Below are positions 1 to 64,000 of a DNA stretch of 64,000 nucleotides, in pieces; the first letter of the stretch is position 1; every line of letters begins with the position of its first letter. Origin of the DNA: a virus. Made by a program: the position numbers and the translations under genes. The notes beneath the pieces were generated by a model. The model searched no databases. It was not told where the DNA came from and saw nothing but the letters and a program-made list of their open reading frames with translations. The stretch spans positions 16,849 through 80,848 of the IMG/VR virus record IMGVR_UViG_3300042691_034899; one strand, written 5' to 3'.

Positions 1-725
1 TACTGAGTTCTAAATGAAGGCAAAGCAGCATTTAATGGTCCCTTACAATCGAACTTACCTATCTCATCCATAATGTAGCCTACAGGAGATAAACCAGCAC
101 TTTTTTCAGATTCCTTCTTACTACCCCTATTTACGTTTCTTATAGCGATTTGAGAATGCACATATCTGTGACCAGTCTTTTCTTTAAGTCCAAATTCTAC
201 AAATGAATCCCAATCAGTTACAAGCCTAGGAAGTTGAAGTGCAGGATGTACGTTATTGAAATGTCTTTCTAGAAGTGCGGATATTGCTTGTAAGTCACCG
301 TCTGATCCTCCGACTATCGATGTAACACCATTTGTTCGAATTGTATTTAGCCAGGAAGTTAAAGAGGCTAACGATGTTGATTTAGCAAAACCACGAGTTC
401 CGAAAAGACAAAGTCCTTTTCCTTCTTTTTCCGCTTGCTGATAACTTTCAACTACATACATGAAGTTGTCATCAAGTGGTGGACACATTATCTTCTCTTC
501 TTTATTCTTTAGTGGAATAGGGGTCTTAAAATAATTTAAATGGTAATACAACCAAGGGTGTACGAAAAAACCTCCTATGTATACACCATTGGTTATTTTT
601 GATTTTTCTTCCTCAAAAAATTTTATAACATCTGAGGATTGTTCAAAATAATGCTTTCTTGGGTTATACACAGGAGGCTTATTCATATTTATGAACATCT
701 CCTTACTACTGAGAATACTTGACAT
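1..725 (-). CDS. terL: Terminase large subunit, N-terminal ATPase part (runs off the window edge)
   Basis: Not in the ORF track. Hand translation from ATG 725: MSSILSSKEMFINMNKPP... with Walker A-like GTRGFAKST and Walker B GYIMDEIG; frame open to position 1. Confidence 0.85.
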   Translation of the reverse strand, partial: MSSILSSKEMFINMNKPPVYNPRKHYFEQSSDVIKFFEEEKSKITNGVYIGGFFVHPWLYYHLNYFKTPIPLKNKEEKIMCPPLDDNFMYVVESYQQAEKEGKGLCLFGTRGFAKSTSLASLTSWLNTIRTNGVTSIVGGSDGDLQAISALLERHFNNVHPALQLPRLVTDWDSFVEFGLKEKTGHRYVHSQIAIRNVNRGSKKESEKSAGLSPVGYIMDEIGKFDCKGPLNAALPSFRTQ

Positions 726-731
726 AGAGTA

Positions 732-1217
732 CTACTGTAAGTTTTCGTACATTTCTTTCAAGCTATCGTTAGATGCTTTTCTTGTTTCAAGAGCTTCTGT
801 AATTACTTTCTTAAAGTCTTCATCTGAGAAAACAACATCTCCAGAATCATTTACAATAAAGATATCTGACTTCTGATTAGAAATGTTTTTCATAGCTTCT
901 TTTTTATTTTCGTCTAGTCCTAAATCAATATCAAAAATATTTGACATAGTATTTAACTCTATAAGAGTATTTAAGATATGTTGAAGATTTTGTTCCATAA
1001 GGAATGAGTAATAATGTAAATCCATTAATCGGATTAAATCCGATTTTACATCTTCATAACTTCCAGATGGATTACTCTTTTTGTGAGATTTTACAACTTC
1101 ACGAGTTTTCATAAACTCTTCACGATCTGTAAAAATTCTTTTTTCAAACTTCTCTACTCTATTCAAGAGATCATTAACTCTTGACTTTAAATAGGTTTCA
1201 ACTGACTCGTTTTTCAT
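732..1217 (-). CDS. Hypothetical helical protein directly upstream of terL (terminase small subunit candidate)
   Basis: 161-aa ORF; the candidate call rests on position only. Confidence 0.4.
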   Translation of the reverse strand: MKNESVETYLKSRVNDLLNRVEKFEKRIFTDREEFMKTREVVKSHKKSNPSGSYEDVKSDLIRLMDLHYYSFLMEQNLQHILNTLIELNTMSNIFDIDLGLDENKKEAMKNISNQKSDIFIVNDSGDVVFSDEDFKKVITEALETRKASNDSLKEMYENLQ

Positions 1218-1237
1218 ATTTGGTTTTTATTTATTTA

Positions 1238-1459
1238 CTATTCAGACTCTTCTTTGATTGCTTTATCAATTGCAGAGTATATTTGCTGATCTGTTATATT
1301 TAATATTGCTTGTCTTGTACTTGTGTCTACTCCAGCTTTATTTAACTGTGTAAATATGCTAAAGAGTACTTCTCCTATTGTATAGTTTGGCAACCTGTCA
1401 GTATATTCAGATAGCTTATCTATAAAAAGAGGTTTATAATTCATGTTACTAGTTGCCAT
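1238..1459 (-). CDS. Hypothetical protein
   Basis: 73-aa ORF in the operon, overlapping the upstream stop. Confidence 0.6.
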   Translation of the reverse strand: MATSNMNYKPLFIDKLSEYTDRLPNYTIGEVLFSIFTQLNKAGVDTSTRQAILNITDQQIYSAIDKAIKEESE

Positions 1460-2108
1460 TTTTGTAAATCTTAAATAGAATTGTAATTGTTTTTGTGTTT
1501 ATTCCAAGATTGTATGTTACGTACATATTCTTTTGAGTCCAAGTATTTTCTGAAAACTTTAGAGTTGATATATCAATATTGAACTGTGATGTTTCTTCAT
1601 CTATCACTTCAATACTTCCTACCGTACAAGAGCATCCTGCGTTGTAAGATTTAACATCAAAACCTCCCTTTCTTTTTAGTTGAAATGAAAATGAAACTTT
1701 TGGACTAGACGTTGGATTAAGTTCATATATCAAGTTAGTGCCTTCTAAATATACTGAACCCATGTCATCAGTGATATTTGTAATTGACAGTTTTTTATCG
1801 GACAATGACTCTACCTCTAAGGCAACCCAATTTGGACTTAGGCCTATACTTGCTTTTCCACAAGTCTCTTGTTTTACAGCACACTTACGTTCAATACAAC
1901 ATCCACATGCTGTACAGTGATTACTATTATCACAAATACCTGTAGATATTTTTATCTTATCAGCTATCTTTAAAGTGTCGTTAGATATATTCTTTGAATT
2001 GTACTCACAAGAGTTGCATGTTTCAATTCTATCCTGATACCACTTCTCATCTACTGGAAGCTCCTCAAGGAATGCTTTTACAATTGTTTTTGCTTTTTTT
2101 AAATTCAT
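1449..2108 (-). CDS. Cys-rich (Zn-binding) protein with a C-terminal DUF1573-like Ig segment
   Basis: CNSC...CTACGCC...C motifs; later AGCSCT motif typical of Bacteroidota DUF1573 domains. Confidence 0.5.
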   Translation of the reverse strand: MNLKKAKTIVKAFLEELPVDEKWYQDRIETCNSCEYNSKNISNDTLKIADKIKISTGICDNSNHCTACGCCIERKCAVKQETCGKASIGLSPNWVALEVESLSDKKLSITNITDDMGSVYLEGTNLIYELNPTSSPKVSFSFQLKRKGGFDVKSYNAGCSCTVGSIEVIDEETSQFNIDISTLKFSENTWTQKNMYVTYNLGINTKTITILFKIYKNGN

Positions 2109-2117
2109 TTTAATTTG

Positions 2118-2534
2118 TTATTGTGCGTTTTGCCATTCTTCTAATTCCCTAAGAGACTTCCCTTTACTGAAATAAGTGCTGAATAGTTTAGACCGTTTTC
2201 TATGTCTATTGTATCCAGATATTCCTTCAAACTCTCTACCAAATTTCTCTAACCTTTTTCTATTTACTCCGATCATCTTTGTCTTATGCTTAGACAACTC
2301 CTCTTCTTTATCTTTATAGTATGTGTAGTCTCTTTCTACTTTTGTCCAATTTAAGTACATTCTACCAACACTTGGAATATTTACAGTAAGAACTTCTGGA
2401 TCCATTGTAAGTTTTTTTATCCAATGTACCATAAAATCAACATGATCTTCAATCAGTTCTTTTGGCATGTTAAGCTCTTTTGCAACAATTTCTGCAATAT
2501 CACTTGTAAAAGCTATATCAGTTGGCCTTTGCAT
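2118..2534 (-). CDS. HU/IHF-like DNA-binding protein
   Basis: IAEIVAKELNMPKELIE helices followed by VNIPSVGRMY (HU/IHF V.i..fG.F-like motif). Confidence 0.45.
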   Translation of the reverse strand: MQRPTDIAFTSDIAEIVAKELNMPKELIEDHVDFMVHWIKKLTMDPEVLTVNIPSVGRMYLNWTKVERDYTYYKDKEEELSKHKTKMIGVNRKRLEKFGREFEGISGYNRHRKRSKLFSTYFSKGKSLRELEEWQNAQ

Positions 2535-2952
2535 TTGTACTATTTACAACTTGAAATAAAAACATCATGTTTGAATCACCACTGCTATGGACGTATTCCT
2601 GTAGCTTCACTAAATCTTTATGCAAATGATTAATCCTTGTATTCATAGGATCCTTTACAAGATAGTCGTTGTGACGCAGTTCTAAATTCATTGAATTTAT
2701 AGCAGGTTTTTTCACATTTAAGATTTTAGCTGCCTTTTCTTTAGTTGAGCTATTGTACCCATACTTTATGTACAATGCTAAGAGCAATATTAACTTCTCT
2801 CTTAGTACATTTGATGTTACTCCACACACTCTTCTATGACAAGAGAATAAATAAATTATTTTCTTTAGGCCATCAATCTCGTCATCTTTTACTATATCTG
2901 GTGCTAGATATATATTTGGGCCAGTGTTTTTACGTTCTATTTGATCTTCCAA
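2518..2952 (-). CDS. Hypothetical, possible winged-HTH protein
   Basis: 144-aa ORF with TTG start; KAAKILNVKKPAINSMNLELRHNDYL resembles an HTH. Confidence 0.45.
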   Translation of the reverse strand: MEDQIERKNTGPNIYLAPDIVKDDEIDGLKKIIYLFSCHRRVCGVTSNVLREKLILLLALYIKYGYNSSTKEKAAKILNVKKPAINSMNLELRHNDYLVKDPMNTRINHLHKDLVKLQEYVHSSGDSNMMFLFQVVNSTNAKAN

Positions 2953-3073
2953 TTGAGTTAGTTTTTAGAAAATTTGCATAAAGAAATATAATATTTTCTA
3001 ATTATCCAAATAAATAACAATTTTTAACATTATTTTTACATAAAAATACAAACATAAGAATTAATTTTGATAT

Positions 3074-3304
3074 ATGGAAGAAATAATTCAAACTGAAGAA
3101 GAATATTTTTACAAAATCTTCAATACGATATCGGAAAGTATAATTACTGATGAGTACTTTGATAAAAATGATAAGCTACTAAGTAGTATATCAAGTTCCC
3201 TATATGACATTAATATCATAACTGAAGGTAAAATGCCGCCAGAGCTTGGTAGAAGAGTTATTGAAGAGGTATTCTCAAATGTATTCAAACACGGTATACG
3301 TTAA
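3074..3304 (+). CDS. Hypothetical protein
   Basis: 76-aa ORF with AT-rich leader. Confidence 0.6.
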   Translation: MEEIIQTEEEYFYKIFNTISESIITDEYFDKNDKLLSSISSSLYDINIITEGKMPPELGRRVIEEVFSNVFKHGIR

Positions 3305-3320
3305 ATTTTTCCAAAAAGTA

Positions 3321-3352
3321 TTTGCAGATATTTACTTTTCTGTTTATATTTG
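3321..3352 (+). promoter_or_regulatory. Bacteroidota housekeeping-sigma promoter driving the non-coding region
   Basis: TTTG (3321-3324), N20, TATATTTG (3345-3352). Confidence 0.75.
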
Positions 3353-3356
3353 CGGT

Positions 3357-3680
3357 TATATTCGTAAAAAAGTATAAAAAACATAGTGTGTTTTAGATTC
3401 AGTTTTGACACGTACAACTCAAAACTACGACTAATAGGGAACTATTCGGCAAAATAAAAAGCTCAGCTCTGCAACGCCTGCAACTGAGTCCAGCAGACCT
3501 TCGGGGGGATCGCCAGAATAGATACAAAAAAGCCATAGCAATTTGAAATTTTTAAAAATTGCTGAATAAATAAGAAATTGGTACTGGTAGTAGAGTGTCC
3601 CTTATTGGTTTAGTAACATAGTTTCTATGTGAAAATCTGGCGGGAGGGATTCTGCTGGTAATAAGGCGAAGCTATGCATT
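3357..3680 (+). ncRNA. Putative large structured ncRNA, family not recognised
   Basis: No ORF. Nested helices CCAGCAGA/TCTGCTGG, CGCCAGA/TCTGGCG, CATAGT/GCTATG plus several hairpins; has its own promoter. Confidence 0.6.
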
Positions 3681-3747
3681 ATAGGTAAATTTTTCGTAAA
3701 ATTTTAATTACTCGAAAAGTTTCATTAAATTTGTAAAAAACCATAAA

Positions 3748-4725
3748 ATGAGTATATCTAAAGAATCTTTAAGTAAGCTTCAAAAACTATTTGGAAAAGA
3801 AGCAGTTATGACTTTAAACGAGTCGATTAATCTTGACATTGAACTCCTATCATCTGGATCTCTATTCTTGAACCACGCTTTAGGCGGAGGATTCCCTATG
3901 GGAAGAATCATTGAGATAGCTGGCCCAGAGTCTTCAGGAAAAACAACTCTAGCTATTCACGCTATTTCAGAAGCGCAAAAAGTTGGAAAGAACTGTGCGA
4001 TGATTGATGCTGAGCATGCATTCGATAAAGTCTATGCAGAAAACTTAGGCGTGAATACAGACGAGCTTCTAATCTCTCAACCTGATACAGGAGAACAAGC
4101 TCTTGACATAGTGGAAGCAATGATTGATACTGGAGAGGTTCAGCTAATTGTAATTGACTCTACCTCATCCCTTGTACCTAGAGCAGAGCTAGAAGGTGAA
4201 ATGGGTGACTCAGCTGTAGGACTACAAGCTAGGCTATTATCAAAAGCTTTAAGAAAGTTGACAGGAAAAGCAAAGAAAAATAATTGTCTTCTTATTTTCA
4301 TATCTCAGTTGAGAGAAAAAATTGGAGTTATGTACGGATCGCCAGAAGTTATCGGAGTTGGTAATGCGCTTAAATTCTATGCCTCTCAGCGGATTATTGT
4401 AAGAAAGTCTACTCAAGTTAGTGGAAAAGATGGCAACGGACCAGAGGGCAATCTAACTAAAGCTAAAGTTATTAAGAATAAAATCGCTCCTCCATTTAGA
4501 GAAGCTGAGTACACAATCAAATACGGAAAAGGTATTGACAAAGATGGCGAGCTTATTGACTTAGGAGTTGAAATGAATATCATAGAAAAATCTGGATCTT
4601 GGTATTCTTACCAAGGATCTAAATTAGGTCAAGGTAAAGAGAATTCACTTGCTTTACTTTTAGACAATCCAGAGCTTATGGAAGAGATTAGAGGACTTGT
4701 TGAAAAGGGACTTGCCAATCAATAA
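3748..4725 (+). CDS. recA: RecA recombinase
   Basis: GPESSGKTT Walker [32 protein letters not shown]. Confidence 0.97.
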
Positions 4726-4736
4726 ATCAAATCTAT

Positions 4737-5165
4737 ATGTGGATATTTGAAAATAAACCTGTAAATTCTATTGATGATATAGACCCAAAAGCAATTGGGT
4801 TTATATACATCATAGTAGATGAAGATGGTAGGGAGTATGTTGGGCAGAAGTCTTTATATTCAAAAAGAAAGCGAAAGTTTGGTAAGAGAGAAGCTGCAGC
4901 TATCACTGATAAGAGAAAGAAGACTTATGAGTATATTGTAAAAGAATCTGATTGGCTTACTTATACTGGATCAAACAAAGAACTTAATGAAAAAATAAAA
5001 GAGGGTATTAAGTTTACAAAGCACATCCTAAAACTTTGCTACAATAAGAAGCAATTATCTTACTATGAAACAAAATATCTTATGATTAGAGAATCAATTG
5101 AGCCTGGGAATATGTCATACAATGGAAATATCTTAGGTAAGTTTTATCCTAAAGATTTACTATGA
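4737..5165 (+). CDS. GIY-YIG family endonuclease (T4 endonuclease II-like)
   Basis: GFIYII...YVGQK...ESDWLTYTGS...E...YNGNI pattern. Confidence 0.7.
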   Translation: MWIFENKPVNSIDDIDPKAIGFIYIIVDEDGREYVGQKSLYSKRKRKFGKREAAAITDKRKKTYEYIVKESDWLTYTGSNKELNEKIKEGIKFTKHILKLCYNKKQLSYYETKYLMIRESIEPGNMSYNGNILGKFYPKDLL

Positions 5166-5356
5166 CAAAAACAGAATACCAATCTATAAGAGGGGAGCAA
5201 GACTTTCTCTGCAGGTACTTTAACAAGATGTCAAAAAATGACTTAGATAATAGAGTTTTTAGTACTATGCTTTCTATGTGGATAATGCAGATTGGCTTAC
5301 ATCCACAGCAAGGTGTTCAGCAAATTTTAAATTTTTTAGATAAGAAGTATGAATAA
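5162..5356 (+). CDS. Hypothetical protein
   Basis: ATGA overlap with the upstream gene. Confidence 0.55.
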   Translation: MTKTEYQSIRGEQDFLCRYFNKMSKNDLDNRVFSTMLSMWIMQIGLHPQQGVQQILNFLDKKYE

Positions 5357-5419
5357 TCTAAAAGTTTTACTATATTTGTCTTGTTAAACAATTTATTTAT
5401 TAATTAAAAGGAAAGCGTT

Positions 5420-6208
5420 ATGGCTAACAAGTATTTACAAATTGAGTTTAAATCTGGAAATTTATTTGAGTATTCAAAAGAACAAAAAGAAGGATTTGAA
5501 GAACACAAAAATTCTAAAGGAAATGTTTCCTACAGAAAGTATTACAAGGAAGGTATTTTTGGAGTGTACAAAGGTACAACCCTAAGAGATACTGATTTTG
5601 GAAAAGAGGTTTCAATCTTTATGGTTGATGGTAATGGAGACAATAACTTTATTAACTTCCCACTTTTTGATCAAAGTAAGAATATCGCAGCTTATGCTGA
5701 ATCTTTGATTACAGTACTTCCATCTATGGAGCAAAATTATGTTTATAGAATTTTCCCATATACAATGGAAAAAGAAGGATCAAAGTATAAGTCTTACGGA
5801 GTATCTGTAAAACATGCAGACATTACAGATAAAACTGTAAGAGAAGATTTTCCTCTAGCTAGACTTACCTATACTTATACAAATAAGTCTGGAGAACTTG
5901 TAAATGGGGATGTTCCAGCTGTTGTTTGGAAAGAAAATTTTGACGGTTCGAAAATTAAAGATCAGTTTGAAAAGAATAAATTCTTACATGAGGTTTTAGT
6001 AAAGTATGCATCAGAATCTGTAAAAGTAAGTAATAAAGTTACAGGAGGAGAAGCTCCAAGACCTTATGGTCAGCAGGCTACTAAAGCTCCAACTGAACAG
6101 CCTAAGAAAGAAGAAGTTTCAGAATCTGTTAAAGGAACTGTTGCATATGAGCAAGAGCAACCTAAAGTTGAAAACCAAAAATCTAGTAAAGTAGATTTAC
6201 CATTTTAA
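5420..6208 (+). CDS. Putative single-stranded DNA-binding protein
   Basis: Beta-rich N-terminus, low-complexity linker, C-terminal DLPF tail; TATATTTG promoter box at 5371-5378. Confidence 0.65.
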   Translation: MANKYLQIEFKSGNLFEYSKEQKEGFEEHKNSKGNVSYRKYYKEGIFGVYKGTTLRDTDFGKEVSIFMVDGNGDNNFINFPLFDQSKNIAAYAESLITVLPSMEQNYVYRIFPYTMEKEGSKYKSYGVSVKHADITDKTVREDFPLARLTYTYTNKSGELVNGDVPAVVWKENFDGSKIKDQFEKNKFLHEVLVKYASESVKVSNKVTGGEAPRPYGQQATKAPTEQPKKEEVSESVKGTVAYEQEQPKVENQKSSKVDLPF

Positions 6209-6215
6209 GTCAAAC

Positions 6216-6245
6216 GCCCCAGCTTTTGTTGGGGCTAAATTTTTA
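6216..6245 (+). terminator. Intrinsic terminator-like hairpin
   Basis: GCCCCAGC-TTTT-GTTGGGGC followed by an AT/T-rich run. Confidence 0.55.
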
Positions 6246-6250
6246 TATAT

Positions 6251-6655
6251 ATGAAAGCAATCATTTTATTAGTAATCCTTTCTTTAGGATTCCAAGCATT
6301 TAGTCAAGTTAATATAGCTTATGGTAAGGCTGGAGATGAAGAGTATATTAAGCCATATAAGTCTTCTTTTGTAGATTCAAAAGTAGATTTTATTATCGAT
6401 GATTCAGAGACAATGGTATATTGTAACTTTAGCAATCCAATAATGAATCCATTTGAAGATATGTATTGGAGAATTGAGGCATCAGAGACAAATGAGTTTT
6501 TTGATATTTACAGAGTAACATCTCAAAGTGGAAAAGAACTGTTCTTATACTTCTACAGAGATCAACATGGAGTCCTTCTATTAGATAAATCTACAGATAA
6601 CTTTACATCTATTATCGGAGAAGACTTAAGTTATAAAATAAAAATAAAATCATAG
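6251..6655 (+). CDS. Secreted/periplasmic hypothetical protein
   Basis: Sec signal MKAIILLVILSLGFQAFS followed by Q. Confidence 0.6.
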   Translation: MKAIILLVILSLGFQAFSQVNIAYGKAGDEEYIKPYKSSFVDSKVDFIIDDSETMVYCNFSNPIMNPFEDMYWRIEASETNEFFDIYRVTSQSGKELFLYFYRDQHGVLLLDKSTDNFTSIIGEDLSYKIKIKS

Positions 6656-6656
6656 T

Positions 6657-7085
6657 ATGGCAAGCGATCAAGCTAGGCAAATTTTTTCTGCAAACTTAAA
6701 GTTAATTAAATCTAGCCTTCCAAAAACTTGTACTTATTTATCATCTTATAAAACAAAAGAAGGTAAGTATTTAGTTAAAGCTAGAATTAAAGGTAACGAT
6801 CATTTCTTTTCTGTTCCTGAAGAACTAAAATTTTCTCCTGCAGATTTAAGGCAACTTAAAAATGTCATACTAGAAAAGTGCTAAAGTATGTCAATTAACG
6901 AAATCAAAGCCATATATGAATCCTTATTAGAAAATGGAGATCTATTTGTGTTATTTAGTAATATGACTGGATCATGGGATTCTGATAAGGCAAAGTTTAA
7001 AAAACTATATGATCAAAATCAGAAAATGATTGACAATGATTTTTTAGATCTTGATGAAGGCTTTGACATTTTTGAAGACTATTAA
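6657..7085 (+). CDS. Two small hypothetical proteins (6657-6884, 6888-7085)
   Basis: Tightly packed ORFs in the operon. Confidence 0.55.
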
Positions 7086-7087
7086 TT

Positions 7088-8659
7088 ATGAGAAAATATC
7101 ATAAATATGACAACGATCTAATTGAGGATCTTTGTAAAAAACAACCTGAAGACAACTTCAATTTAACAGATGTAGCTAAAAGGTATTGTAAAAAGAAGGA
7201 TATAGACTTCTCTGTCTATATAGCTAGAAGCATTCAAAAAATTGTTGCAAATAATAACTTTAATGTTTCAAACGTAAAACCTTTAAAATCTAAAGCTTAT
7301 ACAGCAGCTGTAAAAAGAAAGTTTAAAAGTAAGAAATCAAACTATATTGTTACTTGGGCTCAAGCTCATACTCCAATAGATGAAAATCTATGGAACAATA
7401 TCAAAGTATACGCTGAATATCACAATGCTGATATTATAGTTATGCCAGGAACTTACCTAAATAATAATTCAGTTTTCACAAAACGAGTTGAGGTATGGGA
7501 TTCTGAATTAGTTGATTACTTATACGCTACAGAAGCATCTGTACACAATCATCTAACAATGATACCAGATGCTGATATTATACCAACTGCAGAAAGACCA
7601 CTACTTGGATTATTTAGTGTAACTGGAATTGAAAGCTGTATCATTGGACATCCAAGACAACACATGGACATTGTACCTACAATGAAAAATTCAAGAAGGA
7701 AGTTCATGTTTACAACTGGGTCAATTACTGTTCCTAATTACAGAAAGTCAAGAGTAGGTAAGAAGGCTAAAGTCCATCACAAGATGGGTTTTCTTTTTGT
7801 TGAAAATCTAAATGAGGATAATTTTACAGCTAGACACGTACATGCAGATGACGATGGTTCATTTACAGATCTAGTATTTTCAGTTTCAAATGGTAAAGTA
7901 TCATTTGAGAAGAGCTGGGAAGCAATGGTATTTGGTGATACTCATTTATCAAAAGAGGATCCAAAAATGCTAGAAGAATCAAAAAGGTTGTGTAAATTAG
8001 CAAACTGTAAAAGAACAATATGGCATGACCTTGCAGATGGGTACTCTATAAATCCACATCAAGAGAAAGACTATGTTGAACAAGTTGTAAAAGCAAAGAA
8101 AGGTTTAAACAGTCTTGAAGAAGAACTAAATAGAAGTGTGGAGTTCTTAAATGGATGGTTAGATTATAATCCAGTAATAATTCCAAGTAATCACAACGAT
8201 TGGATTGACAAATGGGTTAGATTCAATAGAGGATCAAAAGATATTAACAATGCTATGATATTCAATAGATTTCAAAATATTCTATTTGAAGAGAAGGCTC
8301 CAAAAGGACTCTATGCATATGTTCTAGAAGAGACTTTTGGAGATAGTATTACTTGTTTATCAAGAGATGATTCTTATGAAGTTTGTGGAATAGAGCTTAA
8401 TAATCATGGAGATCTTGGATCTAATGGAGCAAAAGGAACTCCAACAACATTTGCAAAACTTAACACTCCAGTTGTATCAGGAGATAAGCATTACCCATAT
8501 ACACTAGATAATGCACATGGAGTTGGTCTATCATCTGTACTAGATCACAAGTATAATAGAGGTATGTCTAGTTGGGCTCAGAGTAATGGTATAATTTTAC
8601 CAAACGGAAGATTCCAACACTTACTTTATTTCGATGGTAAATTCACTAATTTAATTTAA
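7088..8659 (+). CDS. T5 A1-like metallophosphoesterase-fold protein (putative DNase / DNA-transfer protein)
   Basis: YIVTWAQ, SCIIGHP, TTGSIT..NY...GKKA..HH, GDTH, WHD, SNHN, HGDLGSNG, SSW motifs, as recalled for T5 A1 homologs. Confidence 0.7.
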   Translation: MRKYHKYDNDLIEDLCKKQPEDNFNLTDVAKRYCKKKDIDFSVYIARSIQKIVANNNFNVSNVKPLKSKAYTAAVKRKFKSKKSNYIVTWAQAHTPIDENLWNNIKVYAEYHNADIIVMPGTYLNNNSVFTKRVEVWDSELVDYLYATEASVHNHLTMIPDADIIPTAERPLLGLFSVTGIESCIIGHPRQHMDIVPTMKNSRRKFMFTTGSITVPNYRKSRVGKKAKVHHKMGFLFVENLNEDNFTARHVHADDDGSFTDLVFSVSNGKVSFEKSWEAMVFGDTHLSKEDPKMLEESKRLCKLANCKRTIWHDLADGYSINPHQEKDYVEQVVKAKKGLNSLEEELNRSVEFLNGWLDYNPVIIPSNHNDWIDKWVRFNRGSKDINNAMIFNRFQNILFEEKAPKGLYAYVLEETFGDSITCLSRDDSYEVCGIELNNHGDLGSNGAKGTPTTFAKLNTPVVSGDKHYPYTLDNAHGVGLSSVLDHKYNRGMSSWAQSNGIILPNGRFQHLLYFDGKFTNLI

Positions 8660-8670
8660 ATAAAACCAAT

Positions 8671-10260
8671 ATGTCAAAACAAATTATTTTTAACAAGGAA
8701 GCAAGAGAAAAGCTTTTATCAGGTGCTGATAAATTAGCTGATGCCGTAAGAGTTACCCTTGGAGCTAAGGGTAGAAATGTTATGATTGGAGAAGGCATGC
8801 ACTCAGCGTTTGTTACTAATGATGGTGTAACAGTTGCTAGAGCTGTAGAACTTGATGATCCAATTGAAAATATTGGTGCGTATTTCTTAAAAGAAGCTGC
8901 ATCAAAAACAGAGGAAATGGCAGGAGATGGTACAACTACTTGTACAATACTAACTCATTCGATGCTTAAATTAGGGATGAAGTATCTAGCCGCCGATGCA
9001 AATCCGATGGATTTAAAAAGAGGAATGCACAAAACGCTAGAAAAACTTGTGTCAATGATTGATAAAGATTCTAAGAAGATCAGTATTAATAGTGATGAGT
9101 TACGACATGTAGCCACAATATCTGCTAACAATGATCCATTTATTGGAGACTTAATTGCAGAAGCTATTCATAGAGTAGGTAAATCTGGTATTGTATCTGT
9201 TGAGCAATCAACAAATATGGAAACTAGAATTGAAGTTGTTGAGGGTACTGAATTTGACAAGGGTTACATTCACCCCTACTTTATGACAAATGTAGAGAAG
9301 GAAAGAGCCGAGTTAGATAATGTATATGTCTTAGTTACTGATCACAAGATTTTTAGTATGCGTGAACTTCTTCCTATACTAGAAAAAGTTGGAAGAAGCA
9401 AACCCCTATTGATTATCTCTGACGAGATTGACTCTAATGTTGTTCCAACTATTATCTTGAATCACACACAGGGTATTGTAAATGTATGCTGTGTAAAAGC
9501 TCCAGGATTTGGAGACACAAGAGTAAGTATGCTTGAAGACATTGCAGCTATTACAGGTGCAGAACTTATCTCATCAAGTAAGAGTATGAAACTTGAGGAT
9601 GTTACATTAGAAATGCTTGGGTATGCTACTAAGGTTAACGTATCAAAAGATAGAACTACAATCATTGATGGCAACGGAGATGCAGATATTATTGAAGCAA
9701 GAATCAAACAAATAGAAAGCCTTATTCAAACTGAGGACGATGCATATGCAAAAGATAAACTTCAAGAAAGATTGGGTAGACTAACTGGAGGAGCTGCAGT
9801 CTTATTTGTTGGAGGGACAACAGAGACAGAAATGGAAGAGAAGAAGTATAGAGTAGATGATGCTTTATCTGCTACTAAAGCTGCTCTTGAAGAGGGTATT
9901 GTTCCAGGTGGTGGAGTAGAACTTGCTGTAGTTGGTCACAAATTCAATAAGGAAGCCTCAGACATCTTTTTAAATGACGATGAAAGACTTGGTGCAGAAA
10001 TAGTTTTAAAGTCTCTTAGAGAGCCTCTATATCAAATTCTTAAGAATGCTGGAATCAGTGGAGATAAAATCTATACTGATATCTGCGAAAGTGAAAGTGG
10101 AAAGATGGGTTATGATCTAAATAAGGATCAGTATGTTGACATGCTAGAAGCAGGTATTGTAGATCCAGCAAAAGTAACTAAAGCTGCATTGATGAATTCA
10201 ACATCAATTGCATCAATGATATTAACAACAGAAGCTATAATCGCTAAAAAACCAGAATAG
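8671..10260 (+). CDS. groEL: Chaperonin GroEL
   Basis: TLGAKGRNV, TNDGVTVA, GDGTTT, KAPGFGD, GIVPGGG, GIVDPAKV; no GGM tail. Confidence 0.97.
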   Translation: MSKQIIFNKEAREKLLSGADKLADAVRVTLGAKGRNVMIGEGMHSAFVTNDGVTVARAVELDDPIENIGAYFLKEAASKTEEMAGDGTTTCTILTHSMLKLGMKYLAADANPMDLKRGMHKTLEKLVSMIDKDSKKISINSDELRHVATISANNDPFIGDLIAEAIHRVGKSGIVSVEQSTNMETRIEVVEGTEFDKGYIHPYFMTNVEKERAELDNVYVLVTDHKIFSMRELLPILEKVGRSKPLLIISDEIDSNVVPTIILNHTQGIVNVCCVKAPGFGDTRVSMLEDIAAITGAELISSSKSMKLEDVTLEMLGYATKVNVSKDRTTIIDGNGDADIIEARIKQIESLIQTEDDAYAKDKLQERLGRLTGGAAVLFVGGTTETEMEEKKYRVDDALSATKAALEEGIVPGGGVELAVVGHKFNKEASDIFLNDDERLGAEIVLKSLREPLYQILKNAGISGDKIYTDICESESGKMGYDLNKDQYVDMLEAGIVDPAKVTKAALMNSTSIASMILTTEAIIAKKPE

Positions 10261-10509
10261 ATGAGAGCAATAAAAAATAAGTTAATTGTAAAAGTACAAT
10301 TGGAAGCAGAGAAATCTGAGTCAGGAATTATAGTTGATACAGAAAAGAAACCAGATAGAGGTATTGTAACCTCAATTGGAAAAGAGGTCACAGATGAGAT
10401 CAAAGTTGGTGACACAGTTGTCTTTAGTCAATTCGCTGGAAAAGCGGAGAAGATAGGAGAAGATAACTATGTCCTACTTAATGAGGGCGAGGTGTATTAC
10501 GCAATATAA
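10261..10509 (+). CDS. groES: Co-chaperonin GroES
   Basis: KSESGIIV mobile loop, GIVTSIG, IKVGDTVVFSQFAG. Confidence 0.9.
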   Translation: MRAIKNKLIVKVQLEAEKSESGIIVDTEKKPDRGIVTSIGKEVTDEIKVGDTVVFSQFAGKAEKIGEDNYVLLNEGEVYYAI

Positions 10510-10595
10510 TGGATGCTATTGCAGTAATCTTACTAGTTATACTAGCTGCAATATTCGGCAGCAAGAGAAGGATCAATAATAGAAAAAACTTTTAG
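10509..10595 (+). CDS. 28-aa single-TM microprotein
   Basis: Hand translation MDAIAVILLVILAAIFGSKRRINNRKNF; TAATG-coupled to groES. Confidence 0.5.
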   Translation: MDAIAVILLVILAAIFGSKRRINNRKNF

Positions 10596-10832
10596 ATGGA
10601 TATTAAAAAATTGGCAGAAGAGTTTACAAAAAAGCCAGGCAATTCAGTAGTATCAGCAGAGATGCTTGTAAACTTCTATAAGTTTATTGAATCTCAAAAT
10701 GTTGAGGATGAGATGTTAGCATCTAAATTAGGATTAACCTACACAGGGGTAGCCGACTATTGGGTTATGAGCGGCTCTCCTAGTAGGATTGTTTATGAGT
10801 TTACAGGTTTTGGATTTAGAGAGATTAAATAA
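10596..10832 (+). CDS. Hypothetical protein
   Basis: 78-aa ORF. Confidence 0.55.
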   Translation: MDIKKLAEEFTKKPGNSVVSAEMLVNFYKFIESQNVEDEMLASKLGLTYTGVADYWVMSGSPSRIVYEFTGFGFREIK

Positions 10833-10834
10833 AA

Positions 10835-11362
10835 ATGAGAAAGCTTAAGAAGCGAATTATTATTTGCGGACATGCAGCATCTGGTAAAGATTATCTAGCT
10901 GCTGAGTTTATAAATCAAGGATATAAAAAAGATATAAGCAAGACCACTAGGCCAATGAGATCTGGTGAAAAACCTGGAGTTACTTATAAGTTTGTATCGT
11001 ATAATGATTTTAAAAATAGTATCTCAAAAGGGGATTTCTTTGAGTACCTAAATTTTAACGGCTGGTACTATGGTACTACACTTGACAGTTGGAATACATC
11101 TGATATTTTTATCATGGCTCCATCTGCTATAAAAAAATTACCTAAAGAAGATAGAGAAGAAAGTGTAGTACTATTCATAGATATCGATAGGTCCGAAAGA
11201 TTAAATAGAATATCTAAGAGATCTGATGCTGATTCTGTAACGAGAAGATTACTTGCTGACGATGATGATTTCAATGGCTTTATAAGCTATGATTATAGGG
11301 AGACTTCTCCTAACTTTAATAGTAAATCTATAGTTGAGTTTTTAATACGTATAGCTTCATGA
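10835..11362 (+). CDS. gmk: Guanylate kinase-like NMP kinase
   Basis: P-loop GHAASGKD, TTRPMRSGEKPGVTYKFVS, FNGWYYGT. Confidence 0.85.
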   Translation: MRKLKKRIIICGHAASGKDYLAAEFINQGYKKDISKTTRPMRSGEKPGVTYKFVSYNDFKNSISKGDFFEYLNFNGWYYGTTLDSWNTSDIFIMAPSAIKKLPKEDREESVVLFIDIDRSERLNRISKRSDADSVTRRLLADDDDFNGFISYDYRETSPNFNSKSIVEFLIRIAS

Positions 11363-11520
11363 TAATTAATGTAATTACTAATTCTGATAAAAAAGAAAAC
11401 CTGGACACACTATTATATGAAATGTATCCAGGTTGTAAAATACTAAGTAGTAGTATTATAAAGGTTGAGTATCACAAAGAATACAAGTATTCAAAGTCTT
11501 TTAAAGTACAAAAGGATGGG

Positions 11521-11817
11521 TTACTCATTTTCCATGATAGAGATTAAATCTCTTGCCTCAGCAGCTTTTTCAAACATCTCGTTTTCAACAAAATATTTTT
11601 GAGCATTCTCAAGAACATCTTTGATCATATCTGTATGGATGTAAACTTTACCGAGAACTTCTTCTCCAAAATCAAAATCTACAAGTAGAAGTATCTCTTC
11701 TTCTGATCCATTTTCAATAAATTCTCTACATTTTTCCAATCCTTTTTCGTGGATTAATGACCTGTTATTCTCAAGCCATTTTTCAATTACATCACTTACG
11801 TCTTCTTCGTCTTTCAT
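11521..11817 (-). CDS. Hypothetical protein with C-terminal UvrB/UvrC (UVR)-like motif
   Basis: ENEMFEKAAEARDLI. Confidence 0.55.
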   Translation of the reverse strand: MKDEEDVSDVIEKWLENNRSLIHEKGLEKCREFIENGSEEEILLLVDFDFGEEVLGKVYIHTDMIKDVLENAQKYFVENEMFEKAAEARDLISIMENE

Positions 11818-11818
11818 C

Positions 11819-12082
11819 TTACTTCATTAAATTATGCATAGAGTGCTTTATTTTATCGATCATTACTTTTACTAGAATCCTGTATATGAAAAGTATAGCA
11901 ACGCAAATAATAGATGAAGTAATTCCAATTTTTGTTGCATAAGGGAACTCCCAAACTGCTAATACTAAACTTAAAATTGATAGTATAAAGAATCCTAACT
12001 GAGTGTATATCAACCACTTGAATCTTTCAGCGACATAATTTTCAGCGTGATGCTTAATCATATATTCAATAAAATCTCTCAT
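11819..12082 (-). CDS. Two-TM membrane protein
   Basis: Two hydrophobic stretches; likely ATG 12082, downstream of a minus-strand TATATTTG box (12101-12108). Confidence 0.55.
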   Translation of the reverse strand: MRDFIEYMIKHHAENYVAERFKWLIYTQLGFFILSILSLVLAVWEFPYATKIGITSSIICVAILFIYRILVKVMIDKIKHSMHNLMK

Positions 12083-12119
12083 AAAAAATGTATATATGTA
12101 CAAATATACAAAATATTTT

Positions 12120-12518
12120 TTAATTAGACAACATAGAAGAGACTCTAGACCTAGATTTCTCCCCTATTGGAATTGGATAACCACCCTCATCTATATGTAC
12201 AAATTTAATATGTGTTTTTAGAACCACAACTTGTTTACCTGTATATACATTATGAGCTCTTGCCTCCATGTATAAATTTATAGAAGAGTTACCTATTGAT
12301 TGTGGATAACCGTATATTTTAATTAGCTGTCCTTCACGAGCTGGCTTTTCAAAATTACATTTATCAATTGATACTGTAACCATTCTAGGTGTATCACAAA
12401 GCTGCATTGCATAACCTGCTGCTGAAGCATCAATCCATGCTAAAAGTTTTCCACCGAATAGGTTACCATGAAAACCTAAATCGGATTTTTTAATTGGGTG
12501 TGAGTTTAATAATTCCAT
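12120..12518 (-). CDS. Hotdog-fold acyl-CoA thioesterase (YciA-like)
   Basis: DLGFHGNLFGGKLLAWID, VTVSIDKCNFEKP, FVHIDEGG.P. Confidence 0.85.
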   Translation of the reverse strand: MELLNSHPIKKSDLGFHGNLFGGKLLAWIDASAAGYAMQLCDTPRMVTVSIDKCNFEKPAREGQLIKIYGYPQSIGNSSINLYMEARAHNVYTGKQVVVLKTHIKFVHIDEGGYPIPIGEKSRSRVSSMLSN

Positions 12519-13552
12519 TAATTTGATAAAGGTGCTTTAATATGTGGATGTGATTTATAATCTTCAATCAGAAAATCTTGTACCTCAATATATTCTATTT
12601 GTCCTAGTATGTCTGAATCGGGATTCCAGAATTCATCATTAATAGTTAATGAACATAATGAATAAGGTTCCCTACTGATTTGTTCTTTAGCTTGATCTAC
12701 GTGGTTTAAGTATAAATGTGTATCACCTAAATTACCAATTAATTCATCAGGAACCATGTTAACTTCTTTTGCAATTATTTCAAGAAGCAGCCCATATGAC
12801 GCTATATTAAATGGCAAACCAAGAAATGTATCTACCGAACGTTGATTCCACATTAGAGAAATAGCTCTGTATTTTCCTGGATTAGTAATCTTTTCCTCTC
12901 TAGTTGTTGGTCTTGTATAAAATTGAAAATCAGTATGACATGGTGGAAGTGTCATTTGGCCCAATTCACCAACATTCCAAGCCGAAACTTTATTACGTCT
13001 AGAATCTGGATCTGTTTTAAGTAAGTGGATTGAGTTTGCGATTTGATCATACTTTGGGACTTTTTTAAAATCGGTCTCCATTCCATGATTCCATCCAGTA
13101 GGTACTTTATGGAACCCTCCCCAACTTCTCCATTGAGCTCCATAAATAGGACCTAATTCACCCCACTTCTTAGCAAACTCTTCATCAAGCTTTATCGCTT
13201 TTTCGAAGTCTTCTTTTGACAACTTTGGTATTGTACTAAATGGTGAAGTTTCATTTGCTTTATCATTCCATTCACAATACTTCTTATATGCATCCCCCAT
13301 CCAGATGTTACAATCATTCTCAATAAGGTACTTAATGTTTGTATCTCCACGTAAGAACCAAAGAAGCTCTGCTACTACACCTTTCCAATAAACTTTTTTT
13401 GTAGTTAAGATTGGGAACCCTTCTGACATCTTGTGTCTAATCTGTCTTCCAAATACTGATAAGGTTCCAGTACCAGTTCGGTCTTCTTTCCTAATACCAT
13501 TATCTAGGATATCCTGTAAAAGTTCTTGGTACTGTTTATCTAGATTGTTCAT
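12518..13552 (-). CDS. thyA: Thymidylate synthase
   Basis: DRTGTGT, ELLWFLRG, DSRR, LPPCH, QRSVDTFLGLPFNIASY, HLYLNH. Confidence 0.97.
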   Translation of the reverse strand: MNNLDKQYQELLQDILDNGIRKEDRTGTGTLSVFGRQIRHKMSEGFPILTTKKVYWKGVVAELLWFLRGDTNIKYLIENDCNIWMGDAYKKYCEWNDKANETSPFSTIPKLSKEDFEKAIKLDEEFAKKWGELGPIYGAQWRSWGGFHKVPTGWNHGMETDFKKVPKYDQIANSIHLLKTDPDSRRNKVSAWNVGELGQMTLPPCHTDFQFYTRPTTREEKITNPGKYRAISLMWNQRSVDTFLGLPFNIASYGLLLEIIAKEVNMVPDELIGNLGDTHLYLNHVDQAKEQISREPYSLCSLTINDEFWNPDSDILGQIEYIEVQDFLIEDYKSHPHIKAPLSN

Positions 13553-14129
13553 TAAGCTCGCATATTATTTGGTCAGATGATTTATCTTTTCTGTGTGAAA
13601 AATGTATATGAGAATCAACAGTCATATTTGATCTGTTAGGATTCTTCTTCCATTTCTCATGTCTTATAACTTGTATTATATCAAATGCAATTCTGCAGGA
13701 GTCATCAACAGATGGGTTATAGATCCCCCAAGATCCATGAAGTGGCATAGTAATATCATTGATCAAAATGTTTCTTGGCCGCAATAAAGCTCTATCCGCA
13801 TCATCTCTAATCTGATGATACCTTGAATAGTCAGTACTCAACTTAACATCTTTAAGTTTTATCCAAGCTTTCTCTTCCACCCAATGTCCATCTTTACCAA
13901 CACTTCCATTAATCAATGCTTTACCATTTTTAATTTCAAGTATCTCACCTTGAGGAGTCCTATCACCCACCTCTGGTTTTTTAGTTGGCCTACATAAAGA
14001 CTCAATAAAACTTTGAAATGTTGGATGATCTTTTATTCTTTCGAACTGACCAGCTCCAATCCTAGAATAGAAATCAAGAGCATCCTGTACAATCCAGAGC
14101 TGCTCATCTGTTAGTTTTAAAGTATTCAT
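13536..14129 (-). CDS. Hypothetical protein
   Basis: 197-aa ORF. Confidence 0.6.
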   Translation of the reverse strand: MNTLKLTDEQLWIVQDALDFYSRIGAGQFERIKDHPTFQSFIESLCRPTKKPEVGDRTPQGEILEIKNGKALINGSVGKDGHWVEEKAWIKLKDVKLSTDYSRYHQIRDDADRALLRPRNILINDITMPLHGSWGIYNPSVDDSCRIAFDIIQVIRHEKWKKNPNRSNMTVDSHIHFSHRKDKSSDQIICELNEQSR

Positions 14130-14344
14130 CAGTTTATTTTTCTAAATCTTGGTACAGGAAATTCCTCACTCACTACCTCATTCCAATGACTGTAAGGTCT
14201 TGCAAATACTTGTTCTGATTTATCCGATGTATAGATTACAAGCTCTTCGTTTGTTTCTGTATGCTTACTCATACAAATAATTTGGTATACACCACCTTTA
14301 TAGTGTAACCATTTCTCTAAGGGTTGTGGAATACTACCTTCCAT
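14129..14344 (-). CDS. DUF1653-family protein
   Basis: HYKGGVY...HTETNEELVIY...FARP...RF. Confidence 0.8.
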   Translation of the reverse strand: MEGSIPQPLEKWLHYKGGVYQIICMSKHTETNEELVIYTSDKSEQVFARPYSHWNEVVSEEFPVPRFRKIN

Positions 14345-14437
14345 ACTTTTTTCTTAAGTATGCTGCATATCTAGATTGCTTTCTTCCGTTAATAAAAAAC
14401 CAACCCCAGTTCATTTCAAACCATTTAATAAGTGCTT

Positions 14438-14659
14438 TCATAATATTACTCCTTTAACTTTTTTATACTTGGCCACATCATCAATCATATATAGTTTTGA
14501 TTCATGAGTTCCATACCATGACTCTTGATGAACATTTAAATACACATCTCTTTCTTCAGATATAACTGGATAGCTATGCCCTCCTTCATATCCGTCTACA
14601 AATACATGTAGATCTGGATCTAATCTATTTAATTCTTCGATAAGTTCTCTTACAGTCAT
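14438..14659 (-). CDS. Small conserved-looking phage protein
   Basis: MTVRELIEEL..LDPD..V...GYEGG. Confidence 0.6.
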   Translation of the reverse strand: MTVRELIEELNRLDPDLHVFVDGYEGGHSYPVISEERDVYLNVHQESWYGTHESKLYMIDDVAKYKKVKGVIL

Positions 14660-14803
14660 CAGTCACCTTCTTCATTGTTAATACCTCGTACTTTCGAAAG
14701 CTGAAATTTTATACTTTCTCGCATAGAAAATTCTTTAATGAACCTTAGAAATCTATGTTTACTTCCGCATCCAAATGTAGTCCTTTTCATCTTTATTTCA
14801 AAA

Positions 14804-15871
14804 TTATTTTCTAAATTTTTTCATTGTGCCATCTTCAAAGATCTTAATGTACACACCTTCTCCAAGTTCACCATGCACTTCTCTTCCAAGCATGTCTACA
14901 ATCTTTATAACTTTTTTAACTTCAATTCTTGTATTATTTATAACAACAACTCCTATGATATCCATCGCTCCATCAAAGTCCCACTGTTTCAATCTGTAGT
15001 AATTAAGTTTCCCCTGTTCGAAATTGTGATCATTAAACAAGTACTCAGAAACTTCATTAGAGAACCCAACACTTTTCACATCTCCAATATATCTCCACTG
15101 ATCTCCATCAGTACTAGTCTCAATACTAAAGTAATCACTGTTATGTTCAGTAGCAGTACTCCACAAAAGTACATTTACTCCATCCTTGTTAAGTCCGCTA
15201 TACTCCATCATCTCTACTGGAAGCGAAGGATCAGCAGTCTCAATAAGTTCGATGTTATCAATCCACCACTCTTCACCAGTTGAATTGGCCCTTACAAATA
15301 TTCTACCTGCAAGCTGAGTTATTCCAGGAGTGAATACAAGAGTGATTGTAGAATACCCATCACCAGTAGTTGTTCTGTTACCACCACCAGCTGGGGTATA
15401 AGTATTAAGCGAACTATTTCGAACCTTGATTACTGATCCAGCAGGGTTGTAATTCCAATATGCATTACTAAAACCTGTCACTCTGATTTCATTTGTATAA
15501 CTAGTTCCTCCATTTGTACTAACTGATAGCTCCATGTAATCAGTACCATCAACTCCAGCAGTAGCAACAGTCGGCCCAGAGAACCTATAAGATCCTAACC
15601 TAAATCTAAGTGCATACTCAGATGAAGCAGTAAGCCCAGTCACATTTGGTAAAACATAAATATTAGATTCCACACTAGAGGATCCATTACCAGCTCCATA
15701 AATAGCAGCACTTAAATCTGGAGATACAGATACATTCATAAAGTACCCAGTAGTAGGAGAGTTCATAGCCCAATAACATGGCCAACTAAATGTTTCTATG
15801 TTATCAAATAACACAGTAGTCTGCCCCATAACAGAGAGGGGCATAAGTAGAGTTAGTAATAATTTTTTCAT
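14804..15871 (-). CDS. Secreted protein with Bacteroidota LPVE/Ig module and T9SS C-terminal-domain-like tail
   Basis: Sec signal then Q; LPVE...LLWSTATEHNSDYFSIE.S.DG...YYRLKQWDFDG; C-terminus IVDMLGREV...GVYIKIFEDGTMKKFRK. Confidence 0.75.
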   Translation of the reverse strand: MKKLLLTLLMPLSVMGQTTVLFDNIETFSWPCYWAMNSPTTGYFMNVSVSPDLSAAIYGAGNGSSSVESNIYVLPNVTGLTASSEYALRFRLGSYRFSGPTVATAGVDGTDYMELSVSTNGGTSYTNEIRVTGFSNAYWNYNPAGSVIKVRNSSLNTYTPAGGGNRTTTGDGYSTITLVFTPGITQLAGRIFVRANSTGEEWWIDNIELIETADPSLPVEMMEYSGLNKDGVNVLLWSTATEHNSDYFSIETSTDGDQWRYIGDVKSVGFSNEVSEYLFNDHNFEQGKLNYYRLKQWDFDGAMDIIGVVVINNTRIEVKKVIKIVDMLGREVHGELGEGVYIKIFEDGTMKKFRK

Positions 15872-16242
15872 TCTTCAATTAGTGTTAATTCAACCCCAGA
15901 TGCGAGGTAATAATAAAATAAATTTTGCAACTGATCAACAGTGCTTACAACTTTCCTATTTGGACCAACAAAGGTTCTTCTACCATCAGCCAGTAGAAGC
16001 TCAAAATCATGATCACCAAATCTGACAAACTCACTTTGATTACATCCATTATAAATAGACCCACCAAACTCTTCTATCCATTCCCAATCAAGAGGCATCT
16101 TAGAAAACTCCTCACACACTCCCTCAACATAATCTCCATCTAAAGTATACCCACATACAATAGACTCACTTACACTGAAGACCTCAACAACAACTCCTTT
16201 AAAAACAATAAGGTTACCAACCCTAAGATCCATACATAACAT
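15868..16242 (-). CDS. Hypothetical phage protein
   Basis: DLRVGN...VDQLQNLFY pattern. Confidence 0.6.
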   Translation of the reverse strand: MLCMDLRVGNLIVFKGVVVEVFSVSESIVCGYTLDGDYVEGVCEEFSKMPLDWEWIEEFGGSIYNGCNQSEFVRFGDHDFELLLADGRRTFVGPNRKVVSTVDQLQNLFYYYLASGVELTLIEE

Positions 16243-16399
16243 CCCTAAGTAGTTTTATCTTAATATCCAATACATCAATACAACCCTTATGATAATCCAT
16301 AGACTCTCTACATAGGGTAGTCCTAAACCTATCTACATGGTATTCCCTTGTCTGTATATAACCATCAAGTAGTTCTTTCAAATCCTCCAAACTTTTCAT
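16223..16399 (-). CDS. Hypothetical protein, near-leaderless
   Basis: ATG 16399 lies 5 nt after a minus-strand TAGATTTG box (16405-16412), with TTTG at 16433-16436. Confidence 0.55.
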   Translation of the reverse strand: MKSLEDLKELLDGYIQTREYHVDRFRTTLCRESMDYHKGCIDVLDIKIKLLRDVMYGS

Positions 16400-16922
16400 A
16401 GCCACAAATCTAACAAAAAGAATCAATACAAACAAATAAATTAACACCTATCTAATTTAATCCCCCCTCCCCAACCATAAGTATAAACACCTACCCCCCA
16501 TTACACAATTTGCGTTACACAAAATGTAGAATAATATCCTATAGGGAATAAACTATTTCCAGATGATGACCCCAGATGTTGCTTAGACTTTTTTTGGGAG
16601 GGGTTAAAAATCAAAATACAAAATCGACCATACCTGCGTAACCACTATACCCCCCCATGCCCCGTAGCTTGGGAGTTTTTGGGGCGCACCCCTATACAAA
16701 AAATAAAGAACATACGCAAGTTTTGAGCCCAAAAGTTTTGAAAAAGTTTTGTTCAAAAGTTTTAGCCCATTTTCTTGGATCTTACGTATATTTTTACTAA
16801 AGAGTATACCTAGCAGTATACTAGTAGTGTATACAAAAAACTTTCCTAACTTGCAAGTTTTTGGGGCTTAACTTACTAACACACAATTGTTAATAACTAC
16901 ATGTAATTATTTTTACAAATTA

Positions 16923-17131
16923 CTTGCTATATTAATTATAATAACTATATTTGTATGTGGTCAAAGGACAACGAAACGAATTGAAATAATTGAAAAAAAA
17001 GTTTACAAAAAACTTGCACAATTGAAATTGTTTACTTATCTTTACAATATGAAACAAAGATAAAGGGACAAAAAAAGATTGAAAAAAGTTTACAAAAAAC
17101 TTGCACAATTAAAAAAAGTTTTGTATCTTTG
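16923..17131 (+). promoter_or_regulatory. Three tandem early promoters
   Basis: CTTGC..TATATTTG (16946-16953), CTTGC..TATCTTTA (17037-17044), CTTGC..TATCTTTG (17124-17131). Confidence 0.75.
16995..17110 (+). repeat. 29-bp exact direct repeat (promoter duplication)
   Basis: AAAAAAGTTTACAAAAAACTTGCACAATT at 16995-17023 and 17082-17110. Confidence 0.9.
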
Positions 17132-17157
17132 ATAAGTAGAAAATAAAACAAGTAGTA

Positions 17158-17379
17158 ATGGAAAATTCAACAACGATTTTCCTCCCTAATAAGGAATGCC
17201 TAATCGGGAGGGCTAAGGTTACCAAAGTTGGTAAACTTCACAAAGGTAAACGAACGGTAAAAATTCAGACTGTTCGTGAGAATTTAGAGGGGCAGTTTTT
17301 GTACCTAGCTAACAAAGATCGTAGGCGAATTGATCAACAGAATTCTAGGGCTGAAAAAAGAGCTATGAGAATTAAGTAA
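17158..17379 (+). CDS. First early gene, basic hypothetical protein
   Basis: 73 aa, directly after the tandem promoters. Confidence 0.65.
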   Translation: MENSTTIFLPNKECLIGRAKVTKVGKLHKGKRTVKIQTVRENLEGQFLYLANKDRRRIDQQNSRAEKRAMRIK

Positions 17380-17584
17380 TGTTGCAAACATATTGCAAAG
17401 TATATGCTACCCTAGTTAGGTAATTGGGAGGGGTACGTTAGAGCCTGAACGTTAAAAAAGGATTGTAGACAAATGTTAATGTGCATACTGTGTCTTGTTG
17501 TGAACAGATATAGTAGGTCTATTCGAGTCGAATAGGTTTAGGTACATGATACGCTCAAACATTAACACACAAAAACTCTTTATT

Positions 17585-17986
17585 ATGAAAAATGTAGGAA
17601 TTACTTTAGTGCAAGGTGAAGCTAAGTTACACTTCAACACGGAATTATCAAGCAGAAATTTCACTGAAATTTCAGGTACACTAAGCGGACGTATACTCGC
17701 TTTAATGTATCGCAAGAAAAAGTACAATATCAATCTAGGTGGATTTTCTTTCGCCCGTAAATTCGATGTTCGTATTGAAATTGATGGCATGGCTTCCGAT
17801 GGTACGAACACAATTGCCAATGGTTTAGTGCAGTTTGGGATCACCATTCAGAACAATGAGAAATCGTTCGAGAAATTCCATGGCTTTATTGGTGAATTGG
17901 TTGAGGATATCTTGACAGGACGTAACGTTTTGGAGGGTACATTGGACGAAATATTGGACGCATACGGAATCCAATTGATCAAGTAA
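17585..17986 (+). CDS. Early hypothetical protein
   Basis: Likely start ATG 17585 (MKNVGI); GC hairpin at 18000-18022 follows. Confidence 0.65.
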   Translation: MKNVGITLVQGEAKLHFNTELSSRNFTEISGTLSGRILALMYRKKKYNINLGGFSFARKFDVRIEIDGMASDGTNTIANGLVQFGITIQNNEKSFEKFHGFIGELVEDILTGRNVLEGTLDEILDAYGIQLIK

Positions 17987-18196
17987 TCACAGACAAAATC
18001 CCCCTCTATTAATCGGAGGGGGTAAACTCTAGTCACATGAAAACGTACACAAACATATTACAGACTTTTATTATTCTATGTATATGCTCACACGTATACC
18101 TAGTACATGAGGGGGCAGACAAGTATTTATATACACTAATTACGTTTCTGTTAATGCTATGTATTGTTTTATTACCAATCTTAAACAAAAAAGATC

Positions 18197-18881
18197 ATGC
18201 AAGTAATTGAAAAATTGGAAAAGGCTGTATTCAATACGGCAATAGACAGCAATACCATTTCAGGTACATTGTTGGGCAAAGATGTAGAGGTAGATTTACG
18301 CACAAAGTTTACCCAACATACAGACTATGTTAAAAAATTCGATCTATTCGTTCAGGTTATTTTAACCGTGAAGATCGATGGAGAGGTAGTTGTTGTTTGG
18401 GGTAGTGAATCAATTGATGATATCAATACTATTGTCAAATGGTTTCTGAAAAAACATTCAGATGCGGTTAAAAATGAGTATAGTATTAAAGATTGGAAAC
18501 GATATGAGGGGCAAAGATTCTTTGATTCAATTTAATTACATATGGACAAGATAAGAAACCAAAGAGAAAGTGTATATTGGATAATACTTTCTATACTAAT
18601 GGGTGGACTGTTAGGAATATTAATCTTTAATGGTTTAATCAATCTAAAATAGGATCATGTTAGAAGCTATATACATAGAACAAGCTTATCAAGAATTGAA
18701 GGAGCTTCTGTTCGATGCAAGAAAAGAATTGATCGAGGGTATAGACCATTACTGCTCAATGAATCAGGATCAAGACTCAGAGCAAATAGCTATTGCCCTA
18801 GCAGAACTAAGTGATCGTATTGAATTAAGCGAGAAAAGGTTTAATCAATTAAAACAAAAGAGGGCAATTGCCTTTAGTTAG
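18197..18881 (+). CDS. Early hypothetical proteins (18197-18535, 18657-18881)
   Basis: ORF track. Confidence 0.55.
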
Positions 18882-18984
18882 GAATCCAATAATACAAACA
18901 TACTGTAATTGTCTCCCATGGCAAGGGCATTTTATGCTGAAATGGGGTACAAAATTGCATGTTAGGATTCCAATAATAGAACAT
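18877..18984 (+). repeat. Imperfect ~24-bp direct repeat flanking a hairpin
   Basis: GTTAGGAATCCAATAATACAAACAT (18877-18901) and GTTAGGATTCCAATAATAGAACAT (18961-18984). Confidence 0.75.
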
Positions 18985-19728
18985 TTTGTGTAAAACTTTT
19001 GTGTTGGTTGTGTTTTTGTGTGAAGGTGGGAGGGGGTGGTAATGCTCTGATTATCAGTCAATTATCCCCCCTCAATGGGCTAAAAATAAAAAACACTTGT
19101 AAATAACAAATTTTTACTATACTGTTATAAGTAGCTTTTAAATTAAAAATTATGAATTATTGGTTAAAAACAAAAATAGTTTCTAATTGGAGTTTTTTTG
19201 GGAAATCAAAAACATTTGTATATCGTAACTTTAAAAATAAAACAGTTACAATAGATTTTGGAAATGGTGGAAGATGTACTACTTATGATTATAATGGGAA
19301 ATGGATAGTAGGATAAATAAAAATGATGCTACATTTATACTATGAAACTAATTACATTCAATACTAACGATCCCCTACAAATTAAAAGGGCTGAACGTTT
19401 AAAGACTAAGTACGAAAACCTAGGTTATTCCCTTGTGAATACCTCTGTTAATTCTGTTACTGGTATATGTGTTATTACTTATAAATACATTTAGATATGA
19501 AATACTTTCTTATTGTTATTAGCCTATTGGTTGGTTGGTTATTTAGTTGGTGGTACTATTCCCCTAGCTATGCATATACAGACTATTTCCTAGAGGTACA
19601 TGAAGACTATGTTATACTAGAATCTGTACATGGTAGAGTCTATTCAGGTAGCTATTCAGATATAGATAGTTTAGTACTAGTAGATAACTTATAGTTGCAC
19701 AGGTTTAATTTTTAAAATCAAAGATCCC

Positions 19729-20172
19729 ATGCCGAATATTTCAGAGGTAGAAATTACCTACAAGACAAAAGTAAAAGCTTCCGAAAGAGAGAAGGTAGCT
19801 ACATCGCAAAGGGCATTCGATGTTCTTCGCCCATTCTTTGAAGACGTAATAGAGTATAGGGAAAAGTTTTGTGTACTATTACTTAACCGTCAGAATCAAG
19901 TACTAGGTGTACACACAATTTCCGTTGGTGGTACGTCTTCAACTGTTGCAGATTCAAAGATCATCTTTCAGGGTATATTGTTGGCTAATGCTTCTGCTAT
20001 TATTCTTGCTCACAATCATCCATCGGGATGCCTTAGACCTTCTGACAATGATAAGTCACTGACTAAAAAAATTGTTGATGGTTGCAAGTTATTTGACATT
20101 AGTTGTTTGGATCATTTAATCATTACGGATGAAAGTTTTTATTCTTTTGCCGATCAAGGTTTAATGCAATGA
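19729..20172 (+). CDS. RadC-like JAB/MPN domain protein
   Basis: E..F.VLLLNRQN, ISVGG, AHNHPSG..PS..D, LDHLII, YSFAD.G. Confidence 0.9.
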   Translation: MPNISEVEITYKTKVKASEREKVATSQRAFDVLRPFFEDVIEYREKFCVLLLNRQNQVLGVHTISVGGTSSTVADSKIIFQGILLANASAIILAHNHPSGCLRPSDNDKSLTKKIVDGCKLFDISCLDHLIITDESFYSFADQGLMQ

Positions 20173-20335
20173 GTAATCGAGAATCATTTGAGAAGTGGAT
20201 CGCTGATGGTAATGTTGTCAGATTAAATGGCTTCTTTGCCACTCAGGATGCTCTCTACTGCAATAAAATTGAATCCATGAGGGATTTATACAAATACTTT
20301 TTAAAAGAGTTTATATACGTTTAAAATTAAAAGTT

Positions 20336-21202
20336 ATGAATGGGATAACTAATGTTGATGTAATCAATGTTGCTAATGATATAGGTATAGATGTTACAGA
20401 TGATCATATCAGTGAGGTATTAAGAAGGTTTGATTCCGAAGCTAACAATGATCCAACCGCAACATGGGATTTGATTGTTGAAAATATACTGTATAGTATT
20501 ATTGCAAACTGTTTGAATTGTGGACACTCACAAACTTTATCGGAAGAGAATGTCAAGATTGATAATCTGGGTAGGCATTTGATCTGTGAACAATGTGAAA
20601 GTTCATTTGATGTTGATTAAAAAATAATTCTTATCTTTGTATTGTCTAATTAAAAACATAACACATGAAAAAAGATTTTAAAATTCAGGCTTATATCATC
20701 GGATATGGTATAGCTATTTTGTTTGCTCTCTTGCCAGTTATTTGTAGTGCTAGTCCTCAAATTGATGGGGGTAAGAACAAGAAGTCAGGCTATAACTACA
20801 AGAAACATTACAAGAAATCTGCAAAGAATCGTAGGAAGAGTCTACGTAATATGCATTGGACTGGTGAAGGTTGTGGAATTAATAAGTAATAAGATCATGA
20901 GACAAATTACTAAAGAATCGGTTAATGCTTTCTTAGAGGTTAAGCCGTTCAATAAACAAAACATGAAGGTTGAAGTACTACCAAACGTCACTATACTAAA
21001 GTTATTCGGTAATGCTATTGCCTATCGTTACAATGATCCTGAACGTACATTGTCAATAACTAATTGTGGGTGGCAGACTAACACTACTAAGGAACGTTTG
21101 AATGCTTTACTTTCAGCATTAAACATGGGTGGTATCAGTCAACGCAATTGGAATTGGTATCTAAACGGTAAGGAATGGGATGGAAGTCTAATTGATTTAT
21201 AA
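20336..21202 (+). CDS. Small early proteins (20336-20620 with C-terminal Zn ribbon; 20665-20889; 20897-21202)
   Basis: CLNC...CEQC in the first; TATCTTTG box at 20632-20639. Confidence 0.55.
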
Positions 21203-21215
21203 AGTAGTAATTGTT

Positions 21216-21785
21216 ATGAGACGTTTTGAATTATCAGATGGTAGGATCATTAAGATTTTTAATGATGTTAACCCCGATAACCCTAGGCATTGGGATAACC
21301 TTACACAAATGGTTTGCTTTCATGGGAGATATAACGTAGGAGATAAGACCTCTTACAGATCATCTGACTATAACGGTTGGGATGAATTGGAAAAAGATCT
21401 TATCAAGAATGAAGATCCAGCGATCATTGAACCTTTGTATATGTACGATCATTCAGGTGCATCTATTAGTACAACACCCTTTAATTGTTCATGGGATAGC
21501 GGTCAGATTGGTTTTGTTTTTATCAAGAAAGATTCTGTTAGGAAACAACTTGGTGTGAATAGGGTAACAAAAAAGATAGTAGATAGATTGTCTAAATGTT
21601 TACTAGGTGAAGTTGAAACGTACAATCAGTATATTAGCGGTGAAGTTTTTGAGTATACTATCTTTGATAAGAACGGAGATATTGAGGATCATTGCGGCGG
21701 ATTCTTTGGGTACGATATTCAAAGTAACGGAATACTTGACAACCTTTCGAGGGAAGATAGCGATCTACTAATTAAGCAATTATAA
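21216..21785 (+). CDS. Conserved-looking phage early protein
   Basis: NPRHWDNL, PLYMYDHSG.SIST..F.C.WDSGQIG, CGGFFG motifs. Confidence 0.65.
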   Translation: MRRFELSDGRIIKIFNDVNPDNPRHWDNLTQMVCFHGRYNVGDKTSYRSSDYNGWDELEKDLIKNEDPAIIEPLYMYDHSGASISTTPFNCSWDSGQIGFVFIKKDSVRKQLGVNRVTKKIVDRLSKCLLGEVETYNQYISGEVFEYTIFDKNGDIEDHCGGFFGYDIQSNGILDNLSREDSDLLIKQL

Positions 21786-21793
21786 TATAAACG

Positions 21794-21982
21794 GTGATAG
21801 TGATGGGCTTGGAGAAGGTACTATGCGAAGGTTGTGATGGTGAAGGTGTAATTAGCATCGGGCCAAAATGTAGTTATCCTGCTTCTATGTGTTGTGGTGG
21901 ATGTTATGAAGATGTTGATTGTGAAGACTGCAACGGATCAGGATACATTTATGTTGAATCTTATGATGAAGATTATGAATAA
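21794..21982 (+). CDS. DnaJ-type zinc-finger miniprotein
   Basis: CEGCDGEG and CEDCNGSG (CxxCxGxG twice). Confidence 0.65.
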   Translation: MIVMGLEKVLCEGCDGEGVISIGPKCSYPASMCCGGCYEDVDCEDCNGSGYIYVESYDEDYE

Positions 21983-22406
21983 AGAACTTTTAAATCGTAT
22001 TCAGCACGATATAAAACAAGCTGAAGCAAGAAGAGACGCATTCGAGAAAGGTACAAGAGAGTATGGTTTCAATCAAGGTATTGTTGCCGCTTTGAAGACT
22101 GTCCTCTTTGATATGCGAGAACTAGGTTTAATAGAAACAAAAGATTTAAATTTAAAGTAATGGAAAACGTAACAGTAAACATACTAGAGTTAGCTTCAGA
22201 GTTAGCACATCAGAAGTTAGTTGACAATTGGTCTGATTCTATAAAGATTTTTGAAGATGATCAAGCTACCGTAACCAACTATACAGATCAGGCTCAGGAT
22301 ATATTCAATGATTATTACGATCATTACTTTGAACTAATTAAATCTATTTCAGAATAATTATTGCAAAATATTTGTATAGTATTAAAACTTTAATTACATT
22401 TGTCAC

Positions 22407-23111
22407 ATGAGAAAGGTTTTTAAATCAGGTGAAAATATTCACATATTCAGATTAGGATCTACAACAAACAAAAAGATTTGTGCTGATCCAAAAGAAAAGA
22501 TTGTGCAGACGTATGCATTTTCTATACAACAGTTTGAATACGTTGTGAATGGTGGTGCAAGTCTAAAGGAATTCTTTGATCTTGCAAATAGTAATTGTAT
22601 TGATTGTCCTATGCGATCTTATGGTAAATGTTATACCCATAAGTTTACACAAGCAAGAGGTTTTCTATCTATGCTCAGATCAATTGGTAAAGAGTTTAAT
22701 TCTATAGGTGATGTCCCTAGCTACGATCAATCTATTCACGATACAATTGTAGCAATGTGTACAGACAAGTATGTTAGATTCGGTACGTATGGTGAGCCAG
22801 TCTTGCATGGTATTAACCTAGCATCTGATATTGTTGGTGTTGCTAAATCTTGGACGGGTTACACTCATCAATGGATCAGGAATCCTGAATTCAAAGGGAT
22901 GTTTATGGCATCTGTTCATACACCACAAATGGAACAGAAAGCTATGGGATTTGGTTGGAGATCATTCATATCTATTGACAGTCACGTTGATAACTATGTT
23001 AATTGTCCAGCTTCTGAAGAGGGAGGCAAGAAGGCTTCATGTGATAAGTGTGGCTTGTGTAGCGGATCAAATGGTAAAGGTAAAAAGAGTATTTATATTT
23101 TAACACATTAG
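22407..23111 (+). CDS. Cys-rich putative Fe-S/metalloprotein (Gp88 / radical-SAM-like)
   Basis: CIDCP...CY, VRFGTYGEP, WTGYTHQW, CPA...CDKCGLC...H; leaderless promoter at 22371-22402. Confidence 0.55.
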   Translation: MRKVFKSGENIHIFRLGSTTNKKICADPKEKIVQTYAFSIQQFEYVVNGGASLKEFFDLANSNCIDCPMRSYGKCYTHKFTQARGFLSMLRSIGKEFNSIGDVPSYDQSIHDTIVAMCTDKYVRFGTYGEPVLHGINLASDIVGVAKSWTGYTHQWIRNPEFKGMFMASVHTPQMEQKAMGFGWRSFISIDSHVDNYVNCPASEEGGKKASCDKCGLCSGSNGKGKKSIYILTH

Positions 23112-23112
23112 T

Positions 23113-25212
23113 ATGAAAGCAAGTGTAAGAGAAGTAATGGAAGATTACGGATTCGATTCCATTCAGGATTTGATCGAATCATTTATGTTCGAATCAATTG
23201 TGCCAGCATGTTGCTCACATGGTTGTGAAGTTGAGCCTGATGGTAAGTGTGAACATGGTTATAATTCAATATTAATAGAAGTAGGAATAGTATGAAACAG
23301 AAGAAAGCATTAAGAACATCAGGTTCGTTTTTCAATTGGTTAATGAGTAACAACGAATCAGTTCCAAAGGTTGGTGAATGGGCAACGATTTGCCATTGGT
23401 CAGACAGAGACGTATGTAAAGTAGTTGAGGTATCAGATGATCTTAAACGTGTGAAGATCGAACACTACTCAACTGTAGCACATGAGTCAGCTAAAGAGAT
23501 CGGAATGGGGCATCAGAATTGGGTGCATACACCAAACGGTAACTTTCAGACACTTGTTTATCGAAACGGTGGATGGAGAATTGAAGGAAGCCAAGTTGTA
23601 TTCACAAAGGAATTCATTGCAAAAGCAGAGAGTGAAGGGAACGAATGGATGTTGTCAAAGTCATTGACCGAAGATCAAAAATCTGAAATTTATAATGATG
23701 ATTATCGTCCGCAAAATGTAGTTGAGGGTATAACAAGACTTAAGAAAACATATAGTAAAATAAATATATTGTTCGGCGAGTGTAACTACCACTACGATTG
23801 GTCTTTCTAAAATAGTAAGTAATAATAAATAAAAATAAAATCATGGCAAGTAAAATAACACAACAGCAACAACAAATTATTGATCTAATGATTAATGAAT
23901 TTCAAAAGATTAATTTATCTAAGCCTAAAGGTTCAGGCTTAGTTGATTGGAATAGTATCAACAGTGAACTAGATGAGTGGAATTCTTTTGAGAAGAGTAT
24001 TGAGATAAAGAATCAACAAATGTTAGCTTTGATTGAATCTGAAATAGCCTCTACACATGGCAAATTAGTAGATGAGTTAAGTGATATTTTTAGTTATATT
24101 AAAACTCCATCAGTAGAAAGAGGAATTGATTATGGTTGGCATTGGTATCTCCGCCATAAAGAATGGGGTGATGATTGTATTCAAATCTACCTTAGTGTAA
24201 TTCGTGGAGCGCATTGGTCTAAGTGTAATAATTTTAAAATAGAAGAGATAAAAGGGTTTGAATATAGCGGATATGTAAAGAGGGGTATTCATAGTGTTAA
24301 GATTCCAGAGTACTCTACGATAGAGGAACTATTCAAATTTGATTCAGTAATTGACAGAATTAAATATGTTATATCAAACAAATAAAATCATGGAAAAAGA
24401 AACAAGAGTATATGGTATAGATTCCAGCAGAATTTACGATGGGATTACGTTAACTAGACTACAAGATCATGAACTAAGTGATGAAGAGTTTATGAGTTTA
24501 AGCGAGGCACATGGATTAGTATGGAGCTTAAAAGGTTTCGCCCACGCTTACAATATCGATGACATTAGTTATGATGTATACATAAGATTCATTTAAAATA
24601 AAGTCATGCAATTAGTAACTGTATATTACAATGATATCTTTATCTCTGTAACAAGGGATGACGAACCATTTGAAGTGTATGAGAATTGTCCATACGTAAA
24701 TCTTCCAATTGAAATAGCTGAAGATATAGCTAGTGAAAAAATTAATAGCCATGAGTGGGAATCTTATTTGATTCCTGAGTTAACAACAAGAAAAATAATT
24801 TACCATGAGGATAGCAACGGTTAAAGAATTAAAAGAAATCTTATCAAGTCTGAATGACAACGATGATGTTGTTATTGAAACAATAGATGAGAATGGAGAC
24901 GCAATTGATTTGTATCCTATGTATGTGGATGTAATCGAAGTCTCTGATGGGTTCAATGAGGTAAGGCTATGCCAAATGAGCCAAGAGTTTTTTAAATAGT
25001 AAACTAGAAACATGAAGACGTTTGTAATCGTAGATGAATTTGATAATCATTGCTTTAGTAATCATGAGTTTAATTCATACGAAGATGCTTGGGATTTTTT
25101 ATACGTTAAGTTTCCAGTCATTCGAAATGAAGATGGGACTCAAGATGACAGAGAAGAGGAATTAGATTCATATTTTGTAATATTAAAAACAAGTAACAAT
25201 GAAAACAATTGA
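23113..25212 (+). CDS. Run of small hypothetical early proteins (23113, 23292, 23843, ~24389, 24606, 24805, 25012)
   Basis: Tightly packed co-oriented ORFs. Confidence 0.55.
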
Positions 25213-25555
25213 AGAAAAAAACAGAATGATTTCTGAGTTTATGGGATACGAAACTTATGAACATACGAATAGTATATCCATAAGAATAACGGAAGGAAAC
25301 GAATTTAATTCCTCAGATATTGGACACGTACATACAAAATTCCACACATCTTGGGATTGGTTGATGCCAGTAATTGAGAAGATAGAAAGGTTGGGATTTA
25401 CTGTAGAGAAAAACTTTCAACCTATAGATAACGATTGGCAATGTCTAGTAGTAAAAGGTAACGATATATTGTTTCAGGAATTTAACGAGCAGTCAATACA
25501 AGCTATGCACTATGTGGTTGTTGAATTTATCGAAATGTATAACCAAAAAAACTAG
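25199..25555 (+). CDS. Paralog 1 of the MKTIEEKNRMI / SWDWLMPV family
   Basis: 118 aa; constant blocks shared with the next two genes. Confidence 0.8.
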   Translation: MKTIEEKNRMISEFMGYETYEHTNSISIRITEGNEFNSSDIGHVHTKFHTSWDWLMPVIEKIERLGFTVEKNFQPIDNDWQCLVVKGNDILFQEFNEQSIQAMHYVVVEFIEMYNQKN

Positions 25556-25559
25556 AAGT

Positions 25560-25868
25560 ATGAAAACAATTGAAGAAAAAAACAGAATGATTTCTGAGTT
25601 TATGGGTATGCAAGAGACTAAAATAGGATGGTATGACGCTGAAGAAAACCTGCCACTCGAATATACAACTGATAATACATTTGACGAGTTGTTATTTAAT
25701 AAGTCTTGGGATTGGTTGATGCCAGTAGTAGCTAAAATAACAAGGGATGAAGAATTCATTGATGATGATTTTAGAGAATCCGTATTAGATGTTGTTGGAT
25801 TTGGTCGTATAGATGATACCTATAGAGTAGTAGTAGAATTCATCGAAATGTATAACCAACAAAACTAG
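25560..25868 (+). CDS. Paralog 2 of the same family
   Basis: Likely start ATG 25560; first 47 nt identical to paralog 1; 102 aa. Confidence 0.8.
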   Translation: MKTIEEKNRMISEFMGMQETKIGWYDAEENLPLEYTTDNTFDELLFNKSWDWLMPVVAKITRDEEFIDDDFRESVLDVVGFGRIDDTYRVVVEFIEMYNQQN

Positions 25869-25872
25869 AAAC

Positions 25873-26229
25873 ATGAAAACAATTGAAGAAAAAAACAGAA
25901 TGATTGCAGAGTTTATGGGGTTCATAAAGGATGATGAGAATTTATACCTTATAAACGACTACAGACTCAGAAGTGAGTCAGAGTATCAAGCAACTTACGT
26001 TAGTGAAATGAAATTCCACATCTCATGGGATTGGCTTATGCCAGTAGTTGAGAAGATTGAGAACATTGGATTCAGCGTGAAGATTCAGCGACTTAAGACA
26101 AGCATTCACCCTCTAGTTGAAGACAAGGAGTTGTTTGGTTTTGTGTGCGGTGATGTATCTAAGAAACTTGAAATTACATACGACACGATTGTGCAATTCA
26201 TCGAATTTTATAACCAAAAAAACAAGTAA
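25873..26229 (+). CDS. Paralog 3 of the same family
   Basis: 118 aa; same N-terminal, middle and C-terminal blocks. Confidence 0.8.
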   Translation: MKTIEEKNRMIAEFMGFIKDDENLYLINDYRLRSESEYQATYVSEMKFHISWDWLMPVVEKIENIGFSVKIQRLKTSIHPLVEDKELFGFVCGDVSKKLEITYDTIVQFIEFYNQKNK

Positions 26230-26231
26230 CC

Positions 26232-26411
26232 ATGAGAATTACAGAACAACCAATTACAGCAGATAACTTGTTTGAGCAAATGGCTCTTATGACTAAAAAG
26301 AAACTTGTTGAGCAAGGGGTATTGCCTTCTGATGCTGACAAGATTGCTATTGAGTTTGTAAAAGAACGTGGAGAAAAAGTTATTAAAAACGTAGTTAACA
26401 AAGACAAGTAA
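26232..26411 (+). CDS. 59-aa hypothetical protein between junction repeats
   Basis: Hand translation MRITEQPITADNLFEQ...VVNKDK*. Confidence 0.6.
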   Translation: MRITEQPITADNLFEQMALMTKKKLVEQGVLPSDADKIAIEFVKERGEKVIKNVVNKDK

Positions 26412-28336
26412 TGACAGCAGAACAGCAAGCAGAAAAACTAATTGATGAAGCGTATCAATATGCACCATCTTCAGGAGGAACAAAAGAAGCAATTTCTATA
26501 ATGATTGCAATTTGGTGTGCAGAAAAAATAGCATCAAGTATTGGTTTTTCTGTTAATGATGAATATTGGTCTGATGTAATTAAATACCTAAACAACAAGA
26601 ATAGTATTAACCAAAAAACAAGTAACCATGAAGAGATTCAGAACACTATACCTGATAGAACATGCTGATCACATGTATGGAACAATGCATGTATGTGCAT
26701 TAACTAGACGAGCAAGTCTTAAGTACTTCATATGTATTCAAGGAGAGATCCATGAATTTGGAGATGACGATAGCTACAAAGTATGGGAGAATAACATATT
26801 GAATGTTGTTGAGAAAGCTAGAGAAATTTGTGAGAAAAATAACTTTGACCTCTGGTCTTATTAAACTATGGAAATGAGTGAAAAAAATTTGATCAGAACA
26901 CTATTGTTCTACAGTGAGATGCTGTCAGACAAAAGAAAATCAGAAGAGTTTCAAAAAGAAATGGAAAACTTAGGATTGACGTTCGACTATTATGTTCGGG
27001 CGATGGAACAAGCAAGAGAATATTTAAACAAATAGTTATGGAAACAAGTAGAGAAATTGCAATTGCTAACGCAAAGTTAGTATTGAAACAAGCAGGTTAT
27101 TTCGTTGACAATCTTTGGCACATTGATGACGTTAAACTACGTTACAATTGTACAGACAATGATCAGGCCCAGGATATTTTAAATGGTGCGTTAACCAATG
27201 ATGCCACTATGGGGCAAATATGGTTTGCAATTGATATGGTTGCACAAGATGAAGGTTTAACTCTAAAAGATTAGTTATGAAAGATAATATCTATCACGTA
27301 TCCGTATTGCCATACAGACATGGTATATACAAAGTTGCCGTTGAGATGAACAACGGTATGAAAGTTACATTAGTAGTAACAGACATGGAGATCATTGATC
27401 AATGGAAGGATGGTAACCAAGAGCCTTTATATGAATATATTTTAAGACGAGTACAATGAGTAGAGCATTCAAAGTAAGATTCCATCTAGGACTAGGTGAT
27501 AACTTTATGAAATGGCGTGTAGAGAATATGAATACAAATGAGGTTCAGTTCTTTGATCCTCAAGTTTACTCCATAAAAATGAATGACTGTAAGCTACACA
27601 ATCAAAGAGGATCTGCTGAAAAGATCTTTGATGGCGGATATAAAACAGTATGCGCATGGATCATGGCATCTAGGATTCAGCTATTGATTGGTGATTCTGG
27701 AGACAATATTCCAGTCAGCAAAAGGCTTATGTATAATCCTAGAGTTACACCTAATTGGACTGACAGTAAGAATACTAACATCGACAAGAAAGAGTTTAAG
27801 TCTCTTGTTACTTGTGGTAAAAAATTATTTATAAATGGCTGATATTAAAAAATTAGTAGCAGAGAAGATTCAAAATGATCTGCGAGAAAACAATACAGAT
27901 AGTCTATATGACCTTCTAGTATACATAGAATATTCAGATCTGCTTAAGTTTATACCAAAAGATTTGTGGCATAAATTCAGCAAAGGTTTTTGTTGTGATG
28001 CTTGTCAGGAGTCAGTATTTCCATGGGATGTCTTTAGGGGTGTAGAAGGAAAAGATTTATGTGTTACTTGTCTGTTCGAAGTTAAAACACCAACTGACCT
28101 TAGACTTGGTAAACTGTTAAACGATGATAGTGATGGGGATGAGACGAAGGGGTAGAATGACTAGAACGATGCTACTATTAAAAGCTTTACAAATACTATT
28201 AGCATTAGAAGGTATCTTTATATTAGTAAATGCGATTAAGCTATCTGGTAATCAATTCTTTCAGGTATTTATAGGATCTGGGACTATTATAGTAGCAGCA
28301 CTATTTTCAAAAATAAAAGGTTTAGAAGATGACTAG
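26411..28336 (+). CDS. Run of small hypothetical proteins (26411, 26628, 27038, 27277, 27456, 27835, ~28157)
   Basis: Coupled co-oriented ORFs. Confidence 0.55.
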
Positions 28337-28697
28337 AATAAACTGTGGTATACCACCAAAGACTCTGCACAATAAGCATTTGATTGCTGAGCATAGAGAG
28401 ATAAAAAGAATACCTAATGTAATAAAGTCTGGTAGGTATTCACTTAAAAATCAGCCTCTTATATTTACACTCGGTGAAGGTCACGTTAAATTTTTCTATG
28501 ATAAATTAGAGTTCCTAAGAAAAAGATACATATCTTTGTATGACGAATGCATAGCTAGAGGTTTTAACGTAACCAACTACATTGATGCGTGGGATAACAT
28601 TCCTGATAAATTCATGAATGACTATTCACCTACGTCCAATGATACAAGAATTGTGCAAGAAAGAATTAACGAAAGAATTAAAAACTTTAAGCAATGA
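28329..28697 (+). CDS. denV: Pyrimidine-dimer DNA glycosylase (T4 endonuclease V family)
   Basis: MTRIN N-terminus, HLIAEHREI, FTLGEGHVKFFYDKL. Confidence 0.9.
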   Translation: MTRINCGIPPKTLHNKHLIAEHREIKRIPNVIKSGRYSLKNQPLIFTLGEGHVKFFYDKLEFLRKRYISLYDECIARGFNVTNYIDAWDNIPDKFMNDYSPTSNDTRIVQERINERIKNFKQ

Positions 28698-29289
28698 GTT
28701 ATCCAGAAATAGTACAGAACATTATTGATAATACTGGCGATACATACTCAGAATGTAAGCAAGCGATAATGGATCTAAATAGAAATGGTTGGACAGCAGA
28801 AATGGATTTAAGTGGAGAGTTGTACCATGTAAGGCCAATGTTTGTAAAGGTTGAAATTCCTTATGTAGAGAATGAAGACACTGGAGAGTTGTCTATCTCT
28901 TTAAAAGCATTAGAAGAAATTATTGAAGAAGAAATTAAAAAAGTAAAAAGAATATTATGACAGAGATTTTAGATAGAAGAGTTTACTATTCAATGAAGGA
29001 TAGGAGAATATCCACATTGGACTTACATTCAGCTTTGGAAAAAGTTGGTGTAGACATTCCAAAAAGAACATTGCAATATCATCTTGACAATGATTTCAGA
29101 ACCACAACTGATGAAAGGTTAAAGTATGTAGCAACGTACATGATCAGGAATTACGATAATTTGATTGAAGAACTAAAAAATAAAGTAGAAAAACATGGAG
29201 CCTAATTTAATTCAGAAGATTGCGATGGCCGTAATATACGTACCATTTTTAATACTTGTTATTGATCAATTACTTAAAAAACTAAAAGG

Positions 29290-29808
29290 ATGAAAAATTT
29301 AAATACTAATAATATCGTAAAGCTGGTTACGATAATCTTTATGATTATAATAACAGTACTGTATGTAACTGAAGACAAAGAGAAAGTTAAGGTTATAGTA
29401 ATTCAAAAAGAGGCTGTTAAAGATACAGTTGAGCATAACATTATATCAAAGGAGTCACTGATGAATTGTTTAAATGATTTCAAGGTAAAGTTTCCTCATA
29501 TTGTATTGGCGCAAGCTGTTCTTGAGTCTGGTCATTTTAAATCTGATGTATTCCTTAGTCACAATAATCTTTTTGGAATGAAGATAGCAGGATCTAGACC
29601 TACAACAGCATTAAACAGTGGATCTGGATATGCAAAGTATGAAAGCTGGATGATGTCTGTACTTGACTATGCTTTATTTCAGTCAGCATTTATGAGAAAG
29701 ATAAATACTGAGGCAGAGTACTTTAAGTATTTAGCAAAGAATTATGCTCAGGATCCTGGGTACATTAGTAAACTAAAAGAGATAGCATCAGAATGGAATC
29801 AGCACTAG
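29290..29808 (+). CDS. GH73 glucosaminidase (FlgJ-like) peptidoglycan hydrolase with N-terminal TM anchor
   Basis: AQAVLESG, NNLFGMK, YAQDPGY; N-terminal hydrophobic helix. Confidence 0.85.
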   Translation: MKNLNTNNIVKLVTIIFMIIITVLYVTEDKEKVKVIVIQKEAVKDTVEHNIISKESLMNCLNDFKVKFPHIVLAQAVLESGHFKSDVFLSHNNLFGMKIAGSRPTTALNSGSGYAKYESWMMSVLDYALFQSAFMRKINTEAEYFKYLAKNYAQDPGYISKLKEIASEWNQH

Positions 29809-30041
29809 ACTTTTTCAGAAGAGGGGAATCAATACTTAGAATTGAACTCCAAGATAATGAGATTACACTTGGTGAGTATGCTGTTAAGCACTCTATGCTT
29901 TACCAAAAGGCTAAAGAGATGGATAAAGAGCAAAGAGAAAAAATATTTAAACAAGCACAAGAATGTTCGGTTAAAGCTGACGGTGTTTATTTTAAATATG
30001 AATTTTTTGAGCAATTAGATGAAACCTTTAAATCAGAATAG
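29793..30041 (+). CDS. Small protein ending in TFKSE
   Basis: KAKEMDKEQ middle block; C-terminus DETFKSE encoded by the junction repeat. Confidence 0.7.
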   Translation: MESALDFFRRGESILRIELQDNEITLGEYAVKHSMLYQKAKEMDKEQREKIFKQAQECSVKADGVYFKYEFFEQLDETFKSE

Positions 30042-30042
30042 T

Positions 30043-30312
30043 ATGAAACAGTTTATTTTAATAATCCTAACATTCATATTGTTTGGATGTTCTAAAGAAC
30101 CTAAACAGGTTTATGATACAGAGATTAAGACTTATAGAATTAGTCATAAAGAAGAAGAGCATCATAAGCTTTCCAATGCTTACTATATACACTTTCAAAC
30201 TCCAACTTCAACTGAGAGAGCTGAGGTTAGCCAATCAAACTATAATAAGTATAAAGTAGGCGATACTATTCAAGTGTTAATTAAGTATTGGGAAAAACCT
30301 AAAAAGAAGTGA
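30043..30312 (+). CDS. Putative lipoprotein
   Basis: Start ATG lies inside the junction repeat; MKQFILIILTFILFG-C lipobox. Confidence 0.65.
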   Translation: MKQFILIILTFILFGCSKEPKQVYDTEIKTYRISHKEEEHHKLSNAYYIHFQTPTSTERAEVSQSNYNKYKVGDTIQVLIKYWEKPKKK

Positions 30313-30313
30313 T

Positions 30314-30559
30314 ATGGCAAATAAACAGCAGACAGCAGTAGAATGGTTGGAGCAAGAACTTTTAAAACCTAATATAGTTATATCTACTATAATTGATAAA
30401 GCCAAAGCAATGGAGAAGGAGCAATGTTTAAAGATGTTGCCTTATGATTTGAATGAGTTGGCTGAAAAAGCTTGTCCTGATGTAATATCTTCTGCTCATT
30501 CAGCATATAAAGCAGGCTTCCAAAAAGCAATTGAGTTATTAACCTTTAAATCAGAATAA
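30314..30559 (+). CDS. QTAVEWL...TFKSE family small protein
   Basis: Blocks QTAVEWL, AKAMEKEQ, TFKSE. Confidence 0.75.
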   Translation: MANKQQTAVEWLEQELLKPNIVISTIIDKAKAMEKEQCLKMLPYDLNELAEKACPDVISSAHSAYKAGFQKAIELLTFKSE

Positions 30560-30608
30560 CCACAGAGTATCATCAATGACACTTTGTTAACCTTTAAATC
30601 AGAATAAA

Positions 30609-30752
30609 ATGGAAATAGCAATAGGAATATTGATTGTAATGATGGTAATGTTGATGATATGGGGTGTAAAACTCCATTTACAAATTAAAAATAAGCTAGA
30701 ACAGTTAAAAGATTTTGACACATGGAAAGAGTGGAAAAACAAACAGCAGTAG
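30609..30752 (+). CDS. 47-aa TM microprotein
   Basis: Hand translation MEIAIGILIVMMVMLMIWGVKLHLQ...DFDTWKEWKNKQQ*; starts at a repeat ATG. Confidence 0.6.
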   Translation: MEIAIGILIVMMVMLMIWGVKLHLQIKNKLEQLKDFDTWKEWKNKQQ

Positions 30753-30949
30753 AATGGTTGATAGAAATGTTGGTGCAAGAATGTGGATTAGATGACACTG
30801 GAGATTCAGCAATTTTTGTTATAGAACAAGCCAAAGCAATAGAAAAAGAAAATATAAAAAATGCATTCTTAGATGGCTTTAGTTCTTTAGCAAATAATAA
30901 ACATCAATACTCAGAAGATTACTACAATGAAACCTTTAAATCAGAATAA
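30722..30949 (+). CDS. QTAVEWL...TFKSE family small protein
   Basis: Blocks QTAVEWL, AKAIEKE, YYNETFKSE. Confidence 0.75.
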   Translation: MERVEKQTAVEWLIEMLVQECGLDDTGDSAIFVIEQAKAIEKENIKNAFLDGFSSLANNKHQYSEDYYNETFKSE

Positions 30950-30950
30950 G

Positions 30951-31669
30951 ATGACACAAGAGATGGATAAATTCCTTGACAAGCTAGATAAATTATGTTG
31001 GGAATATCACATTGAAATTAAACCCACACATCCAGTACCTAATGATGAACATCCAACTATATCCATTATAAATGGTGATGAAGTTGTAAAATTCTTATAC
31101 ATTGATGGAGAGGGGATAGGTAAATAAAATTTAAATCAGAATAAGATGACAGTACATTCTAAAAAATTTAGAGTAGTAGAGAACAGATATGCTTTTGGTA
31201 AATATCATGTCCTATATAAAAAAGGTTTCTTCTCCAGATGGAAGTACATAAGAGCTAGTCACATAGGCTTACTAGAAGATCCAAAGCATAATCCCATATG
31301 GTCTTGGACAAGTGAAGAAGCAGCTAGGGAGTTTATTAATAAAAATTTAGCTAAGGTATGTTACTAGAACAAATGAAAACGATAAAAGATAAGGTATTAC
31401 TTTTACTAGAAAAGAATCCTCATCTAAGAGACAGTGACTTTAAACTTATTGCAAACTATTACTTCTTTGAAGTAGGCCATGAAAAGATGGCAAAGCTATC
31501 TGCAATGGAGTTCCTTGATCTCTTTGCAAAAGGCTCTCTGTCTCATTCCGAAAGTATTAGAAGAGTCAGACAAAAGATTCAAGAAGACAATCCTCATCTA
31601 AGAGGAGAGAGTTATAAGATAAGAAAAAGTGACTCGAAAGTTGTAAGAAATAACATAAAAGATTTGTAA
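30951..31669 (+). CDS. Small hypothetical proteins (30951-31127, 31146-31367, 31358-31669)
   Basis: The first two start at junction-repeat ATGs. Confidence 0.6.
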
Positions 31670-31698
31670 TTAATCTGCAAATTTATTACATTTGTACC

Positions 31699-32277
31699 AT
31701 GAACAAATCAGAAAAACTAATACCCATAATCATTAATGCTAATGATGAAGGAAAGGCAATTAAGGCTCTTGTAGAAGTTGTAGAAACACTACATTTATCT
31801 CAAAACTATTTCCATTTAGTAGATCTAAAGGATAGGCTAAACGAGTTTAAACTTAAGTTTAAATCAATAACAGATAGATATAGACAGATACCAAGCCCCA
31901 GGCCATACAATTCTCTACATGAATTAAGAATGGAGCTGAGTTTCTTGTCTAGAGATTTCTCTGATGAATTAGCGTTTGAAGTTAACAAATCAAAGATATA
32001 CCACGAGGAACGTAAGACTGAAGCTAGGGCTACTGGAATGCTTGAGCTGGCTAGTGATGAGAGTTTTCAATCTAAAGTTAAGGCTTCATCGGCTTCTGCT
32101 CTAAGAGATCTAGTAGGTGCTTCAAGTGTTTATCAAGAATTTATATCACTAGCTTCTGTATCATACGGGCTTTATCAAGAGTTCCATAAAGTTGGAGATT
32201 CTATGAAATTATTCAATGATGCCTTAGCAAGTGAGTGTAGGGAAGTACAGTACCACGATATGAAAGATGCAAAATAA
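31699..32277 (+). CDS. Helical hypothetical protein, leaderless
   Basis: TTTG-N20-TACATTTG-TACC-ATG. Confidence 0.65.
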   Translation: MNKSEKLIPIIINANDEGKAIKALVEVVETLHLSQNYFHLVDLKDRLNEFKLKFKSITDRYRQIPSPRPYNSLHELRMELSFLSRDFSDELAFEVNKSKIYHEERKTEARATGMLELASDESFQSKVKASSASALRDLVGASSVYQEFISLASVSYGLYQEFHKVGDSMKLFNDALASECREVQYHDMKDAK

Positions 32278-32289
32278 AAACCAAACCAA

Positions 32290-33282
32290 ATGAAAGTTTT
32301 AAGTAAAATAGATAGTAAGCACTTTGTTGCTATCGACATCGAAACAGTTAGAATAGCTGAAACATTTTCTGAACTTCCTGAAGAATTTCAGGATGCATGG
32401 GAATACAAAAACAAACAAGATGGAGAGATTCCAACTCAAGAAGAATTAGCAGACCTTTGGAAAAGGACATCTAGCTTATACGCTGAGTTCTCAAAAGTAT
32501 GCGTAGTCAGTCTTGCATTTCTAGATAAGTCTGGAGAGAGTCTTATGTGTAAAAGCTTCTCAAATACCTCTGAGAAAGAATTACTTAAAGAGTTGTCAGA
32601 ATTTCTTGACAGAATTTCAAGTAGCAGCCCACATTACAGATTAATCGGGCACGCATCGAAGTTTTTTGATTACCCATTCCTTGGAAAGCGGTACATAATT
32701 AACCAACTTCCAATACCAAGAATACTTGATGATAGTGATAAAAAGCCATGGGAAACACTTAACACATGCACAAACACGCTATGGAAGTTAGGAGGAACTG
32801 GAGCTGGATCTTCACTACAAGCTTTATGCGTATCACTCAATATTCCTATATCTAAGGTTGATATGGTTGGAGATGAGGTTGGCCGAGAGTACTTTAAAGG
32901 TAATATAGAAGGTATAACAGATTACTGCAATAAAGATGCTATAGCTACATTTAATGTACTTAGAAGGTTTAAGTATGAGAATATCTTTACTTTTGATGAA
33001 GTTGTTTACTTAGATAATACCAAAGAAGAAGCAGCAGTAGAGTCTGGAAATGAGCTTCACAAGTTAGCTATTTCTAAAGAGTTTACTGATGATATTAAAG
33101 AAGCTCTAATAAATAGATTCAAAGGAAAGAAAGTCACTAAGAAAGAGTTGGATATGCTTCAGGATATGCTTGAGAATCTATACATAAACAATAAGATGTT
33201 TAAGAGTGATGCTCAACCAATTAAAGAAGCAAAGAGGGCTGAGGTTAAGGAGTTTATTAAAGTTTTAAAATCAAGTAAATGA
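32290..33282 (+). CDS. DEDDy 3'-5' exonuclease (PolB exonuclease-related)
   Basis: AIDIET (ExoI), GH...FDYPF (ExoII), YCNKD (ExoIII). Confidence 0.85.
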   Translation: MKVLSKIDSKHFVAIDIETVRIAETFSELPEEFQDAWEYKNKQDGEIPTQEELADLWKRTSSLYAEFSKVCVVSLAFLDKSGESLMCKSFSNTSEKELLKELSEFLDRISSSSPHYRLIGHASKFFDYPFLGKRYIINQLPIPRILDDSDKKPWETLNTCTNTLWKLGGTGAGSSLQALCVSLNIPISKVDMVGDEVGREYFKGNIEGITDYCNKDAIATFNVLRRFKYENIFTFDEVVYLDNTKEEAAVESGNELHKLAISKEFTDDIKEALINRFKGKKVTKKELDMLQDMLENLYINNKMFKSDAQPIKEAKRAEVKEFIKVLKSSK

Positions 33283-33995
33283 AGTCAAAAGTAGTTTTAC
33301 CAAGAGTTTATAATAATCCTAGTGGATCGGATAAATTCGAAAAATTTGTAGGCTTACCAAAAATAAGCTATAGCCAGATCGATAGTTGGAATAATCCTGA
33401 TTATAAAGGAGAGTACTTCGAAAGTTACTTCCTTGGGATAGGTGATTCTGGAAATATATTTACACACTTTGGAAGTCTAGTAGGAGAATGGTTTGAGAAA
33501 GGTCAAGATGAGTCTGGAGAATTATCTGAATCTGATATTGAAGTGCTATCTAGTATTGGAAGGCCAGCTAATTGTGAATACGAAAGAGAAGTAGTAATCG
33601 TAAGGCCTCTTGGATATGCCATTCAAGGATTTATCGATAGGGCAAGAACGATTGTAGATGAGTCTGATAAAAAGCAAATTGAAGTAATTGACTTTAAGAC
33701 TGGGAACATTGAAAAGAAATCAAGCTTCTATGGGGGAAATGACTACCAACAGACAACTTTATATACATTTGGTTTGATTGAAGAGGGTGAAGATGTCGTA
33801 TGGTCTGGAGTTGTTATGCTTGGGAGAAATGGGAATGGATCTGAGAAATCACCGCTTAGATTGAATGGAGATGTTTTAAGCATTGAAACGCCTTATTCAG
33901 AAGATAGAATTGATTTATTCTTTAACAAATGTGATAAGACTGTTGAGGAAATTAGTGAATACTATAAATTTTACAATAAATTTTTTGTAGATTAA
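33279..33995 (+). CDS. PD-(D/E)XK Cas4/RecB-like nuclease
   Basis: ISYSQI, GFIDR, VIDFKTG, QTTLY. Confidence 0.8.
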   Translation: MKSKVVLPRVYNNPSGSDKFEKFVGLPKISYSQIDSWNNPDYKGEYFESYFLGIGDSGNIFTHFGSLVGEWFEKGQDESGELSESDIEVLSSIGRPANCEYEREVVIVRPLGYAIQGFIDRARTIVDESDKKQIEVIDFKTGNIEKKSSFYGGNDYQQTTLYTFGLIEEGEDVVWSGVVMLGRNGNGSEKSPLRLNGDVLSIETPYSEDRIDLFFNKCDKTVEEISEYYKFYNKFFVD

Positions 33996-34028
33996 AAAAT
34001 AATAACTAAATTTGATAAAAATTAAAAT

Positions 34029-34460
34029 ATGGAAAATCAAGAACAAATGAGTCAAGAGCAATTGCAAGAGGCAATGCTACAAGAAAGAGCAGAAATGGAT
34101 CAAAAATATGATGAGCTTTTTGATCAATTAGAAAAAGGAGGTTACTTTAAACAAACCTACGGTAAAGATAGTAGGGTTACAATTCCAGGATCTATATTCA
34201 ATTCGTTTATTTACTTCTGCCACTTACAAGCAAAGCACTTACATTCAGTTCAAAGTGTATTAAATGTAATTCAACAAACAGTAACTGGTCTTGGGAACAA
34301 TGTATCAGATATGACAATCCGTTTAATGGAGCAGCATAAAGAAAATGTTGACGCTGGATACACAATTACAATGGATCAGATGGATGAGGAAGATGCTCAG
34401 GAAAATATTAAAGAGATCATCATTGATGAGAAGCCAAAACGTAAAAAACGCAAACAATAA
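34029..34460 (+). CDS. Hypothetical protein
   Basis: Promoter TTTG-N19-TAAATTTG (33984-34014); hairpin at 34491-34519 downstream. Confidence 0.65.
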   Translation: MENQEQMSQEQLQEAMLQERAEMDQKYDELFDQLEKGGYFKQTYGKDSRVTIPGSIFNSFIYFCHLQAKHLHSVQSVLNVIQQTVTGLGNNVSDMTIRLMEQHKENVDAGYTITMDQMDEEDAQENIKEIIIDEKPKRKKRKQ

Positions 34461-34524
34461 TAAGAAGCTATATTTTTCTTAGGTAAGTAAGGCTGCCTAC
34501 CAATTTGTGGGCAGCTTTTCATTT

Positions 34525-34598
34525 GGTCCCGTAGCTCAGCTGGATAGAGCAACTGCCTTCTAAGCAGTAGGTCACACGTTCGAATCGTGTCGGGATCA
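34525..34598 (+). tRNA. tRNA-Arg(UCU)
   Basis: GGTCCCG/CGGGATC acceptor stem, ACTGC-CTTCTAA-GCAGT anticodon arm, GTTCGAATC T-loop; CCA not encoded. Confidence 0.95.
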
Positions 34599-34690
34599 CA
34601 GCAGTTACTTGATGTCCTGTAGTACAGTAACAACCATTGGCATGTAGGGCATTGCACGAATGGTGGCGCAAGGTAAGATGTACTTGCAAC

Positions 34691-34759
34691 GGTGGAGTGC
34701 CGAAGACGTTATGAAACGATATGTGTGAGTGATCATGCATTGGGCTCAAATCTCCACCA
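34691..34759 (+). ncRNA. tRNA-sized non-tRNA structured RNA
   Basis: GGTGGAG/CTCCACC+A closing stem; CGTT-ATGA-AACG and ATGTGTGA-GTGA-TCATGCAT hairpins. Confidence 0.55.
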
Positions 34760-34764
34760 CTTTT

Positions 34765-34838
34765 GGATCTGTAACTCAGTTGGTTAGAGTGCAACACTCA
34801 TAATGTTGAAGTCCTTGGTTCGAGCCCAAGCCGATCCA
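34765..34838 (+). tRNA. tRNA with CAU anticodon (elongator Met or Ile2)
   Basis: GGATCTG/CCGATCC acceptor stem (one mismatch), CAACA-CTCATAA-TGTTG anticodon arm, GTTCGAGC T-loop. Confidence 0.9.
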
Positions 34839-34844
34839 CAAAAT

Positions 34845-35157
34845 ACCTACCACGCTTCTGGATTGTGGTGTCCATGGTCGAGCGTACCAGGGTAGGTCTT
34901 TTGCCCCACCAACAAAACGATGTTGGAATCCTCAAGTGATACTGTTACTTGAGTTTGAACCCCCCTGTGGATAGTATCTACAGGTCAAGTACCATCAGGC
35001 ATCCCAACGAACTGCTCACTTGTATGGTCTTTTCCGATACTGGGAAATTGGATTGCTGTAATATCTGGCTGACGAGCCACACTTACTCAACCATATAACC
35101 ATTATCATCCCCTAGTAAGACTGTCTGATCAACAGAAACTGCTAGGGTTTTTGTTTT
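34845..35157 (+). ncRNA. Hairpin-rich non-coding tract ending in a terminator-like stem
   Basis: At least six inverted repeats; final CCCTAGTA...TGCTAGGG followed by a T-run. Confidence 0.5.
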
Positions 35158-35188
35158 AATTATATATTTGATTTCAAATAATAAGTAT

Positions 35189-35707
35189 ATGAGTGTAGTA
35201 CGTTTTATTGCCGATTTACATTTTGGTCATGAGAATATGGCTAAGAAACGAAGCTTTGCATCAGCAGAAAAACATGATGAATTTATTGTTCATAAGTGGA
35301 ACAGTACTGTACACAAACGTGATCTTACCTATATACTAGGTGATGTTACAATGGAAAAGGCTAATTATTCTATACTCGATAGATTAAATGGTCGGAAAAT
35401 AGTCGTGGGCGGAAATCACGACAAACCTAATCATTCTCGTAAAATGCTAGAGCATGTTGATTATATTGCTGGTATGGTACAGTATAAAGGCCTCTTTTTA
35501 ACTCACTGTCCAGTTCATCCAATGGAGATGGATTATCGGATTAAATACAATATTCATGGTCACATACATGAGAAGTTAGTTGAACGTGATGTTAAGTTAT
35601 TTGGCATTACTATATTTAAACAAGTAGATCGTAGGTACATATGTGTATCATGCGAGCATGTTGATTACACACCAAAGACTCTAGCTGAGTTAGGTATAAA
35701 CAGATAA
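35189..35707 (+). CDS. Calcineurin-like metallophosphoesterase
   Basis: ADLHFGH, LGD, GNHD, THCP, HGHIH. Confidence 0.9.
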   Translation: MSVVRFIADLHFGHENMAKKRSFASAEKHDEFIVHKWNSTVHKRDLTYILGDVTMEKANYSILDRLNGRKIVVGGNHDKPNHSRKMLEHVDYIAGMVQYKGLFLTHCPVHPMEMDYRIKYNIHGHIHEKLVERDVKLFGITIFKQVDRRYICVSCEHVDYTPKTLAELGINR

Positions 35708-35711
35708 TGAA

Positions 35712-36512
35712 ATGAAAATAGAACAAGTTAAAATACCAATGGACATTATTCCACCTTCACGAGTAAAACTGGTAAAGAGTAACGGTGAAACACATTACGG
35801 AACTCAATTTAAATTTGTTGAGTGGAATGGTGATGAAATAGGTAGTCGAGCAAAGCAGATGCATGATGAGCCACAAATCGGTTACAGTGTTATAATTGAT
35901 CCACAATACCTATCGTTTACTTGGCTTACTACACCTATCACAGAAATTATCAGTGATACTTCTGATAACGGATCTCGAAGCATTCATTTTAAAACTAAGA
36001 ACTCAGAGTATAAATTACTTGTAGAGGAAGATGATATGGCTTTATGGGATAATACATTGTTGGACGGATTAGAAGATTTGTAATGGCAAAGATTAAGATA
36101 GAATGTGAAATAGAATTCAATGAAGACTCATGGTATAGTCATGCAGATGAAGAGGAATTAGAATGGTTTATTTCCGTTTTAAACGATAAAGAGAATACTA
36201 TGGTAATACTTCACTCAAATGATGTGGGTGATACTATTGGACAGACTAATAAATTTAAATGGAAAATACTTAAATCAGAATAAGATGAAAATAAAAGAAT
36301 GGTTATATGATGTTTGCTATGATAAGCATGGTCAATACTTATGGAATAAAGAAAAAGATGGTTCTCAAATGATAGGAGAAGTCAGAGGATGGGGAGCAAT
36401 ACAAAAGCTTTTTAAAACAGAAGAAGAAGCAAGTAAATTTCAAGATGAAGTAGGTGAATTTATAGCACAAGCTATTAGGGAAAAAGTTGAACGGGATTTT
36501 AAATCAGAATAG
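35712..36512 (+). CDS. Small hypothetical proteins (35712-36083, 36083-36283, 36285-36512)
   Basis: The last two end in KSE* encoded by junction repeat B. Confidence 0.6.
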
Positions 36513-36513
36513 T

Positions 36514-37203
36514 ATGAAAGTAATTGTCACAGCGATATCAGATACTCATACAAAACATAATCAAGTGTTTAAGGACTTACACAAGGGTCATATACTAATT
36601 CATGGAGGAGATTTTATGAATTCAGGGTACGAAGTTAATGAGGCATATGAATTCTTTGATTCTTTTGATTCAGTAAAAGGCTACACTCATAAGTTTCTTA
36701 TTGCTGGAAATCACGATAGAGCAATGGAGATTAATAATGAGAAGATGGTAGCACTACTAAACCATTTTTCATCAATTACCTATCTTCAGGATAAGTCTGT
36801 CTATATTGCTGATCTAGGTGTAAAGGTATATGGATCTCCTTGGCAGCCAGAGTTCTTTAGTTGGGCTTTTAATCTTCCAAGAAACGGTAAAGAGCTACAA
36901 GAAAAATGGGATGCAATACCAGAAGATACGGATATATTAATAACTCATGGGCCTCCATTTGGGTATCTGGACATTCCAGGAGGGCAAAGTATTAGGACTG
37001 GTTGTGAAATATTACGAGATAAAGTTGATAAGATTAAACCAAAAATTCATATCTTTGGACACATTCATGGAAGTGCAGGTTATCACTTTAATGGTCATAC
37101 CCATTTTATAAATGCAGCTGTACTAAATGAAAGGTACGTTTATACAAATCTTCCTCAAACATTTGAGTGGGATAATATTACAAATGAAGTAAAATTTTTA
37201 TAA
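36514..37203 (+). CDS. Metallophosphoesterase (MPPED/239FB-like)
   Basis: SDTH, HGGD, AGNHD, YGSPWQP, ITHGPP, FGHIH; start at a repeat ATG. Confidence 0.9.
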   Translation: MKVIVTAISDTHTKHNQVFKDLHKGHILIHGGDFMNSGYEVNEAYEFFDSFDSVKGYTHKFLIAGNHDRAMEINNEKMVALLNHFSSITYLQDKSVYIADLGVKVYGSPWQPEFFSWAFNLPRNGKELQEKWDAIPEDTDILITHGPPFGYLDIPGGQSIRTGCEILRDKVDKIKPKIHIFGHIHGSAGYHFNGHTHFINAAVLNERYVYTNLPQTFEWDNITNEVKFL

Positions 37204-37219
37204 CTTAAAAACAAACAAA

Positions 37220-39159
37220 ATGAAAAAGCTAATTTTAATTGCAACATTATCTATTAACCTTTTTAACTCTAACGCTCAATCTCAGCTAGGAGTAGTAACC
37301 GTATCAAAACAAGATAAGACTGTTCCAGTTGGTTATTGGTATGTAATGGACGATAGAAATTTAAAAAACCAAATGTTCTTCTACGATAAAACAGAAGACG
37401 TAATCAAAACTCTAACTGCAATGCTTGATGAGTATGATCAAAATTTTAACGCACCATTTGGAAAAGATTTAGAAGGAGATGATTACTGGATTATAACTCA
37501 TCCAACTGGTAATATTGTTTATCTATACTTTGTGACTGAGCCTGGATCAGAGTATTCATTCATAACATCGGCAACACGATGATAAACGAGATAATAGAAC
37601 AATACCAAGATGAGACATTCTTGAAGGCTGATGGTTTTGATGAGGCCATTATCGGAGTATGTGAAGACTTTAATGCCCCCGTTAGATTGATATATTCTGT
37701 CCAGAAATGTTTAGATATTCTAATGAAGGATATGTCATACGAAGAAGCATTAGAATATTTCAATTTCAATGTTAGTGGTGCTTATGTTGGTGAGAAAACC
37801 CCGATATGGTGTTGGGACAATTTTAAAAATTAATTATAATAAACATAAACAATGAAAATTAAATTCAGTAAAAAGAACCTAAACATTTGGGTGCTATCAG
37901 AAGAAGGGGATATTAAATTAATTAAAGTCCCAATCAAGAAAAGATTAGAGTTCATAAAGATGTTCATTGGAAAAAATGAAATACCAAAAGAGATGGATGT
38001 CATTAAGTGGCTAGTAAAAGATAAAGAAGGGTATTACATTTAAGTTATGGCAAAAGTTATATTAGAATTTGATCCCATAGAGGAAAGAGATGACATGGAA
38101 TGTGCTATCAATGGCTGGAAATGGAAGATGGTAGCATGGAACTTTGATCAACATCTTCGTAATGAATTAAAGTACAATGATCATAACTTAACTAAGGAGC
38201 AATATGATTTACTTGATAAAACAAGAGAAGCTTTTCGAGGTATGATATCAGAGGAAGGTTTAATATTTGATTGATATGTGGAGTAAACTAAAGTTATGGT
38301 GGCAATTTGAGGCCAGATGGTACTATAGAGATTTCATATTAGGAATTAAAAACCTATGGAAATGGTTTCCAACAATATGGAAAGATCGTGATTGGGATGA
38401 TCATTTTATCTTTGAAATTTTGAAAGTCAAGCTTGAGAATCAAGCAGCTTATATTGAAAAGAATGATAGACATGTAAGCGCAAAAAGAGATGCTGAACAG
38501 ATGAAGCTTTGTGTTAATCTAATTAAGCTTATCCAGGATGACTATTATAGAATGGAATACCTTGATTATTTTAAAGAAGACTACAAATTTATTCCAACAG
38601 ATGAAACTAAGAAGTGGTATACAGTAGAGACAACAGCTATTGAGGATAATTTAATCGAGTATTTTGCAAAGTACCCAAGGCAATACCGTAAAGTAGTCTC
38701 AGGAGAGATTGATTTCTTTAAAAAGGCAGAGAAGAATTCGCATGTAATAGCTCTCGAAATTGGTCTGCATAATCAAGAGAAGGCTAAGTGGTTACTATTC
38801 AAACTACTAAATAATAACATTGAAAACTGGTGGGAATAATGAAATTTAAAGTTGGAGACAAGGTAGTGTGCATTGATGATAATTTTGATACATCTAAACC
38901 TAATTTCGAAAAGATATTTCCAAATCTTCCAGTAAAAGATTCTGTATACACGATCAGAGAATACCAAGAGCCTTCAATCAAATTAGTTGAGGTTGTTAAT
39001 CCTACTTCATTAATTAATCTGGATGGTATTATAATAGAGGATGAGGGAGCATTTCATGAAAAAAGATTTGCACCAGTTTTGTCTAAGGGTATGAGTATCG
39101 AAGCGGAAATTTCTAAGATGATTAAGAAAAAGAAAAGTAAAAAATTAGTTGCCAGTTAA
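37220..39159 (+). CDS. Small hypothetical proteins, including a secreted protein (37220-37582)
   Basis: Signal peptide followed by Q in 37220; further ORFs at 37579, 37852, 38047, 38267, ~38839. Confidence 0.55.
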
Positions 39160-39200
39160 AATCTTTTAATTAGATTTGCTCAAATTTAAAAACCAAATAT

Positions 39201-39638
39201 ATGAATAATCAATTTATCTGTAAGGTCCGTTACACAAAGGATCTTGAAAACGGTACTCTTAAGAGAGTATCAGAATCTTTTCTTGTGCATGCATTCACAT
39301 TCGGTGGTGCTGAAGAAGAAATCTACAAACACTTAGGCGAAACTATTAAAGGAGAATTTATAGTTGAGGCTATTACAAAAGTTCAATTCATGGACATCTT
39401 TGAATCCGAAGATTTAGGTGATTACTTTGAGGTTAAGATCAAGCATACTTTGTCTGATGAGGACTCTGGAAAAGATAAGAAAACTGTATATACTTATCTA
39501 ACTTCCGCAAAAGATGCGAAGAAAGCTTACGATACTGTAATGGGTGAAGTATCTAGCTTACTATTTGAGCCTGAGGTATCTGTAGTTAAGGAATCAAAGA
39601 TTATGGAAGTGTTTCAGCCATCTGAAGTAGAAGCATAA
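39201..39638 (+). CDS. DUF4494-like protein
   Basis: F.CKVRY.K..ENG..K.VSE..LV.A.TF..AE pattern, duplicated architecture; TAGATTTG box at 39171. Confidence 0.75.
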   Translation: MNNQFICKVRYTKDLENGTLKRVSESFLVHAFTFGGAEEEIYKHLGETIKGEFIVEAITKVQFMDIFESEDLGDYFEVKIKHTLSDEDSGKDKKTVYTYLTSAKDAKKAYDTVMGEVSSLLFEPEVSVVKESKIMEVFQPSEVEA

Positions 39639-39744
39639 TTTTAAATGTTCTAATTTACTTGCAGGATTCATACCTTGTACGTATCTTTATAGTCCGACTT
39701 TTTTCTAAACGAAGTCGGATTTTTTAACCTTTAAACTTTAAAAA

Positions 39745-40722
39745 ATGGGGATTTTTGATAAGAGAGTTAGTTACAAACCTTTCGAGTATTCTCACATAAC
39801 AGATCCGTTGATCGATGCTATGTGGGCGAGTCATTGGACTCACAATGAATTTAATTTTAAGAACGATGTTCAGGACTTTAAGACAAGGCTTACTGATCAA
39901 GAAAGAGGAGTAGTAAAGAGAGCTATTCTTTTGACTTCTCAAGTAGAGGTAGCTGTAAAATCTTATTGGTCTAACATTGGAAGAGTTCTTCCAAAGCCTG
40001 AGATATCTGACTTAGGTGCAGTGTTCGGTGGTGTTGAAGTGATTCATTCAAGAGCCTATGCAGAGATTTTGTCTAAGCTAGGATTAGAAAATGAATTTGA
40101 TACACTATTCTCAGAGCCAGTTGTAAAAGGTAGAGTGGATTATCTTTCTAAGTATGTGAATAAAATCTACAAAGATGACAAGAAGAATATAGTATATTCA
40201 TTAATCTTATTCACATTATTTACGGAGTACTGCGCTTTATTCTCTCAGTTCTACACCATACTTGGGTTCAATAGATTTAGAGGTATACTAAAAGATGTAT
40301 CTAACATTGTACAGTATACTTCAAAAGAAGAGAATCTACATGCTGAAGGTGGTATGGCATTGATTAATCAAATACGTGAAGAGCATCCAGAAGTATTTGA
40401 TGAAGAGCTTACTAGTAAAATTTACTCAGAAGTTCAAGAAGCGTTCACGGCTGAGTCTAATCTTATTGATTGGATTTTGCAAGGGTACGAAAATGAATTC
40501 CTATCTCAAGATATACTAGAGGGGTATATTAAAAGAAGGATGAATGAATGCCTATCAAAAATAGGTTTTGAAAAACAATTTGAAATTCCTTCCAATATTA
40601 TTGAGGAAACTAATTGGATGGAGGAAGAGGTATATGCTTCAGCTATGACAGATTTCTTTCATAAGAAGCCTATAGACTATGCGAAAAAAACAAAAGTATT
40701 TAACGAAGAAGAATTATTTTAA
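39745..40722 (+). CDS. nrdB: Ribonucleotide reductase beta subunit (class Id-like)
   Basis: KPFEY, QVEVAVK, EVIHSRAY, EENLH, DFFHKKPIDY. Confidence 0.93.
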   Translation: MGIFDKRVSYKPFEYSHITDPLIDAMWASHWTHNEFNFKNDVQDFKTRLTDQERGVVKRAILLTSQVEVAVKSYWSNIGRVLPKPEISDLGAVFGGVEVIHSRAYAEILSKLGLENEFDTLFSEPVVKGRVDYLSKYVNKIYKDDKKNIVYSLILFTLFTEYCALFSQFYTILGFNRFRGILKDVSNIVQYTSKEENLHAEGGMALINQIREEHPEVFDEELTSKIYSEVQEAFTAESNLIDWILQGYENEFLSQDILEGYIKRRMNECLSKIGFEKQFEIPSNIIEETNWMEEEVYASAMTDFFHKKPIDYAKKTKVFNEEELF

Positions 40723-40723
40723 A

Positions 40724-42370
40724 ATGGAAAACTTTTATTGGCTTAACGAAGAATCAAGAAAATTTTTAAATGAAGGCTATCTTTTACCTGGTGTTACTCC
40801 AGAAGATAGAATCAGACAAATAGCTGATACAGCTGAACGAATAATGGGTATTAACGGATTCTCAGATAAGTTCTACGGATATATGGCAAAGGGCTTTTAC
40901 TCTTTAGCTACTCCAGTATGGATGAACTTTGGACTAGACAGAGGCCTACCTATATCGTGTTATGGGATTGACATTCAAGATGACACAGCGGATATTGTAA
41001 GAGCTGCTGCTGAGATTGGAATGCTTACAAAACATGGTGGGGGTACTGCTGGATTCTTTGGCAAACTTCGTCACAGAGGAGCTCTAATTAAAAGCAATGG
41101 GGTATCTAATGGTCCTATATCTTTTATGGAGTTGTTCCAATCAGCTACGAATGTTATCACACAAGGTCAAGCAAGGAGAGGTTACTTTGCTGCTTACCTA
41201 AACATTGATCATCCAGACATTGAGGAGTTCCTGAAGTGTAGAGAAGAAGGTCACCCAATCCAAGACATAGCATTAGCTGTAACTATCCCAGACTATTGGA
41301 TGCAAGAGATGATTGATGGAGATAAAGGCAAGAGAGCTATAATGGCAAAGGTACACAAGAAGAGATCTGAAACTGGATTCCCTTACATATTCTTTTCTGA
41401 TAATGTAGATAAAGATAAGCCTCAAGTGTATAAGGATAAAGACTTAAAGATTAATCACAGTCAAATGTGTTCTGAGATAATCGAGTACACTGATGATGAA
41501 AAAACATTTGTTTGTTGTTTATCCTCTTTGAACTTAGTTCATTGGGATGAGATTAAAGAGACAGATGCAATTGAAACTCTAACTATATTCCTTGATGCTG
41601 TATATACAGAGTTTATTGAAAAGGCAGAAGGTATACCATTCTTTGAGAAGGCCGTAAAATTTGCAAAGGAACATAGAAGTATTGGTCTTGGTGTTTTAGG
41701 ATGGCATAGTTTCTTGCAATCTAAAATGATTCCTTTTGAAGGTATGGAAGCTATGTATCTCAATGCGGAAATCTTCAAGACTATTAATGAAAGAAGCTTA
41801 GAGACAAGTAAAAAACTAGCCATATTTTATGGAGAGCCTGAGATGCTTAAAGGATACGATGAGAGATTCACAACAAGAGTTGCTATTGCTCCTACTACTT
41901 CATCAAGTTTTATCTTAGGTCAGGTGTCTCCATCAATTGAGCCGTTGCATTCTAATTACTTTTTGAAAGACTTAGCTAAAGGTAAATTCTCGTATAAGAA
42001 TCCTTACTTAGAAGAGCTACTTAAAAACAAAGGACTAGATACTCCAGAAACTTGGAAAAGTATTATGGTTAAGGGTGGATCTGTTCAGCACCTAGAGGGT
42101 CTGACAAAAGAAGAGAAGGATGTATTCAAAACATTCGGAGAGATAAGTCAGATGGAAATTGTAAAACAAGCAGCTCAAAGACAGAAATGGATAGATCAGG
42201 CTCAGTCATTGAATCTTATGATTCATCCAGACGTTCCGTTAAAGGATGTTAATGCTTTGCTTATTGAAGCTTGGAAGCTTGGACTTAAAACACTATATTA
42301 CCAAAGGAGTGTAAATATTGCACAACAAGTATCAAGAGATATTTTGTCTTGTGCATCTTGCGAGGCGTAA
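40724..42370 (+). CDS. nrdA: Ribonucleotide reductase alpha subunit (no ATP cone)
   Basis: LPISCY, RRG, CSEI, VCCLSS, IAPTTSSS, KTLYYQR, C-terminal CASCEA; start ATG 40724. Confidence 0.95.
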   Translation: MENFYWLNEESRKFLNEGYLLPGVTPEDRIRQIADTAERIMGINGFSDKFYGYMAKGFYSLATPVWMNFGLDRGLPISCYGIDIQDDTADIVRAAAEIGMLTKHGGGTAGFFGKLRHRGALIKSNGVSNGPISFMELFQSATNVITQGQARRGYFAAYLNIDHPDIEEFLKCREEGHPIQDIALAVTIPDYWMQEMIDGDKGKRAIMAKVHKKRSETGFPYIFFSDNVDKDKPQVYKDKDLKINHSQMCSEIIEYTDDEKTFVCCLSSLNLVHWDEIKETDAIETLTIFLDAVYTEFIEKAEGIPFFEKAVKFAKEHRSIGLGVLGWHSFLQSKMIPFEGMEAMYLNAEIFKTINERSLETSKKLAIFYGEPEMLKGYDERFTTRVAIAPTTSSSFILGQVSPSIEPLHSNYFLKDLAKGKFSYKNPYLEELLKNKGLDTPETWKSIMVKGGSVQHLEGLTKEEKDVFKTFGEISQMEIVKQAAQRQKWIDQAQSLNLMIHPDVPLKDVNALLIEAWKLGLKTLYYQRSVNIAQQVSRDILSCASCEA

Positions 42371-42391
42371 CTCACCTCCAAATTCCCCCAG

Positions 42392-42421
42392 GAGCCCTCA
42401 CATTTTGTGGGGGCTTTTTTT
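42392..42421 (+). terminator. Intrinsic terminator
   Basis: AGCCCTCACA-TTT-TGTGGGGGCT followed by a T-run. Confidence 0.75.
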
Positions 42422-42453
42422 GTTTAGCCAAATTTTTTCATTATATTTGCAAT

Positions 42454-43002
42454 ATGCTAGACAAGAAAGTACAAGACCACATTGATTTGGTCATACCTCC
42501 AGCAAAAAAGGAGTTAAAGTTTATAAAAGAACAAAACTGGTCTGAGATATCGCATCTTGGTAAGAGGGAAAGTATGTATAACCTTCAGTCAATTCTTAAT
42601 GAAAGGAACATAAATGCTTTGGTAAAACTGTACAACCTTGCAGAAGAAGATTTAGGTCATCCAGAAGTTAGGAAGTCTATAAAGATTCTTTTGGAATTCT
42701 ACTACATACTAGAAAAAAGGTATCAAAATGTTGACAAGAAGTTTGACTGGACAAAGTTTGATCAAAGTGAAAAGGACATTGAAAAGAAGATGGCCGATGA
42801 GATTGAATTTCAATCAGGAGTTCTGAAAGACCTATCAAGATTTAAAGAGAACTTACGTAAAATAAATTTCGGTGAGGAGTCTAACGATTTAGATATTCCT
42901 ATTCACTCAGATAAACCAATACCAGTTATTATGGCAGAGTCTGTCGAAGCTAGGTATCCAGAGATAAGGGAATTTATTAACAAAAAGCTGACTCAAAAAT
43001 GA
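42454..43002 (+). CDS. Hypothetical protein, leaderless
   Basis: TTTG-N19-TATATTTG-CAAT-ATG 42454, in frame with the track ORF. Confidence 0.65.
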   Translation: MLDKKVQDHIDLVIPPAKKELKFIKEQNWSEISHLGKRESMYNLQSILNERNINALVKLYNLAEEDLGHPEVRKSIKILLEFYYILEKRYQNVDKKFDWTKFDQSEKDIEKKMADEIEFQSGVLKDLSRFKENLRKINFGEESNDLDIPIHSDKPIPVIMAESVEARYPEIREFINKKLTQK

Positions 43003-44411
43003 TGCAATTAAGAGACTACCAACGGTCAGCTGTCAATGCTGCGATGAAGTATATTAGTTCAGCTAGTAAATCCCCAGCTATAATAGTAGCTCCAACTGGA
43101 GCTGGGAAGAGTTGGGAGATAGCTGGTATTGCAAAAAATTATCCTGATCCAATATTGATACTACAGCCTTCTATAGAATTATTGAAGCAGAACTATGATA
43201 AGTTTATGCTGATGGGTGGTGAGGCTAGTATATTTTCTGCAGGAGCAAAAGAAAAGGTAATCAGCCATGTTACCTATGCGACCATTGGAAGTGTCAAGTC
43301 AAAGGTAGCTGAACTTAAAAAAGCTGGAGTAAGTCTTGTAATTATAGATGAATGTCACCATGGTGTAAGCCCTGAGCCTAGTTCTGAATTCTCAAAATTT
43401 ATAAGAGCCTTGAATCCCAAAAAAGTTATTGGGCTTACAGCAACTCCTTTCAGACTTAAGAGTACAATGGAAGGGAGTAAGTTATCTATGCTGAATAGAG
43501 TTCGACCTGGGTACTTTAAAGAATTCATTCATGTAACTCAGATCAAAGAAATGATTGACCTTGGATACTGGTGTCCATCTATTGAAGAGGAATGGACTAT
43601 GGACGAGGGAACTCTAAAATTAAATACCAACGGTACAGAGTTTACAGAGGACAGTATAAAAAGAGCTGTAGAAGCAAACGGTATAAACAACAAAATCTAT
43701 CTTCGAGTCAAAGAGTTATTGCATCAGAACAACAGAAACAGTATTCTTGTATTTGTGGACTCTGTTTTATCGTGTGAGAAATTCTGCCAATGGATTCCAA
43801 ATAGTGCATACTTATCGAGTGATACCAAAGATAAAGACAGAGAAAGAATCGTAAGGGAATTCAAGGAAGGTAAGATAAAAGTTGTATTCAACTACGGAAT
43901 ACTAAGCACTGGATTCGATTTTCCTGGTCTTGACTGTATTATAATGGGAAGGCCTACAAACTCTTTGTCTGCATTTTATCAGATATACGGAAGAGGTGTG
44001 AGAACAATGGATGGAAAGAAAGACTTTTTATTTATTGATTACTGTAACAACTTCAATAGATTAGCTCATCCAAGAGACATAACCATCGAAAACTATGAAG
44101 GTTATGGATGGGGTGTGTTTACAAAAGAAAGATTAGTAACTGGAGTTCCATTGGATGGACCAGTAGTTACAAGAGAAGATCTAAATAATAAATCAAAAGG
44201 GAGTGATGGATCTATTGTCTTCCCGTTCGGAAAGAATAAAAACAAAAAAGTTGTAGACGTATATAAGAAAGATCCATCTTACATAAACTGGCTCTTAAAA
44301 CAAGACTGGTTAGACAATGGATTTAAAAAGAAGGTGGAGGACATAGTTAAAAGTATGACACTTAATGCTATTGCTCCTATAAAACCTAAATCTGTAGGGT
44401 ATTCTGGATAG
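42999..44411 (+). CDS. SF2 DEAH helicase (RadD/YejH-like)
   Basis: LRDYQ, APTGAGKS, IIDECH, GLTATPFR, TGFDFP, QIYGRGVR; C-terminal FPFGK...SYINWL domain. Confidence 0.92.
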   Translation: MMQLRDYQRSAVNAAMKYISSASKSPAIIVAPTGAGKSWEIAGIAKNYPDPILILQPSIELLKQNYDKFMLMGGEASIFSAGAKEKVISHVTYATIGSVKSKVAELKKAGVSLVIIDECHHGVSPEPSSEFSKFIRALNPKKVIGLTATPFRLKSTMEGSKLSMLNRVRPGYFKEFIHVTQIKEMIDLGYWCPSIEEEWTMDEGTLKLNTNGTEFTEDSIKRAVEANGINNKIYLRVKELLHQNNRNSILVFVDSVLSCEKFCQWIPNSAYLSSDTKDKDRERIVREFKEGKIKVVFNYGILSTGFDFPGLDCIIMGRPTNSLSAFYQIYGRGVRTMDGKKDFLFIDYCNNFNRLAHPRDITIENYEGYGWGVFTKERLVTGVPLDGPVVTREDLNNKSKGSDGSIVFPFGKNKNKKVVDVYKKDPSYINWLLKQDWLDNGFKKKVEDIVKSMTLNAIAPIKPKSVGYSG

Positions 44412-44436
44412 AAAAAGCCCCCTAAAATTGGGGGCC
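44412..44436. terminator. Terminator hairpin at the convergence point
   Basis: AAAAAGCCCCC-TAAAATT-GGGGGC. Confidence 0.7.
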
Positions 44437-44487
44437 TAAAACAATGCAGTAAACAGATTCTAATAACACAAACAAATATACAAAAAA

Positions 44488-44913
44488 TTATTGGAATATC
44501 TCGTTATTTTTTCTTAAGAATTCAAAAAGTTCTTCAGTAACAAGACCCGTTCCATCTGGATGTGGATCATGCCACAACTCTCCATTCCTATAAATACACA
44601 CATGGTCAAAGCCTCTATAGCTTTCTCCTATTACTAGGTAGTAACTATTGTCAAACTGATGACCGTTTAGTGATCCCCAATCATACCCTCTTTCCTGTAG
44701 CCATAATGATAAAACAAGAACCCATTTAACATCGGCTTCATCATCTGAAAAATGTTCTTGTATTTGAATACAATCTTCGGGGCTTTCTAAGTCCAGGAAA
44801 CATGCTATAGCTGCAGCGTATGAATTCTCCCTTGTCTTTACATCGTCCCAAAGGTGATTTAAGACTGAATCTACTCTTGTCTGTACCATCTTCTTCATAA
44901 GAGAATTTTTCAC
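44488..44913 (-). CDS. Hypothetical protein with a papain/C39-like His motif
   Basis: ENSYAAAIACFL...RGFDHVCIY.NG..WHDPHP. Confidence 0.5.
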   Translation of the reverse strand: MKNSLMKKMVQTRVDSVLNHLWDDVKTRENSYAAAIACFLDLESPEDCIQIQEHFSDDEADVKWVLVLSLWLQERGYDWGSLNGHQFDNSYYLVIGESYRGFDHVCIYRNGELWHDPHPDGTGLVTEELFEFLRKNNEIFQ

Positions 44914-44963
44914 TAATTTAAAAATCTATATTCACAATTCCAAAAAAGTTAATTGATTTGTAA

Positions 44964-46901
44964 TTAGTGTACATCTGCATATGTTTTTCCTACTTGAACG
45001 TCTACTTCTAATTTGATTGGATAGTTAAAACAGCTATTCACTTTTTCCATGCATTCATGTAGAATCTTCTCAGCCCATTCAGCTTTATCCTCATCTACAC
45101 AAAGTAAAACTTCATCATGGAACTGAGCTACTGGCTTTAATCCCTCTTGAATCATGAAGTATACCCAAAGGTCAAACATCTTTACACCAGCATTCTGATT
45201 ACATGCAGAGAACCTAATATGATCAGATGTAAGATATAACCATAAGCTACTGTATGGATTATATACCCATGTCTTATCATCAACAACTTTTGTCATCCTA
45301 TCTTCAGCATATTGCTTTACAGCCCAGTTCCTATCCCAGTAAGCTTCCAATACATTCTTAGCTTCTTTCAGTTGAATACTAGCTGATTCTGATATCTTTG
45401 CAGGCCCAGCTCCGTATGTCGCAGCATAATTTACAGTCTTGGCAACAGCTCTCTTTTTGGATAATCTTATATACTCCTTCTCCATAGATTCTTCTGTAAA
45501 GTTTCTATAGATATCTGGACAGTCCTCCGCTTTTCTGCCTTTAGACTTGAACCACTTAAAGAATTTAATCTCCTCGCTGTTCAACAATCCAGATCGTTCA
45601 CCAATATCCAAGTGAGCATCCCATCCCTTTACGTTCATCTGCTCAACGTATTCTGGATCATAGTTATAGATTGCTATTTGTTTTGTTTTATCTTCCAAAG
45701 AGGATACGTCACTACCTATTAGAACTTTTCCAGGAGGAGCTATCATTACGGATCTAATGTATTCTCCATACTGAGCTGTTGGCTTTGGTAGATTCACAAA
45801 TGGATTAGAGTGCTTAAGTCTTATTGTCTTTGCAAATCCATTGCATCTAGCAGCTGCGTATCCATCTTTATCAGCATACTTCAGAAAAGCTTTTAAGTAT
45901 CCTGCTCTATGAGAAGCTACTGATAACCCATCAAGAGCTTCTAGTTCAGGCTTTACCTCTATCAACTTCTTAATGTTAGGGCATAGATTCTTATCGTCAT
46001 CCCTTAGTTGAGGAACTTTTCCATTTGCTCCATCCTTATAGTACTTAGGATGCCAACCAAGAGATGTGAGAAAATCTTTCATCTGTTGATCTGAATTTGG
46101 ATTTGGATCTTCGTACTTAACTATTTCTCTTATTTCTCCATCGTAATCTTGAGGCAGATCAGCTCTTTCAAGTAAATCAAACCACTTCTCTCCAGCTGCA
46201 GATAATGATCCATCCTTTTTGAATATAACAGATGGCTTTTTTCTTATACTGTACTTAGGAACTTTAGGCATGATGTTTTGAAGCTGTTCTATCTTTTCAG
46301 ATATAATACCTTCAAGTATTTCTAAGTTCTTCTCTGCTTGCTTAACATCAATAAGGATCTTATTTGCTTCTTGGTAATGAAGGCATTCCATCTTGAATGT
46401 AAAATACTTTATTACATTTACAATAGCCTGCTCATCCTCATCATAGAGTTCGTTTAAAAGGTTAAGCATCTTAACCCAAAGATTAGTATTTATCTTAACA
46501 TCTTCTTCGCATCGGTGTCTGTACTCTTCGTAAGTTAAACTATTCCAATCTTCTATCTCTGGCTTTGGTACACCAAATCTTTCACCCCATGCTTCAAGCC
46601 CATGCTTTAAATACTCGTTGTATAAGTACCAGCTTATTCCAAGTGTATCTATTATCTGAGCATTAAATTCAAATCCTAGCTTCTCCAATGCTGGTTTATC
46701 ATAGGATACAAAGTTATGTCCGACAATAACATTATCATGATTCCCTACTAGATTCTGGATTCTACTTCTGTCTGCTGTGCTTATTATTTGCCAACCCCCA
46801 TTATCATCTTTATATGCAGCTGATAAAACATGGAGCTTTGTAAGCTCATCTAATAAACCATCACATTCGATATCTACAACAAACACTTTATTTAAATCCA
46901 T
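44964..46901 (-). CDS. polA: Family A DNA polymerase (3'-5' exo + polymerase, T7-like Tyr in motif B)
   Basis: DIECDG, GHN...YD, motif A DVSSLE, motif B AKTVNYAATYGAG, motif C HDE; promoter at 46919-46950. Confidence 0.95.
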   Translation of the reverse strand: MDLNKVFVVDIECDGLLDELTKLHVLSAAYKDDNGGWQIISTADRSRIQNLVGNHDNVIVGHNFVSYDKPALEKLGFEFNAQIIDTLGISWYLYNEYLKHGLEAWGERFGVPKPEIEDWNSLTYEEYRHRCEEDVKINTNLWVKMLNLLNELYDEDEQAIVNVIKYFTFKMECLHYQEANKILIDVKQAEKNLEILEGIISEKIEQLQNIMPKVPKYSIRKKPSVIFKKDGSLSAAGEKWFDLLERADLPQDYDGEIREIVKYEDPNPNSDQQMKDFLTSLGWHPKYYKDGANGKVPQLRDDDKNLCPNIKKLIEVKPELEALDGLSVASHRAGYLKAFLKYADKDGYAAARCNGFAKTIRLKHSNPFVNLPKPTAQYGEYIRSVMIAPPGKVLIGSDVSSLEDKTKQIAIYNYDPEYVEQMNVKGWDAHLDIGERSGLLNSEEIKFFKWFKSKGRKAEDCPDIYRNFTEESMEKEYIRLSKKRAVAKTVNYAATYGAGPAKISESASIQLKEAKNVLEAYWDRNWAVKQYAEDRMTKVVDDKTWVYNPYSSLWLYLTSDHIRFSACNQNAGVKMFDLWVYFMIQEGLKPVAQFHDEVLLCVDEDKAEWAEKILHECMEKVNSCFNYPIKLEVDVQVGKTYADVH

Positions 46902-47151
46902 CCTCTATTTATTTTAAACAAAGATAAAAATAAAAAGAGTCATAAACAAAAAATCCCCCACCAAATTAATGATGAGGGACAAATAAGTGAATTGTGTCTA
47001 CGGTATTTACGCTTAGAAGTCTTAGGATTTACGATAAACGACCTCTGCTTCCCCTGTCTGTAGACCTACCAAATTCCAACCTACATAGCAAACATACATA
47101 GTATAATCTGAATAAGCAAATAGATGAAATTTAATCCAATATTTTTGGCTG

Positions 47152-48321
47152 TTAAAATGGAGTGTTGCTACTTGGAGCTGGATCATCGAAGCCAATACCC
47201 TTTGCTGCACTTGAATTAAGTGTGTTAAAGTTGATTGCTCCAATAGTTGGAATCTCGTCAGATGGCTTCTTAAATTCTGGCTTCTTCTTTTGTACTGGGT
47301 TGTCGTTATAGTACATCTGATCTATCACCTTTTCGATATCTGGATTTATTATGTCGCAGAATAACCTAGGCTCTTCGAAGTTATCGTTATTCCTTACCTT
47401 TATATAGTTCTGATAGATTCTGTTTCTACCTTTTAATTTAGAAGTCTTTGTGTCATCTGCATCCCCTATGAAGTGATCCTTAAGATGTTTATATCTTTCC
47501 TTATTTACATTGGTGTATTCATCAAGATCAACAACTTGAGGTATTACAAGGGTAAGAATAATATCTGCAAACTGATACAAACTATCTGTGTTGTATATGT
47601 CACTTGAGTTTGGCAAATAATTCTTTGGGTTAGGCTTAGTCTTAGCATCAGATCCACCTCTCCATCTTTTCTCTATCTCCCTATTTAACTGGAAGAATAT
47701 CACAAAAGATAGATTTGTAAACTCTTTCTTTAAGTCATTGCAAAGCTTTAGGAATTTATCAATTTGGTCCTTTGTAAGTATGACATGTATGTGGTCAATA
47801 ATCAAGATGACTTCCTTGCCTTCATTCTTCTTTATGTACTGTCTTACAAGGTATTCAAATTCATTTCCTTCAACTGTCTGATCAAAGTTTAAAACACGTT
47901 CATCGAGAAGTTCTCCTAGCGCATCTTTCACTTTCTCCTTTTCATCTTCGGTAAACTCCTTAGATAGGATATCCTTCATGTCTCTATTCAAGACTTTCTT
48001 CATGTCCCTGAGAATCAAAGACTTTAACTGCATCTCCCAATTCAAAACTAATAAAGCTATGTCTTGAGTCGGATTTACTTCTGGATTCAATAGGTTAGAT
48101 TTTACCAAACTGGCCATGTGCGTTTTACCCATTGAAGGCCTTGCTCCAATAAACACCATCTGATTATTTAAACCTGCAGGCAAGAAGTTATCCAAGTGAT
48201 CTATGCCAGTCTTCAAAGGTGGTATTAAGCCCTTTTGAATATTGGCTATCTGAGAACAAGCTTTTAATACAGACTCTCTATTTCCTTCGCTAATTAATCT
48301 ATCTATTTCCTCTTTTGTCAT
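47152..48321 (-). CDS. DnaB-like replicative helicase
   Basis: TGIDHLD, GARPSMGKT, EM, IIDHI, QLNREIE, D.LYQFAD, KVRN; C-terminal TPF. Confidence 0.88.
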   Translation of the reverse strand: MTKEEIDRLISEGNRESVLKACSQIANIQKGLIPPLKTGIDHLDNFLPAGLNNQMVFIGARPSMGKTHMASLVKSNLLNPEVNPTQDIALLVLNWEMQLKSLILRDMKKVLNRDMKDILSKEFTEDEKEKVKDALGELLDERVLNFDQTVEGNEFEYLVRQYIKKNEGKEVILIIDHIHVILTKDQIDKFLKLCNDLKKEFTNLSFVIFFQLNREIEKRWRGGSDAKTKPNPKNYLPNSSDIYNTDSLYQFADIILTLVIPQVVDLDEYTNVNKERYKHLKDHFIGDADDTKTSKLKGRNRIYQNYIKVRNNDNFEEPRLFCDIINPDIEKVIDQMYYNDNPVQKKKPEFKKPSDEIPTIGAINFNTLNSSAAKGIGFDDPAPSSNTPF

Positions 48322-48911
48322 GCTGTCTCTGCTTGTACTTGTTCAAAAATTTGGTCGAATACTCTTTTGTTTTTTAGGTAATACATGTAAAGTCTACTCT
48401 GATCAAGCTCAAACTTTACTTGGAATACATTTGTTGGTTTGAAGAAAGCATATTCTAATCTGAAGTTAAACTCCATGTTGCTTTCATCTTTTACAAATTT
48501 TTCTAGAAGTGCTGCTAGATGATTCTTCTCGATACCACTGTGAACCCTAAACAATGCAATGTACATCTTGGTCTTCTTCTTGTTTCCAATTTGCTTACCA
48601 AGCTGCATGTATACATCTGATATCCAATCAAATAATAAGATATCTTCAGGAAGAATTTCAGGTGTCTCTAAATCATCTAGCAAGTTACCTCCAGATTTTG
48701 TTAACCTCAACTTACTCAATTTACTTTGTTTCTTATCACCTTTTATGTAGTCTACAAAACCAAACCCTTCTAGTATATCAATTCTATTGACATCTTGTAA
48801 TGAAAGATCAGCTTCCAGATCCTCATTCTTATTTTGCTTGGCTAATTGAAGTATTATTAAATCAACTGGTGATAAGCCCTTTTTATTAAGTAATTTGAAG
48901 TTAATGTACAT
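48318..48911 (-). CDS. Hypothetical replication-module protein
   Basis: Coupled upstream of the helicase. Confidence 0.55.
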   Translation of the reverse strand: MYINFKLLNKKGLSPVDLIILQLAKQNKNEDLEADLSLQDVNRIDILEGFGFVDYIKGDKKQSKLSKLRLTKSGGNLLDDLETPEILPEDILLFDWISDVYMQLGKQIGNKKKTKMYIALFRVHSGIEKNHLAALLEKFVKDESNMEFNFRLEYAFFKPTNVFQVKFELDQSRLYMYYLKNKRVFDQIFEQVQAETA

Positions 48912-48932
48912 AATTAGAAAATATTATATATT

Positions 48933-49463
48933 TTAATTCCCAGTGCTACCAAAGCCTCCAGCTCCTCTTTCTGTCTCAGACAATGCATCAGACTCAACAA
49001 AATTGATAGATGGATAAGGCATGATTATAAGCTGTCCAATACGATCACCTACAGCATAAACAGCTATAGCTATTGTATTATCAAAATACTCATCTTCGGC
49101 ATCCTTGTATAATAGTAAAGAACCATCCTCTAAAGCATCTGTAGAATCTTCGTCTGGAATAGGCACTCCCCAGTAGTCTATACTTGGTAGAAAAGAGAAA
49201 GTTATTTCTCCTCTATACCCTGAATCAATTACTCCAACATGATTTGTAAGGATAAGATTCTTTGTTCGGATAGAGCTTCTTGGAAAAACGAGTCCAACAT
49301 ATCCTTCAGGAATCTCTACTGCGATTCCAGTACCATAACTTAATGTACCAGTTATGAAATCGTATTCAACTGATGTAGCTGTTAAATCTAACCCTGCATC
49401 TCCTGGCTTGCTGTATTTAGGAATAACAGCATCCTCGTGTAGTTTTTTAATTTTTACGTCCAT
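48933..49463 (-). CDS. dut: Trimeric dUTPase
   Basis: DAGLDL, PRSS, GVIDSGYRGE, GDRIGQL, RGAGGFGSTG. Confidence 0.96.
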   Translation of the reverse strand: MDVKIKKLHEDAVIPKYSKPGDAGLDLTATSVEYDFITGTLSYGTGIAVEIPEGYVGLVFPRSSIRTKNLILTNHVGVIDSGYRGEITFSFLPSIDYWGVPIPDEDSTDALEDGSLLLYKDAEDEYFDNTIAIAVYAVGDRIGQLIIMPYPSINFVESDALSETERGAGGFGSTGN

Positions 49464-49468
49464 ATAAA

Positions 49469-50014
49469 TTAGTTTTCATCAAAGATACTAAAAATTTTTC
49501 CCCTCTCAATGACCTCGCCCTTAAATTTATCAAATTTTTCTTTTGCATATTTAAAACATTGCATATTAGGAATTTCTAATATGTTAGAATCAAAGTAGTT
49601 ATGACAATCGGAAACCCCATCAGAATCTTTTGATGAGCATAGGGGTATCCAATTTAATGGATGACTCATAACTGATTTGTATTTTTGCTTAGGAAGTATG
49701 TGGGCTATGTTCCAATGTGGCATATAGGATGAGTTTATCTTCCTACCACAATTGCAGCATGTTGGATTCTTTTGTAACTCTTCTATAGCTGAATTAAAAA
49801 AGTCTGGTAATTCAGATCTAGTTTCTTTTCGCTTTTGCTTATTCTTATCTGAGAAAGGTTTTAGTTTGGATCTTACTTTTACTTTACCTTCTAGCTTAGA
49901 TTTGCATGCTTGACATACTTTAGATCCTTTTAACTCTCCACTCTTTATTGTTGATCTTATAACTACCTCTCTATTACATTCTGGATTCTCACATTTATAT
50001 AGCTTGTTGTTCAT
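49469..50014 (-). CDS. Zn-finger/HNH-like endonuclease
   Basis: CxxC pairs, IAHILPK...N.IPLC...CH. Confidence 0.6.
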   Translation of the reverse strand: MNNKLYKCENPECNREVVIRSTIKSGELKGSKVCQACKSKLEGKVKVRSKLKPFSDKNKQKRKETRSELPDFFNSAIEELQKNPTCCNCGRKINSSYMPHWNIAHILPKQKYKSVMSHPLNWIPLCSSKDSDGVSDCHNYFDSNILEIPNMQCFKYAKEKFDKFKGEVIERGKIFSIFDEN

Positions 50015-50984
50015 TGTAAAAAGTTTTTAAAGCTAATACTGCGTCTTCCTGTGATATGTTTTTAACCGCACATACAACTTCAAATGGTGAAAGTGTACAT
50101 TTCTCATTATCTGTAAGTGGATTAAGTCCGAATATGTGAAGTATTCCAGAATCCCCATATATGTATGCAGAGAATAAACTTGAAGATCCAACTCTTGCTA
50201 GTCTATAATTTCCATTATTGTCAATATCATGGAGTGTAAATAGCCCCGACTCTTCAACTAATTTTAGAACATCAGAAGCCTCTGCATCTTCATTGTACTT
50301 GTTTATTAATTTGTAGCTTGTCTCATCTCCTTCATAAGCTTTCGGCTTTCTGTAGTTGTAATCTAAACTATAAGCTACATCTAACAAGTACTCCACCTCA
50401 CTTTTTGAAAACCAATTCAGACTTTGTCCATAGAATCTAGAATATTGGTGGTGCACAAATACACCATAACTTCCTTTTGACCTAGTCTCTATAACACATT
50501 CAACTGGCTTCTTTAGTAGTATAAGAGATGCTGTATCTTCGTTAGCTCCGTTCTCCAGGAGCTTTTCATATCTTTCGTATAGTTCTGGAATACTTAAAGG
50601 TCTATGTGCAATTTTTCTTGACTTATCTTCATAGTCAGTAAGAAGCCATATATGAAAACCTCCAGATCTTGTTTTGTTTATAAGCATCCTCTTCTTCATA
50701 TCTTCTGGAACTCTGCTCATAAATATGGCCCAAAAGTCATCTGTTGATCTCTGCTTATCTAAATCAAAATCTATACATAGGAGTTTTGAAATGGACCCAG
50801 TTATTGCTATAACTCCTCCACAATCTTTGAAGTAGAAGTCTACTTCTTTCTCTGTCATTAATCTATCTTGAAACTCTTTCCACTTTATCTTTGGCAACTT
50901 TGAACCATCTGATTTTACGGGTATTACAGATATCCCAATTGATATCATTGCCATTGCTTCTTTCCTATAGTCTGTTCTTTCCAT
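49995..50984 (-). CDS. Prim-Pol (AEP) primase domain protein, leaderless
   Basis: ISVIPV...K.P...WKEFQ, ITG..S.LLCIDFD, KTRSGGFH, IETR; TACATTTG-GTAC-ATG. Confidence 0.85.
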   Translation of the reverse strand: MERTDYRKEAMAMISIGISVIPVKSDGSKLPKIKWKEFQDRLMTEKEVDFYFKDCGGVIAITGSISKLLCIDFDLDKQRSTDDFWAIFMSRVPEDMKKRMLINKTRSGGFHIWLLTDYEDKSRKIAHRPLSIPELYERYEKLLENGANEDTASLILLKKPVECVIETRSKGSYGVFVHHQYSRFYGQSLNWFSKSEVEYLLDVAYSLDYNYRKPKAYEGDETSYKLINKYNEDAEASDVLKLVEESGLFTLHDIDNNGNYRLARVGSSSLFSAYIYGDSGILHIFGLNPLTDNEKCTLSPFEVVCAVKNISQEDAVLALKTFYNEQQAI

Positions 50985-50999
50985 GTACCAAATGTAAAT

Positions 51000-51029
51000 A
51001 AAAAAAGGCAGATTTCAAAAACCTGCCTT
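51000..51029 (-). terminator. Intrinsic terminator after the giant-protein operon
   Basis: AAGGCAGG...TCTGCCTTTTTTT on the minus strand. Confidence 0.7.
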
Positions 51030-51049
51030 AAATTATTCTAGAGTGATTA

Positions 51050-54000
51050 TTAATTCTCGTTTGAACCTTCTGGCTCATTGAAGCCTTCTTTGTTTACAAA
51101 TAGTAGTGTATGTCCTTTCTCACCATTAAAATATATGTATGAGTTTATCTGATTTTGAAGATCTGATAGTTGAGCTTGTCTTCTAAATAGTAATGTCTGT
51201 TTAAGAAGCCTACTAGGCTCGCCTTCTTTCCTCTCCTTTGTAAGACCTTTCCATAGATCTTCAACCATACGCATCTGTACAACTGGTTGTTTGTAGATCT
51301 CAGCAAATGTCCCTGGTATACCTATGATGTTTTGAGATTGACTTTCTGATGTTGTTCTTAACGCAATTAACTGTGCTAAATTTTCAACTGCTGTATCATC
51401 GTCATCATCTCCAGTTAATAAGGCATTTGTAAGGAATACTAGAATCATGATACCAATCGCATCAACACCAACTCTTCTTAGATTTGTTTTTTCATGCTCT
51501 TCTAAAACAGCGTTTAATTTTGCGGCTTCATCTTTTGCGAATCTAGACGAAACTAGTTTACCAAAACTTCTTAAAAGTCCAGAGTAATGTCCGCTATCAA
51601 ATTGTCCAGTAGACAAATTAAATTGTTTTCCTTTAAACTTACGAGTTAGGTTTATAATAAAGTAACCTCTGTGAAGTAAAAGTGCATTAGCAATAGCATC
51701 ACGTTGAGCAGCAGTCTTATCAGCCTCAGATATTACAGAGTCAACACTTTGATTTATCTGATTCATCTTAACAATAATCTGATCACTAATAAATCCAAAC
51801 TCTTCATCTGCTCTATCTTGATATTTATCAGCAAATTTCTGGTTATAATTTACTCCTGTTTCAGGATCAATTGTAATGTTGCTATAGAATGTATCTGTAT
51901 TAGCTTTCCATAACGCATCTATTTCACTCTTACTTATGTCCTTCTTATTCATTCTCATGTCTCTTGAGAAGTCATTGTAAGACTTAAAGAATCCATTGTG
52001 GTACTTATAGTCATGAAGTAATGTAAGCATATTCTTAGGAGTAACTGGTAAGTTAGCAAGTCTAGACGCTGCGAAGAATGATCTATTTGCCATCCTAACA
52101 CCCCTCATATATCCAGAATCTGCTAATCTAACTTCAGCTTCATTGATTCCAAAGAATTCCATCAAGTGACTAAGTTCAGAAGTTTTCTTCATACTTCCAG
52201 ATTCAGATACGTATTTAGCTATCATAAGTGGAAGTTGTGTGGTAGCTTTTGCTACACTTGACTTGTGATAAAACTCTCCTGATGCAGCATCAATTAAGTT
52301 GTTGTATACACCAGTTGTATAAGATGTGATATCAGTGATTGGATTCAAGGCAAGGTTTACGTTTCTTACATATGTTGTCAATCTATTAAACAACTGTGTG
52401 AAATCTACCTCTCTTCCAAATACATTGGCTATGAGTTGTCTGTTTTGTCTTATACCATACAAGTGGTAGTCAGCCATTTCTTGAGCCTTATCATAATAAC
52501 CAGATACCTCTCCCTTCTTAAGTACTCTTGACTTAAATGTATTTCCTCCACTATTCTTAAATTTCTGTTGAGATATTTTGTACTCAATAGCCTTTATATC
52601 TCGTTCAGCTTTTAACCTTTCTGTATATCTTATGGAAGATTTTAAATCAACCATGATAGCCTCCAAAGTACTTTCAGTTACTAAAGAAGGATCTTCTAAA
52701 AGTTCTTGATAGTATTTAGGTATTACTTTGATATTAATACCAGTGCCTTCAACTTGTTCACCATATTCTTTCTCATCTATTTTTGATTGAGCAATATCTG
52801 TAAAGAAATCTTTTACACTTGCGCCTAAGTTTCCTCTATGGACAGTTAAAGCTTTCTCCATAGTGTTTTTAGAAATCTGTGGTCTTTGGTATTTATTCCC
52901 TACCGCTTGGTTTCCATAATTGTCAATAGACATCTGTCTTAGATTTGTCATCTTGACAAGGAATTCGTATTCTTCAATATTCTTAGTTGCAGTAAGTTTA
53001 GATATATCCTCATCTTCCAATGCAAGATAGGCCTCTTCACTTATACCATACCTATTAAAGAACTCTTTATTTAACTTTTGAGGCTGATTCATTTGACCCT
53101 TTGCCTTAAAGTTAGGGTTGATGTATTCTTTATTGTTTACATCTTCACTCCAAGAATATTCAGGAGTTATATCAATAAATCTAAGAGCAGGAAACTTTGC
53201 AATAGCTGCTTGCTTATTGTTAAAGAATTCAGACATAGGCACTTCTCCAGATCTTAAAGCTTCAATAGCTTCTGTATAACCTTGTGGTTGAAATCTTTTA
53301 AAATAACTCGCTACATTTCTTTTAGCATATTCATCTTTCAATGTTTCTATAATCTCAGATACAGTCTTCCCTTCAAGCCTTCCTTCTTCAGCCATCTGAG
53401 CTACAAAATCATCGTAGTTTCTTTTTATGTATGTCCGCTTACCCTTTATGTAGTCATCGATTTGCATAGCAAACTCTTGAGTCCTAACCTTATTTCTATC
53501 AGACATGTGCATAAGAGAGAAGTCAAATACTGATTTCCCACTTTCAATTAACATCTTCTGGAAGTCCTCATTTAACTCTACCTCAGTAGATTCTAGAGAT
53601 CCTGTCTCTTCTAGAATTTCATAAGGAATACCAAGTGAAATTCTTATATCAGCAATTTCTCCATCCAAATCTTGAAGTGTCTTTTTTGTCTGTGTTGTCA
53701 TGCCATGGGCATCAACTTCTATAGAACTCTTAGGACTTTTGTTTTGCTTAAGTATTTCTTTTCTTTTTCTTTGAGTTTCAATCAAATCATTCAACAAAAC
53801 TTGCTTTAAAAATCTAGTTTCATCATCCTCAATCTGATTAATATAATTTTGAGCTACATCATTGAATGTTACAGGCGTTCCTAAGTTGTCGTAAAACTCA
53901 CTGTTAAGGCCCATTGAAGCATTGGATATTACCCAGTCATAAGCTATTTCTCCACTATCTTCTATTTCTTTTATGTTATCAAGAAACTGTTGAATAGGGT

Positions 54001-56830
54001 TATTATTCCTAGCTTTAGATTTTAGCTCTTCCCGATATATCATATCAAGATTAAATAAGTCTAAAGCTCTTCTTGATTCTATTGGAAGATCTTCTATGTT
54101 TTGACCATCCTCTAATATTGTAAGTTCACCAATAAAATCTGGATCTAATTCAAATGGAAGATTAGCAATTTGATCTGGAGTTAACTCAGAAACTCTTACT
54201 CTTTTAATTCCAGACTTTAAATTTCCAGATGCGTCATACGCACTCTTTACCGCAAGGTGTTGTCTGAATTCACCTCTATCTTCGATTCTTTCAGACTCTG
54301 TTTGTTCACTAAGATCTATTGTACCATCTGGTCTTACATACTTTTTTCTTCTAGCTAATCTACCAATATTCTTTTTAGAAAGGTAATCTCTAGTTTCTTT
54401 TGACACATTTGCTTTATCAAATCTAGCGTCTCTTTCTTTGTAGTAAGCATCTGTAAATCTTCTTTCCTTACCAACTTCATCCTTCCAGTTTTTTACCTCT
54501 TCAAGATAATCTGCATAAAGAGTTTCGTCTTTTATTATCTCGGATATAGTTAACGTATCTCTAAGCTTTTCTACTTCTGTAGCAGTTTTACCTGACATTC
54601 TAGCTATAACCTCATTCTGCTTCTTTCTAAGTTCAGAGTCATACCATGCGTAATCTCTTGGTGATAAGAAGTAGTTAGTTAACTTACCATTTGCATCTCT
54701 GTGAATAATGCTTCTACCATATTTATTTAAACCTCTTCTATCAATGTCAGCTATCTCTCTATTCATAATAGAGTTAAACTTTCTATTTGTATTTGAAGCA
54801 ATCTTAGTAACAGCAATTGACATTAACTGCATGGCCAAGTTCTTACTATGACTTGAAAGGCCAAACATCTTTCCTAAGAATCCAATGTCTCTAAAGTTAC
54901 CTTCAAGACTAGCTCTAATTTCAGCTCTTTGCTCATCTGTTACAGAGAAGTGATCTAGCATTTTCATCAACATCCTGTCAACAAATGATAACTTATCCGT
55001 ATTCATAAGTGGACTTACTCTTGACATCTTGATAGGAAGCTGCTCAGATGCAGTTATCAAATCATCTGTTCTCTTAAGTAGTTTAGGATCTGTAACGCCC
55101 ATCTCAGCTGCCTTACCTTTTAGTTGAGATATGATATTCTCAATTGTTGGTAGCATGTTGTTTTTTAATATCTCATACCTATGAGTATCTTTTGTTGAGA
55201 ATAGTTCATTATTTCTAGAAGACTCTGCGATATTCTCCGCTAATACGTTCAACTGATTCTCTGCAATTCCAACAATAGTATTTACAGAACTTAAGATATC
55301 GATGTAACCATTGGTTTCAATCATCTTATCTAAGTCGGCCTGATTAGGTGTTGGCTGTTCTAATGCTCTTGAAAATAAGTCTTCTACTATTCTTTTTGCA
55401 ATACCTAGTTCATCTTCGATAGCTCTACTATCTTGACTCATTGCACTGTAAAAGAAGTTATCCTCTTCTGTAAACTCTGTTTGGAAGTCTTCCATATTTT
55501 TAGAGAATACACTGTCAGCTATTCTTTTATTCAGATCATCTATTGCGGACCTGTGAAATGCTTTTGTATTATTAGACAGAAGATTTGAGAACCAGTCCCA
55601 CAAATTACTTAAGAAATTTATGACAGAAGACTGTTGTGGAGTTTTACCTTCAGTGCTAAATCTGTTTTGGAATTCTCTACTAAGGATCTTACCAAGTATC
55701 TCTTTGTTTACTCGATCTTCTAATTCTTGACCTTTAAAAAACTCAGAGTATTTGTTCCTGTAGTACTCACTAAACTCAGCATACTCTTCAGTCATGTGTA
55801 CATTTCGAAGAGCTTCAGCTATAGAGTTCTGATCAGAATAAGCTTCAATAGCTATGTGAGCTACCTCCTCGCTTAAATCCTCAATTGTTATCCTCCCTTC
55901 AGCAAATGCAACAACTCTATTTGATAAATCTGCTATTGCTTGAATGTCAGCATCCTGACCGTACCTTGTCTTATATGATTTTCTATATGCTTCTAATGTA
56001 GTTACTGAAAATCCAAGGCTCTCAAGAAATGCAAAGAGAGAATTCTCCATTGCTTTTAAATCAGCTGGCGTAGCTTCTTTTTTATTTGATACAACAGTTA
56101 ATGGCCTTGGATTATCATGCTCAACCATGAACTCAACCATAAGATCAGCTGCATTTTCTACATCTGGATTTTCTTTAATGTATTCAGGAATCTGCTCAGT
56201 TCTAAGTACTTCAGTAGTCCCATCGGCATTCATAGCTTCAGTGTACCCAACAGAGAACTCAATATCTATAGTCCCATCTTTATTTACATTGACTCTTCCA
56301 TTACCAGTTTCTGCTGCTAAGTCATTAGCTACGAAAAGTGATGTTACTACTCTTGTTGTAACGTACTCTCCTTTTCCTTTAAATCTAGTAACTCCATCTT
56401 CTCCAAGAACCCTATCTGCTGAAAGAAGCCCTTCTCTTACCTTTGATGCAAGAAATTCATTACGCTCACTTCCTTTTGTTGTGAACTTTGCAACTGGCAT
56501 ATACTCACCATCTTTAGGGTTTTTGAATCCCATAGATACATCACCGAAGTCTTCATTTATAAGAAGTTCTTCTAGATTGTCATATTCCTTGTTACTGGAA
56601 GCTCTATAATAAAGTAGTGGTTCTCCAGTATCGTATTTATTCATATCCGACTCAGAGAACATTTGCTCTACTTTATCTGTAAAAGCATTTGTATAAATTT
56701 TCAAAGATGTCTCAGCATCAGCTAAAAATATATTGGAGTGAATTGCATCAAATAGTTTTGATCTTACTCCATCTTTAGTAAGTACTTCGTTTATCTTTCC
56801 GTCATCGGTTCTGTTTATGAGACAAGCCAT
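51050..56830 (-). CDS. Giant (1926-aa) putative internal virion/ejection protein
   Basis: Size, helical composition, degenerate zincin EEVAH, hydrophobic segment near the C-terminus, MAC start. Confidence 0.6.
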   Translation of the reverse strand: MACLINRTDDGKINEVLTKDGVRSKLFDAIHSNIFLADAETSLKIYTNAFTDKVEQMFSESDMNKYDTGEPLLYYRASSNKEYDNLEELLINEDFGDVSMGFKNPKDGEYMPVAKFTTKGSERNEFLASKVREGLLSADRVLGEDGVTRFKGKGEYVTTRVVTSLFVANDLAAETGNGRVNVNKDGTIDIEFSVGYTEAMNADGTTEVLRTEQIPEYIKENPDVENAADLMVEFMVEHDNPRPLTVVSNKKEATPADLKAMENSLFAFLESLGFSVTTLEAYRKSYKTRYGQDADIQAIADLSNRVVAFAEGRITIEDLSEEVAHIAIEAYSDQNSIAEALRNVHMTEEYAEFSEYYRNKYSEFFKGQELEDRVNKEILGKILSREFQNRFSTEGKTPQQSSVINFLSNLWDWFSNLLSNNTKAFHRSAIDDLNKRIADSVFSKNMEDFQTEFTEEDNFFYSAMSQDSRAIEDELGIAKRIVEDLFSRALEQPTPNQADLDKMIETNGYIDILSSVNTIVGIAENQLNVLAENIAESSRNNELFSTKDTHRYEILKNNMLPTIENIISQLKGKAAEMGVTDPKLLKRTDDLITASEQLPIKMSRVSPLMNTDKLSFVDRMLMKMLDHFSVTDEQRAEIRASLEGNFRDIGFLGKMFGLSSHSKNLAMQLMSIAVTKIASNTNRKFNSIMNREIADIDRRGLNKYGRSIIHRDANGKLTNYFLSPRDYAWYDSELRKKQNEVIARMSGKTATEVEKLRDTLTISEIIKDETLYADYLEEVKNWKDEVGKERRFTDAYYKERDARFDKANVSKETRDYLSKKNIGRLARRKKYVRPDGTIDLSEQTESERIEDRGEFRQHLAVKSAYDASGNLKSGIKRVRVSELTPDQIANLPFELDPDFIGELTILEDGQNIEDLPIESRRALDLFNLDMIYREELKSKARNNNPIQQFLDNIKEIEDSGEIAYDWVISNASMGLNSEFYDNLGTPVTFNDVAQNYINQIEDDETRFLKQVLLNDLIETQRKRKEILKQNKSPKSSIEVDAHGMTTQTKKTLQDLDGEIADIRISLGIPYEILEETGSLESTEVELNEDFQKMLIESGKSVFDFSLMHMSDRNKVRTQEFAMQIDDYIKGKRTYIKRNYDDFVAQMAEEGRLEGKTVSEIIETLKDEYAKRNVASYFKRFQPQGYTEAIEALRSGEVPMSEFFNNKQAAIAKFPALRFIDITPEYSWSEDVNNKEYINPNFKAKGQMNQPQKLNKEFFNRYGISEEAYLALEDEDISKLTATKNIEEYEFLVKMTNLRQMSIDNYGNQAVGNKYQRPQISKNTMEKALTVHRGNLGASVKDFFTDIAQSKIDEKEYGEQVEGTGINIKVIPKYYQELLEDPSLVTESTLEAIMVDLKSSIRYTERLKAERDIKAIEYKISQQKFKNSGGNTFKSRVLKKGEVSGYYDKAQEMADYHLYGIRQNRQLIANVFGREVDFTQLFNRLTTYVRNVNLALNPITDITSYTTGVYNNLIDAASGEFYHKSSVAKATTQLPLMIAKYVSESGSMKKTSELSHLMEFFGINEAEVRLADSGYMRGVRMANRSFFAASRLANLPVTPKNMLTLLHDYKYHNGFFKSYNDFSRDMRMNKKDISKSEIDALWKANTDTFYSNITIDPETGVNYNQKFADKYQDRADEEFGFISDQIIVKMNQINQSVDSVISEADKTAAQRDAIANALLLHRGYFIINLTRKFKGKQFNLSTGQFDSGHYSGLLRSFGKLVSSRFAKDEAAKLNAVLEEHEKTNLRRVGVDAIGIMILVFLTNALLTGDDDDDTAVENLAQLIALRTTSESQSQNIIGIPGTFAEIYKQPVVQMRMVEDLWKGLTKERKEGEPSRLLKQTLLFRRQAQLSDLQNQINSYIYFNGEKGHTLLFVNKEGFNEPEGSNEN

Positions 56831-56851
56831 CTTATAATTTATATTTAATAA

Positions 56852-57544
56852 TTAGACACAATCTTCACACGTATTGTATGAAGGCCATGTTATAGTTGGG
56901 TTTAATCCTGTTGTATGTTGAAATGTATAGCAGTTTCCATTATTTGCTAACATAACAATTCCTGTTACATTAACACCTGACAGTACGCTAACGATTTCAA
57001 ATTCATCTGTAGTTCCACATCTTAGTACTACATACTTTGTAAATTCTACTCTTGGTTGAGGAGATGGTGGTGGAGCTGGTGTACATTCGTCACCACACAA
57101 TCCTGGATAAACTGGTTCTGGAACGCAGCTAGGAGCTTTATCTTCTCTAAGATCACAAGTGTAATTGATCATCTGTTGAAAGGTTCTTCTTCCAACAAGC
57201 TTCATTTTCTGACCACTCTTTACAGCATTTAAATCTACAGAGGTAGTTGAATTTCCATCAAGTCTTTGTATTTGATAATAATACCTTTGAGCAGTATAAG
57301 AATTTATTCTTTTTATTACTCTGTAAAGTAAGCCTAGACTTCCTACTTGAAAAACTTCTCCATCGTCTAACTGATCCAATGTTCCAATGTAAGTTTTAGA
57401 ACCTACCTTATTCATTGTCTCAGTGACTTTAGTTACTACAACTCTTACTGTATGAGCCATTGTAAAGTCAGAGATCGACATGTCTACACCAGGTAGCATA
57501 GACCTCTTTAATATTATTTTATCTTTATCTTCGTTATGCTCCAC
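56852..57544 (-). CDS. Hypothetical protein with a Pro/Cys-rich C-terminus
   Basis: CVPEPVYPGLCGDECTPAPPPSPQP...TCEDCV. Confidence 0.6.
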   Translation of the reverse strand: MEHNEDKDKIILKRSMLPGVDMSISDFTMAHTVRVVVTKVTETMNKVGSKTYIGTLDQLDDGEVFQVGSLGLLYRVIKRINSYTAQRYYYQIQRLDGNSTTSVDLNAVKSGQKMKLVGRRTFQQMINYTCDLREDKAPSCVPEPVYPGLCGDECTPAPPPSPQPRVEFTKYVVLRCGTTDEFEIVSVLSGVNVTGIVMLANNGNCYTFQHTTGLNPTITWPSYNTCEDCV

Positions 57545-60500
57545 AGTCGTTTATATCTTTAAGAATCTCTGCTTCTTCTTTTGTTGAATACAAATCTAAT
57601 AATTCTAATCGAGAATCAAAAATAGTTGCAATATTTTCTACACTTTTTGATGGAGATACTTCCATAAAGGTTACAACTGGTTTTGTTCCATCTTCAACTG
57701 TAAGCTGAGTAGCTATCCATTCATTTCCTGCGTTGTCTGTTACTACAGTAGCATCTGGCCTATTTGTTTTGAACAACTCATTTAGCTCTTCATATTTTCT
57801 AAGAACTGTTTGCTGCTCACTACTCATATCATCAATATCAAAATCTTCTATGTTTGTTGCTAATAAAGCATAACCATCTGGTTGATTAAATATCTCAGTA
57901 TTAATACTATCGAATGATACTAATGCGTCTCCATCGTACCATCCATAAATAGTATATCCGAAATCCTCAAGGAATTGCTGTGCAGTACCAGTAGTTCTCT
58001 CGAAATAATTTTCTAATTCAAATTCAAGTGCATCTTCAGTGAAGTAGTAACTTTTAGTTTCTAAAGTTCCAACAAATTCATTAGCTTCAGTTTCAGAATC
58101 AAGCTCTCCAACTGTTTCTCCTGGTTGTCCTAATAATTCAGTGTCAATAACTCGCCATGTATTATCATCTACTTGAGCAATTTCATATCTAGAGTATCTA
58201 AATTTTTCCAGATTAAGATTTGGTAATATCGAATATCTATAATCACTAATAGATTCTAACTTATCTATTGTATATACTTTTTCATAGTCTATAAAATCCT
58301 CTACTTCAGATTTAGAGTTTCGGACTTGTTCATATATGTCATCGCTTCTTAAATCATAAGGATTAACCCAATATACATTATCAGAATTTGCTACTTCTAT
58401 TATTGAAGAATCAGAGTAAGTAACAAAGTAAGTAGTTCCAGCATATTCAATTTGATCTCCTGGCTCTAGATAGTTTTCATTGCCTCTAACTATTTCATAT
58501 GGTGCGTTTCCTTCAGGCTCTATATAACCTTCAATAAGTGCTAGTGTTCTTGGAGTTGGAATTCTTAACTCTTTCATACCAAGCTCTGCACTTCTTTTTA
58601 TCTCTTCTCTTAAAAGCCTTTCTGTATAGTTCTTTCTATGAGCAATAAATTGCTTATCTCTTAGTGATGCAGCATCAAGAAGTTTATCTTCTAATTTTGT
58701 AACTTCTCTTGAAGCATTGAAGAAATTAGCATACGCTTTAGGATCTACTTTTACTTCTTCTAAAGTTTCTTCTTTGTATCTATCGAAAGCTTCTTCTATA
58801 GAGTAGAATTCTACATCATCTGTCTTTAATCTATATGATCTCAAAGGTACAACTTCAAACTTTATTTCAGCATCTAATGGAAGGTCATTTACTGCTGGAC
58901 TTCCTGCTATTTTGAATATATAAGCTGACCAATACTTAGAATATTCTGCATTTAATTCTTTTAACTCTTCATTAATTGAATCATACTTTGCTTGATCTTC
59001 TTCATTTAGAATACCTTCTTTCCAATATTTGTTTTCTAAAACTTCTATCTCGTTTTCAAGTCTGTCATAATCTCTGTTATTTCTAACTTCAGCTTGAGCA
59101 TCTTTGAGTCTACCTATTTGTCTATCTAATTCTGCAAGATTTTCAGGTGTCCTTCCTTTGTCTTTTAAAAGTATTAACTCTAAACCTAAATCTTGTCTCT
59201 TTTCAAATGCTTCTTTAGCTCCAAGCTTGCTTACAATAGGAAGCTCTTTTTCTAATACACTAATTAATTCAGATAATTTTATTCCTTTCTCTCTTTTTTT
59301 GAATAACTCATTTAAAGTTGGGTAATCTTCAATTCTAAAGTCTCCTATATCAACTGCTTTAAATGTTTCTTCTATTTGTTCTAATACGTAATCAAAATCA
59401 GATGTTATCTTACTTATAGTTGAACTTGGTTTTCTATCTTTTTTTAGTTCAAAGGCTATTCCAACTCTATTTATATATCTAGTAGCTTCTTCATTGCCTA
59501 ATTTTATTTTGTAAGATCTTGTATTTTTTTCTATTATATCTATTTCATTAAAAGGTAATTGAATAGCCCCTATTTGATTAGTAAATGATCCTGGATCATC
59601 GTTTGTCCAACTAACCATTTCTGGAAGAGTTACCTCTTGACCCTTAGCAATATTCATTAATTGCTCTAGCTTTTGTTTGGTAAGTTTAACTCTCCTCGTT
59701 TGAGCACTAGACTCCATACTAGACATGAACCGATTATAGTGAGACTCTGGAGATTTATCTCTATCTCCGTATAGATCTACAAACTTTTTCTTTTGTTCTT
59801 CAATTGAAGCTTCAGTTCTAGCTATATATGCCATTGTTTCGGAGATCTCTTCCGATAACTCTTTTACATTTTTATACTCACCTTGATTCTTTTTCGCCTT
59901 ATCAATGATCTGCTTATTCTCTTGTATCTTAGCGAATATAGGTTTCTGAGCTTCTGTAAGTCTACTTGAATCAGAGTTATAAGATGCTAGTAATAAATCT
60001 GTAGCTTTAGCTTTTTGATAAGAATCAGATTGGAACTCTGCTCCGTATGCTATGCCTTCTTCGTTATTATACCACATTCTTGAGTGACCAAATAGACCTT
60101 TATTTATACTTCTAGCATTATCATAATTGTCTATCCATGCCTGTGCTCTTTCTCTAGATGAAGCTGCGTTGTATACTTTTTCGTTTATATTTTCATTCGT
60201 AAGTACAGCATCTTGTTCGACAACAAAGAATGTGCCTTGCATTTCTCTTATTTCAAAATCAATACCCTCAGCAGCTTCAAAATCTGGTCTAAAATGTCCT
60301 GTTGCTTGATGGTCTAAATCAGTATTGAATATGTGAGTTTCATATTTTGTAGCTCCAGTGTCTACATTACCTGATCCATAAGAAGCGTATGTAGAAGATA
60401 CAATAACTTTTAGTGGCATCATTCTAGCATTTACCTCAGCTTTGAAATCATCAAAAGGTATTTTATCTTTTCCTTTGAAGTATTCTAATTCAAGAACTTC

Positions 60501-63500
60501 GTTTATGATATCCTTCTCGATTTTCTTTGTTGAAGCTTGATTCAATACTTGCTTTATCGTTTGTATGTTAACAAGTTTTCCTTCCTTGTTAGCAAGCATC
60601 TGGTCAAGTAACGCTGGAACTGTGTAAGTGGTAGTTGAGAATTCCTCATCTCTTAATAAGTCAATAGCTACTGCATATGCAAACTGATCTAATGTCAAAT
60701 TAGAAACTTGGTTTGGATCCATTTGAGTAAGTCCTACAGCATTCTTTATACTTGTCCACAGATCAATTAAGAATTGTTTGAAATTATTATACTTAGTCTT
60801 ATTGATAAAAGATTCTCCTTGGTTTCCAATTGCTGTTACTAAAGCTTCTTCTAGTATCTTATCTTCAGAATAATTGAAGTAAACACTATTTCTGTCTTTA
60901 GATCTTTCGAGAATATCATTATAATACTCAGAATCTTTTACTAGATCTGTACCTCTTTTATATAAATCAGGTCTTGTGTCTCTAGCCCACTTTGCCCACA
61001 AATGCCCATACTCATGTATTGGAGTATTGTAGTTTAGCATGTCTGGATTAATGTATAGGTCATCTCCTAATAAGAATCCAGCGATTTGATTTGGAGTAGC
61101 GTTTGACCTATTTTCCGTATTAGCTGCTCTAAGACCTTTGCTAAAATCTGCCTTCTCAACAAATGTTCTTCCTTTAAGTAAACCTGTATTGTTAAGTCTT
61201 ACAGCAATTGCTGTAAAAGCTTCTCTTGGAACTATCTGTGCTTCTTTTATAGAATCAGGTGCTTGACTGAAAGCTATAGCTTGTTCTATCTCTACAGCAT
61301 TTTCATCAAATACAACATAGTTAAAACCTCTAGCTGTATCAGATGTTACTCCACGAGATACACTTTCGGCAGGATATTTTATACCATCGATATTGTTTTT
61401 AAGTAGAAACAGAGATGTGTCTTTATCGCTGCGATTTAATAAACTACTTAAATCTCTATATACCATTTGCCCTGTTGTTGTCTCTCTTAATAGTGAACGT
61501 ATGTAAAACGCATCAGAGATATTTACTCCAATTTCATCAGACAGGTCCATAGCATCATCTACACTAATATCATTTAAGCCCCCTTCTATTAACTTATTTA
61601 ATTTATCATTTGATATGTTTTTCTCTTTAACAAATGATTGTAATATTTTATTTCTTTGCTCATAAGGCACAGGTTTATCCCACTCTAACCAAGTGTATTG
61701 ATCAGGTGTTTTTTTATTTTGTAGAGTTACTCTGTAAAGATTTCGACTAGCTACTCTTTCTACTTTTTTACCTTCTATGCTCGGTAAATGACTTAAAATT
61801 TTTTGAGACATACTTTCGGAATAATAGTCTCCATCTTCTATTCTTCTATATACACCTTCTATTCCAATTTCTGAAACACCAAAAAGAGTTTCAAATAACC
61901 CCCCATTGGTTTCTTCATCTTTTGATAAGTCTACTTTTTGACCATCTATTGTAAACTGAACTCTTGACAAAGAGGTTGCGTAACTTCTTGCAATACTTTC
62001 TAGATCAGTAAAATATAACCCCCAACCAAATGCTTGAGCACCTTCTCCAGTTCCAATCTTTTCCGTTTTAAATCTTTCGAATCTATAAGGTGATCCATGC
62101 CAAGCAGATATTTGGAATCTTGGTCCTTGTTTTCTTTCTGCTACTTTGAATCCTCCAGCAGTAGTTGGAACAAGTAGCCCTTCTAATCTTGAGAATACAC
62201 TTTCAGCTGCTTGTGTTCTTACTTTGGCTGGATAGAATACTTTATCTTCTTTTTGAACTTTATCAAATAATCTTAAATAGAGTTCCGTTGCGATCCCTTT
62301 ACCCCTATGTATTTCAGCTACTGATATCTGCTCATCTGCAAATCCGTCTTCTGTTTTTGTAAGTCGTATTGATCCAACACGTACTCCATCTTTATACGCA
62401 ACAATAGAATTGTTTACTTCAAAGAATGTATAACTCTTGTCTTTAAGTGTTGAGAATTCCTTGAGGTTTACGCTCATCTCATCATTTACTCTTGATCTAG
62501 CTACTACACTTTTAAATGTAGTGTAATCAGATGTATTATTTGCTGGAGCACTATACCTATCAAACACTTTTGATGCTAGATTTCTATCGAACTCAAAGTT
62601 TAGATTCTTAGTATAGTATTTTGAATCACCTCTCTTTGGAACTTTTACAAACAACTTTCCAGCTTCCCTGTCTAATCCAACTCTGTATAAGTCTCCATTT
62701 ATTTTTATGAAGTTATCAGAAGTATTTGGTGTAATTACAAAATCTCCAAGCATTACAAAGTCTCCTTCGTACTCAGATTTTGCTTCAGGAAAGTTTGTAT
62801 AATACAGATCTTCAGAAACTATTTCATTTGTTGGAGGCACAAGATACTTCATGTTAGAATCTTTCTGAAGTCTAATATAATCTTCAAGTTGTGCCTGAAG
62901 CTCAATACCCTCAATCGAAGGTATAGTATCTGTTAGTGTAATATCCCTATCTGTTATTTCAAACTTAGATAGTATGGTTTTATATGTAGTAGTGTTTGCT
63001 GCCTTCTCTCTTAGTATATAGTTGTAGAAGTCACTTACAAATGATGACTTTAAGTAGTTCTCATCTGTCTTTATAACAGCAAGGTCTTTTGCTTCACTTA
63101 ACTTTGATGGAAGTGCATCATGATCAAATAATACTTGATACGCTGAGTAGAGCTCTTTATTTCCAAGGCCTTGTATAGTCTGTCTTGACATCAAGTATCT
63201 TGAGATATCGTTTAGTACAGAAGGCTTATTGTTTATATCCTTGGTAAGCATATACTCAGAAGGGATACTCATTCTTCCTTTTGCTATTTCATCATAAAGG
63301 TAGTCAATCAAGTCCATCACATTTGCGTCTTGATTCACTTTATGGAATAGATTGTCTCCTACTTTAATAAGCCCATGAGAATTGAATAATTCATTTTCTG
63401 GAACTTCTGTGTGTAGACTAACTATGTTGTATGCTGTATATTTATTTGGAATGTTTTCAACAACTACTGTATCTTCAACAGGCATTATTGCCATTAAGCT

Positions 63501-64000
63501 ATCTGAGAATGTTCTTACATTTGCTTCTGTAGGTTGGTTAAGCATCTCATTAGCTGTTTCTATTACAGCCATTACCTCTGCCCTCATTCCTGGAAATTCT
63601 GAGATACCTACAACATCAACATTGAAATTTGTAAATTCATTCTCAACTTCTTTCAATACTGATCGGATAAGCTCTGGATTTGATTGCCAGATATCCTCAT
63701 CAATAGAATTGAGATAGTCTATCTCAGCCTCAATCTTTGTTGTGTCTTGATTAGCTGGTAAAGTATTCTTTACAGTAGTATAAACTTTGTTGTTATTACT
63801 TGTCAGCTCACCGTTAACAAAAGATAATTTAGGAATTCGCTTTAATCCACTAAAACGATTGATGATAGTGTTGGCAAAGTCATTGTCCTCTAAGAATCTA
63901 TTTACAAAGTCCTCATAAGGAAGCTCCTTTATTTTGTTGTAAAAATCCTCAATGTTGTTAAAATCTGTAACTTTTAGGAATATCGCATTGTCAACTTCAT
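57534..64000 (-). CDS. Giant polyvalent virion protein (GNAT + ART-like + HExxH metallopeptidase); N-terminus lies beyond the window
   Basis: Frame is open from 63998, so 63656 is not the true start; RGKGIATELY, WHGSPYRF...GEGAQAFGWGLYFT...NYVVFD, HEYGH, EFQSD. Confidence 0.8.
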   Translation of the reverse strand, partial: EVDNAIFLKVTDFNNIEDFYNKIKELPYEDFVNRFLEDNDFANTIINRFSGLKRIPKLSFVNGELTSNNNKVYTTVKNTLPANQDTTKIEAEIDYLNSIDEDIWQSNPELIRSVLKEVENEFTNFNVDVVGISEFPGMRAEVMAVIETANEMLNQPTEANVRTFSDSLMAIMPVEDTVVVENIPNKYTAYNIVSLHTEVPENELFNSHGLIKVGDNLFHKVNQDANVMDLIDYLYDEIAKGRMSIPSEYMLTKDINNKPSVLNDISRYLMSRQTIQGLGNKELYSAYQVLFDHDALPSKLSEAKDLAVIKTDENYLKSSFVSDFYNYILREKAANTTTYKTILSKFEITDRDITLTDTIPSIEGIELQAQLEDYIRLQKDSNMKYLVPPTNEIVSEDLYYTNFPEAKSEYEGDFVMLGDFVITPNTSDNFIKINGDLYRVGLDREAGKLFVKVPKRGDSKYYTKNLNFEFDRNLASKVFDRYSAPANNTSDYTTFKSVVARSRVNDEMSVNLKEFSTLKDKSYTFFEVNNSIVAYKDGVRVGSIRLTKTEDGFADEQISVAEIHRGKGIATELYLRLFDKVQKEDKVFYPAKVRTQAAESVFSRLEGLLVPTTAGGFKVAERKQGPRFQISAWHGSPYRFERFKTEKIGTGEGAQAFGWGLYFTDLESIARSYATSLSRVQFTIDGQKVDLSKDEETNGGLFETLFGVSEIGIEGVYRRIEDGDYYSESMSQKILSHLPSIEGKKVERVASRNLYRVTLQNKKTPDQYTWLEWDKPVPYEQRNKILQSFVKEKNISNDKLNKLIEGGLNDISVDDAMDLSDEIGVNISDAFYIRSLLRETTTGQMVYRDLSSLLNRSDKDTSLFLLKNNIDGIKYPAESVSRGVTSDTARGFNYVVFDENAVEIEQAIAFSQAPDSIKEAQIVPREAFTAIAVRLNNTGLLKGRTFVEKADFSKGLRAANTENRSNATPNQIAGFLLGDDLYINPDMLNYNTPIHEYGHLWAKWARDTRPDLYKRGTDLVKDSEYYNDILERSKDRNSVYFNYSEDKILEEALVTAIGNQGESFINKTKYNNFKQFLIDLWTSIKNAVGLTQMDPNQVSNLTLDQFAYAVAIDLLRDEEFSTTTYTVPALLDQMLANKEGKLVNIQTIKQVLNQASTKKIEKDIINEVLELEYFKGKDKIPFDDFKAEVNARMMPLKVIVSSTYASYGSGNVDTGATKYETHIFNTDLDHQATGHFRPDFEAAEGIDFEIREMQGTFFVVEQDAVLTNENINEKVYNAASSRERAQAWIDNYDNARSINKGLFGHSRMWYNNEEGIAYGAEFQSDSYQKAKATDLLLASYNSDSSRLTEAQKPIFAKIQENKQIIDKAKKNQGEYKNVKELSEEISETMAYIARTEASIEEQKKKFVDLYGDRDKSPESHYNRFMSSMESSAQTRRVKLTKQKLEQLMNIAKGQEVTLPEMVSWTNDDPGSFTNQIGAIQLPFNEIDIIEKNTRSYKIKLGNEEATRYINRVGIAFELKKDRKPSSTISKITSDFDYVLEQIEETFKAVDIGDFRIEDYPTLNELFKKREKGIKLSELISVLEKELPIVSKLGAKEAFEKRQDLGLELILLKDKGRTPENLAELDRQIGRLKDAQAEVRNNRDYDRLENEIEVLENKYWKEGILNEEDQAKYDSINEELKELNAEYSKYWSAYIFKIAGSPAVNDLPLDAEIKFEVVPLRSYRLKTDDVEFYSIEEAFDRYKEETLEEVKVDPKAYANFFNASREVTKLEDKLLDAASLRDKQFIAHRKNYTERLLREEIKRSAELGMKELRIPTPRTLALIEGYIEPEGNAPYEIVRGNENYLEPGDQIEYAGTTYFVTYSDSSIIEVANSDNVYWVNPYDLRSDDIYEQVRNSKSEVEDFIDYEKVYTIDKLESISDYRYSILPNLNLEKFRYSRYEIAQVDDNTWRVIDTELLGQPGETVGELDSETEANEFVGTLETKSYYFTEDALEFELENYFERTTGTAQQFLEDFGYTIYGWYDGDALVSFDSINTEIFNQPDGYALLATNIEDFDIDDMSSEQQTVLRKYEELNELFKTNRPDATVVTDNAGNEWIATQLTVEDGTKPVVTFMEVSPSKSVENIATIFDSRLELLDLYSTKEEAEILKDINDCGA

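Follow-up and report, generated by a model that had tools for sequence, protein, structure and literature searches.

The stretch of DNA analyzed here, referred to as the window, comprises 64,000 nt of an 80,848-base virus record from IMG/VR with an estimated completeness of 53%. At 3-725 on the minus strand, the window matches a large-terminase family (PHROG phrog_6681, 2.1e-21), in agreement with the adjoining terminase operon named in the original prediction, which was made from the sequence of this DNA without database searches. A 76-codon ORF (3074-3304) and recA (3748-4725; Pfam RecA match 4.3e-109, intact product of 325 aa) delimit a tract that had been described as ORF-free and locally GC-richer. 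Both descriptions hold: the tract contains no ORF of at least 60 aa, the sole ORFs there being 36-45 aa long, and its G+C content is 0.335-0.395 compared to 0.21-0.31 in the flanks. Within this tract we delineated a structured RNA at 3382-3676 on the plus strand (295 nt), from the 5' arm through the 3' arm of a helix termed P1, based on identity to a close relative (L002), an nhmmer profile and a covariance model of its core, termed R1. In the window clade, ~430 nt lie between the RNA and the point where the divergent terminase operon starts. It occurs only once in the window, where R1 finds its core at 3430-3662 (120.4 bits, E=1.1e-23). The plus strand folds with a minimum free energy of -79.3 kcal/mol (z -2.49; 4 of 100 shuffles equally good), and folding of the minus strand is weaker (z -1.80; 6 of 100 shuffles equally good). 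No intrinsic terminator was found 3' of the RNA within the window.

Upstream of the RNA lies a promoter-like -7 box, TATATTTG, at 3345-3352 on the plus strand, with TTTG at 3321-3324, 20 nt upstream of the box. This arrangement resembles the Bacteroidota promoter consensus and is a candidate promoter. On its own, the 8-mer pattern TANNTTTG is weak evidence, its enrichment in the window being mild (112 sites compared to 85 expected; 1 of 100 shuffles as high). The box gains weight because it is preserved in relatives, namely in L434 and L002, despite the diverged spacer that surrounds it. In two further relatives, L359 and L124, a box is located 7-9 nt 5' of the RNA. A separate promoter-like box for recA, TAAATTTG, lies outside the RNA at 3726-3733 on the plus strand and is kept in L434, L002 and L359; both boxes had been pointed out in the original prediction. 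Across 27 members of the RNA family described below, a TAnnTTTG box separates the RNA from the next gene in 14, and none is present there in the other 13.

Relatives of the RNA were collected from IMG/VR and metagenome contigs by two motif scans, the nhmmer profile and the covariance model, which yielded 52 loci with 41-42 distinct sequences of 270-300 nt. All members were found through two sequence motifs, and the true range of the family is sampled unevenly. In the nhmmer search, 52 of 485 loci had E values below 1e-3, 51 of these below 1e-20, which separates them cleanly from chance matches; the RNA of the window scored E=2.8e-45. R1, which covers the core with 216 positions and 33 pairs, matched 42 of 43 candidate sources (E 3.7e-42 to 7.5e-14), added a diverged member (L447, 75 bits) and rejected L083. 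Retrieval based on recA recovered a single close phage, L002 (RecA 88% identity), the other 51 loci having at most 53% identity. Over the RNA span, L002 is 85% identical to the window, the spacers on either side have diverged, and several stems differ between the two RNAs by compensating changes.

The motif scans differed in their yield. First scans with a 15-mer and a 14-mer returned mostly chance matches, and among the matches listed L067, L153 and the L002 contig were real. A two-motif pattern retrieved three stretches, one of them by chance in coding sequence (L278). Combining the invariant 15-mer with a nearby degenerate motif recovered members in unrelated contigs, including 8 of 12 stretches in one scan; L083, L122, L161 and L281 among these 12 are not members according to nhmmer and R1. 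With two other motifs, 21 of 34 stretches proved to be further members whose 15-mer is different, and the family is therefore wider than the first motif. The remaining 13 of the 34 were two replicated coding sequences.

Outside these sources, none of 53 motif matches in 185,579 species genomes is a member. When a typical member was searched by BLAST in 401 sampled Bacteroidota genomes, a single weak 40-nt match resulted (E=5e-4), and R1 had no match in 151 sampled Bacteroidota genomes. Among 50,697 cultured-phage records, blastn returned no match for the RNA of the window, nor for that of L475 at 1e-3. Relaxing the threshold to E values up to 10 brought up 22 records, none of them credible, in which the matching pieces measured 24-42 nt and fell within genes of Bacillus and Vibrio phages. 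So far, the family is thus carried by uncultured phages and was not found in the sampled host genomes or the cultured-phage records searched. Its carriers are very different, ranging from ~40 kb genomes with Flavobacterium-phage-like terminases up to a phage with an estimated size of 150 kb.

Covariation among the collected relatives was strong in two alignments. In a plain MAFFT alignment of 27 members, which was not fitted to any model, 89.3% of 1,278 cells at 49 pairs can pair, compared to 36.0-45.3% after sliding the 3' partners by 1-3 columns, and 34 of the 49 pairs have changed on both sides. For four measures, none of 500 shuffles reached the observed value; for the fifth, the count of pair types, 18 of 500 did. 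The model-fitted alignment of 41 distinct rows, which is biased towards the modelled helices, gave 93.8% paired cells compared to 35.0-38.7% after sliding, with two-sided changes at 35 of 41 pairs. G-U pairs are frequent (in 38 of 41 rows for helix F and 32 of 41 for helix B). Since they would be A-C mismatches on the other strand, they fix the RNA strand as plus.

The fold was derived with RNAalifold on 12 members and then checked helix by helix; RNAalifold on two sequences had given a misleading fold, and a column scan for helices on the MAFFT alignment was too noisy. All positions below refer to the plus strand. The core is organized by the long-range helix A (3436-3440 with 3598-3602; 99.5% paired, two-sided changes at 5 of 5 pairs), which encloses two subdomains. 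In the first, helix B (3442-3447 with 3516-3521; 95.6% paired, 8 of 8 pairs changed on both sides) holds hairpins C and D. For both A and B, the plain MAFFT alignment gives the same picture as the model alignment. Hairpin C consists of an outer (3461-3466 with 3484-3489) and an inner stem (3470-3473 with 3479-3482) and is 83-87% paired; 7 of its 8 pairs have changed on both sides, and its internal loop is conserved. Hairpin D, CC-UUCG-GG (3498-3505), is 100% paired with two-sided changes at both of its pairs, and its loop is UUCG in the window and GAAA in most relatives. In one member, L153, a candidate 11-nt GAAA receptor was noted. The second subdomain is built from helices E (3524-3525 with 3590-3591) and F (3532-3535 with 3579-3582), each 100% paired, together with hairpin G (3537-3544 with 3556-3563; 98.7% paired, 4 of 4 pairs changed on both sides) and junction J (3563-3577).

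Junction J is a nearly invariant, single-stranded, A-rich 15-mer. It is identical in 22 distinct members, all of which were found through J itself; in members found via another motif 1-2 letters differ, and it is partly missing in L454, L460 and L462. Positions 3593-3602 comprise a further conserved junction, GAGTGT, and, after it, the 3' arm of helix A. The most conserved letters of the family are those of unpaired junctions rather than those of stems.

The periphery is more variable. Hairpin P3 (3401-3408 with 3419-3426) is found at the same place in all clades with differing stem letters, and most relatives have an A-rich 3' loop there; 76.4% of its cells pair on the MAFFT alignment, whose quality is poor in that region. 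Hairpin H (3616-3630) varies in length and sequence, and relatives carry a hairpin at the same place. The ends of the RNA are tentatively closed by P1 (3382-3387 with 3671-3676) and P2 (3389-3395 with 3662-3668). P2 is 85.2% paired in 27 sequences. P1 forms 6-11 bp in the window, L002 and L067, and family-wide it does not exceed shuffles (5.85 compared to 5.42).

The comparison with relatives revises the structure that had been proposed from the window alone. All nine helices listed there can be read in the window sequence, and about half of that fold is wrong when judged by the relatives. Pairing of GCTCAG with CTGAGT and of AGCAATTT with AAATTGCT is kept in relatives with covariation; the same applies to AGTTTTGA/TCAAAACT, as a hairpin at that place, and to ACATAG/CTATGT, as a variable hairpin. 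The terminal pairing CATAGT/GCTATG survives in some clades but not, above shuffles, in the family as a whole. Three helices fail: the arms of the supposed AATAG-GGAA-CTATT hairpin are the 5' strands of the long-range helices A and B, the 5' arm of CCTTC/GAGGG instead forms the local tetraloop hairpin D, and CGCCAGA/TCTGGCG is disrupted even in L434, the nearest relative.

The remaining helix of the original prediction, CCAGCAGA (3490-3497) with TCTGCTGG (3651-3658), is kept with covariation, but it is not nested as had been assumed. These 8 bp cross helices A and B and hence form a pseudoknot, which connects the first subdomain, at its junction, with the 3' tail. The pairing comprises 8 bp in most members and is realized by at least nine different complementary letter sets, with a mean of 7.13 compared to 4.33 for shuffled sequences. 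In the model alignment, whose model does not contain this helix, it is 87.6% paired with two-sided changes at 5 of 8 pairs. We also considered a local hairpin in which the 3' strand would pair with an upstream copy close by, but it did not exceed shuffles (6.26 compared to 5.94).

The 5' strand of the pseudoknot has a second complement. Segment X (CTGG, 3584-3587), in the internal loop between helices F and E, is complementary to the 5' half of this strand and changes along with it. The complement measures 4-5 nt in every clade where the segment could be extracted and occurs in seven letter sets (mean 3.67 compared to 2.75 for shuffles), an eighth being read by eye in the L062 clade. In strict column register, 82.1% of cells are paired and 1 of 4 pairs shows two-sided changes, the diverged clades being out of register. 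Within a single molecule, the 5' strand can pair with only one of the two, X or the 3' strand, and the X pairing could represent an intermediate of folding, a switch or an intermolecular contact. In the window, neither of the two pairings overlaps a terminator or a start codon.

No family of Rfam 15 (4227 models) matches the element. At gathering score, two tRNAs were the sole matches in the whole 64 kb, and the twelve member loci searched gave no more than one tRNA and one permuted tmRNA, both outside the RNA. With E values up to 10, cmscan returned three chance-level matches of 9-16 bits for positions 3250-3800 of the window (best E 4.7). For L475 and L452, the best E values were 2.1 and 0.74; all matches, including those of the window, lay in unrelated families or flanks; overall, scores were 9-19 bits. 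The bacterial, archaeal and nuclear RNase P models, ROOL and GOLLD were absent from these lists, the Rfam intron model did not match at the same threshold, and phi29 pRNA was likewise absent, provided that Rfam 15 holds a pRNA model, as we presume. ARAGORN reported no tmRNA for the window, nor for 37 member loci. A tmRNA-like tag frame and a conserved start codon in the J/F region, sought by eye, are not kept between clades. The lack of tmRNA, RNase P and intron signatures noted in the original prediction is thus borne out. Neither full-text literature searches nor the accessible parts of two 2026 preprints revealed a fitting RNA; supplementary lists of candidate motifs from these and earlier surveys could contain the family.

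Together, the missing Rfam match and the strong covariation sustain the claim of an undescribed structured phage ncRNA: the element at 3382-3676 on the plus strand is almost certainly a genuine structured RNA, conserved and belonging to a family that has not been catalogued. This is a new RNA family without a detectable relative. Few RNAs are large, conserved and pseudoknotted with unpaired junctions that hardly vary; those whose role has been explained proved to be ribozymes, riboswitches or the central parts of RNA-protein machines. With dozens of members in very different phages, and none in the sampled host genomes or the cultured-phage records searched, the family points to an unstudied part of Bacteroidota phage biology, and the alignment and the covariance model make it directly testable.

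The genomic context differs widely between clades, and no neighbouring protein common to all of them was found. The window, L434, L002 and L359 share the order of small ORF and RNA, and the next gene is recA in the window, L002 and L359 and, by reading frame, in L434. In 13 loci, the RNA lies 10-26 nt upstream of terS (GP3_package, 4.7e-7), which is followed by terL (Terminase_3, 8.6e-15). The next start codon is ~10-30 nt after the RNA in both the terS and the L452 clade, where the RNA is physically a 5' leader. A tRNA-Cys precedes the RNA in L086, as does a permuted tmRNA in L444. In members of the main clades, the RNA is preceded at 5-25 nt by a promoter and by a terminator-like hairpin that has a U-run. 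The terS clade additionally carries a partial copy of F-G-J just before the terS start codon, which is kept at only 38% terS protein identity. Four clades share a small neighbour protein that is MazG-like by reading of its motif; it was set aside as a partner of the RNA, such proteins being common in phages.

Among cultured phages, those of Flavobacterium psychrophilum (terL 56.8% identity) and of Polaribacter or Flavobacterium (34-36%) are closest in the proteins that neighbour the RNA. The closest cultured terminase relative is Flavobacterium phage FpV9, in which the gap before terS measures 164 nt. These relatives and the promoter boxes suggest that the hosts are probably Flavobacteriia or other Bacteroidota.

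With respect to function, we lean towards an autonomous, stable RNA that would act in trans, because its context varies, several clades provide it with a promoter of its own, half of the members have a promoter box behind it, and tRNA-type genes occur as neighbours. Such an RNA would be transcribed from its own host-type promoter at 3345-3352, and in other clades would be cut from a longer transcript. As a stable RNA, it would act through its folded core as a protein-binding scaffold or as a catalytic or ligand-binding RNA, and would exert no control over the adjacent gene. X would most likely hold the pseudoknot strand during transcription until the 3' partner is made, or set a two-state switch. 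Several observations stand against autonomy. The promoter and terminator-like hairpin before the RNA in the main clades look like an attenuator, and two competing complements to one strand are also expected of a regulatory switch. Moreover, nearly half of the members (13 of 27, see above) have no promoter box before the next ORF, no terminator follows the RNA in the window, and P1, the kind of terminal helix that marks stable RNAs, does not exceed chance across the family.

The same observations leave room for a cis-acting leader, i.e. a sensor or anti-termination element for the downstream operon in which the pseudoknot strand switches between its two complements. We regard this as possible, though on the unlikely side. 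It would fit the short distance to the start codon in the terS and L452 clades, the members with no intervening box, the promoter and terminator-like hairpin upstream, the co-varying competition for one strand and the F-G-J copy before terS. However, the downstream genes are unrelated between clades (recA, terS-terL, unknowns) and do not form a single functional class, and 14 of 27 members have an own promoter box after the RNA. In addition, the structured part is situated downstream of the terminator-like hairpin, whereas riboswitches have their structure before it, and size and two-subdomain core exceed those of known leaders.

A more far-reaching proposal, which we consider unlikely, is a new phage-borne class of functional RNA with a ribozyme-grade core. 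It might be catalytic, or else a self-assembling or protein-recruiting particle tied to late gene expression or packaging in Bacteroidota phages, and the exchange between X and the 3' strand would be part of its working.

A packaging-associated role like that of phi29 prohead RNA is considered because of genomic position only and appears quite improbable. Terminase genes are neighbours in two unrelated arrangements, namely terS-terL in 13 loci and the divergent operon in the window clade, and the X and pseudoknot strands could be contacts between molecules, since one strand has two complements that are not both usable within a single molecule. On the other hand, neighbours in other clades are not packaging genes, and there is no Rfam match and hence none to the pRNA family if Rfam 15 holds one. 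The phages concerned also have ordinary small and large terminases, neither of which is known to require an RNA.

It is very improbable that the RNA belongs to a known class (group I intron remnant, RNase P RNA, tmRNA, ROOL or GOLLD) and has diverged so far that the Rfam models miss it: the long-range pseudoknot, GNRA tetraloops and A-rich junctions recall large ribozymes and a permuted tmRNA lies beside the RNA in L444, but cmscan on three members gave chance-level scores only, ARAGORN and the reading by eye of the tag frame speak against tmRNA, and there is no exon context, recA being intact. Hardly credible is a DNA element, for instance an origin of replication or a pac site, with repeated sites for protein binding, which the module border near the terminase genes and the direct and inverted copies of a short sequence might suggest, but which is at odds with compensatory changes that preserve 9-11 separate helices, with the many G-U pairs that fit one strand only and with tetraloop hairpins that swap UUCG and GAAA loops.

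The autonomous, trans-acting reading can be set beside several known systems. An uncatalogued multi-stem RNA of similar size (357 nt) from the same bacterial phylum has been reported next to phoH2 on Bacteroidota chromosomes (bioRxiv 10.64898/2026.10.21.760802). Judged by its description, this RNA probably differs from ours, being bacterial and associated with phoH2; R1 had no match in the 151 sampled Bacteroidota genomes, and the record that contains the window has no PhoH match. With the processive anti-termination or leader RNAs HK022 put and Bacillus EAR, the RNA shares, in some clades, a position between a promoter with terminator-like hairpin and a late operon. In contrast to these elements, it is located after the terminator-like hairpin, a promoter box follows it in about half of the members, and it is three to four times larger. 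Like phi29 pRNA, it is a structured RNA encoded by phages; it adjoins packaging genes in two clades, and one of its strands has more complements than a single molecule can use. Size and fold differ from those of pRNA, and its phages possess a small terminase. Group I introns have in common with it a long-range pseudoknot crossing a helical domain, tetraloop hairpins and A-rich junctions, whereas the present RNA interrupts no gene and, by our reading, has a different helix order. ROOL and GOLLD RNAs measure roughly 500-800 nt, compared to ~295 nt for the present RNA, which was found only in phages with Bacteroidota-type promoter boxes. They are the large 'ornate' RNAs of phages and prophages treated in a cryo-EM preprint (10.1101/2024.12.08.627333). 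Like them, the RNA described here is phage-borne, presumably stand-alone and intricately folded with pseudoknotting, and is sometimes located beside tRNA-type genes, as in L086 and L444.

In members of the main clades, the RNA is preceded by a further compact element that lies at about 2816-2905 in L475, a locus whose RNA stands directly upstream of terS-terL, and likewise upstream of the RNA in other main-clade loci. The same element was found in L417, L430, L452, L482, L461, L484, L463, and L444, and 5-25 nt separate its end from the start of the RNA. In these clades a promoter-like TAnnTTTG box usually comes first, then a small hairpin, and then a second, G+C-rich hairpin that carries 6-7 consecutive U; in L452 and L482 the first hairpin stands 5' of the box. 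The two hairpins have loops that are complementary to each other and co-vary in at least seven lineages. Cmscan searches of member loci against Rfam 15 returned no match to the element. The G+C-rich hairpin together with its U run looks like a terminator, and the whole element may act as an attenuator or be a small RNA in its own right.

Within the terS clade, we found that the 13 letters immediately 5' of the terS start codon are a copy of part of the RNA's own F-G-J region, which comprises helix F, hairpin G, and the A-rich junction J. This partial copy, located at about 3190-3213 in L475 and also present in L470, L461, L484, and L457, does not include the 5' arm of hairpin G. It is conserved despite the terS proteins of the clade being only about 38% identical. 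Such a repeat could allow one protein to bind at both places, or it could provide an alternative pairing.

Several other features were also identified. In the metagenome contig L444, a permuted (two-piece) tmRNA gene (4460-4690, minus strand; RF04321, 61.8 bits, gathering score 47) lies immediately upstream of the family member; ARAGORN did not call it. In the metagenome contig L391, a long TTGA tandem repeat (about 48-110, minus strand) at the contig end stands in place of the RNA's 3' part and is probably an assembly artefact. Beside recA, the window carries a free-standing GIY-YIG homing-endonuclease gene (4737-5165, plus strand; Pfam SegE_GIY-YIG, 1.1e-22), placed between recA and the next gene here and in the related locus L002, and absent from the corresponding spot in L359; it is a typical mobile insertion. 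The window additionally encodes two phage tRNAs on the plus strand, Arg(TCT) at 34525-34599 and Met(CAT) at 34765-34839, and a T5 A1-like 'DNA transfer protein' (7088-8659, plus strand; phrog_1745, 2.1e-129), the nearest cultured relatives of which are found in Polaribacter and Flavobacterium phages.

What the first reader, a model, noticed from the sequence alone, without database searches (positions are those of the whole stretch)
30023..36516. Candidate gene-cassette system: a 17-23-bp stop+start junction element delimiting accessory genes
Seen: the core TTAAATCAGAATA(A/G) occurs 7 times (30023, 30541, 30589, 30931, 31130, 36269, 36498), always at a gene boundary and in 6 of 7 followed by N-ATG. 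In five copies it supplies the C-terminal KSE-stop of the upstream gene, including unrelated proteins (WKILKSE, ERDFKSE). At 30589 and 31130 it is non-coding yet intact, so conservation is at the nucleotide level. It divides the region into units: 30043-30559 (lipoprotein + QTAVEWL gene), 30560-30607 (empty), 30608-30949, 30950-31144 and 36284-36512. DNA inserted at such a site would be terminated and translationally coupled to its neighbour. Inference: an integron-like, integrase-free (in this window) plug-in system for gaining, losing and reordering small genes, through phage RecA/SSB/exonuclease microhomology recombination or an unseen site-specific recombinase.
Basis: partly seen in the sequence, partly recalled or inferred. 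Interest (0 to 1): 0.85.

Follow-up and report, generated by a model that had tools for sequence, protein, structure and literature searches.

The report
Portable stop-start joint of phage genes
A 23-base DNA sequence that ends one small gene and starts the next occurs seven times in this Flavobacterium-type phage and letter for letter in well over a hundred other uncultured phages, and single genes are gained, lost and swapped exactly at it, so it behaves as a shared connector for exchanging accessory genes.

Summary
TTAAATCAGAATAR occurs 7 times, all on the + strand (0.01 expected). The full element is W-AACC-TTTAAATCAGAATA-R-N-ATG. The exact 23-mer is in at least 120 viral contigs, against 0 for its reversed control.

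- It carries a stop codon in each reading frame, and upstream genes use all three (73, 15 and 13 of 111).
- Its A positions match the start-site preferences known for Flavobacterium.
- It is also the DNA-conserved tail of a large mini-gene family, MKQTAVEWL…YYNETFKSE.

Homology between phages breaks at the element more often than at neighbouring junctions. Whole genes bounded by it sit at 90-100% identity in unrelated flanks. The closest relative has five extra motif-bounded units between two genes that are adjacent here. No tyrosine or serine recombinase was found in four complete carrier genomes.

Best reading: a portable translational stop/restart joint that also serves as a crossover point for ordinary homologous recombination. 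It works like T4 PeSLs and mycobacteriophage SAS, and is not an integron. The mechanism is inferred, not shown. This scan has reported the same joint before on other phage genomes.

The parts
30023..30045 (+). Junction element copy 1 (AACCTTTAAATCAGAATAG-t-ATG). It ends g29793 (...DETFKSE*) and starts g30043.
30541..30559 (+). Copy 2 (AACCTTTAAATCAGAATAA). It ends g30314 (...ELLTFKSE*). This is the only copy with no ATG after it.
30560..30588 (+). 29-nt spacer between copies 2 and 3 (the 'empty' unit). No ORF. In the KSE frame it reads ...TLLTFKSE, like the remnant of a gene's 3' end. Its small hairpin is not significant.
   Evidence: fold z = -0.84, 37 of 200 shuffles as good
30589..30611 (+). 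Copy 3, non-coding, starts g30609.
30931..30953 (+). Copy 4. It ends g30722 (...YYNETFKSE*) and starts g30951.
31126..31148 (+). Copy 5 (AAAA instead of AACC), non-coding, because g30951 stops at 31125-31127. It starts g31146.
36265..36287 (+). Copy 6 (CTTAAATC..., one change at the first T). It gives g36083 its LKSE* tail and starts g36285.
   Evidence: the L139 homologue ends FKYEII* without the element
36494..36516 (+). Copy 7. It gives g36285 its FKSE* tail and starts the metallophosphoesterase gene.
   Evidence: the L142 homologue ends ...ERETK* without the element; metallophosphoesterase homologues in L196, L206 and L214 lack it upstream
29793..30041 (+). g29793, 82 aa, ends ...EQLDETFKSE. 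No family match.
30043..30312 (+). g30043, 89 aa, with a lipoprotein-like signal (…LFGCSKE). It shares unit 1 with g30314.
   Evidence: sequence read directly; no family
30314..30559 (+). g30314, 81 aa, a QTAVEWL-family member of the ...LLTFKSE subtype.
30609..30752 (+). g30609, a 47-aa hydrophobic mini-protein that overlaps the start of g30722. A homologous C-terminal part exists in L139.
30722..30949 (+). g30722, 75 aa, a member of the MKQTAVEWL…YYNETFKSE mini-gene family. It is acidic and predicted to form three helices.
30951..31127 (+). g30951, a 58-aa cassette bounded by copies 4 and 5. The same gene lies in L187 (90.5% nt identity, both flanks unrelated) and in L139 (67% aa identity, different neighbours).
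31146..31367 (+). g31146, 73 aa, started by copy 5. No homologue was found in the loci searched.
36083..36283 (+). g36083, 66 aa. In the relative L139 its homologue sits directly after the g30951 homologue, about 5 kb away from its position here.
36285..36512 (+). g36285, a 75-aa cassette bounded by copies 6 and 7. The L198 homologue (60% aa identity) is also bounded on both sides. The L142 and L134 homologues have no element.
36514..37203 (+). Metallophosphoesterase gene, the resident gene downstream of the second cluster.
   Evidence: Pfam PF00149 E=9e-14; phrog_1649

Best explanation
The element W-AACC-TTTAAATCAGAATA-R-N-ATG is a portable translational stop/restart joint. It also acts as a recombination linker for small accessory genes of Bacteroidota (Flavobacterium-type) phages.

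At the RNA level (inferred): it stops an upstream reading frame in whichever of the three frames that frame arrives (tTAAcc, TTTAAA, TAR). One base later it offers an ATG in the A-rich context that Bacteroidia ribosomes, which lack Shine-Dalgarno recognition, prefer. Any gene placed behind it inside a polycistronic operon is therefore still translated.

At the DNA level (breakpoints shown, mechanism inferred): the same roughly 23 bp lies in direct orientation between many small genes and in many phages. General homologous recombination between copies can therefore delete, duplicate, reorder and exchange whole genes without breaking translation. This phage encodes a UvsX/RecA-like recombinase and exonucleases that could do this.

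The element is also the DNA-conserved 3' end of the very abundant MKQTAVEWL…YYNETFKSE mini-gene family, which probably seeded it and keeps spreading it. Exact copies may be over-represented because genes that keep an intact joint remain transferable.
For: Distribution
- 7 copies here against 0.01 expected.
- It is found in complete phage genomes of 31, 32, 121 and 124 kb. Copies are always on one strand and clustered. In 153 loci (1.25 Mb) there are 0 copies on the opposite strand.

Discrete nucleotide-level unit
- Of 111 unique copies, the upstream ORF ends at TAR in 73, at the TAA inside TTTAAA in 15 and at tTAAcc in 13. Nine have no ORF.
- In 64 non-family copies, conservation starts sharply at -5.
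- The copy spectrum is 198 exact, 31 with one change and 11 with two. 47 of the 53 changes lie in the AACC lead-in.

Translation context
- ATG is 1 nt downstream in 75 of 79 unique copies.
- The element has A at -3, -6, -11, -12 and -13. These are the positive determinants reported for F. johnsoniae (PMC6847099, passages read).
- Other genes of the same loci are enriched for A at the same places (0.56, 0.48, 0.64, 0.67, 0.54). Motif starts are slightly less structured (-1.9 against -2.57 kcal/mol, p=0.019).
- No TAnnTTTG promoter consensus lies between 28531 and 31687, so these look like internal cistrons.

Module boundary
- Alignments of at least 120 nt among 57 loci: 13 cross the element, 119 end at it and 51 start at it.
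- Against junctions within 1.5 kb: 13 crossing and 49 break-only sites at the element, versus 54 and 58 elsewhere. Odds ratio 0.28, p=6e-4.
- Of 25 homologous unit pairs, 12 have the element on both sides in both loci and unrelated flanks on both sides.
- Genes with the element at both ends have non-syntenic partners in 10 of 12 cases. The figure is 22 of 46 with one element and 142 of 449 with none (p=4e-4).
- Example: a 210-nt gene is 96% identical in L139 and L056, with homology starting and ending on the element. It is the only long shared stretch between that 4.25-kb contig and the complete 124-kb genome.

Closest relative L139 (found through the exonuclease gene, not through the motif)
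- Five exact and two decayed copies.
- About 830 nt holding five motif-bounded units lie between genes that are adjacent here.
- The g36083 homologue is in another place.

No dedicated enzyme found
- PF00589, PF00239 and PF01844: 0 hits in the own record.
- PF00589 and PF00239: 0 of 4 complete carrier genomes.
- A UvsX-like recombinase and two exonucleases are encoded in the window.
Against: - Nothing shows a recombination event in progress. Only assembled contigs could be laid, so neither circles nor deletion variants could be seen.
- My script for simple insertion/deletion pairs among the first 71 loci found none.
- Linkage of the variable R and N positions with the cassette was inconclusive. 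The upstream joint matched in 10 of 15 pairs, which are not independent, and a 99%-identical cassette carries TAAg in one locus and TAGa in three others.
- Mosaicism is common in these regions even without the element: 142 of 449 motif-free genes also have non-syntenic partners.
- Most loci were picked because they carry the element, and nearly all are metagenome assemblies.
- A start-site function alone does not need the exact letters. At the one host chromosomal junction that carries the element, it decays with divergence across 30 Flavobacterium species. The invariance of the 14-nt core in phages may therefore need a sequence-specific factor that I did not find.
Confidence: 0.6

Rival explanations
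1. Expression element only. The joint is a translation-start or coupling signal, or the operator of a trans-acting regulator or ribonuclease that co-regulates a set of early genes (as T4 RegA/RegB do, recalled). The mosaic boundaries only reflect that it lies in hyperplastic regions, and it has no causal part in recombination.
For: It has fixed 1-nt spacing to ATG, single-strand orientation and consensus A positions. Core invariance is stronger than a loose start-site preference would need, which fits a specific binding factor. Mosaicism is frequent at motif-free genes too. SAS repeats of Cluster K mycobacteriophages are a precedent (PMC3203893, passages read).
Against: Breakpoints are enriched at the element relative to junctions within 1.5 kb. 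Non-synteny rises from 32% to 48% to 83% with 0, 1 and 2 flanking elements. Homology of near-identical cassettes starts and ends on the element. The element is shared by phages with genomes from 31 to 124 kb or more, so a phage-specific regulator would have to be shared as well. No antisense partner is present in the window and there is no special pairing with 16S rRNA.
Confidence: 0.2
2. A true site-specific cassette system. An unrecognised recombinase or nuclease, phage- or host-encoded, recognises the core TTTAAATCAGAATA and inserts or excises genes, as integron integrases do at attC.
For: There is a sharp, discrete element with an almost invariant 14-nt core. Cassettes are cleanly delimited. 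The own record is only about 53% complete, so genes may be unseen.
Against: No tyrosine or serine recombinase was found in the own record or in 4 of 4 complete carrier genomes, and no HNH in the own record. The element has no inverted-repeat or hairpin architecture. It decays at an orthologous host junction. The abundant family protein is acidic (median pI 4.65, 114 of 120 below 5.5) and so is an unlikely DNA binder.
Confidence: 0.08
3. Passive footprint. The copies at unrelated genes are only leftovers of partly deleted QTAVEWL-family genes, or by-products of tandem duplication, with no function of their own.
For: About 40% of copies (42 of 106) are the tail of a family gene. The family's ends are conserved at synonymous sites. 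The 29-nt spacer here and the 75-nt mini unit in L139 look like remnants. Sibling tails such as ...TFKQQEL* with an ATGA overlap exist.
Against: Random deletions would leave remnants of variable length, but 64 non-family copies begin sharply at -5. All three frames are used with a stop provided in each. Spacing to the next ATG is fixed. Exact copies greatly outnumber decayed ones.
Confidence: 0.07
4. Assembly artefact. Metagenome assemblers joined different phages at the shared repeat, creating false mosaics.
For: Nearly all loci are metagenome contigs. The conserved blocks are 100-1400x deep in the samples laid, against 5-10x for the flanks, so many co-occurring carriers exist.
Against: The repeat (about 23-45 bp) is far shorter than sequencing reads. 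Complete genomes with terminal repeats carry several copies. Cultured Flavobacterium isolates carry the element in their chromosome. The same cassette and flank combinations recur in independent contigs.
Confidence: 0.03

Closest known systems
PeSLs (promoter-early stem-loops) of T4-type phages (Arbiol et al. 2010, PMC2839356, abstract and outline read; Comeau et al. 2014, PMC4122927, seen only in the search listing)
   Same: These are short conserved regulatory repeats in direct orientation. They flank small non-essential genes in hyperplastic regions. Insertions, deletions and replacements between relatives map to them. Exchange is by recombination between copies, with no dedicated integrase.
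   Different: A PeSL is a transcription cassette made of a sigma-70-like promoter and a terminator hairpin. This element has neither. It is a translational stop/start joint that overlaps coding sequence, it is found in Bacteroidota phages, and it is shared letter for letter by phages of very different genome size. Mini-circles were shown for PeSLs and are not shown here.
Start-Associated Sequences (SAS) of Cluster K mycobacteriophages (Pope et al. 2011, PMC3203893, passages read)
   Same: SAS are asymmetric conserved repeats, 11-19 per genome, in one orientation, confined to the non-structural part of the genome and lying a few bases upstream of mostly ATG start codons. They sometimes contain the upstream stop codon. 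They are more conserved than a ribosome-binding site needs to be, and their function is unproven.
   Different: SAS is 13 bp, contains a Shine-Dalgarno core and is confined to one phage cluster. In the passages I read it is not reported as a recombination boundary. This element is 19-23 bp, has no SD, has stops in three frames, forms the tail of a gene family, occurs across unrelated phages and marks exchange points.
Integron attC/attI cassette system (recalled from general knowledge)
   Same: The outcome is the same: promoterless single-gene cassettes in one orientation, delimited by a repeated site, and gained, lost and reordered.
   Different: There is no IntI, no folded imperfect inverted repeat and no attI/Pc platform. 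The site sits at the translational junction and is about 23 bp of plain sequence.
Stoperators of Cluster A mycobacteriophages and 'boundary/linker' sequences of lambdoid phages (recalled; stoperators are mentioned in the SAS passages)
   Same: These are short asymmetric conserved sequences at gene junctions, oriented with transcription. The linker idea holds that conserved junction sequences guide module exchange.
   Different: Stoperators are repressor-binding sites specific to an immunity group and are spread over the genome. Here the spacing to ATG is fixed and the element crosses phage groups.

Membership tests
Integron (attC cassette array) | IntI-type tyrosine recombinase encoded beside the array | tested here: not met
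   PF00589: 0 hits in the own 80.8-kb record and 0 of 4 complete carrier genomes. The own record is only about 53% complete.
Integron (attC cassette array) | attC site: imperfect inverted repeats that fold as a single-stranded hairpin | tested here: not met
   The element stays unpaired in the fold of 30537-30612. No inverted repeat is associated with the copies.
Integron (attC cassette array) | Cassettes excised as circles and inserted at attI | not testable with these tools
   Only assembled contigs were available to lay.
PeSL regulatory cassette (T4-type phages) | Strong early promoter within the repeat | tested here: not met
   There is no TAnnTTTG (Bacteroidota -7 box, recalled consensus) in or next to any copy. 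The nearest are at 28531 and 31687.
PeSL regulatory cassette (T4-type phages) | Stem-loop terminator within the repeat | tested here: not met
   No hairpin is present in the element.
PeSL regulatory cassette (T4-type phages) | Insertion, deletion and replacement differences between relatives map to the repeats | tested here: met
Start-Associated Sequence (Cluster K mycobacteriophages) | Asymmetric repeat, one orientation, a few nt upstream of ATG starts of a subset of non-structural genes | tested here: met
   All copies are on the + strand, 1 nt before ATG, and among small genes of the non-structural part.
Start-Associated Sequence (Cluster K mycobacteriophages) | The 13-bp SAS consensus with a Shine-Dalgarno core, in Cluster K genomes | tested here: not met
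   The sequence is unrelated and has no SD. Pairing with Flavobacterium 16S rRNA is no better than for shuffles (-12.1 against -11.4±1.9 kcal/mol; 93 of 300 shuffles as good).
Bacteroidia A-rich ('Kozak-like') translation initiation region | A at -3 and -6 and A-rich at -11 to -14 upstream of AUG | tested here: met
   The element has A at -3, -6, -11, -12 and -13. The determinants are as reported in PMC6847099. Function in translation was not tested.
MKQTAVEWL…YYNETFKSE mini-protein family (unnamed) | Conserved N-terminal KQTAVEWL, central AK.MEK block and C-terminal YYNETFKSE | tested here: met
   g30722 and g30314 align with 69 database members. 104 of the 120 listed homologues end in FKSE. 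There is no Pfam or PHROG family.

The most novel reading that the evidence does not exclude
The element is the adaptor of an enzyme-free gene-exchange network that spans unrelated phages of Flavobacterium and other Bacteroidota. Any small gene that acquires the 23-bp joint on both sides becomes a transferable cassette. The cassette can loop out and re-enter any other copy by general recombination, and it is expressed on arrival because the joint stops the upstream frame and restarts translation. The letter-perfect conservation would then be maintained mainly by selection for transferability at the level of the cassette, not by a binding protein.
Probability: 0.4. Interest if true: 0.8.

Novelty: new variant of a known kind. 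Interest (0 to 1): 0.68.

Why it matters
Phage accessory genes, many of which are probably host-takeover or anti-defence genes, turn over very fast. How single genes move between unrelated phages without losing expression is poorly understood outside T4-type phages. This element is a concrete, searchable sequence handle for such exchange in Bacteroidota phages, whose hosts lack Shine-Dalgarno-led initiation.

Three things become testable:
- How internal cistrons are translated in Bacteroidia.
- Whether about 23 bp of shared sequence is enough to drive modular exchange in nature.
- Which small genes form the mobile pool, by harvesting everything that lies between two copies.

It would also be a ready-made part for polycistronic expression in Flavobacterium. 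I found no paper that mentions the sequence or the family tail, and no cultured phage in the GenBank collection searched carries it.

Tried and rejected
- **Protein-level KSE tag.** Rejected. Upstream genes end in the element in three different frames, and nine copies have no upstream ORF.
- **Pairing with 16S rRNA (a TURBS-like restart signal).** The best duplex with a Flavobacterium 16S is -12.1 kcal/mol, against -11.4±1.9 for shuffles (93 of 300 as good). For the 3' tail alone, 62 of 300 shuffles are as good. One search failed because of my own wrong anchor string; I located the rRNA.
- **Antisense or small-RNA partner in the window.** There is no reverse-complement word longer than 10 nt. 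Duplexes with the structured RNA at 3321-3700 and with three intergenic regions are not clearly better than shuffles. The best is 8 of 200, in a 1-kb gap.
- **Known RNA families.** Only the two tRNAs were found.
- **Hairpin in the 'empty' unit.** z = -0.84, not significant.
- **Simple insertion/deletion pairs among the first 71 loci.** My script found none. The evidence came later, from the relative L139 and from unit-by-unit comparison.
- **Linkage of the variable R/N letters to the cassette, to locate the crossover.** Inconclusive.
- **Laying sequencing runs.** All 4 runs were assembled contigs. The many 'joints' are other family members with different middle parts. There was no evidence for or against circles.
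- **Family function.** There is no Pfam or PHROG family. The AlphaFold model is three helices (pLDDT 86.5). Foldseek against PDB gave no match at E<=0.001, and the top weak rows are histones. VIA-align's best Z was 5.1, to a TAF histone-fold chain, which is below the level the tool calls meaningful.
- **More distant relatives.** L141 and L143 show no exact copy in the stretch held, and L142 shows no copy even at one mismatch. L140 is cut at the contig end.
- **Cultured phages.** A 45-nt query found only chance 20-nt hits. A 10-kb megablast found only tRNA matches.
- **Papers.** 'YYNETF' gave 0 papers. The 11-mer gave 11 papers, all unrelated by title. One search with loose terms was useless. 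Supplementary files of the papers were not opened.

Full report
**What is in the window**

The core TTAAATCAGAATAR occurs exactly seven times, all on the + strand. The copies are at 30028, 30546, 30594, 30936, 31131, 36270 and 36499. The expectation is 0.01, and no shuffle of 100 reaches seven. The whole 80,848-nt virus record that contains the window, about 53% complete by CheckV, has the same seven copies and none on the other strand.

- Six copies are followed by one base and ATG.
- Five copies give the upstream ORF a ...KSE-stop tail.
- Two copies are non-coding but intact.
- The repeat finder recovers the family and finds no inverted repeat attached to it.

**The full element and its spread**

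Of 143 instances with enough flank, 82 have ATG within 0-2 nt, giving 79 unique instances. Their consensus is AACC-TTTAAATCAGAATA-R-N-ATG, with information dropping sharply on both sides.

The same pattern read backwards is in none.

Whole-record searches show 8, 4, 3, 1 and 2 copies in records of 124 kb, 32 kb, 31 kb, 121 kb and 60 kb. Within each record the copies are on one strand and clustered.

In one genome per prokaryote species, 14 stretches carry the element:
- Three Flavobacterium isolates.
- MAG contigs of Flavobacterium, Flavobacteriales, Chitinophagaceae, Bacteroidales, Bacteroidota and Lewinella.
- Five short or odd MAG contigs.

No cultured phage in the GenBank collection searched has it. 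I found no paper with the sequence or the family tail.

**The conservation is at the nucleotide level**

Among 111 unique copies, the upstream ORF ends at the TAR of the element in 73 (tail ...KSE). It ends at the TAA inside TTTAAA in 15 (tail ...NL) and at a TAA formed by tTAAcc in 13. Nine copies have no upstream ORF of 30 codons. The extended element therefore offers a stop in every frame.

In the 64 copies that do not follow a family gene, conservation begins abruptly at -5 (T or A, then AACC), and positions further upstream are at background. This argues against remnants of random length.

In 153 loci (1.25 Mb) there are 198 exact copies, 31 with one change and 11 with two. Of the 53 changes, 47 lie in the AACC lead-in, so the 14-nt core hardly varies. 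No copy lies on the opposite strand. These loci were chosen because they hold at least one exact copy, so only the surplus copies are informative.

**Link to a gene family**

About 40% of copies (42 of 106 unique) are the 3' end of a mini-gene family.
- A protein search with g30722 gave 161 hits. Of the 120 listed, 104 end in FKSE and nearly all begin MKQTAVEWL, with a variable middle.
- The ends are conserved at synonymous sites as well: Thr ACA 51 of 53, Ala GCA 51 of 53, Tyr TAC 28 of 32 at both positions, Thr ACC 29 of 33.
- The proteins are acidic, with median pI 4.65 and 114 of 120 below 5.5.
- They are predicted as three helices at pLDDT 86.5.
- They have no Pfam or PHROG family and no significant structural match.
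- Some family members have sibling tails, such as ...TFKQQEL with an ATGA overlap.

**Translation context**

In F. johnsoniae, A at -3, -6, -12 and -13 and A-richness from -14 to -11 go with efficient initiation (PMC6847099, passages read). The element has A at -3, -6, -11, -12 and -13.

The 2,074 other gene starts in the same phage loci are enriched for A at these places. Motif starts are slightly less structured, at -1.9 against -2.57 kcal/mol (p=0.019).

No Bacteroidota promoter consensus (TAnnTTTG, recalled) lies between 28531 and 31687. Good ones precede g31699, g34029 and g35189. The motif-led genes therefore look like internal cistrons.

All of this is inference about function. Nothing here measures translation.

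**The element is a module boundary**

- Among the first 57 loci, alignments of at least 120 nt cross the element 13 times, end at it 119 times and start at it 51 times.
- Compared with ordinary same-strand junctions within 1.5 kb, 13 motif sites have a crossing alignment and 49 have only breaks. For the other junctions the figures are 54 and 58. Odds ratio 0.28, p=6e-4.
- In 154 loci with 281 elements, 25 pairs of homologous motif-to-motif units were found. In 12 of them both loci have the element on both sides and both flanks are unrelated. Identities in these 12 pairs are 77-100%, at least 90% in all but one.
- Genes with the element at both ends have a partner in a non-syntenic context in 10 of 12 cases. 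With one element the figure is 22 of 46, and with none it is 142 of 449 (p=4e-4).
- A clear example is a 210-nt gene that is 96% identical in L139 and L056, with homology starting and ending on the element. It is the only long stretch that the 4.25-kb contig shares with the complete 124-kb genome.

**This phage against its closest relative**

L139 was found through the exonuclease gene (76% aa identity), not through the motif.
- It has five exact and two decayed copies in the equivalent region.
- g30722 and g30951, joined here by copy 4, are separated there by about 830 nt that hold five motif-bounded units.
- The g36083 homologue lies directly after the g30951 homologue there, but 5 kb away here.
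- That homologue ends FKYEII there and WKILKSE here, so the element replaced the gene's own end.
- Likewise, the L142 homologue of g36285 ends ...ERETK without the element.
- g30951 recurs at 90.5% nucleotide identity in a 224-kb contig, with unrelated flanks.

**How it most likely works**

No tyrosine or serine recombinase and no HNH nuclease was found in the record. No tyrosine or serine recombinase was found in four complete carrier genomes. The window encodes a UvsX-like recombinase and two exonucleases.

The simplest reading is that about 23 bp of identical sequence in direct orientation serves as a crossover point for general recombination. Because the joint is also a stop/restart signal, whole genes can be moved without loss of expression. 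This is the logic shown for T4 PeSLs (PMC2839356, abstract read), but with a translational instead of a transcriptional cassette. It also resembles the SAS repeats of Cluster K mycobacteriophages (PMC3203893).

It is not an integron, because the defining parts were tested and not found.

**What speaks against this reading, and what stays open**

- No recombination intermediate was seen.
- The crossover position could not be placed.
- Mosaicism is common without the element.
- The data are mostly metagenome assemblies chosen by the motif.
- One host chromosomal junction carries the element in three Flavobacterium species. It lies between paralogous small genes, with a sensor-kinase-sized ORF upstream of the paralog array and a response-regulator-like gene downstream (both read from the sequences, not searched against any family). 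Across 30 species this junction decays with divergence and is exact only at 75% or more protein identity.
- A start-site role alone therefore does not hold the letters fixed. The near-invariance in phages needs either an unseen specific factor or continual spread of intact copies.
- Pairing with 16S rRNA, an antisense partner and known RNA families were excluded as far as tested.

**Earlier notes of this scan**

After my own analysis, I found that other agents had reported the same TFKSE-stop/ATG joint, or sibling joints, in at least ten other phage genomes, with similar conclusions. I treat these as agreement, not as independent evidence.

Noticed in passing
L128:7440-7640 (-), L135:3900-4100 (-), L136:2270-2470 (+); L151-L180: The full element also sits at one chromosomal junction of Flavobacterium limi, F. 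pectinovorum and F. calami, between tandem paralogous small genes. A 452-aa ORF that I took for a sensor kinase lies upstream of the paralog array and a 255-aa ORF that looks like a response regulator lies downstream. I read these gene identities from the sequences and did not search them against any family. Across 30 Flavobacterium genomes the orthologous junction drifts. It is exact only at 75% or more protein identity, and more distant species have look-alikes of the form TAATTTAAATCA..ATAAAATG.
   Followed up: partly
window 30314-30559, 30722-30949 and family members P0001-P0120: The MKQTAVEWL…YYNETFKSE mini-proteins are strongly acidic (median pI 4.65). They are predicted as short helix, 30-residue helix, short helix. 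The weak best structural rows are all histone-fold chains (Foldseek E about 3; VIA Z up to 5.1), which is not significant. The combination of constant ends, variable middle and acidity would fit a diversified binding or anti-defence scaffold.
   Followed up: partly
loci, for example L079, L196, L197, L233: The two variable letters of the element occur mainly as two forms, TAAgATG and TAGaATG. A 99%-identical cassette carries one form in one locus and the other form in three others.
   Followed up: partly
L079, L112, L113, L071, L081: Some family genes end in sibling joints instead, such as ...TFKQQEL...TFKKQKQ or ...TFKSEE, with the stop overlapping the next ATG (ATGA). This suggests a set of related junction types, one of which has spread most.
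   Followed up: no
window 25012, 25199, 25873, 26628: A different local junction motif (…AAACTAGAAAC-ATG and …AAAACAAGTAAC[A/C]-ATG) precedes several consecutive small genes. Another first-reader note also flags this.
   Followed up: no
window 732-1217(-), 3748, 8671, 32290, 37220, 39201: Several larger genes share another start context, AAAA(A)CCAAA-N-ATG. This is distinct from the junction element and is possibly the phage's strong start site.
   Followed up: no
window 30005-31208 in runs X1, X2, X3, X8: Contig depth over the family's conserved blocks and the joint is 100-1400x in runs X1 and X2, against about 5-10x for the flanking phage sequence (3-115x in X3 and 1-23x in X8, against about 1-7x and 0-4x). 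Many more abundant genomes in the same samples therefore carry these blocks.
   Followed up: partly
window 34525-34599, 34765-34839: tRNA-Arg(TCT) and tRNA-Met(CAT) genes lie between the two motif clusters. These tRNAs were the only part of 28000-38000 that matched cultured phages.
   Followed up: no
window 30715-30760: The conserved 5' block of g30722 (…AAACAGCAGTAGAATGG) supplies, in another frame, the stop of the overlapping 47-aa hydrophobic gene g30609. The same overlap is kept in L139 (4760-4915 and 4885-5109).
   Followed up: partly
L139:5516-5590: The relative also has a very short unit (75 nt, a 20-codon ORF ending in the NL frame) directly after a family gene. This parallels the 48-nt 'empty' unit at 30560-30607 here, but the two spacers are not alike.
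   Followed up: no
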